From Phycisphaerae bacterium (GTDB taxonomy: Bacteria > Planctomycetota > Phycisphaerae > UBA1845 > Fen-1342), in assembly GCA_016935035.1 (NCBI GenBank), contig JAFGRR010000196.1, positions 1 to 31,331 on the forward strand: a stretch of DNA of 31,331 nt. Direction: 5' to 3'. Made by a program: the position numbers and the translations under genes. Under the pieces are notes generated by a model that made no database searches, had not been told where the DNA came from, and worked only from the letters and a program-made list of their open reading frames with translations. Positions within the stretch are counted from its first letter, which is position 1; each line of letters opens with the position of its first letter. Shown one piece after another: positions 1 to 31,331 of the stretch.

Positions 1-341
1 AATGAGTGATAGCTCGCCCGCACCTCGTCGGCGGCTTTCACTACGTCGTAGACCAAAACGTCGAACGCAATGCCCGCTGCGGTCAACCGGTCGATGTCCG
101 CCGCTGTTACGACCAGGTCTAGCGAACGCCCAAGATCAACGGTTCCCGCGACATCCCAGTCGGAGAGCGTGTGCTGCAAGACGCCGCGCGTGATTGCATC
201 GCCCGCCTCCACGCGAATCAGGCTCTTCACCTCATCCGCCGACTCGCCAATCGCCGGCTCCGTGAGAACACCACCGGCTCCCGCGCTCATCACCAGAGAG
301 AATACGCCACCCAAAACAATCGTCAGCCGTACAATCATCAT
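1..341 (-). CDS. Partial secreted M14 carboxypeptidase paralog (signal peptide plus prodomain); runs off the window edge
   Basis: Hand translation from ATG 341 gives MMIVRLTIVLGGVFSLVMSAGAGG...ADEVKSLIRVEAGD...SDWDVAGTVDLGRSLDLVVTAADIDRLTAAGIAFDVLVYDVVKAADEVRASYHS. This aligns without difficulty to the N-terminus of the neighbouring 382-2550 protein (ADEVRSLIRVQ...SDWDVAAVGDSGRSLDLVVTASD...RASYHT). It is absent from the ORF track because there is no stop codon in the window. Confidence 0.9.
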   Translation of the reverse strand, partial: MMIVRLTIVLGGVFSLVMSAGAGGVLTEPAIGESADEVKSLIRVEAGDAITRGVLQHTLSDWDVAGTVDLGRSLDLVVTAADIDRLTAAGIAFDVLVYDVVKAADEVRASYHS

Positions 342-381
342 TTCACCCCATTTGTCGTAGGTGTTTGACCGCAGAAACCGC

Positions 382-2550
382 CTACTGCCCCGCAATAATC
401 GCCACAAACGCGTCAATATCAAACACGTCCGCCGTCCCGTCCTGGTCGCAGTCCGCCTGCATCACGTCGCAGCCCGGGTACGCCACGGCGTAAGTCGCCG
501 GCTCAGTGATCGCCAGGACAAATGCGTCAATGTCGAACACATCCGCGCTGCCGTCGCAGTCGCAATCGCCCAGCGGCCACCCGTCGAGCACTCGCACACG
601 CTGCAATTCGCCGTATCCGCTCGACCCCTGGATCGAGTCCCAGCCGCGCACCTGGTAGTAATAATCACCCGGCGACCTGCCAGTGACATCGTAGGAGGTC
701 CCTGACGTAACGACCGCCAGCGTCGAGATGCTGCCCCACGACGCCACCGGGTAGATGTCGTCAACGTAGAACTGCGACCCGCTCGTGCTAAGGCTGGCCG
801 TGTTGCGAAATCGCACCTGAATCCACTGCCCGGCGTAGGCCGACAGGTCGTACGTCCGCTGCACCCAGCCGCCGCTCGAACCCGTAAACTGCTCGAGTAT
901 GTCGAATGTGCGCCCGTTGGCCGTCACCTCGACAAAGGCCGCATCGTTGCCGCGTGTGATGTCGTACCACGCCCAGAAAGTCAGTTCATCGCCACCCGCC
1001 AACTGCAACGGCGCGGATGTCATGCCCGAGATTCCCGGCCCCAACAGCGAACTACCGATGCTGTGCGTGCCAGAATGCCCCAGGTCTGACCCCACCGACA
1101 TATCGAGAAGAGTCCACGCGCCACCGCCGGCTTCGGCATCGTCCGTAATGACCGACAAGCCTGCATATTCCCGGATGAAGCACATGCTGCTGCTCGCCCC
1201 GGGATTCTGCGGCTGCCACGAGATCGTGAAGTTGCCGTCAAGGTCGGTCGGGGGCACCGTCAGCACCGGCGGCGACACCCACGGCATCAACTGGCTCTGC
1301 ACGTTGGCGGCCTGGTTCAGCGCGTACAACGCCCCTTCCCAGTTTGCGTTCAGCACGCGCTGCAATTGATACTGCGACGGCTGAAATTCCGAGCAAAGCT
1401 CGATTGTGTATGGCAGCACGTTCCTGCCACTCTCGTAGTAGCGATACCCATAGAACCAGTCGTTGAAACCGCCGGTCGTGGCGTAAAGATCATGTGACTG
1501 CTGCGGATTGTACGTCCCGTCGCCGCCGTGCTGCGAGATTGCGTTGGCTATACCGGTGCCGATAGCGGACATCAACACATCGTCTGGCGTCGCGGATGTG
1601 CTATAGCCCCACGGCCACAACACCAGGCGGCTGAAAGTGTGGTATGAGATTGCGATGGAAACGTCCAAGGGCTCCATGAAATCGCGTATGGCCTGCGTCT
1701 CGAGTTCCGAAAAAGGTGCCGCACCGCAATAGGTGTCGAACCCCGGGTTGTGGCTCGTGGCCATTTGCGTGACAGAGCCCCACTCGCCGGTGACAAAGCC
1801 ATCGTATGAACCGCCGTAGTTGCGGTTGATGTCAACGCCGAACTCGCCGTATAGCTGCGGACTGCGGTTCTTGCGCCAGTCGTGTCCCTGGTCGTGGCTA
1901 TACACATAGCCATCGGGATTCACGCAGGGGAGCACCCAGATGCGCTGGCCGTTTACCAGGGCTGTGATCTCGGGATCGCTGCCGTAACCGTTTACCAGAC
2001 GCGTCGCCACGTCGAGCGCTGCTTCGAGGCTGGGCCACTCGCGTGCGTGATGCAACCCCATGAAGACGACGCCCGGCTCGCTCTCGTCCACGCCCGGATT
2101 GTCCGAAATCTCCAGGCACCAGATGTCGCGCCCCTCGTAGGTCTGCCCGATGGAGGTGAGCTGTGTGATCGTCGGCTGGCTCGCGGCCAGGCCGGCGATG
2201 AGCGTTTCGTATTGCGCGAGCGTGTGGTAGCTCGCCCGCACACCATCAGCGGCCCGCACCATGTCATCGACCAGGACGTCGAATGAAATCCCCGATGCGA
2301 TCAGTCGTTCAACATCCGACGCGGTCACCACGAGATCGAGCGAACGGCCGCTATCACCGACCGCCGCCACATCCCAATCCGACACTGCTTGTCGCACTAT
2401 GCCACGTGACAAGTCATCGTCAGCCTGCACGCGGATCAGGCTTCTGACCTCGTCAGCGGTCGCGGCGGCATGTTCCCACACTGGTTCACCGACCGTTGCT
2501 GCTGCCGTAAGAGTTGCACACAACACCAGCAATCCAGCTATTTGTCGCAT
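382..2550 (-). CDS. Secreted zinc carboxypeptidase (M14) with FN3/MAM-like module and C-terminal dockerin-like domain, 722 aa
   Basis: Intact M14 motifs: HHAREW (HxxE), WRKNR, GVDINRNY, SYHTFS (third Zn ligand), TIEL (catalytic Glu). Start reassigned to MRQIAGLLVLCATLTAAA (signal peptide) at 2550. Paired DxDxDG..DVFDIDAFV loops at the C-terminus. Confidence 0.9.
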   Translation of the reverse strand: MRQIAGLLVLCATLTAAATVGEPVWEHAAATADEVRSLIRVQADDDLSRGIVRQAVSDWDVAAVGDSGRSLDLVVTASDVERLIASGISFDVLVDDMVRAADGVRASYHTLAQYETLIAGLAASQPTITQLTSIGQTYEGRDIWCLEISDNPGVDESEPGVVFMGLHHAREWPSLEAALDVATRLVNGYGSDPEITALVNGQRIWVLPCVNPDGYVYSHDQGHDWRKNRSPQLYGEFGVDINRNYGGSYDGFVTGEWGSVTQMATSHNPGFDTYCGAAPFSELETQAIRDFMEPLDVSIAISYHTFSRLVLWPWGYSTSATPDDVLMSAIGTGIANAISQHGGDGTYNPQQSHDLYATTGGFNDWFYGYRYYESGRNVLPYTIELCSEFQPSQYQLQRVLNANWEGALYALNQAANVQSQLMPWVSPPVLTVPPTDLDGNFTISWQPQNPGASSSMCFIREYAGLSVITDDAEAGGGAWTLLDMSVGSDLGHSGTHSIGSSLLGPGISGMTSAPLQLAGGDELTFWAWYDITRGNDAAFVEVTANGRTFDILEQFTGSSGGWVQRTYDLSAYAGQWIQVRFRNTASLSTSGSQFYVDDIYPVASWGSISTLAVVTSGTSYDVTGRSPGDYYYQVRGWDSIQGSSGYGELQRVRVLDGWPLGDCDCDGSADVFDIDAFVLAITEPATYAVAYPGCDVMQADCDQDGTADVFDIDAFVAIIAGQ

Positions 2551-2703
2551 CACTGTGACTGCCCCGGAGCCCCCGATTTCGCACCATGCGGTCCCCTCAC
2601 AATAAGGAGACTCCCGACGACGCCGAATGCACGAACCTCGCGGTGCATGTCGCGTGTTCCATAGCCGCCGGGAAACGCACAACCCACCTACGATCGGCTT
2701 TCG

Positions 2704-2734
2704 CCGTCCCTATCATAGTACGGCGTAGGGACGG
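2704..2734. promoter_or_regulatory. Perfect 9-bp inverted repeat overlapping a minus-strand TATGAT -10-like hexamer upstream of the peptidase
   Basis: CCGTCCCTA (2704-2712) pairs with TAGGGACGG (2726-2734). ATCATA at 2712-2717 reads TATGAT on the minus strand. Confidence 0.35.
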
Positions 2735-2817
2735 ATGACACTCAAAATCCCTGTCACGCGGCGTATTCAAGCACACGGGGCCCCGTTGGCGGCTTGTGCT
2801 CAGCCTCAGGCTCTTTA

Positions 2818-2901
2818 TGAATGCAGAATTAAAAGTGCAGAATGCAGAGACCCGCGAGCACGCCGGCGCATGTCCGGCCGAGGTTTCTGCATTCTGCATT
2901 C
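2818..2901. repeat. Inverted repeat built from GAATGCA heptamers, with a nested GC hairpin
   Basis: Left arm TGCAGAATGCAGAGACC (2836-2852) pairs with right arm GGTTTCTGCATTCTGCA (2882-2898), 16/17. Further degenerate heptamers lie upstream (GAATGCA GAATTAA AAGTGCA). The loop contains GCCGG-N7-CCGGC. Confidence 0.8.
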
Positions 2902-2972
2902 AGACGAATATGCCCCGCGCTTCCGCGTCGGGCGCTGTTTGGGGGCAGCCGCGCGGTTGCGATGGTCGAGGC

Positions 2973-3707
2973 TCACGGGGTCGGCGTGGCGGTCGTGTCC
3001 ATCACCTGGGCACCCTCGGGGACCTCAAACGTGAACTGCTTCGGGTCCATCTCCGGGTTGATCTTCACGTCCTTCGTGATCGATGATGCGATTAGTTTTC
3101 CCTCGCCGTCGAAGGACTCCGACTTGAGCACGATCCCGTTGGCCTTCTGGTAGCAGACGACCTGTCGGCCGACGGGCGGCGCCCCTTCCATCGGCTTCAT
3201 CTTTAACTCGAAGACAAAGCAATCCTCGCCGTCGATCTTCTGGTCATCGAGCAGCTTGATGTCGAAGTAGGCCTTGAAGTTTGCGAAGTAGCCGCTGGGG
3301 CTCTGCGACTTGACAGTATTGGTCTTGCTCTTCATGACCGTCTTCTGGTCACCCTCGACGGTCAGCACGTACATGAACTTGCCGTCATCGACGGTGGTCA
3401 TGGTCGAGGGCGTGGTCGTGGTCTCCCCGGCCATGGTTTTGGTGGTTTCACCCTTGGTCTCGGCCTTCATGAGCACGTTGTCGCCCTTGCGCATCCACTG
3501 TGACGTTGTGACCATTTTGCTTTTCTGCGAGAACGCGGGACCGAACGACGCATCGGTCGTCGATTCCGAGGTGCATGTGTAGGTCTTGACCTTGGCGAAG
3601 TTCTTGTCGAGTTCCTGAATCGCTTTCTCCGCCTTCTCATCGGCCATCACTGTCGCACTCGTACCGAGCAACACGATCGCTGCCATCACCAGGACGCACT
3701 TATACAT
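2973..3707 (-). CDS. Periplasmic LolA-like / outer-membrane lipoprotein carrier-fold protein
   Basis: Sec signal peptide ending TVMA-DE, beta-rich body, and a C-terminal INPEMDPKQFTFEVPEGAQVMD typical of LolA/LppX/DUF2092-like proteins. Confidence 0.6.
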   Translation of the reverse strand: MYKCVLVMAAIVLLGTSATVMADEKAEKAIQELDKNFAKVKTYTCTSESTTDASFGPAFSQKSKMVTTSQWMRKGDNVLMKAETKGETTKTMAGETTTTPSTMTTVDDGKFMYVLTVEGDQKTVMKSKTNTVKSQSPSGYFANFKAYFDIKLLDDQKIDGEDCFVFELKMKPMEGAPPVGRQVVCYQKANGIVLKSESFDGEGKLIASSITKDVKINPEMDPKQFTFEVPEGAQVMDTTATPTP

Positions 3708-3760
3708 GACGTTTCTCCCGTTCTATGTCCAATGTTGGATTTCCAGGCCCGACGCCATGA

Positions 3761-3790
3761 ATAGTACGCAGGGCCCCCCCAATGTCGCAA
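3761..3790 (-). promoter_or_regulatory. Candidate sigma70 promoter for the LolA-like gene
   Basis: Minus strand TTGCGA-N18-TACTAT, about 55 nt upstream of ATG 3707. Confidence 0.35.
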
Positions 3791-3851
3791 GCCGGAAGCA
3801 AGAATCAAAGCCCGCTCGATGCCGCCCAGGCTCTATTGGTGCAGCTGCCTG

Positions 3852-4181
3852 CTACCGCTCGGACTCTGACACGGCTCCGCCGCCCGCCGCCGCGCGGAGC
3901 AGGCGGCGCTCGCGGTGGATCAGGACCAGGTTGCGGATGTAGATCATGACGCCGAGCAGTTGGCCCAGGAAGAACACCGGATCTTGCTTGAGGAAGGCAT
4001 AGAGCCCCAGCATCAGCCCGCCGACCAGGCTCAGGTACCAGAACGCGACTGGCACCGTGCTGCGGCCCTGGCGCTCCGAAACGTACCACTGTACGACGAA
4101 GCGCATCATGAACACAAACTGTGCCGCGAACCCGAACAGGGCCAGCGGGTTAAGCAGGATCTCGCTCAGCTTCTCGATGAT
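3852..4181 (-). CDS. Stand-alone lipid-A-disaccharide synthase N-terminal (LAB_N) membrane protein; start codon probably non-canonical
   Basis: Contains LFGFAAQFVFMMRFVVQWYVSERQGRSTVPVAFWYLSLVGG...DPVFFLGQ..IYIRNL, the LAB_N signature. The conserved region begins upstream of the first GTG/ATG (4115). The frame stays open to an ATC at 4181 preceded by AGGGGA at 7-nt spacing. Confidence 0.8.
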   Translation of the reverse strand: MIEKLSEILLNPLALFGFAAQFVFMMRFVVQWYVSERQGRSTVPVAFWYLSLVGGLMLGLYAFLKQDPVFFLGQLLGVMIYIRNLVLIHRERRLLRAAAGGGAVSESER

Positions 4182-4223
4182 CGGTGTATCCCCTGTCGCG
4201 GCGCCGCCACGCGCGGGCGACAG

Positions 4224-5048
4224 CTACTTGTTGCAGTAGTCGATGATCCGGGCGATCTCGCTGCGCAGATCGCGCCGATGCACGATGCGGTCCACGAAGC
4301 CGTGCTCCAGCATAAACTCGGCCCGCTGAAAACCCTCCGGCAACGTGGCCTTGATCGTGTTGGCGATCACACGCGGACCGGCGAAGCCGATCAGCGCCCC
4401 CGGCTCGGCGATCGTCACGTCCCCGAGGAACGCGAAGCTCGCCGCCACGCCGGCCGTCGTCGGATCGGTCATCACCACGATGTAGAGTCCACCGGCCTCG
4501 TCCAGCTTGGCGATCGCGGCCGAGGTCTTGGCCATCTGCACCAGCGAGACCAGGCCCTCCATCATGCGCGCCCCACCGCTGCACGTGACCATCAGCAGCG
4601 GCAGGTTCTCATTGAGGGCCCGCTCGGCGGCCGATGACACTTTCTCGCCAACGACCGACCCCATCGACCCCATGATGAACGTGGGGTTCATGACGCCCAT
4701 GATCACCGGGCGTCCCTTGATGAAGCCCTTGCCAACGATGATGGCCTCTTTCTCGTTGCTGGACTCCTTGGTCGCCTTCAGCCGCGCCTGGTACGTCATG
4801 CGGTCCTCGAATTCGAGCGGATCGCTCGACTCGAGATCGGCCAGGAATTCCTCGAACGTGTCCGGGTCGCTCAGTTGCGTGATGCGCGTGCGCGCGTCAA
4901 TGCGGTTGTGATATCCGCACTCCGGACACACGTGCAGCTCTTCCTCGAGGATACGCCGATAGACCATCGCCCCGCACTGCGGGCAGCGAATCCACAATCC
5001 CTCCGGAACTTCGACGTTCCGGCGCGTCTGCGACACGGCATCCGCCAT
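4224..5048 (-). CDS. accD: Acetyl-CoA carboxylase carboxyltransferase beta subunit
   Basis: Zn finger LWIRCPQC..VCPECGYH, plus FIMGSMGSVVGEK, SGGARMMEG, DPTTAGVAASFA and GFAGPRVI motifs. Confidence 0.97.
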   Translation of the reverse strand: MADAVSQTRRNVEVPEGLWIRCPQCGAMVYRRILEEELHVCPECGYHNRIDARTRITQLSDPDTFEEFLADLESSDPLEFEDRMTYQARLKATKESSNEKEAIIVGKGFIKGRPVIMGVMNPTFIMGSMGSVVGEKVSSAAERALNENLPLLMVTCSGGARMMEGLVSLVQMAKTSAAIAKLDEAGGLYIVVMTDPTTAGVAASFAFLGDVTIAEPGALIGFAGPRVIANTIKATLPEGFQRAEFMLEHGFVDRIVHRRDLRSEIARIIDYCNK

Positions 5049-5056
5049 GACAACTC

Positions 5057-5653
5057 CTATGCGTTCGCGTCGCGCCGCCCGTTGGCGGCGACGACCGCTT
5101 CAGCGTTGAACTCGATGGCAATCGGCCCGTTGGCCTGCCGGCCTTCCCACACACCCGCCGGCGGCAGCTCGCCCAGCGCGCAACGCGCCAGCGCGAACGA
5201 GAACGGACGCATCACGACTCCCACCGTTTCCTTGGCGTCTTTCTTCAATCGCTTACACAAACCCGCGCGCACGCGCTCGGCGGCCTCGCTCAACTCCTCG
5301 CCGCCGGGCGGGCTGACATTCAGCGGCGACTCCAGCAATTGCCGGTGCGCCTTGGCATAGCGGCGTTTGAACTCCGCCTCGGTCAGCCCGGACCAGAGTC
5401 CGATGTCAACCTCGTGCAGTTCTGTCGCGGATTTCGTCGGAATATCCAGAGCCGCGGCCAATATCTTGGCCGTCATCGTCGCGAGATCGTCGGGCGAGTG
5501 GTAAATCCGCGTCAGGCCCAATGGTCGCAGACTGTCCAGCCACCCCAGTGCCTCCTGCTGACCGGCTTCCGAAAGCGTCAGCGCCGCGCGGCCCAACAGC
5601 CGCCCATCACGCCGCCACTCCGTCGTGCCACAGGGTATCAGGATGACCTTCAT
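5057..5653 (-). CDS. Histidine phosphatase (phosphoglycerate mutase-like) superfamily protein with degenerate active site
   Basis: Fold motifs LI-PCG-TTEW...LLG...LSEAG, IYHSP, LHEVDIGLWSG and PPGGE. RHG is replaced by PCG. The start overlaps the rpe stop (ATGA). Confidence 0.8.
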   Translation of the reverse strand: MKVILIPCGTTEWRRDGRLLGRAALTLSEAGQQEALGWLDSLRPLGLTRIYHSPDDLATMTAKILAAALDIPTKSATELHEVDIGLWSGLTEAEFKRRYAKAHRQLLESPLNVSPPGGEELSEAAERVRAGLCKRLKKDAKETVGVVMRPFSFALARCALGELPPAGVWEGRQANGPIAIEFNAEAVVAANGRRDANA

Positions 5654-6345
5654 ACGCGCTGCTCCAATGCACGCCGCTGGGCGGCATCGGCGGCGACCCG
5701 CCTCAGCTCTTTCAGCGCCGCGCCGGGCTGGGTCGCGCCGAAAACCGCCGACCCGGCCACCAGATTATTAGCTCCCGCGCCGGCAACCAGGGGCGCCGTC
5801 GTGGTGTCTATGCCGCCGTCGACCTGAAGCGTCTGCTCCGCGTTCATCCATCCGGCCAGCGTCCGGATCTTGTCCAGGCACTCCGGCATGAACTTCTGTC
5901 CGCCAAAACCGGGCCATACCGTCATCACCAGGACGAGGTCGACCATCGGCACAATCTGTCGCGCGGCGTCCGCTGGCGTACCGGGATTCAGCGAAACGCC
6001 AACCCCGACACCCAACCCGCGCAACTGCTCTACCATCGCCGGCGCGTCATCCACCGCCTCTATGTGAAACGTGACGGTATCGGCACCGGCTTTCACAAAC
6101 GGCTCGGCGTACTTACCGGGGTCCGTCAGCATCAGATGCACATCAAGGTGCAACGACGTCACCTTGCGAATACTGGCCACAACCGGCACACCAATCGACA
6201 GGTTCGGCACGAAGTGGCCGTCCATGATGTCCAGGTGCAACCAATCGGCACCGGCCTGCTCGACCAGCGCAACCTGCTCGCCCAACCGACTGAAGTCAGC
6301 GGCCAGCACTGATGGCGTAATCCGTATGGCGGCGTTCGTCGCCAT
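5650..6345 (-). CDS. rpe: Ribulose-phosphate 3-epimerase
   Basis: ITPSVLAADF, LHLDIMDGHFVPN, LDVHLM, VTFHIE, MTVWPGFGGQKF, QVDGGI and VAGSAVF motifs. Confidence 0.97.
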   Translation of the reverse strand: MATNAAIRITPSVLAADFSRLGEQVALVEQAGADWLHLDIMDGHFVPNLSIGVPVVASIRKVTSLHLDVHLMLTDPGKYAEPFVKAGADTVTFHIEAVDDAPAMVEQLRGLGVGVGVSLNPGTPADAARQIVPMVDLVLVMTVWPGFGGQKFMPECLDKIRTLAGWMNAEQTLQVDGGIDTTTAPLVAGAGANNLVAGSAVFGATQPGAALKELRRVAADAAQRRALEQRV

Positions 6346-6394
6346 TCAACTCCTTACAGCGCCCGGCCTGCGTGCCGGGCGTTTCCACGACAGC

Positions 6395-6416
6395 CGTCAG
6401 GCACAAAGGCCTGACG
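6395..6416. repeat. REP-like hairpin (CGTCAGG...CCTGACG family)
   Basis: CGTCAGGC-ACAAAG-GCCTGACG forms a perfect 8-bp stem between pgk and rpe. It belongs to the same family as the hairpins at 12953, 20530 and 26533. A second hairpin GCCCGGC-N6-GCCGGGC lies at 6361-6380. Confidence 0.7.
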
Positions 6417-6427
6417 CGACAGAATTC

Positions 6428-7678
6428 CTATACGTCGTCGATGATCTCGATCGGGTCGAATTTCTTACCCTCGAGGAACTTCAGCGATGCACCGCCGCCG
6501 GTGCTTATGTGCGTCATGCGTTTGGCGAGTCCGGCCTGTTCAACCGCGGCCGCGCTGTCGCCACCACCGATCACGGTCACGGCGCCGTTGTCCGACGCCT
6601 GGGCAATCTTTTCGGCCAGCGCGTATGTACCGCGATGGAAGGGCTCGTGCTCAAACGCGCCGACCGGTCCGTTCCAGACGATCGTCTTAGCCTGGATGAT
6701 GAGGTCGGAGTACTGAGCGAGCGTTTTGGGCCCGACGTCGAGGCCCATGAGGTCGTCCGGCAGGTCGCCTTCGATGGTCTGCGTCGCGACGCCGCTGGCC
6801 AGTTCGGTTGCCGCCACCGAGTCCACCGGCAGATGGAGCTTTGCCCCGCCCTCGGCGATCAGCTCGCGTGCCAGGTCGAGCTTGTCCGGCTCGCAGAGGC
6901 TCTTACCGATCTTCTTACCTTGGGCCGCCCAGAAAGTGAAGGTCATCGCACCGCCGATGAGCACGTGATCGACCTTCGTCAGTAAGTTCTTGATGACGTT
7001 GATCTTATCGCTGACTTTGGCTCCACCGAGCACCGCCAAGAACGGCCGCTTGGGTGACTCGAGCGCCTTGCCCAGGTATTCGAGCTCCTTGTCGACGAGG
7101 AAACCGACCGCGCGGTTGCCGGCGCCAAGCAGCACCGGGACATCATACATGCTGACGTGCTTGCGGTGGCAGGTGCCGAAGGCGTCGTTCACGTACACGT
7201 CGCCGAGCGCGGCCAAACCTTCGCCAAAGGCGACACGTACGGCGTCCTGCTCCGGCGTTAGCTTGCCGTCGGGGTTCTTCTTGGCCTTGTCAATCACGGT
7301 CTCGGCCGGGTCGAACCGCAGGTTTTCGAGCAGCAGGACGTCGCCGTCCGTCATATCCGAGACCGCTTTCTCAACATCTGGGCCCATGATTTGGCCGACG
7401 AAATGCACCGGTTGATCAAGCAACTGCGCCATGCGCTTGGCCACTGGGGCCAGGGAGAGCTTGGCATCCACCGCCGGGTCGCCCTTGGGTCGTCCGAGGT
7501 GACTCATCACGATGGCCTTCCCGCCCATCTCAACCACGTATTCGAGAGTGGGCAGAAACATGCGAATGCGGCGGTCGTCGGAGACGGCCTGGTTGTCGTC
7601 GAGCGGGACATTCAGGTCGGCCCGGATGAGCACACGCCGCCCTGCTACATCGAGGTCACGAACGCTTTTCTTGGCCAC
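6428..7678 (-). CDS. pgk: Phosphoglycerate kinase, 416 aa
   Basis: RVLIRADLNVP, MSHLGRP, LLENLRF, YVNDAFGTCHR, LGGAKVSDK, WNGPVG and HISTGGGASL motifs. Start is GTG at 7678 (VAKKSVRDL) behind a GAGGA RBS. Confidence 0.97.
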   Translation of the reverse strand: MAKKSVRDLDVAGRRVLIRADLNVPLDDNQAVSDDRRIRMFLPTLEYVVEMGGKAIVMSHLGRPKGDPAVDAKLSLAPVAKRMAQLLDQPVHFVGQIMGPDVEKAVSDMTDGDVLLLENLRFDPAETVIDKAKKNPDGKLTPEQDAVRVAFGEGLAALGDVYVNDAFGTCHRKHVSMYDVPVLLGAGNRAVGFLVDKELEYLGKALESPKRPFLAVLGGAKVSDKINVIKNLLTKVDHVLIGGAMTFTFWAAQGKKIGKSLCEPDKLDLARELIAEGGAKLHLPVDSVAATELASGVATQTIEGDLPDDLMGLDVGPKTLAQYSDLIIQAKTIVWNGPVGAFEHEPFHRGTYALAEKIAQASDNGAVTVIGGGDSAAAVEQAGLAKRMTHISTGGGASLKFLEGKKFDPIEIIDDV

Positions 7679-7770
7679 GTCAGGAATCCTCGCTGGCTGC
7701 TGCAAGCAAAAGCCCATCCGGAGGGATGGGCCCATGCTTGATAGGTTGTATGTTACGCGATTCGAGCGAC

Positions 7771-8799
<1,029 letters not shown>

Positions 8800-8972
8800 T
8801 CAGCTAACACACAGAGAGATTCAACTTTCGCACCCGTCGGCCGCGCTGCCGACCCGCGAAGCGTCTAGCTTCGGGCACCCTGGCTAGGCTGTCAAGATGC
8901 CCGGCCACGACGCCCGGTGCGGCGAGCGTGGCCGGGCACCTGTCGCGCAATAGGTGCGTGTATGGACGATTT

Positions 8973-11441
8973 CTACCGCTCGTCAGGGCGGAGCGGATTC
9001 CCTTCCCAGTTGCGCTTAACCTCTTCCTCGATCGTCATCTCGGCAAAATCCGAGACGTTTCCGAGCACGTCGATCTGCCGAGCGAACAACTGGAGCTCCT
9101 TCAGCGGCTTCAGCGATCGCCGAACCGGGAGACCATATGTAAACGGTTCGCCCGGCGGCGCAAAACGCAGCTTCACGCCGGCCCAGCCATCCTCCTCGTA
9201 ATACCTGACCATGATGCGATGCGCACCGCTGTCGAGGAAGATGCGTCCGGAGCGTGGCAGCATGCCATGATGCCCCCAGTTATTGACGACCAGTTCGTCA
9301 TCGATGAAGACGCGCCCGCCATCGTCACACTCCAGTTCGAACGTGTACTGCCCCGGCCTGTCCACCATGAGATACCCCTCGAACACCAAGGAGAAGTCGT
9401 CGGCGGGCAGGCGTGGATCGGGCGCCCCACCTTCGAAGAGCTTGTTGATCGTCAGCCAACCATCCAGGAAGACCTGTTTCTCGAATGGCTGCCCGACATA
9501 CGCCCGTACCAGCCAACCATCGATCAGCTTCGAGTCGCGGACCCCGTGGTGCATGAAGCCGTCCGCTTTCACGGTGCATCCGCTGAGGGGCATCATCGGT
9601 ATGCCGTCGAGTCCCTCCCACAGTTCGACCTGTGCTTCGGGCTCACAGTGGAACAGAAGGGAGTCGATCTCCTGCTTGCCGACCGCAATCCCCTCCTGAG
9701 TGATCTTCTGGCGATAGCGTTTCGCGGCCTTGGGCGGCTCGGCTGTTCGGTCGATGACAAGCGCGATCGGCTGGCTCTCGCCACCGTCAGTCTTGGCCCG
9801 CAACTCATAGGTCCCGTCGGCGTTAAGCCCGAAGAGCGTGACCGGGCCGGTGCCAATCCGCTGGCCACGCACGCGATCGCCCTGCATCACCCGAACAAGC
9901 GTCTCAGCGCCGATGCCCATCACTTCAACCACCGGCAGGGCCGCGTTCGTCCGCTCGGGACCACGCAACATCACACGTTCCGGCGCGTCGGCGGGCTTGA
10001 CCAGACGCGTGCCGTATATGGTATGCAGCGGCGTAAGCGCGGCGCGGGTCTTGTCGTTGAATTCCAGGATGAAGTTGAACCCGATTGAACGGCCGGCGGT
10101 AAGCGTCAGGCCGTCGACGACGTCCTCCGGATCGCGCTGACCGCCGTAGTTGATCTCCTTGCTGACACCCTGGCCGATTTTGGCGGGCAGTGTGACGTCG
10201 AGCGTGTAGCTTCCGTCGACCGTCGTCTCTTTCGTTGTCGCCCCGGGGACATCACCACTCAGCCCCAAGCCATCGAACTGCACCTTACCGTTGGTGATCT
10301 TCAGCAGGTACGTGTCGCCGCCTTCCCAAAAGCCATTCGCGGCACTGCCGTCGATCTTGACCAAGGCCGTGAACGGTCGCGGCGCGACAAACCGCAGAAA
10401 GAGCTGATCCTCATTCCACGCGGCCTTGACCTGGCAATCACCACCCTGATCCGTGCGTGCGAAGACGGAGTCAATCAGGAGTTGCGTATCTTCAATCGTG
10501 TTGCCGTAGTGCAACATCGGCTGCATCGCCACGACCGGGTAGACATCCTCGCCATCCGGCACGCCATCGCCATCGGTGTCCGCCTTGCGCGGATCACTAC
10601 CGCGATATCGGTCGGCGGCGAATTCGTGCAGGTCGTCCAATCCGTCGCTGTCCGTGTCGGCCGTGGTCGGATCGCTGCCGAAACGCTTTTCATCCATGGG
10701 CAGACGCGGATCGTCGTCAGGCATGCCATCGCCGTCGGCGTCGGTCACTTCGAGAATCTCGTTCGTGACACCCTTGATGCCGAGCCAATCGTGGAACTCG
10801 CGGAAGGTCAGCGCGATCCAGTCCCAGTGCTCGCCGCCCTGGTAGTTCCACTGGAAGAAGGGGTCAGTGCGGTCACAATAGGGATGGGCGTGGAGCATCT
10901 CGAGGTTTGACGCGGGCACGGCCACCAGGTCGACGGCGTGCTGAAACTCGTGCGCGAAAATCCAGCCCCAGCCATACCCCACGTTCGGCTTGTCCTCGGG
11001 ATACCAGGTCAGATTGCCCTGCACTCCGCCGCCGCCGAAACACGCGCACGTGCCGTCGAACACGTTGAATCCGCCCCAATTGCCCATCATGCCCACGCCG
11101 GTGGTGATCAGCCCGTCGTATTGCCCGGGCTTGACGCCGCGCTGGGCCAGGTCGGCTTCCATGTGTTCGTAGGTCGGTCCGGCGTTCTCGGGGGCCGGCG
11201 TGTCGATCAGCATCCACACCAGCTCGACGTTGAAGCGGGCCAGGCTGTTTCGGAAATAGAAGGCCCGGCCCAGTTCGAAGCCGTTCTTGACCAGTTCGAC
11301 CTGCGCGTCGTCCATATAGTCGGCCGACCCCGGGTCGCCGCGGTAGATCACGGCCAGGGTCTTGAAGTTGTTGACCTTCATCGTCTGGGCGTTGGCCGCG
11401 ACCGCAGCCAGCAGCAGCATCGTCACAACTGAGAAACGCAT
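8973..11441 (-). CDS. Secreted modular protein, 822 aa: zincin-like HExxH domain, Ca-binding DxDxDG (TSP3-like) repeats, CBM9/DOMON-like domain, C-terminal PA14 domain
   Basis: Start MRFSVVTMLLLAAVAANA at 11441 behind a GGAGG RBS. Motifs: WIFAHEFQH, DADGDGMPD / DTDSDGLDD / DTDGDGVPD, VKAAWNEDQLFLRF, and the PA14 signature DDFSLVFEG...YTFELECDDGGRVFIDDELVVNNWGHHG...HRIMVRYYE. Confidence 0.8.
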   Translation of the reverse strand: MRFSVVTMLLLAAVAANAQTMKVNNFKTLAVIYRGDPGSADYMDDAQVELVKNGFELGRAFYFRNSLARFNVELVWMLIDTPAPENAGPTYEHMEADLAQRGVKPGQYDGLITTGVGMMGNWGGFNVFDGTCACFGGGGVQGNLTWYPEDKPNVGYGWGWIFAHEFQHAVDLVAVPASNLEMLHAHPYCDRTDPFFQWNYQGGEHWDWIALTFREFHDWLGIKGVTNEILEVTDADGDGMPDDDPRLPMDEKRFGSDPTTADTDSDGLDDLHEFAADRYRGSDPRKADTDGDGVPDGEDVYPVVAMQPMLHYGNTIEDTQLLIDSVFARTDQGGDCQVKAAWNEDQLFLRFVAPRPFTALVKIDGSAANGFWEGGDTYLLKITNGKVQFDGLGLSGDVPGATTKETTVDGSYTLDVTLPAKIGQGVSKEINYGGQRDPEDVVDGLTLTAGRSIGFNFILEFNDKTRAALTPLHTIYGTRLVKPADAPERVMLRGPERTNAALPVVEVMGIGAETLVRVMQGDRVRGQRIGTGPVTLFGLNADGTYELRAKTDGGESQPIALVIDRTAEPPKAAKRYRQKITQEGIAVGKQEIDSLLFHCEPEAQVELWEGLDGIPMMPLSGCTVKADGFMHHGVRDSKLIDGWLVRAYVGQPFEKQVFLDGWLTINKLFEGGAPDPRLPADDFSLVFEGYLMVDRPGQYTFELECDDGGRVFIDDELVVNNWGHHGMLPRSGRIFLDSGAHRIMVRYYEEDGWAGVKLRFAPPGEPFTYGLPVRRSLKPLKELQLFARQIDVLGNVSDFAEMTIEEEVKRNWEGNPLRPDER

Positions 11442-11613
11442 TGCATCCTCCTTGGAAGGCATAAAGACGATTGCGTCTATTTTCGCGGGATTAGCACATA
11501 TGTGCAACCGCATACCGCCGGCGGCGGCCTTGGTTGCGGTCCTCTTTGGTGGACACACCGGCGCCGTTACAATGCCGGCGCGACATTCGACACGAGATAG
11601 GGAGCCAAAACGG

Positions 11614-12828
11614 ATGAAACACACGCTGGCGTTCATGACGGCCGCGGCCCTGCTACTATCTATCGGCGGCTGCCCCACGACATCATCAAGCGACCAGACC
11701 ACGGACGAGGCCCCCATTACCGCCACGATTGTGCTCAGCGCGACCCAGGGGGCGGCTCCGTTCGAGATCATGATGTACGGCGACTCGTCGTCATCGACCG
11801 CCGGCGACATCGCAACATACGCCTGGGACATCGGCGGCGTGCGGATCTCCACCAACTCGACCGTCCGGCACACGTTTGAGGACCCGGGCCGATATACCAT
11901 CAGCCTGACGGTCACCGACACCGCCGGCAACCAGGCGACCGCCGCAGCCACGGTGCGTGCCCAGGGCGATGGCGCTGTCGAGGCCGTGATCGCTGTCGAC
12001 CGCGACGGGGGTACCGCGCCGCTGGCCGTCCAGTTCGACGGCACAGTCAGCACGGCCGAGAACGACACCATCACCGATTATTATTGGGACTTCAACGACG
12101 GGACGACATCGGCCAACTCGCACCCGCTCCATATCTTCGAGTCCGAAGGAACCTACCTCGTGACTCTGACCGCCACCTCGGGTGGCGGCTCCGAGGACTC
12201 GGCTTCGATCGAGATCACGGTCGGCTCTTCCGGCGGCAACTCGCTGCAATTCGCCGGCAGCCAGTACATCACGCTCCCGGTCTCCAACTCCGACCCCCTC
12301 AGCGCCTGCACGTTTGAGGCGTGGATCAGGGCCGAGGACGGCTCCGGCATAGTCGCATCCATCGGCGCCCAGGCCATGGTCATCAGCACCGACATCGACG
12401 ACGACGAGATCAGCGTCATCACCGGCTCCGGCACCGTAACGGCCATCGCCACCGGTCTGGGGCGGGTCTGGCGACACGTGGCCGTCACGTACGAGAGCGG
12501 CGTCACCACTTCGATCTACCTCGACGGTCTGCTGCTCAGCACGAAAACGCTGACGGGTGATCTGGATGTCAGCTCACTGACGGTCGGACAGGGCTTCGAT
12601 GGCAAGATTGCCCGCATCGCCTTCTGGGCCAGCGCGCGGACCGCCACGCAGGTGGCCGCAGACGCCAACGGCGCGGCTCCCAGCGGCGGCACGCTGCTGG
12701 GATACTGGCCGCTCGATGAAGGCAGTGGACAATACCTGGGGAACGACGCCGGCGGAACATCCGGCCGCCTGGGCCTCTCGTCATCCGTCGAGGCCGCCGA
12801 CCCGGCTTGGAGCAGCGACGGCCCGTAA
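11614..12828 (+). CDS. Probable lipoprotein with two PKD domains and a C-terminal LamG/concanavalin-like domain, 404 aa
   Basis: MKHTLAFMTAAALLLSIGG-C lipobox-like site. Two PKD repeats (YAWDIGG...HTFEDPGRYTISLTVTD and YYWDFNDG...HIFESEGTYLVTLT). LamG motifs FEAWIR, WRHVAVTY, IYLDG and GYWPLDEGSG. Confidence 0.82.
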   Translation: MKHTLAFMTAAALLLSIGGCPTTSSSDQTTDEAPITATIVLSATQGAAPFEIMMYGDSSSSTAGDIATYAWDIGGVRISTNSTVRHTFEDPGRYTISLTVTDTAGNQATAAATVRAQGDGAVEAVIAVDRDGGTAPLAVQFDGTVSTAENDTITDYYWDFNDGTTSANSHPLHIFESEGTYLVTLTATSGGGSEDSASIEITVGSSGGNSLQFAGSQYITLPVSNSDPLSACTFEAWIRAEDGSGIVASIGAQAMVISTDIDDDEISVITGSGTVTAIATGLGRVWRHVAVTYESGVTTSIYLDGLLLSTKTLTGDLDVSSLTVGQGFDGKIARIAFWASARTATQVAADANGAAPSGGTLLGYWPLDEGSGQYLGNDAGGTSGRLGLSSSVEAADPAWSSDGP

Positions 12829-12847
12829 GTCAGCGGAGACCCTGCGG

Positions 12848-12980
12848 CGTCAGGTCTGCGTGCCTGGCGTTTGTTTCGCGCACAACCGCTTCCTCACGGG
12901 CGCGGCTCTGATCGGGTAGCGGACGGCCGACGAGACGTCGGCCGCTACACAAGACGTCAGGTTCGGAGATCTGACGCTAT
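12848..12980. repeat. Mosaic of REP-like palindromes (BIME-like) between convergent genes
   Basis: Four units: CGTCAGG-N8-CCTGGCG (12848-12869), AACCGCTTCCTCACGGGCGCGGCTCTGAT (12884-12912), CGGCCGACG-AGA-CGTCGGCCG-CTAC (12924-12948) and GACGTCAGG..TCTGACGCTA (12953-12979). Confidence 0.85.
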
Positions 12981-14305
12981 GCGTCTTCGTCGCTGGCATG
13001 ACGAATGTCGCGCGACATCGAGTGTAGGTGATCGAGTGCACGCGGCGCGATGCGGACCTGCACGATCGCCCGGCCGTCGGCGTACTCGCGACCCATGACT
13101 TCCGAATAGCGTTCGAGGAAGTCGAGCGCCCGGCCGTCCGACGCCGGCACCGACAGCGTCATCTCGCGCTGTTCGCCGCGCACATCCGTCAACACGAAGC
13201 TCGTCAGCTCATCCAAGCCCTGGCCGGTCCTGGCCGAAATCAGCACACTGTCCGGCCACTGCTGACGCAGAACCGTAATCAGGGCGGCGTCCTCGGCGAT
13301 GTCGGCCTTGTTGAGCACCAGCAGCAGCTTGTGGTCCGCCAGACCCAACGCATCCAGTACCGTCTCCACGTCGGCGATCTGTCGCTCGGCCTCCGGATTG
13401 GCAGCGTCAACGACGTGCATCAGTAGGTCGGCGTGAATCGCCTCTTCGAGCGTCGCACGAAACGATGCCACCAGGTGGTGCGGCAGATTGCGAATGAAGC
13501 CGACCGTATCCGACAGCAGCACGTGCCGCCCACCGCCGAGTGACCATTTGCGCGTCAGCGTGTCGAGTGTGGCGAACAGCCGATCCTCGGTCGGCGTGTC
13601 GGCCGCGGTCAGAGCATTCATCAGCGAGCTCTTGCCCGCATTAGTGTAGCCGACCAGTGATACCGTGAAGTGGTTGCGCCGCGCCTGGACCTCGCGCTGA
13701 CGCCGGCGGTCGATTTCCGCGATCTGGCCTTTGAGGAAAGCCACGCGCTTGCCGACGATGCGGCGGTCGATCTCGATCTGTCGCTCGCCCGGACCGCGTG
13801 TCCCCACGCCACCGACGGCGCCGACTCCGGTTGCGCCGCCCGCGCCGGCGATGCGTTCAAGGTGTGTCCACATGCCGCGCAGCCGCGGCGCCGTGTATTC
13901 GAGTTGCGCCAGTTCAACCTGGAGCCGCGCCTCGTGCGTGCGCGCCCGGCTCGCGAAAATGTCCAGGATGATCTCGCTGCGGTCGAGCACCTTGCGTTCA
14001 ACCGCTTTCTCTATTTCGCGCAGTTGCGATGGCGAAAGGTCGTTGTCGAAGACAACCACGTCGGCCTCGTACGCCTCGGCCTTCTGGCGGATCTCGTCCA
14101 GCTTGCCGCGACCGACGCAGGTGGCGGCGGCGAAGGAGCGGCGGTGCTGCACGACGCGCGCGGCAACTTCGCAGCCGGCCGAACGCACCAGCTCGGCCAG
14201 TTCCGCCAGCGGATCATCGCGAATCTGCTCGCCATTCTTCAGCACGCCGACCAGAATCGCCTTCTCTGGGCGTTTGTCGGTTTTCTCGCGTGATTCGTAT
14301 TCCAC
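12977..14305 (-). CDS. hflX: Ribosome rescue GTPase HflX
   Basis: DNDLSPSQLR, ILDIFASRA, GTRGPGE, G1 GYTNAGKS, LFATLDT, G3 DTVGF and G4 NKAD motifs. Confidence 0.97.
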   Translation of the reverse strand: MEYESREKTDKRPEKAILVGVLKNGEQIRDDPLAELAELVRSAGCEVAARVVQHRRSFAAATCVGRGKLDEIRQKAEAYEADVVVFDNDLSPSQLREIEKAVERKVLDRSEIILDIFASRARTHEARLQVELAQLEYTAPRLRGMWTHLERIAGAGGATGVGAVGGVGTRGPGERQIEIDRRIVGKRVAFLKGQIAEIDRRRQREVQARRNHFTVSLVGYTNAGKSSLMNALTAADTPTEDRLFATLDTLTRKWSLGGGRHVLLSDTVGFIRNLPHHLVASFRATLEEAIHADLLMHVVDAANPEAERQIADVETVLDALGLADHKLLLVLNKADIAEDAALITVLRQQWPDSVLISARTGQGLDELTSFVLTDVRGEQREMTLSVPASDGRALDFLERYSEVMGREYADGRAIVQVRIAPRALDHLHSMSRDIRHASDEDA

Positions 14306-14394
14306 TCTGCCTTGCAGCTCCGTTCGCTAGTGACGCGCCGCCGATATCGCGTGCGATCATCCGGTAACAGCGCGACCACGCGCCGCAAACGTCC

Positions 14395-14424
14395 ATCATA
14401 GCAGGTCCCGCGTCTGACCGTCGA
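14395..14424 (-). promoter_or_regulatory. Candidate sigma70 promoter for hflX
   Basis: Minus strand TCGACG-N18-TATGAT with an extended -10 TGn (TGCTATGAT), about 90 nt upstream of the start. Confidence 0.5.
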
Positions 14425-14580
14425 GCGGAATCGCCGTAACCAAGACGCGCTTCGAACGATCTGTCTCCAATCAGAACCCGGACGCCGATCCAGTGTCCAT
14501 CCCGTCCGAAACCCATGCCGCTCTCATGAAGATCGCATGCCGCCCACGTGGTTTCTTGTACAACGCCACCCAGACACGGG

Positions 14581-14608
14581 TTCAACCGCGCGAAACAGGA
14601 CGTATAAT
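14581..14608 (+). promoter_or_regulatory. Candidate sigma70 promoter for the Eis-like gene
   Basis: TTCAAC-N16-TATAAT, with a consensus -10. Confidence 0.55.
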
Positions 14609-14691
14609 GCGTCCCACAATGGCCCGCTGTGCCATGTCGGCCGTTTTTGTGGCAACCGCTATGTGGGCTTGCGTCGTAAGAGGGCATACAA

Positions 14692-15870
14692 GTGATAGAA
14701 GAAATGACAGTTGGGCCGTGCGCCGAGGAGGCTGACCTCACCCGTTTTGGCGAGATCGCCAGCGAGGCGTTTGCCGTGCCAGTCGAGGATAACCAGCCTT
14801 ATTTTGAATCGGTGGGTGTTGAAAACGTGCGCCTGGTGCGCCGCGGAAAGCACGTGGTCGGCGGGTTGGCGGGCATTCCAAAGGGCCAGTGGTTCGGCGG
14901 ACGCGCGGTCCCGATGAACGGCGTTGCCGCCGTCGCCGTCGCACCGTATGAGAGAGCGCGCGGCGCGGCCACCACCCTGCTGCGTGAGTTCCTCAAGGAA
15001 CTGCGCGAACGCGGTACGCCGATCTCATCGCTCTATCCAGCAACACGGCGTCTCTATCGACGCGTCGGTTACGAGATGGCCGGCGACGAAACCGAGGTCA
15101 CGCTGCCGCTCAAGTCGATTGATCTGCGCGACCGCGAACTCGAACTGCGTCCCATGACCGACAGCGACGACGATGCCGTGCGCGCCGTGTACGCAAATTG
15201 GGCCGCGCGGAACCCCGGCAACCTCGACCGCGTAGCGTTTAACTGGCGCCGCGTGCGTCAGTTCCGCAAGCAGCCGACGCACGGCTACGTGGTGTGCCGC
15301 GATGGAGCGCTCGAAGGCTACGCCTACGTGCGTTCGATCACACGTGAAGGCGAGCCGGCGCTGCTCTACACTCACGATGTCGTGGCTGCGACACCGGCGG
15401 CGGCGCGGCGACTGCTGACATTCCTCGCCGACTTTCGCACCGTGCGCAAAGAGGTGAAGTGGCGAACTAACTCGACGGATACGCTGCTGATGACCCTGAC
15501 CGAGGGCGACTACACGCTGCAGCACGTGGGAAGTTGGATGTTGCGCATCGTCGACGTAGCCAAGGCGCTCGAAGCACGCGGCTATCCTCCCGGCATGCAG
15601 GCGGAGGTGCACTTCAACGTGCATGACGACCTGTTGCCAGCAAACAACGGCAAGTTTGTGCTCGAAGTCGGCGACGCCGTCGGCCACGTGAAGTCCGGCG
15701 GTCGCGGCACGTTTGAACTCGACATTCGAGGATTGGCGACGCTGTATAGCGGCTACATGACGCCCGACACGATCGCAGCGATTAAGCTCGGTACCGCGCC
15801 AGAGGCCGAACTGGCCCAGGCCGGGGCGGTCTTCGCCGGCCCGCGACCGTGGATGCGCGACGCATTCTAG
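14692..15870 (+). CDS. Eis-family GNAT acetyltransferase with C-terminal SCP2-like domain
   Basis: QWFGGRAVPMNGVAAVAVAPYERARGAA, SLYPAT..LYRRVGYE, WMLRIVDVAKALEARGYP, LDIRGLATLYSG and terminal PWMRDAF. An alternative start is ATG 14704. Confidence 0.9.
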   Translation: MIEEMTVGPCAEEADLTRFGEIASEAFAVPVEDNQPYFESVGVENVRLVRRGKHVVGGLAGIPKGQWFGGRAVPMNGVAAVAVAPYERARGAATTLLREFLKELRERGTPISSLYPATRRLYRRVGYEMAGDETEVTLPLKSIDLRDRELELRPMTDSDDDAVRAVYANWAARNPGNLDRVAFNWRRVRQFRKQPTHGYVVCRDGALEGYAYVRSITREGEPALLYTHDVVAATPAAARRLLTFLADFRTVRKEVKWRTNSTDTLLMTLTEGDYTLQHVGSWMLRIVDVAKALEARGYPPGMQAEVHFNVHDDLLPANNGKFVLEVGDAVGHVKSGGRGTFELDIRGLATLYSGYMTPDTIAAIKLGTAPEAELAQAGAVFAGPRPWMRDAF

Positions 15871-15876
15871 GAACTG

Positions 15877-15904
15877 ATCAGAGCCCGAGCAGTGGCGAGC
15901 GAAC
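15877..15904. repeat. Degenerate copy of an ATCAGAGCC-led intergenic repeat
   Basis: ATCAGAGCCCGAGCAGTGGCGAGCG resembles the reverse complement of 12884-12912 (ATCAGAGCCGCGCCCGTGAGGAAGCGG). Both lie just downstream of stop codons. Confidence 0.4.
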
Positions 15905-15960
15905 ATATTCACAGCGACGGCTCTGTCGCGCCGGCAGAAACCAAGTATGGCGGGTAGCTA

Positions 15961-16404
15961 ATGGCGAATGGCGGGCTTGAAGAAACCGGGCCGATTAGCT
16001 TCTGCGACGATGTAAGCTCGATTACCGCCGACCAGCTTCGCGGCTTCTTCGTCGGCTGGCCCGCGTGCCCATCGCCCGAGCGGCATCTGGATATTCTGCA
16101 CGGCAGCGACCGCGCCATTCTCGCCATCGATGAAACTACAGGCCGCGCTGTCGGCTTCATCACCGCCGTCACTGACGGCGTTCTAACGGCGTACATCCCG
16201 CTGCTTGAGGTCCTGCCTGAGTATCAGAAACGCGGGATCGGCGGCGAGTTGCTTAGACGGATGCTCGACGAGTTCGCGGATCTGTACATGACCGATCTGG
16301 TGTGCGATCCGCCCTTGCAGGCGTTCTACGAGCGGGCCGGCATGCATCGCGGGATGGCAATGGTGCGTCGTGATCGGGCCGGAATGACCGGCGAGCGGCG
16401 ATGA
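15961..16404 (+). CDS. GNAT family N-acetyltransferase
   Basis: VGFITAVTDGVLTAYIPLLEVLPEYQKRGIG (acetyl-CoA motif A) and FYERAGM. Confidence 0.9.
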   Translation: MANGGLEETGPISFCDDVSSITADQLRGFFVGWPACPSPERHLDILHGSDRAILAIDETTGRAVGFITAVTDGVLTAYIPLLEVLPEYQKRGIGGELLRRMLDEFADLYMTDLVCDPPLQAFYERAGMHRGMAMVRRDRAGMTGERR

Positions 16405-16560
16405 GTGCACAGATTTCGCACGTGTCGCACGCGAATAACCGGACGTTGATCGTGAATACTCATGGGAGAGCAGTTCCAACGGCATAACCGTGCGCGGCCG
16501 GCTCGTCGCTTGGTCGAGAGCACGTCATGTCCTCGATTCGCCTCAAACGGGAGGTTCCCG

Positions 16561-17223
16561 ATGCAGAGAAACGCCCTCGGAACAGTGATCGCGGTACTGT
16601 CCACCGTGCTGGGTTGCCAGAATGGCGCCACGACGACCAGTAGCACCACCACTGGCAGCGGCGTGGTCAAGACCGAGTCACGCGCGGTGGCAGCCTTTGA
16701 TCGAGTCGAGTTGACTATTGCCGCCACGATTACCATCAGTGTTGGCGGCGAGCAGTCCATGGCCATCACTACCGACGACAACATCCTGGAGTTGATCACA
16801 ACCACTGTTGCCGACGGACATCTGGTGATCGGCTGTGAAAATACGATCAGCCCCAGCGTGCCGATCACGATCGACATCAGCATCCCCAGCCTGGCCGAGG
16901 TCAACCTTACCGGCGCTGGTACCATCTCCATCAGCGGCGTTAACAGCGAAACGCTTGAACTGGCCATCCAGGGTGCTGGTGATATCAACGTCAGCGGCAA
17001 GGTCGATGCGCTCGCGGCGCGCATCTCAGGCGCCGGCAACATCGGTGCGGCGGGGCTGGCCACGCGCGAGGCTGTTGTGCGCCTCACCGGCACAGGCAGT
17101 GCAAGCGTGAGTCCGACTGAAACGCTGGACGCGATCATCACTGGCGTTGGCTCGATCACGTACGCCGGCGACCCGGAGGTAACCCAGAAAATCTCCGGCA
17201 TTGGCACTGTGCGCAGACGCTGA
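16561..17223 (+). CDS. Lipoprotein with head GIN (DUF2807) beta-helix domain
   Basis: Lipobox VLG-C, followed by GSGVVKTESR..AFDRV, DDNILELI, and periodic L.G.G.I repeats ending GVGSITYAGDP. Confidence 0.85.
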   Translation: MQRNALGTVIAVLSTVLGCQNGATTTSSTTTGSGVVKTESRAVAAFDRVELTIAATITISVGGEQSMAITTDDNILELITTTVADGHLVIGCENTISPSVPITIDISIPSLAEVNLTGAGTISISGVNSETLELAIQGAGDINVSGKVDALAARISGAGNIGAAGLATREAVVRLTGTGSASVSPTETLDAIITGVGSITYAGDPEVTQKISGIGTVRRR

Positions 17224-17284
17224 TTGTCCGTGGTGAATGCAGACGACCGTAACGTCAGGTCCAACAGACAAGAGGGACGGCACT

Positions 17285-17959
17285 ATGAACAGAACACTGC
17301 AACTAGCAACACTGGGATTGATCGGCGCGGCGATGCTGGGCTGCGCGGGACAAACCACGGTCATGATCAACGGCATGCCGCCGACGCACGGCAGTGGCGT
17401 GCTGGTGAGCGAGTCGCGGACGGTCGAGGGCTTTAACGCCGTCACGCTCAAGGGCTCTTCAGACGTCACGATTGAAATCGGCGAGGCGCAGTCAGTACAG
17501 GTCACCGCCGACGACAACCTCCTGCCGCTAATCAGCACGGAGGTTCATGACGGTTGTCTTGTCATCGGTGCGCAGGGCTCGTATACGACGAGGCAGAGGA
17601 TCAAGGTGGCGATCGTAAGCCCAGAGCTACGCGAGGCCGAGATTCACGGCTCGGGTGATATGAACATCCAGGGCGTCGGCGGCGAGTCACTGCATCTGGT
17701 GATCGAGGGCAGCGGTGATATCAATGCCGCCGGCACGGTGGACACCGCCAGGCTGGTGGTCGACGGCTCCGGCGACATCAACGCTAGCAAACTCAAGGCC
17801 CGCCATGTCGTGGCGGAAGTTAACGGCAGCGGCAACATTCGGGCCCACGCCGACGAGGAGTTGGATGCGGCCGTGAACGGCAGCGGCGACATCCGTTACA
17901 GCGGCAAGCCAAACCTGGTCAACAGGGCCGTCAGCAGCGGCACTATCCGGCACGAATAG
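17285..17959 (+). CDS. Lipoprotein with head GIN (DUF2807) domain, tandem paralog
   Basis: Lipobox MLG-C, followed by GSGVLVSESR..GFNAV, DDNLLPLI, GSGD repeats and GSGDIRYSGKP. Confidence 0.85.
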   Translation: MNRTLQLATLGLIGAAMLGCAGQTTVMINGMPPTHGSGVLVSESRTVEGFNAVTLKGSSDVTIEIGEAQSVQVTADDNLLPLISTEVHDGCLVIGAQGSYTTRQRIKVAIVSPELREAEIHGSGDMNIQGVGGESLHLVIEGSGDINAAGTVDTARLVVDGSGDINASKLKARHVVAEVNGSGNIRAHADEELDAAVNGSGDIRYSGKPNLVNRAVSSGTIRHE

Positions 17960-18224
17960 CCTCTGAATCCGATAGCCACACCCGACGCGCGGCGACGCGG
18001 ACACTTCTATACTGTGTCGAGAACCACAGCTCCAAGTGGGCGATTTACACCGCTTTCTTGCGCCACTTTTGGCTGCTGTTCTGTTAACATCGAAGTTGCG
18101 CACGGGGCCGCGCGTCAAATCTGGCGGCTAAGCGTCTATTTGCCGGCAACGGGGCTTGGCGAATCTACAGCCACCGGCAAACAGCACATCGGATAAGCTG
18201 GTGAAACCGAAGGAGGCACAAGCC

Positions 18225-20474
18225 ATGCGAACGCGGAACACCCAACGGACATCGCACGCGGCAATCGCCCTGCTCGCGATATTGCTCGTCTCGGTCGGCG
18301 CGTCGGCGGACGTGCTCGACGCCCGCTTCTACCAAATCGACTTCATGCAAGGCGCCGACACTCTAATTGACTCGGATTGGGGCACGTTAGTACTCGAGTT
18401 CGACGGCGCGCCAGACTTCCAGTATTTGAACCTGGTCGTCGACGGCATGTGGCGAATTCAGAACATCCCGGTCTGGAGCCTGCAAGGCCCGAGCGCCGTC
18501 AACCAGATGAGCTTCAACTTCCCGCTCGGCACGCCTGCCGGCGTGGACGTGCCGATGCTGGTCTACTCGGCGGAGTTGACCGCCGAACCGCTATTCACCG
18601 CCCCAGGCGGCGTAACCACCGATGCTTTCGTCGAACCACGCAGCGTCACCATCGGCGGCTTGGGTGGCCCGGTCGGCCCGCTTCCGCCGGCCACGCCGCT
18701 GATCGGCTGGATTCCCGTCCGGTGGTCGTTCAACGATGGCTTCAACGACTACAACCAGGACGTCGGTGTCGACGAGTGCGTACCAGGTGCGTTCTCGAAC
18801 AGCCTTAGTTGGCTGGATGCGATCAACCCCGCGCTCAGCATCCCGGAAGGCCTGAAGAGCGTTGAGGGGCTGAAGGAACCAACCGGCTGGGTACCGCCCG
18901 CGGTCGACGATTTCGGCGATCCGATTCCCGGCACCGGCGGAACGGGCGTCGATGCCTGGCAGGGCAAGGGTGCGGCGCTGGCCGGCTATGTCACCACACG
19001 CTACTTCGATATCAGCCAGGCCGACAGCATTTTCGACGAGTTGGACGACGATCAGGACGTCGAATTGTGGGGCGACCATCACGCGGCCGTCGTCAGCGGC
19101 ATGGTCCAACACGCCGACGGCACCTACACAATCTACGTCACGCACGACACCAAACAGGGCGAGGACGGCGGAACGGTAACCGAGCCGATTACCTACAACC
19201 CGACGACCGGTGATGTCACGGGCGGGGCGCCGGGCTTTTTCTCCGGCTCGCCGTTGCGCGGTTTCGTGGTCGAATGCCCCGTGGAGCCGACCGAGACGAC
19301 GTATACGTTCAGCCAGATCGACTTCGAGCAGGGCGCCGACACCGTCATGGACTCCGACTGGGGCACTCTGGCCTTGACGTTCGAGGGCACACCCGACTTC
19401 CAGTTCGTGAACCTGAGCGTCGACGGCATATGGGTGATCCAGGATGTCTGCGTGTACAGCTTTGAAGGTCCCGGCACAATGCAGACGCAGCTCCTCAACT
19501 TCCCGCTGGGCAACCCGCCCGGCATGGACGTCATGAGCATCAACTATGCCGCTTCGCTTACACCCGCGCCGCTGGGGGCGCCGCCGGCAGATCCGCCGAT
19601 ATTCGGCTTGGTGACCGGCCGCGCGGTGACGGTCGGCGGCCTGGACGGCCCGATCGGCTACATCCCGCCGCCGTTCCCAATCACGGGTTGGTTACCCGAC
19701 CGATGGTCCGACAACTACGAATTCGCTTCGCACAACCAGGAAGTCGGTGTTGACGAGTGTGTTCCAGGCGCGTTCTCCAACAGCCTGCAGAGCCTCGATG
19801 AACAGAATGACCATATCGACATTCCCGCCGACAAGAAGAGCGTCGAGGGGCTCAAGGGCCCGACGGGCTTCACGTCTCCGACCACAGGCTCCGACGGCAA
19901 ACCCACCCCCGGCACCGGCGGCACTGGCGTCAATGCCTGGCAGGGCAAACGTGACTCCGTGAAACAATGGGTCACGACCCGTTACTTCGACATCAGCAAA
20001 ATCGACAACGTCTTTGATGAAATCGACGATGATCAGGATGTCGAGCTCTGGGGACACCACCACGCCGCGATGGTCGTCGGCATGATGAAGCACCCGAATG
20101 GCAAGTACTCGATCCAGGTCGCCCACGACACCAAGCAGGGCCAGAAAGGCGGCACGGCCATCGAGACCATCACCTATGACCCCGCGACCGGAGCCGTCGA
20201 GGGCGGGTCACCCGGGTTCTTCTCCGGGTCGATGCTGCGCGGCTTTGTGGTCGAATGTCCGCGACCACCGGGAACTGTCGGCGATGCCAACGGCGACGGC
20301 GTCGTCGATGTGTTCGACATCGACGCCTTTGTGCTCGCGATCACGAATCCGGAGTTGTTCGAGCTGTTGTACCCGGACGCGGACATCTCGCTGTGCGACA
20401 CCAACGGCGACGGCGTGGTGGACGTGTTCGACATCGACTCGTTTGTCGAGCTGATCGTCGGCGGCGGGCATTAG
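18225..20474 (+). CDS. Secreted 749-aa protein with two tandem copies of an unknown beta-rich domain plus putative papain-like peptidase module, and a C-terminal dockerin-like domain
   Basis: AAGGAGG RBS before ATG 18225 and a signal peptide ending GASA-D. Repeats at about 18327-19280 and 19308-20261 share QIDF, DSDWGTL, NQ.VGVDECVPGAFSNSL, DQDVELWG.HHAA.V.G, HDTKQG and GFVVECP. The dockerin tail starts at 20280. Confidence 0.8.
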   Translation: MRTRNTQRTSHAAIALLAILLVSVGASADVLDARFYQIDFMQGADTLIDSDWGTLVLEFDGAPDFQYLNLVVDGMWRIQNIPVWSLQGPSAVNQMSFNFPLGTPAGVDVPMLVYSAELTAEPLFTAPGGVTTDAFVEPRSVTIGGLGGPVGPLPPATPLIGWIPVRWSFNDGFNDYNQDVGVDECVPGAFSNSLSWLDAINPALSIPEGLKSVEGLKEPTGWVPPAVDDFGDPIPGTGGTGVDAWQGKGAALAGYVTTRYFDISQADSIFDELDDDQDVELWGDHHAAVVSGMVQHADGTYTIYVTHDTKQGEDGGTVTEPITYNPTTGDVTGGAPGFFSGSPLRGFVVECPVEPTETTYTFSQIDFEQGADTVMDSDWGTLALTFEGTPDFQFVNLSVDGIWVIQDVCVYSFEGPGTMQTQLLNFPLGNPPGMDVMSINYAASLTPAPLGAPPADPPIFGLVTGRAVTVGGLDGPIGYIPPPFPITGWLPDRWSDNYEFASHNQEVGVDECVPGAFSNSLQSLDEQNDHIDIPADKKSVEGLKGPTGFTSPTTGSDGKPTPGTGGTGVNAWQGKRDSVKQWVTTRYFDISKIDNVFDEIDDDQDVELWGHHHAAMVVGMMKHPNGKYSIQVAHDTKQGQKGGTAIETITYDPATGAVEGGSPGFFSGSMLRGFVVECPRPPGTVGDANGDGVVDVFDIDAFVLAITNPELFELLYPDADISLCDTNGDGVVDVFDIDSFVELIVGGGH

Positions 20475-20497
20475 GCGGCGGAGGTGCAACCACGAAG

Positions 20498-20554
20498 ACG
20501 GCCGACGAGACGTCGGCCGCTACACTGGTCGTCAGGCACGGCGGCCTGATGCTA
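20498..20554. repeat. Composite GTAG-type REP doublet between convergent genes
   Basis: ACGGCCGACGAGACGTCGGCCGCTACAC (20498-20525) is identical to 12923-12950. It is followed by CGTCAGGCACGGCGGCCTGATGCTAC. Both units read GTAG-palindrome on the minus strand. Confidence 0.88.
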
Positions 20555-20669
20555 CATGATTGCCGCATTGACGATAGCACGCCGGCCACGCTGGCAGGAG
20601 GTAAACCAACGTGGCCGGCGTTTTGATTCTTGGGCGGCGCCTGTGGTGGTCGCACCACCCACACCAGGG

Positions 20670-21692
20670 CTACTTGAGCATCTGGGAGTCGTATACGCTC
20701 GACGGTCCCTCGCGACCGGTGTACTCGGTCACATCACGTAGCGTCCAAATGTTGTCATTCTTGATGCCAACCGTCGGCGTCGTCACCCATTGCACGTGAC
20801 CGCTCAGGGACAGAATGTTCTGTCCAGCCGAACGGTGCGCCGGTGAATTGCGCTTGGACGAGCTCAGCCCCTGCCGCAAAGCGTCGAACAGCGGCAAGCC
20901 ATCCTGGAAGAGCGGGTTCTCATCGGACAGCAACGGCAACGCGGGCAAGTCCTCAGCCGACGGCCGCACACCCGCCATGTTCTGATACGCGTAGCTGACG
21001 TTGCGAGACTCAAGGAAATCGTCGTTCTCGTCAATCTGCTCGTCACGCATCGCCACATGCATGCGCGACGGGCAGATGAAGGCCGTCGGACGAACGTAGC
21101 GCCCACGCAGCAGCGGGTACACGTGCCGGCGATTCGGCAGCGTCTGGACATCCGGATCATCCGTCGGCAACCAAGTGTTCTCGCCCTGGTTCCAGCCGAC
21201 GAACGGCAGGCTGCTGTCAAACGCGTTAGCGTACTGCTGGACGGCGCTGCCGATCTGCGCCAGGTTCGCCGAGCAGGCGATCCGCTGGCCGCGTTCACGG
21301 ACGTTCAGCAGCCCCGGCAGGCCAAGACCCACCGCCAGCACCACCATCGCCGCCACGGCGACGATGTCGCGCAGATTGCTAAACGGGATGATAAGCGGGC
21401 GCTGGGTCCTCTCGGTCTGTTCACGCAGCTCCGCGTCCGCCTTGGCGATCGACAGTCGGGGCGTCGCGGCCACGCGAGCGGCGATGCGCCGCCCCAGGTC
21501 GGCCGGCGCCGCCTCGGCACCTCGCACCGACTCCAGTGCCGCGAATACCGACGTCAGAATCGCGTGCTGCTCGGCCAATTGGGGGTCGGCTTCGAGCCGC
21601 GCACGCAGCTCGCCGGCCTCGCCATCCGACAGTTCCCCCAGGTGCAAGTCGAGGAGCTTGGGATCAAATCGTGCTTCTGGTAACACAGCCAT
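20670..21692 (-). CDS. Putative anti-sigma factor: Zn-less anti-sigma N-terminus, transmembrane helix, and DUF1559/pseudopilin-like extracytoplasmic domain
   Basis: Lies directly downstream of the ECF sigma gene. N-terminus LLDLHLGELSDGEAGELRARLEADP. The segment VAVAAMVVLAVGLGLPGLLNVRERGQRIACSANLAQIGSAVQQY matches the LP....RE...R..C.NNL.QIG.A...Y pattern. The C-terminus has HRSAGQNILSLSGHV. Confidence 0.75.
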   Translation of the reverse strand: MAVLPEARFDPKLLDLHLGELSDGEAGELRARLEADPQLAEQHAILTSVFAALESVRGAEAAPADLGRRIAARVAATPRLSIAKADAELREQTERTQRPLIIPFSNLRDIVAVAAMVVLAVGLGLPGLLNVRERGQRIACSANLAQIGSAVQQYANAFDSSLPFVGWNQGENTWLPTDDPDVQTLPNRRHVYPLLRGRYVRPTAFICPSRMHVAMRDEQIDENDDFLESRNVSYAYQNMAGVRPSAEDLPALPLLSDENPLFQDGLPLFDALRQGLSSSKRNSPAHRSAGQNILSLSGHVQWVTTPTVGIKNDNIWTLRDVTEYTGREGPSSVYDSQMLK

Positions 21693-21719
21693 TTACTCCA
21701 CGCCTAGTGGTCGCTTGCT

Positions 21720-22325
21720 TCAATCCTGTTCCTGATTCGGGCTTCGCTTCTGGCTTTGCCAGAGACCGGCGAAATACGCTACCGCCGAGTGAAGTCGCGA
21801 TTTGACCGTACCGACTGGGATATCGAGGATTTCCGCGATCTCGGCGTACGGCAACTGCTGGAAATATCCCAGCAGGAGGATCGTCCGCAGATTGTCGGGC
21901 ATCTCACCGACAAGCCGGCGGACCAACTGGTGCTGTTCGTCCGACTCCAGCTCATCCGACACCGACACGCCACCAGCCTCGAGATGTTCTGCGGCCGAGG
22001 GTCCGTCATCCCCAGGCCAGGTTGCGTCCAGTGATTTTGCGGGTCGGCGTCCGCGTGCCCGCAGAAAGTCGCGGGCCTTGTTCGCCGCGATAGTGTAAAG
22101 CCACGGCTTGAACGCGCGCTTGGGGTCGAACGAGTCCGCCGATAGATGCACCTGGATGAAAGCCTCCTGCACGAGGTCCTCGGCGATCGCGCCGTTGTTG
22201 ACAAACCTGAGGACGAATCCGAAGAGTTCATCGAGATACCGATTTGTGAGTGTCTCAAAGGCACCAGGGTCACCTGCCAGGTGATCGCGTAACAGCTCGG
22301 CGTCAGTCGGTTTGGTCACGGTCAC
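21720..22325 (-). CDS. ECF-family RNA polymerase sigma-70 factor
   Basis: TDAELL, AFETL, AEDLVQEAFIQV, FKPWLYTIAANKARD, and region 4.2 YAEIAEILDIPVGTVKSRLHSA. Confidence 0.95.
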   Translation of the reverse strand: MTVTKPTDAELLRDHLAGDPGAFETLTNRYLDELFGFVLRFVNNGAIAEDLVQEAFIQVHLSADSFDPKRAFKPWLYTIAANKARDFLRARGRRPAKSLDATWPGDDGPSAAEHLEAGGVSVSDELESDEQHQLVRRLVGEMPDNLRTILLLGYFQQLPYAEIAEILDIPVGTVKSRLHSAVAYFAGLWQSQKRSPNQEQD

Positions 22326-22335
22326 CTAACCTCAA

Positions 22336-22360
22336 TACGCCCCCGAACGGGCGTGGTTCA
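22336..22360 (-). promoter_or_regulatory. Candidate autoregulatory ECF promoter
   Basis: Minus strand TGAAC-N16-CGTA ending about 10 nt before the GTG start. It matches the general ECF AAC/CGT consensus. Confidence 0.6.
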
Positions 22361-22519
22361 TTCAGGCCTCGGGTTTCCGGCGCACACAGAAGGCCTTGCG
22401 GACAGGCGGATTATCGGGTCAACTGAGCAATAGCTCAAAGGCGTCCGTGCCTGCACTCCGCCCTGATGGCGCCTACGCATCACAAGTTCTGCTCCCGCAA
22501 ACGCTTGCGAGTCGGCAAC

Positions 22520-24043
22520 ATGACGGAAAAGCCGGTCACTCTGGGGACGAACGCGCTCAGCGAACGTGAATTGGCGGCGCTGGTCGAATCGTCGGCGGCG
22601 ATCAACGCCAGCCTGGACCTCGGCGCCACGCTTCAGGCCATCGCCCGCGCCGCCGCCGCCGTCCTCGATGCCGAGGCCAGTTCGGTTCTGCTCCACGATC
22701 GCCGGCGTAACAAGCTGGTCTTCGAGGCCGCTTTCGGCGAAACCGGGGACGCGCTGCTTGGACAGGAAATGCCGGCCGACCAGGGTTTTGCCGGCCGCGT
22801 CGTAACCACCGGCATGGCTGTCATCATCAACAATGTCCGCCAGGACCCCGCCCACTTTCGCGGGTTCGATGACCGCTCCAAATTCGAAACCAAGGAACTG
22901 ATCGCAGCCCCGATGCGCATCGGGGCCGACGTCATCGGCGTTGTTGAAGTCTTGAATCCGCGCGCGGATCGGCAGTTCAGCGATCGCGACTCCGAGCTGC
23001 TCCAGGTCTTCGCGAACTTGGCCGCGATCAGCGCCTCCAACGCACAGCATCACGAGGGCGTCAAACGCGAGAACCGCCGCCTGCGCGAGGTCGCCCAGCC
23101 GGACAGCGCCGTGATCGGCAACAGCGAGGCGTTGCGCAGCGTGATGCAGCTTTGCCAGCGCGTGGCCGCCACCCACGCCACAGTCCTGCTGCTAGGCGAG
23201 ACCGGCACCGGCAAGGAAGTCTGTGCCAGGACCATCCACGCCCGCAGCCCGCGACGTGATCGCGCCTTCGTCGCCATCAACTGCGCCGCCCTGCCGGAGA
23301 CGCTCCTCGAAAGCGAGTTGTTCGGCCACGAAGCCGGCGCCTTCACCGGCGCCGCCGGCCGCAAGCTCGGGCGCTTCGAGTTGGCCGACGGCGGAACGCT
23401 GTTCCTCGACGAGATTGGCGATATCAGCGCCTCGACCCAGGTCAAGCTGCTACGCGTGCTCCAGGAGCGCGAGTTCGTCCGCGTCGGCGGAACCAACGCC
23501 ATTGCCTGCGACGTCCGCATCATCACCGCCACCAACCGCGACCTGAAAGCCGCGATTGACGACGGCACCTTTCGCGAAGACCTGTTTTATCGGCTGAACG
23601 TCTTCCCGATTCGCGTGCCGCCGGTGCGTGAACGCGTCGAGGACATCACGCTGCTCGTCGAACACTTCGTCACGCTGAGCGTGCGAGAGCTGGCCATGCG
23701 GCCGGTACGGGTTTCGGAAGAAGCTATATCGCTGCTGTGCGCCTATCGCTGGCCCGGCAATGTCCGCGAGATGCGCAACGTGATCGAACGTGCCGTCCTG
23801 TTGTGCGATGGCGACGAGATCACACCGGCCCACCTGCCCAAAGAGGTGTCGGGGGACGCGGATCGGGTGCGGATGGGCTCGGCGGGCGCATCGGTCGAGG
23901 CCTACGAACGGGCGCTGATCGTCAAGGCGCTCGAGGAGCACGAATGGAACCAGACACGCGCCGCCGAGGCCCTGGGGCTCAGCCGCGACAATCTGCGTTA
24001 CCGGCTGCGGAAGTACGGAATCCAACGGCCTAAGACAAGTTAG
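22520..24043 (+). CDS. Sigma-54-dependent transcriptional activator (GAF + AAA+ + Fis-type HTH), 507 aa
   Basis: N-terminal GAF ([14 protein letters not shown]), Walker [48 protein letters not shown], and [21 protein letters not shown]. Confidence 0.95.
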
Positions 24044-24046
24044 ATC

Positions 24047-24061
24047 TGGCACGTGCCCGGC
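24047..24061 (+). promoter_or_regulatory. Candidate sigma-54 promoter upstream of the glycoside hydrolase
   Basis: TGGCACG followed by GC at the GG-N10-GC spacing. The -12 element is CGGC rather than TTGC. Confidence 0.35.
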
Positions 24062-24187
24062 GCGATTGTGCGCGACACACATGCTGTGCATCCTTGCGGA
24101 ACCCTCGGGCGGGGACGACAATCAGCCAAGCCTGAACCGTATTAGGAGCACCGCGCCGCGGGGCGGCGTGTGGAAAAGGATTGTCGA

Positions 24188-26521
24188 ATGCACGAACTTG
24201 TAATGCCACTGAGCTTCCCCGATAGCGACTACACGCCGCACGGGTATTTGAATAACCCCTACCACTCCATGGTGCTCAACCGTAGCGGCATTATTCGATC
24301 GGTGCCGCCGCTGGGGTTCGGATTCTGGAAGCGGAGTTTCAAAGGCAGTTACGGCGGAGCGGCGGGCGATCACGTCAACTACCTGTCGCTGCTGCACCTC
24401 GCGGTGGCGGTGGATGGCGTGCGCCTGGTGGACGAGGCGGACTTCGCCCGCGAGCGTATCCGGCTGGCGTCGCGCTACCACACGCAGAACATGATGAGCT
24501 ACGACTGGATGTGCAGCGGGCAGATGTTCAGCCTGAAGTACTTCCTGGCGCGCGAGGACTCGCTCGTGTGCCGCGTCGAGATTCGCAACACGCTTGCCGA
24601 AGACAAGGAACTCACGCTGCACGCCACCAATATCTACGGGCTGTGGGAGCGGCGCTGGTGGGGCAGCGACGGGCTCGCGGCCCGGTACGTCGAGAACAGC
24701 GATGCCGGCCTCAGCACCATCTGGGCATATGGCGACTATTTCGCGCTGGGCAGCGACACGCCAAGTGTGGCGCACAAAGCGACCGCGTCGGAATCGCAGT
24801 GGTGCGAGTGGCTGCGTGCCAACGACACGACGAGCAACGACGGTGCCACCGTCCACGGCGTGGGCCCGCTGTACACGACGCAGTCATACAAGATCACCGT
24901 GCCCACCAACGACTCAGTTGCCGTGCTGATCTGTCTGAGCCGCGCCCCCAACGAGCCCTTCGCGCTTGAGGAATTGCAGACCGGACTACGCCAGGCCCTG
25001 CCGACGCTCGAACAGTATCTCGATGAGGATGAAGCGTTCTGGTCGGCCTGCCCGTCGCTGGTCGGCGACTGGCCCGAGCTCTGGAAACGCGGCTGGGTGT
25101 ACGACTACGAGACTTTGCGGATGAACGTCCGGCGGCCGCTAGGCGTCTTCCGCCATCCGTGGGACGCGATGCAGATTCACTCGCCGCGCAGTGTCTTGGC
25201 GGAGGCCGCCCTCGACATGTTCACGCTGAGCTATGCGGACGCGGATCTCGCGCGCGAGGTGCTCTTCGGAATGTTTGCCGACGCGCCGGAGGCCAACGTG
25301 CCGTGCATGCGCGAGGATGGCGGCATGAACATGATCGCCGCCGACGGCTCAGCCTGCGGCACCGCTCCATCGTGGTGCCTGCCGTTCCACGTGATCCGCG
25401 CGATCCACGCCTTCACCGGCGACGTGCAATGGATCAGCGCCATGTATCCCTACCTCAAGGCGTACATCGAGTGGTGGTTCGAGCATCGCACCAACGGCAA
25501 CGGCGGCTTCCACTGCCACTGTGACTGGGAATCCGGGCAGGACGGCTCAAAGCGTTTCCCTGGCGACGAGGGCGCCGTCGCCGACAACGTCCGCACAGTC
25601 GACGTCGAGGCCAGCATGGCCGAGGCCCTGCGTCTGATGGCCCATTTTTCTCAAATCGTCGACGCACCCGAGGACACGCCGTACTGGCTGAAGCTGGCGG
25701 AGCAACGGACCAAAGCGACGCGTGCCATGTTCGTGGACACGTGGTTCCACGACATCGACACGCGCACCAACACGCCGATCAAGCTTGACTATCGCGACAT
25801 CATGATGCTCTGCCCGCTGAGCTGCCAGGTCGCCACGCCGGAGCAGGTCGAAGCCCTGCGGCCGATGTTCGATTTCTACCGTGAGAACCCGTGGCCGTGG
25901 CTGGAATGGCCGTCGTTCTTCCTGGTCTTCGCCGAGGCGGCCTGGACCGCGCGGCGTCAGGCGCTGTTGTCCGAGGTGATTGCCGACACACTCGACCGCG
26001 TGTACGCCCGCACCGACGCGCGCCAGACACAATTCGTCGAGCAGGGCAAACCATACGCCTGGCGCGTTCCCGGGATCGCCAACGAATACTGGCCGATCAA
26101 ACCCGAGCAGGAGCCCAGTGGCGAAGGTTACGGTTGGGGCGCGACGTTGCCGCTGCACATCATCCGCGGCATCGTGGGGTTCCGCGAGCCCGATGCTCTG
26201 CCTGCGACTGACGAAACGGCAGCCGAGTTCGTGCTGGCACCAGCGATTCCCGAGCGGCTGATGACCGTGGGAAAGAAGTACGGTCTGACCAACCTGCGTT
26301 TCGGTGCACACAGCCTGGTCGTAACGTACGAAGTACTTGAGATGGGCCGCCTGCGCGTCAGCCTCGCGCTGGAACTGGGCGAGGCCTGCTCGGTCGAGGT
26401 CAGCGACGATCGCCAGGGCGTGGTCTTCGAGGAGTCGTACGACCAGCCGACCGGCGCGCTGGCGTTCGACGGGCTGAACGGCGCGGTGTACACGGTTCGC
26501 GTCACCCCCGCCGGCATCTGA
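24188..26521 (+). CDS. Glycoside hydrolase of GH63/MGH1-like (alpha/alpha)6 type, 777 aa, no signal peptide
   Basis: WESGQDGSKRF resembles the WESGxDNSPRF catalytic-Asp motif. Also has HPWD, YLKAYIEWW and C-terminal EGYGWGA. ATG 24188 follows AAAGGA at 7 nt; an alternative start is GTG 24170. Confidence 0.7.
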   Translation: MHELVMPLSFPDSDYTPHGYLNNPYHSMVLNRSGIIRSVPPLGFGFWKRSFKGSYGGAAGDHVNYLSLLHLAVAVDGVRLVDEADFARERIRLASRYHTQNMMSYDWMCSGQMFSLKYFLAREDSLVCRVEIRNTLAEDKELTLHATNIYGLWERRWWGSDGLAARYVENSDAGLSTIWAYGDYFALGSDTPSVAHKATASESQWCEWLRANDTTSNDGATVHGVGPLYTTQSYKITVPTNDSVAVLICLSRAPNEPFALEELQTGLRQALPTLEQYLDEDEAFWSACPSLVGDWPELWKRGWVYDYETLRMNVRRPLGVFRHPWDAMQIHSPRSVLAEAALDMFTLSYADADLAREVLFGMFADAPEANVPCMREDGGMNMIAADGSACGTAPSWCLPFHVIRAIHAFTGDVQWISAMYPYLKAYIEWWFEHRTNGNGGFHCHCDWESGQDGSKRFPGDEGAVADNVRTVDVEASMAEALRLMAHFSQIVDAPEDTPYWLKLAEQRTKATRAMFVDTWFHDIDTRTNTPIKLDYRDIMMLCPLSCQVATPEQVEALRPMFDFYRENPWPWLEWPSFFLVFAEAAWTARRQALLSEVIADTLDRVYARTDARQTQFVEQGKPYAWRVPGIANEYWPIKPEQEPSGEGYGWGATLPLHIIRGIVGFREPDALPATDETAAEFVLAPAIPERLMTVGKKYGLTNLRFGAHSLVVTYEVLEMGRLRVSLALELGEACSVEVSDDRQGVVFEESYDQPTGALAFDGLNGAVYTVRVTPAGI

Positions 26522-26532
26522 CCGGCCGGTGT

Positions 26533-26617
26533 CTAGCGTCAGGCCTCCGTACCTGACGTCTTCTGAAACAACAGATGCAGCATATGTGGCGGCCGACATC
26601 TCGTCGGCCGCCTTCGT
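26533..26617. repeat. Inverted copy of the composite REP doublet
   Basis: CTAGCGTCAGGCCTCCGTACCTGACGTC (26533-26560) and GTGGCGGCCGAC-ATCTC-GTCGGCCGCC (26586-26612, 10-bp stem). Confidence 0.85.
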
Positions 26618-26664
26618 TGCTTCACGACGGTCGCGTATAGTGCGCAACCAGTCATGAAACGCCG

Positions 26665-26689
26665 GGAACCTGACACACCCACGAGCGTC
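26665..26689 (+). promoter_or_regulatory. Candidate ECF promoter upstream of alpha-2-macroglobulin
   Basis: GGAAC-N16-CGTC, 70 nt before ATG 26760. It has the same AAC-N16-CGT geometry as the motif upstream of the ECF sigma gene. Confidence 0.55.
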
Positions 26690-26759
26690 CAATCATCTGC
26701 CGGCCACCAGCGCGGTGCCGGCCCCTATCTGTCAAACCGTTTGGTCGGAGGGCTCGCAC

Positions 26760-29700
26760 ATGCGCGCCGTCAAGTTCGCCGGACTGTTGAGCATCGTGGT
26801 CGTGACCGGTCTGACGCTGTCAATTGGTGAGCCGCCAAGTGCCCACGCCGCAGATAGTTATGGTGCGATCAAGGAACGGGCCGAGCAGTATTACACGGAG
26901 GGGTCATACCAGCGTGCGTATGAGCTCTACACACAGGCCACCAAGCTCGAACTGCCGCCGGTAGAACGGCGTTGGGTGGAACTCCGTATCGCGGACACGC
27001 AGTGGCGCGGCGAAGGCGGCACGAGTACCACCGACGACGCCCGCCGCGTCAAGGCCAGCCAGTCCCTGGCTACGCTCATTTCCGCCCGCGACCGCGTGGT
27101 CGACCATGATCGCGTCTGGGCCGAGGCTCACGAATCGCTGGGCGACTACTGCTGGCAGACCAACCGACTGCGCGACTGGCATCAGGCGTGGCAGCACTAC
27201 GCGTCCGCCCTGGAATGGTGGGCGTCGTCGCCCGACATTGAGTTGGCGCGCGCACGCTATCTCCGGATCGTCCGCAAGGTCGCCGAGCCGGCCGACGGCG
27301 GCTACTGGCAAAACAGCTGGGACTACCACTTCGGCTATCACTGCCGCTCGATCCCGCTGGACGTGCTCAGCAACGCGGAGAAGATCAGCACCAAGCCGGA
27401 GGACATCGCGCTATCGAAGTACCTGCTGGCCATGCACCTGCGGCAGCAGGGAGACTGGCGGCAGCAACGCCGCATCGCACCCGCGTTCGACGCCGCCCTC
27501 GAACACGCCGCCGGCACGGAGTGGTATGACGACGCCCTGTACTTCTACGCACAGTGGCTTTCACAGCGGGGACGGCCGGTATTGCAGCCCAACGGCAGCT
27601 ACACTTTCGAGCGTGATTACGTCAAGGCGGTCGAGCTGTACCGCCGACTGCTGGACGAGTTCGAGAAAGGCGACACGCGGTTCTATGACCGTGCCACCGA
27701 CGAGCTGAAGGAAATCGTCTCGCCGCGCGTTGGCGTGTATGTCGCGACGATCTTCGTGCCGGGCTCGGAAATCCAGTTTCAGGCGTCCTGGCGCAACGTC
27801 GAGACCGTGACATTCTCGATTTTCGCCGTCTCCCTGGTTGAAGACATCGACTTCAAGAGCAAGAACGTCGTGATGCCGGGCGAGCACCCGATTGACCTTG
27901 CCGGGCGTGAACCATTGCTAACCTGGAAACACCCAACCGGCGACAAGGGCGACCACGTTCCGGGGCAGGATCAGATCACGGTCGACCAAAAGCTACTGCC
28001 CGGGGCGTACGTGCTCGAAGCGCGTGCCGGCGGTGAACGAGCCCATACGCTCATGATGGTGACCGACATCGTCGCGGTGCTGAAAACTTCGGCAACGCAG
28101 GCGCTCGTCTACGTCTGTAACGCCGACGACGGTTCGCCGCGGCCGGGCGCTAATGTCACGTTGTGGAAACACCATCGACAAGATGACCGCCCGCCGGTGT
28201 GCAAGAAATCCCGCTCAAACGACGATGGCTTGGCCATGTTCGAGATCGAGAACGATTGGGATTGGCGCGAAATCTACGCCGCCGCCCAGGACGACGATCG
28301 CCAGGCCTTCGCACGCACGGACAGGCACTACGGCAACACTAAGGGCGAGTGGCGCATATACGTCTTCACCGACCGTCCCGCCTATCGCCCCGGTGACTGG
28401 GCTCGTTGGAAGCTCATCGCGCGACGCTATCAGAACGGCACTTACTCCACGCCCGCCGACCGCGAGTTTACCTACAAGATCTCCGACGCGTGCGGCAACG
28501 AGATCGAGAAATCCACCGTCAAGTTCAACGCCTTCGGCAGCGGTTGGGGCACGCTCGAGCTGACCGACAAGATGCCGCTCGGCGAATTCCACGTCGAGTT
28601 CTTCGAGGGTGCCGACAGCGTCGGCCGCGCGACCATGTTCCGACTGGAGGAATACAAGCTCCCCGAATTCAAGGTGACCATCGAGACACCCAAGGACGAA
28701 CAGGGCCAACCGCGCGCGTTCCGCCTCGGCGAAAGCGTCGAGGTCGAGATCTCGGCGGAATACTACTTCGGCGGCCCGGTCGCCGACGCGGACGTGCGGG
28801 TAATCGTGTATCAGAGCCCCTACTACCACTACTGGACGCCGCCGCACGAGTTCGGATGGTACTACGAGGACATGGGCGGCCGCCCGTACTACTGGGGTTA
28901 TGGCCAGCAGACCGTCAAGGACGAACACATCCAGACCGACTCGTCCGGCAAGGCCACCATCCGCTTCGACACGCCGCACGGCGCCAACCAGGACTATCAA
29001 TACCGCATCGAGGCACGCGTGACGGACGCCTCGCGCCGCGAGATCGTCGGCAATAGCAGCATCCGCGTCACGCGTCAGAGCTACTACGTGCACATGCGGC
29101 CGGAGCACAACCTCTATCGCCCGCAGGACACGGTGAAAATCGAGGTCAAGGCGCTCGACGCCAACGAGCAGCCGCAAAGTGTCACCGGCACCATAACCCT
29201 GACGCGTGAGCGCTGGACCGAAATCTGGCTCGACTCGGACGGCAAGGAAGTCTCGGGCGACGAGCTACGCGAGCGCCGCCTGGGCTGCATCATCTGGCCG
29301 CCGATACCCGAGCCCGGCCGGGCCGACTGGCGGCTGAAGTTCCGCGGCTATGAACGCGAGGAGCTGCTGACGCAGACCGTCACAACCGACAAGGACGGCA
29401 ACGCGACGTTCAAGTTCGAGCCCGAGCGTGAGGGATACTACCGCTGCGCGTGGGTTAGCATTGTCGATGGCGAAGGGCCGGTGCAGGCGGAGACGACCGC
29501 TTGGGCCGCGACGGAGGATTCGCGGAATCTCGGCTTCCGCCCGGGCCGTGTGGACATCATCGTTGATCGCGACACGTTCCACAGCGGCCAGACGGCGCCG
29601 GTCATGCTGACCGTGCCGACCAATGACCGCTATGTGCTCTTCACGCTCAGCGCCGACGACCTGTACAGCTACCAGGTGGTGCACGTCACGGGCGATGCCA

Positions 29701-31331
29701 AGCTGCTGGAGGTGCCGATCACCTCACAGCATGTGCCGAACGTGTATCTTGACGCGGCCATGGTCAGCGAGCGACAGATCTTCACCGACACGGAGCAGGT
29801 CGTCGTGCCGCCGGTGGAAGAGTTCCTGACCGTAGACGTCGAGGCGAACAAGGAAGCCTATGAGCCGCGCGAGGAAGGCACGCTGACGGTGCGTACGCGC
29901 GACCATGAGGGTAACGCCGTCGCGGCGGAGGTGGCGCTCAGCCTGAGCGACGAATCTGTGTACTACATTCAGCAGGACTACGCGGGCGATCCGCGGCAGT
30001 TCTTCTACGGCCGCAAGCGCGGCCAGGAAACGCGTCTCGGCAGCATGCTCGACCGGCTGCGGTTCATGCGGCTGGTGCGCGACAAGCATGGTGAAGTCGT
30101 CGATGAGGTCAGCGAACTCCGCGAACGCTGCGCTCGGGACCTGAAGCCCGTTGACGAACTCTCGATAGATGCCACACACGGCACCCGCAGGGGCGATATA
30201 TCCCTGGGATTCGGTGAATTCGACCAGTACCGAATGGCCGGCCGCGGCGGCGGCGCCGTGTTTGAGGCGGCAAGCCTACCCATGGCAGGGGGCAGCCGCG
30301 AGCGTGCTTTCAAGTCGGACTTGTCCGACGGCGAATGGATGTACTCATATGGCGCACTCAACACTCCGCCGCCGCCGCCACCGAGTATGTCTGAGCCCGA
30401 AAGCGGCGACTTTGTTGCCACGGAGACGGTCCAGGTTCGCAGCGACTTTCGCGCGACGGCTCTGTGGGAGCCGCTGATCGTCACGGACGCCGACGGCTAT
30501 GCCACCCTGCCGGTGACGTTCCCCGACTCGCTGACGAGTTGGCGGGCGGTGGCGCGGGCGGCGACCACCGAGACGCAGATCGGCATTGGCAACGCGACGG
30601 TTCGCACGCGCAAGCCGCTGATCGTGCGTTTGCAGGCGCCGCGTTTCTTCCTGGTCGGCGACACAGTCACTGTCTCCGCCGTCATGAACAACAACACCGA
30701 CGAGGCGCTGCGCGTGCTGCCGGCGCTGGCCGCCGAGGGCTTGCAGATCGAGAGTTGGCGCCGCGGCGAGGAATGGGTCGCGGGCGAACCGGAGCCGATC
30801 ACGATCGCGGCCAACGGCGACGCGCGCGTTGACTGGCAGGTCCGCGTGACCGAGCCAGGGACGGCCAATCTCAAGGCTGTCGCTCGCGGCAAGGAGTATG
30901 CCGACGCCATGCAGCGCGAGTTCGTCGTCTACGAGCACGGCATCGACAAGCTGGTGGCCAAGTCCGGCAATGTGCGCGGCGATGATGTGACGGTCACGCT
31001 CAACATCCCCGCCGAGCGCAAGCCCGAATCGACGACGCTGACCGTGCAGGTGACGCCCAGCGTCGCCGTCACCATGCTCGACGCCCTGCCTTACTTGGTC
31101 GATTACCCGTACGGCTGTGTGGAGCAGACCATGAGCCGCTTTCTGCCGGCGGTCATCACGGCCAAGACGCTCAATGACCTCGGACTCGAACGCGAGATCG
31201 TCGCAAACAAGCTCTTCGGCGGTATCGAACAGGACCCGGAGACGCTCAAACACGTCGGGCAGCGCAACCTGGAGAAGCTCGACGACGTGGTCAGCGCGAG
31301 CCTCAAGCGGCTATACGATGCGCAACGCCAG
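26760..31331 (+). CDS. Bacterial alpha-2-macroglobulin with intact thioester motif; partial, at least 1524 aa, runs off the window edge
   Basis: The frame translates open from ATG 26760 (MRAVKFAGLLSIVVV...SAHA) to the window end. MG motifs FTDRPAYRPGD and FRLEEYKLPEF, post-bait RSDFRATALW and FPDSLTSWR, VRLQAPRFFLVGD, and thioester YPYGCVEQTMS (Cys codon 31116). It is absent from the ORF track because there is no stop codon. Confidence 0.95.
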   Translation, partial: MRAVKFAGLLSIVVVTGLTLSIGEPPSAHAADSYGAIKERAEQYYTEGSYQRAYELYTQATKLELPPVERRWVELRIADTQWRGEGGTSTTDDARRVKASQSLATLISARDRVVDHDRVWAEAHESLGDYCWQTNRLRDWHQAWQHYASALEWWASSPDIELARARYLRIVRKVAEPADGGYWQNSWDYHFGYHCRSIPLDVLSNAEKISTKPEDIALSKYLLAMHLRQQGDWRQQRRIAPAFDAALEHAAGTEWYDDALYFYAQWLSQRGRPVLQPNGSYTFERDYVKAVELYRRLLDEFEKGDTRFYDRATDELKEIVSPRVGVYVATIFVPGSEIQFQASWRNVETVTFSIFAVSLVEDIDFKSKNVVMPGEHPIDLAGREPLLTWKHPTGDKGDHVPGQDQITVDQKLLPGAYVLEARAGGERAHTLMMVTDIVAVLKTSATQALVYVCNADDGSPRPGANVTLWKHHRQDDRPPVCKKSRSNDDGLAMFEIENDWDWREIYAAAQDDDRQAFARTDRHYGNTKGEWRIYVFTDRPAYRPGDWARWKLIARRYQNGTYSTPADREFTYKISDACGNEIEKSTVKFNAFGSGWGTLELTDKMPLGEFHVEFFEGADSVGRATMFRLEEYKLPEFKVTIETPKDEQGQPRAFRLGESVEVEISAEYYFGGPVADADVRVIVYQSPYYHYWTPPHEFGWYYEDMGGRPYYWGYGQQTVKDEHIQTDSSGKATIRFDTPHGANQDYQYRIEARVTDASRREIVGNSSIRVTRQSYYVHMRPEHNLYRPQDTVKIEVKALDANEQPQSVTGTITLTRERWTEIWLDSDGKEVSGDELRERRLGCIIWPPIPEPGRADWRLKFRGYEREELLTQTVTTDKDGNATFKFEPEREGYYRCAWVSIVDGEGPVQAETTAWAATEDSRNLGFRPGRVDIIVDRDTFHSGQTAPVMLTVPTNDRYVLFTLSADDLYSYQVVHVTGDAKLLEVPITSQHVPNVYLDAAMVSERQIFTDTEQVVVPPVEEFLTVDVEANKEAYEPREEGTLTVRTRDHEGNAVAAEVALSLSDESVYYIQQDYAGDPRQFFYGRKRGQETRLGSMLDRLRFMRLVRDKHGEVVDEVSELRERCARDLKPVDELSIDATHGTRRGDISLGFGEFDQYRMAGRGGGAVFEAASLPMAGGSRERAFKSDLSDGEWMYSYGALNTPPPPPPSMSEPESGDFVATETVQVRSDFRATALWEPLIVTDADGYATLPVTFPDSLTSWRAVARAATTETQIGIGNATVRTRKPLIVRLQAPRFFLVGDTVTVSAVMNNNTDEALRVLPALAAEGLQIESWRRGEEWVAGEPEPITIAANGDARVDWQVRVTEPGTANLKAVARGKEYADAMQREFVVYEHGIDKLVAKSGNVRGDDVTVTLNIPAERKPESTTLTVQVTPSVAVTMLDALPYLVDYPYGCVEQTMSRFLPAVITAKTLNDLGLEREIVANKLFGGIEQDPETLKHVGQRNLEKLDDVVSASLKRLYDAQRQ

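Follow-up and report, generated by a model that had tools for sequence, protein, structure and literature searches.

The closest described counterparts of the protein analysed here are papain-fold enzymes of clan CA. Proteins of the Peptidase_C39_2 family (PF13529; 3erv from Bacillus anthracis; YvpB-type) have a papain-fold core, a Gln-x(6-7)-Cys motif at the start of a helix, and histidine and aspartate on adjacent strands. Staphopains (MEROPS C47; 8oig, 1cv8 and prostaphopain B, 1x9y) are secreted clan CA enzymes in which an N-terminal all-beta region comes first. The C39 bacteriocin-processing domains (PCAT1, ComA and LahT; PF03412) have a minimal papain-fold core with the order Gln/Cys/His/Asp; they are cytoplasmic, form the N-terminus of ABC exporters and cut double-glycine leaders. 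T-Mac C0362 of Treponema denticola (TDE0362; 9arc), of the IdeS/Mac-1 family C66, consists of an Ig-like sandwich of ~115 residues, a short linker and a papain-fold protease (PMC11833123).

P0001 is encoded in a 31,331-nt stretch of DNA from a Phycisphaerae bacterium (the window) and comprises a signal peptide, two 325-aa units and a dockerin-like tail. Its units share with PF13529 proteins the core, the placement of glutamine and cysteine, and the adjacent His and Asp strands (3erv, Z 12.2). Unlike in PF13529 proteins, an Ig-like sandwich and a linker are an obligate N-terminal part of the P0001 family, which further has tandem arrays, the extra invariant residues K248, D278-x-E280, Q311 and E350 (unit A numbering), and a longer His-Asp spacing of 22 residues. 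The one true PF13529 protein of the genome (L056) has no detectable similarity to P0001; an hhalign comparison with the catalytic-domain profile lined up the G-H motif at an insignificant probability of 0.8%. Like staphopains, P0001 places an all-beta region ahead of a clan CA domain, and the catalytic domains match at Z 13.0 and 12.4, yet with 10–12% identity and no sequence-level match. P0001 also differs from staphopains in its tandem units and dockerin-like tail, and no staphostatin-like or transporter gene neighbours it. Assignment to C47 was rejected: Pfam Peptidase_C47 matches neither P0001 nor its homologues, the likeness is structural (Z 13.0, 11% identity), and the staphopain prodomain fold was not found in the sandwich. 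P0001 shares the residue order and core of the PF03412 domains (Z 11.5–11.9), but it carries a signal peptide itself and is decorated with ~60 additional residues. It was likewise rejected as a MEROPS C39/PF03412 peptidase, given the signal peptide, the lack of ABC domains and the lack of a conserved neighbor over 47 loci. P0001 is probably an exported, surface-tethered, two-unit C39-like cysteine hydrolase in which both units are catalytic, and its family is a divergent variant within the well-known clan CA superfamily.

Gene layout, duplication and tail

Translation of P0001 likely starts at ATG 18225, judging from the AAGGAGG ahead of it. The translation begins with a basic N-region and a hydrophobic core ending in A-S-A, with predicted cleavage after A28. 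The features are collected in the table.

Table. Features of the P0001 gene and its flank (window positions).
Feature	Position	Strand	Basis
Open reading frame	18156-20474	+	open reading frame listing
CDS of P0001, 749 aa, stop included	18225..20474	+	
Shine-Dalgarno-like AAGGAGG, 8 nt before ATG 18225	18210..18216	+	read from sequence
Sec-type signal peptide, res 1-28	18225..18308	+	read from translation
Unit A Ig-like 7-strand beta-sandwich, res 30-142	18312..18650	+	AF2 models
Unit A Pro/Gly-rich linker, res 143-163	18651..18713	+	AF2, ordered, pLDDT 94-97; conserved Gly
Unit A papain-fold C39-like domain, res 164-355	18714..19289	+	AF2, conservation, structural matches
Unit A catalytic codons (predicted)	Q178 18756; C185 18777 (TGC); H286 19080; D308 19146	+	
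Unit B Ig-like beta-sandwich, res 356-469	19290..19631	+	gap-free alignment to unit A
Unit B Pro/Gly linker, res 470-490	19632..19694	+	alignment to unit A
Unit B papain-fold C39-like domain, res 491-680	19695..20264	+	alignment to unit A, conservation
Unit B catalytic codons (predicted)	Q505 19737; C512 19758 (TGT); H613 20061; D635 20127	+	
Dockerin-like C-terminal module, res 681-749, two D-x-N-G-D-G-V-V-D loops	20265..20471	+	
Multi-copy REP-like palindromic element, just 3' of stop, outside protein	20488..20526	.	contig depth

A preliminary description of this DNA had reported a duplicated unit of roughly 320 aa, with cysteine codons at 18777 and 19758. Both points hold exactly or nearly so: the units, A (residues 30–355) and B (residues 356–680), are 325 aa long and give a gap-free alignment with 60% identity (E 1e-138), and both cysteine codons lie where they had been placed. 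That description is silent on the signal peptide. The motif N-Q-x6-C followed by VPGAFSNSL, the motif WG(D/H)HHAA and the motif (T/A)HDTKQG each occur twice, the second and third corresponding to the histidine motif and the HD strand end of that description. Units A and B are sisters in the tree (support 99/97), and dN/dS between them is ~0.26, with the lowest value (0.22) in the catalytic domain. This duplication is confined to the lineage, and purifying selection acts on it. Tandem arrays of the unit have separate origins elsewhere in the family too.

The tail resembles dockerins at low scores. It reaches 14.4 bits (E 0.046) against Pfam Dockerin_1 (PF00404), below the 22.9 cut-off, is matched by PDB dockerins at E 0.13–1.1, and falls short of the GC-type dockerin model NF041540. 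The module has 94 matches in its own MAG, and elsewhere in the genome ~10 proteins score above the PF00404 threshold. The dockerin-like tail is thus a genome-wide C-terminal tag. In other phyla, relatives end in PEP-CTERM or true dockerins at this position. The tail, common to ~90 other exported proteins of the organism, may hold the enzyme at the cell surface. The REP-like element beyond the stop codon has a summed contig depth of 618, vs ~6 for the P0001 gene.

Fold, family and conserved residues of the unit

An AlphaFold2 (AF2) model of the unit, built with 125 homologues, has a pLDDT of 97 and a pTM of 0.94. It divides the unit (unit numbering) into a seven-strand sandwich (1–113), a linker (114–134) and a papain-fold domain (135–326), in agreement with the beta-rich domain of about 135 aa and Pro/Gly linker recognized earlier. 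C156 is the first residue of helix 156–171, as had been predicted for a cysteine at a helix start. The histidine stands at the start of strand 258–267, and the aspartate, in the HD dipeptide, ends the adjacent strand 272–279. AlphaFold had been proposed as a check on the triad geometry, and the part of it that the model bears out is the expected placement of Cys, His and Asp on a helix start and adjacent strands.

Residues 135–326 match 46 PDB chains at Z>=8, and all 46 top matches listed are papain-fold enzymes. The best match is 22oc_A (Z 13.4), titled "P210 CD lyase", on whose chemistry literature searches found nothing. It is followed by staphopain C (Z 13.0) and PeiR (Z 12.9), and further matches include C39-like 3erv, the peptidase domains of PCAT (Z 11.8–11.9) and ComA (Z 11.5), interpain, SpeB and cathepsins. 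Fold matches in Swiss-Prot are staphopain-type extracellular cysteine proteases and UfSP. The nearest AFDB cluster, W0RVN9, matches across the whole unit (E 7e-32, TM 0.87) and carries the automatic UniProt name "Peptidase C39-like domain-containing protein". An ESM Atlas feature search returned clan CA families at scores below 0.9 only, which serve as leads and not as evidence.

The family is sizeable. A word-index search for homologues recovered one relative, whereas an exhaustive search gave at least 428 representative clusters (50% identity) at E<=1e-3, with 77 of them at E<=1e-30; the locus scan used a 15-sequence alignment. Members come only from uncultured bacteria and archaea of many phyla, including Phycisphaerae, Zixibacteria, Thermoplasmata, ANME-2 and Hermodarchaeota from sediments. 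Nearly all look secreted, and a crude pattern finds a similar hydrophobic N-terminus in 123/150 homologues.

Neither Pfam nor NCBIfam has a model that covers the family. NCBIfam matches neither P0001 nor any of the 125 units, and Peptidase_C39_2 (gathering cut-off 24 bits) matches neither P0001 nor either unit even at E<=10. It is the sole recurrent Pfam family among the homologues, matching 41 of 125 at E<=1 and 15 at E<=1e-3 (best 7.3e-7), and in one relative (P0025) the match begins at the conserved glutamine. Since these matches are to homologues and not to the units of P0001, the link between P0001 and PF13529 is transitive only. A transglutaminase core has no Pfam match in P0001 or its homologues. 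When the protein, its unit profile or its catalytic-domain profile was searched against PDB sequences, chance matches alone came up: EF-hand/dockerin chains for the tail, and dynactin and a dynein-like ATPase at E 0.2–1.5. The earlier statement that no named family could be recognized thus stands as regards Pfam, NCBIfam and PDB sequences. Its assignment of a papain-fold, C39-like domain gains support from the clan CA matches (Z 11–13.4), the homologues that match Peptidase_C39_2, the name of W0RVN9 and the pattern of conserved residues.

Indeed, the predicted catalytic residues are nearly invariant. In unit numbering, Q149 is present in 119, C156 in 124, H257 in 125 and D279 in 124 of 125 homologous units; homologues that do not keep the Cys, His and Asp were what the preliminary description had named as refuting it. 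Other near-invariant positions are N148 (123/125), Q282 (125/125), K219 (124/125) and E251 (123/125). The same conservation extends to 163 units, among them every repeat of most multi-unit relatives, and the four residues are intact in units A and B alike; from their sequences, both units are predicted to be active. Tandem repeats with surface-anchoring tails are typical of adhesins, and one relative (P0008) has serine for the cysteine in two of its three units, so P0001 could be conceived of as a surface adhesin built from pseudo-peptidase domains that serve as dead binding modules. This is highly improbable. A pseudoenzyme would not keep Gln, Cys, His and Asp near-invariant across 163 units of many phyla and in the two units of P0001, and dN/dS is lowest in the catalytic domain.

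Proposed chemistry and the role of the sandwich

The papain fold with an intact triad is also found in acyltransferases, transglutaminases, amidases and ligases, and the term "peptidase" is therefore putative for P0001. On the superfamily mechanism, H286 (H613 in unit B) would activate the thiolate of C185 (C512), the residue that opens the central helix, and D308 (D635) would orient this histidine. Q178 (Q505), seven residues before the cysteine, and the backbone amide of the cysteine would form the oxyanion hole. The cysteine would presumably attack the carbonyl of a peptide, isopeptide or amide bond in an extracellular substrate, and water would resolve the resulting thioester. The additional invariant residues are family-specific and probably shape the substrate site. 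The sandwich would be packed rigidly, through the ordered Pro/Gly linker, onto the C39-like or staphopain-like clan CA domain.

Alternatively, the sandwich and linker could serve each unit as an intramolecular chaperone that also inhibits it, the part played by the prodomains of prostaphopain, proSpeB and the procathepsins. P0001 would then be a tandem polyprotein of zymogens that cleaves itself in the linkers, yielding one soluble and one tail-anchored peptidase. The sandwich always lies directly behind the signal peptide and ahead of the catalytic domain, where secreted clan CA enzymes carry their prodomains. Sandwich and catalytic domain occur together as one unit in 142/150 homologues, and about half of the homologous proteins are a signal peptide plus the unit and nothing more. 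The linker, modelled as ordered and with glycine positions conserved across homologues, could block the active site together with the sandwich. Prostaphopain B, prointerpain and procathepsins are among the structural matches. However, these proenzymes align over ~165 residues, vs ~160 for the mature enzymes, indicating that their prodomains are not superposed. The sandwich alone has generic Ig-like and CARDB domains as its best structural matches (Z<=6.4) and matches no prodomain of staphopains, C10 (I69) or cathepsins among known structures. It is also conserved to the same degree as the catalytic domain (mean column identity across the family 28% vs 26%), which is unusual for a prodomain. 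Self-cleaving zymogens are thus an unlikely account of P0001. The sandwich may be a binding module, the other role that the preliminary description had suggested for it.

T-Mac C0362 bears on the same question. It shares the two-domain layout of the P0001 unit and is the best Foldseek match to the whole unit (E 3e-5), but the orientation of its domains differs, as indicated by a TM of 0.25 and an rmsd above 20 Å. Like that of P0001, its sandwich has generic Ig-like neighbors only, and the crystallized, E-64-reactive fragment includes the Ig-like N-120 domain (PMC11833123), which argues against a prodomain role for such a sandwich. Unlike P0001, T-Mac C0362 has a larger, Mac-1-type catalytic domain with a Lys/Glu-assisted site and Asn, lacks sequence similarity to P0001, and belongs to a host-associated pathogen with host immune components as target.

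In a second alternative, the papain-fold domain of P0001 is non-proteolytic and works on cell-envelope polymers or small amides: a cell-wall amidase or isopeptidase (a peptidoglycan or pseudomurein lysin used against neighbors), or an enzyme of transglutaminase or acyltransferase type. PeiR, a pseudomurein endoisopeptidase, ranks with the best structural matches, and its Z score is tied with those of the proteases within 1 unit, such that the scores do not discriminate. Several surveys name Peptidase_C39_2 among the catalytic domains that phage endolysins use, and viruses make up 77% of one Atlas cluster bearing it. The family is common to sediment bacteria and archaea. The sandwich weakly resembles that of transglutaminase-like protein 4.2, as well as CARDB domains, and BtrH-type acyltransferases and phytochelatin synthase fall in the same structural cluster (PMC10318531). 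Against this, recognized cell-wall-binding modules (LysM, SH3b, PG_binding) are absent from P0001 and from the eight multidomain relatives scanned, there is no transglutaminase among the 50 structural matches listed, and among reviewed proteins the nearest are genuine extracellular proteases. A non-proteolytic P0001 is quite unlikely.

A broader proposal is that the sandwich and C39-like domain constitute a class of exported enzyme, not yet described, that targets the cell envelope and has been exchanged among the bacteria and archaea of sediments. If so, the enzyme could act as an isopeptidase or lysin on cross-links in the cell walls or S-layers of neighbors, with the Ig-like domain for targeting, and tandem arrays would make for higher avidity where the substrate is a polymer. 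This proposal is rather doubtful. The family leaves the understanding of clan CA unchanged, and its value therefore lies in annotation and enzymology and not in concept. It is a large family with neither a curated model nor an experimental study. Its members, as candidate exported cysteine hydrolases, come in many cases from anoxic sediments, where the extracellular enzymes of these organisms drive the turnover of organic matter. The Ig-like/papain-fold unit, with its extra invariant residues and tandem arrays, is a target for structure determination, biochemistry and a new Pfam/MEROPS entry.

Gene neighborhood and transcription

The neighbors of the P0001 gene encode DUF2807 proteins, GNATs and an ECF sigma/anti-sigma pair. 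Clustering of gene neighbors over 47 loci found none that is shared beyond close relatives. The ECF promoter motif GAAC-N16-CGT is absent from the 265 nt upstream of the gene, a scan for sigma-70 promoters at the gene found none, and the sole terminator-like match falls inside the coding sequence. In two metatranscriptome runs of the source study, coverage is confined to the dockerin-like and REP-like parts, which are multi-copy. Another study's metatranscriptome library contains an exact 218-nt contig (19550–19767), a weak hint that the P0001 gene is transcribed.

Tandem predicted cysteine hydrolase units of P0001

P0001, the product of the gene at 18225-20474, is secreted and carries two intact units of the clan CA, C39-like type, which are predicted to be active cysteine hydrolases. 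It is a divergent form of an enzyme type that is very familiar and will be no surprise to the specialist; it is of use for annotation and enzymology. The preliminary description had proposed a duplicated unit of approximately 320 residues with repeated Cys, His and Asp motifs. This is borne out by the gap-free alignment of units A and B (60% identity, E 1e-138), both of which contain N-Q-x6-C-V-P-G-A-F-S-N-S-L, W-G-(D/H)-H-H-A-A and (T/A)-H-D-T-K-Q-G. Translation places the Cys codons exactly at 18777 and 19758, as had been claimed.

Features of the P0001 gene, its product and the surrounding window
Feature	Position	Strand	Basis or remark
Open frame	18156-20474	+	ORF scan
CDS of P0001, 749 residues	from ATG 18225	+	translation
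AAGGAGG ahead of ATG 18225	18210-18216	+	read from sequence
Sec-type signal	P0001 residues 1-28		basic start, hydrophobic core, A-S-A
Unit A	P0001 residues 30-355		
Unit B	P0001 residues 356-680		
Seven-strand sandwich	unit residues 1-113		AlphaFold2 model
Linker, ordered	unit residues 114-134		AlphaFold2 model
Alpha+beta domain	unit residues 135-326		AlphaFold2 model
Dockerin-like tail, 65-70 aa	20265-20471	+	tail matches in own MAG
M14 carboxypeptidase	382-2682		P0001-type tail, match at 388-573 (-)
Two adjacent paralogous DUF2807 ('GIN head', toastrack-like) genes	16462-17223, 17237-17959	+	directly upstream of P0001 gene
Exact 218-nt metatranscriptome contig	19550-19767		
Short palindromic element	20488-20526		just past P0001 stop codon; highly multi-copy in source metagenome
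Bacterial alpha-2-macroglobulin (protease-trapping) gene	26715-31331	+	6 kb downstream of P0001 gene

Unit A was modeled by AlphaFold2 with an alignment of 125 homologous units (A1), giving a pLDDT of 97.0 and a pTM of 0.94. In the model, helix 156-171 begins with C156 (unit numbering; C185 of P0001), H257 is at the start of strand 258-267, and the next long strand ends in H278-D279. An all-against-representatives structural search with the alpha+beta domain matched 22oc 'P210 CD lyase' (Z 13.4), staphopain C (Z 13.0), the pseudomurein endoisopeptidase PeiR (Z 12.9), prostaphopain B (Z 12.4), the C39-like peptidase 3erv (Z 12.2), PCAT/LahT-type peptidase domains (Z 11.8-11.9) and the ComA peptidase (Z 11.5), with interpain, SpeB, IdeS, cathepsins and UfSP lower in the list. 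Foldseek matches to the PDB were weaker, headed by T. denticola C0362, IdeS and staphopains, and the Swiss-Prot models matched were staphopain-type extracellular cysteine proteases and UfSP1/2. The best AlphaFold DB cluster, W0RVN9, is automatically named 'Peptidase C39-like domain-containing protein' and covers the whole unit (E 7e-32, TM 0.87, 30% identity); the second is a PEP-CTERM protein.

The tail aside, no Pfam or NCBIfam model matches P0001 or either unit even at E 10, and a PDB sequence search with P0001 found only EF-hand and dockerin chains, which match the tail. Among the 125 homologous units, Peptidase_C39_2 is the sole recurrent Pfam family (41 units at E<=1, 15 at E<=1e-3, best 7.3e-7), and in homologue P0025 the match starts exactly at the conserved Gln. 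N148, Q149, C156, H257 and D279 are kept in 123, 119, 124, 125 and 124 of the 125 units in A1, respectively; K219, D249, E251, Q282 and E321 are as strictly conserved as the catalytic residues. Structural matches, transitive sequence similarity and residue conservation together argue for the earlier assignment to a papain-fold, C39-like group. The units most likely use the standard Cys-His-Asp thioester mechanism, in which the Gln would form the oxyanion hole and the substrate would be an extracellular peptide or isopeptide.

The only protein of the same genome that passes Pfam Peptidase_C39_2 (L056, G000:C683:279-1022; 35.6 bits) has 247 residues, a Q-x6-C motif near the N-terminus and no obvious signal peptide. 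It represents another branch of C39-like proteins, one that is probably cytoplasmic.

Family distribution, duplication and the N-terminal sandwich

When 1.84 billion representative proteins were searched exhaustively by HMMER, unit A matched 428 clusters at E<=1e-3, of which 77 reached E<=1e-30; nearly all of the 428 span the whole 320-residue unit. The motif around the Cys, scanned against 185,579 species genomes, identified 47 loci, every one in a metagenome-assembled genome. Bacterial loci are found in Phycisphaerae and other Planctomycetota (closest match 48% identity), Zixibacteria, Acidobacteriota, Myxococcota, Gemmatimonadota, Ignavibacteria, Bacteroidales, Caldisericia and Coatesbacteria, and archaeal loci in Thermoplasmata, ANME-2 and Hermodarchaeota. 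Only 6 of 401 sampled genomes of the window's own phylum have a match, so the distribution of the unit is wide but patchy. The P0001 gene is the sole carrier in its own MAG (4.2 Mb, 68.6% complete). The family is large, undescribed, lacks a curated model and is confined to uncultured prokaryotes.

Units A and B of P0001 are sisters (support 99/97) in a maximum-likelihood tree of 35 units, where they lie beside two single-unit homologues, P0002 and P0003. In the same tree, units from P0007, P0008, P0011 and P0016 cluster by position, which indicates an array separate from and older than that of P0001. Every unit of P0007, P0011 and P0016 has intact catalytic residues. Both units of P0024 retain Cys, His and Asp, but in one of them Gln is replaced by Val. 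In P0008 (1521 residues, three units), units 2 and 3 have Ser in place of Cys, and unit 1 has Val in place of the oxyanion Gln; these repeats may be degenerating or may have switched to a Ser nucleophile. Comparison of units A and B gives an overall dN/dS of 0.26 (0.32 in the sandwich, 0.22 in the catalytic domain) at a dS that is nearly saturated; both copies have thus been maintained under constraint.

Of 150 homologues, 142 contain a single near-full unit and another 6 contain two or three. Multi-unit homologues repeat the entire sandwich and catalytic unit, the sandwich is always N-terminal to the catalytic domain, and mean column identity across the family is 28% for the sandwich and 26% for the catalytic domain. 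This whole-unit repetition, fixed order and equal conservation show that the two are tightly integrated. Folded alone, the sandwich is generic Ig-like (pLDDT 94), and its best structural matches, Ig-like domains of GH2 glycosidases (Z 6.4) and CARDB (Foldseek E 0.015), are at a level that is non-specific by the structural tool's own calibration. Searched alone, it gave no match to staphopain, C10 or C1 prodomains. It may act as a prodomain or a chaperone, or help to bind the substrate. T. denticola T-Mac offers an architectural analogue of the unit: its crystallised protease fragment, C0362, joins an Ig-like 'N-120' domain to a papain-fold domain through a linker of 9 residues (PMC11833123), although overall superposition is poor (TM 0.25 by Foldseek).

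Export, the C-terminal tail and genomic context

By crude patterns, 123 of 150 representative homologues start with a hydrophobic segment, about half stop no more than 10 residues past the unit, approximately 18 have a PEP-CTERM-like C-terminal signal and approximately 10 have dockerin-like loops. Pfam confirmed PEP-CTERM in P0012 and Dockerin_1 in P0017. The last 69 residues of P0001 contain two D-x-N-G-D-G-V-V-D-V-F-D-I-D loops, yet fall below the cut-offs of Dockerin_1 (sub-threshold match only) and the GC-type dockerin model; about 10 other proteins of the genome pass Dockerin_1. Within the MAG of P0001 the tail is matched 94 times (about 80 at E<1e-14), nearly always at the C-terminal ends of long frames, and one of these matches is in the M14 carboxypeptidase of the window. 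The tail looks like a lineage-specific, dockerin-derived sorting or anchoring tag for the exported or surface proteins of a large exoproteome, and P0001 is probably held at the surface.

Upstream of the P0001 gene are genes for two DUF2807 proteins, both with signal or lipoprotein-like N-termini, and GNAT acetyltransferases. An ECF sigma factor and a DUF1559-type anti-sigma factor are encoded downstream on the opposite strand, followed farther downstream by a sigma-54 activator, a glycoside hydrolase and alpha-2-macroglobulin. None of these neighbours, the DUF2807 pair included, recurs beside homologues, the ECF-type motif GAAC-N16-CGT is absent upstream of the P0001 gene, and no evidence was seen of a functional link between alpha-2-macroglobulin and the P0001 or M14 peptidase genes.

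A sediment metagenome containing 91% of the gene's sampled words is probably its source. The exact 218-nt contig comes from a marine-sediment metatranscriptome library of another study and is a weak hint of transcription. The palindrome past the stop codon has a summed contig depth of 618, versus approximately 6 for the gene, and many different flanks, which fits a member of a REP-like family.
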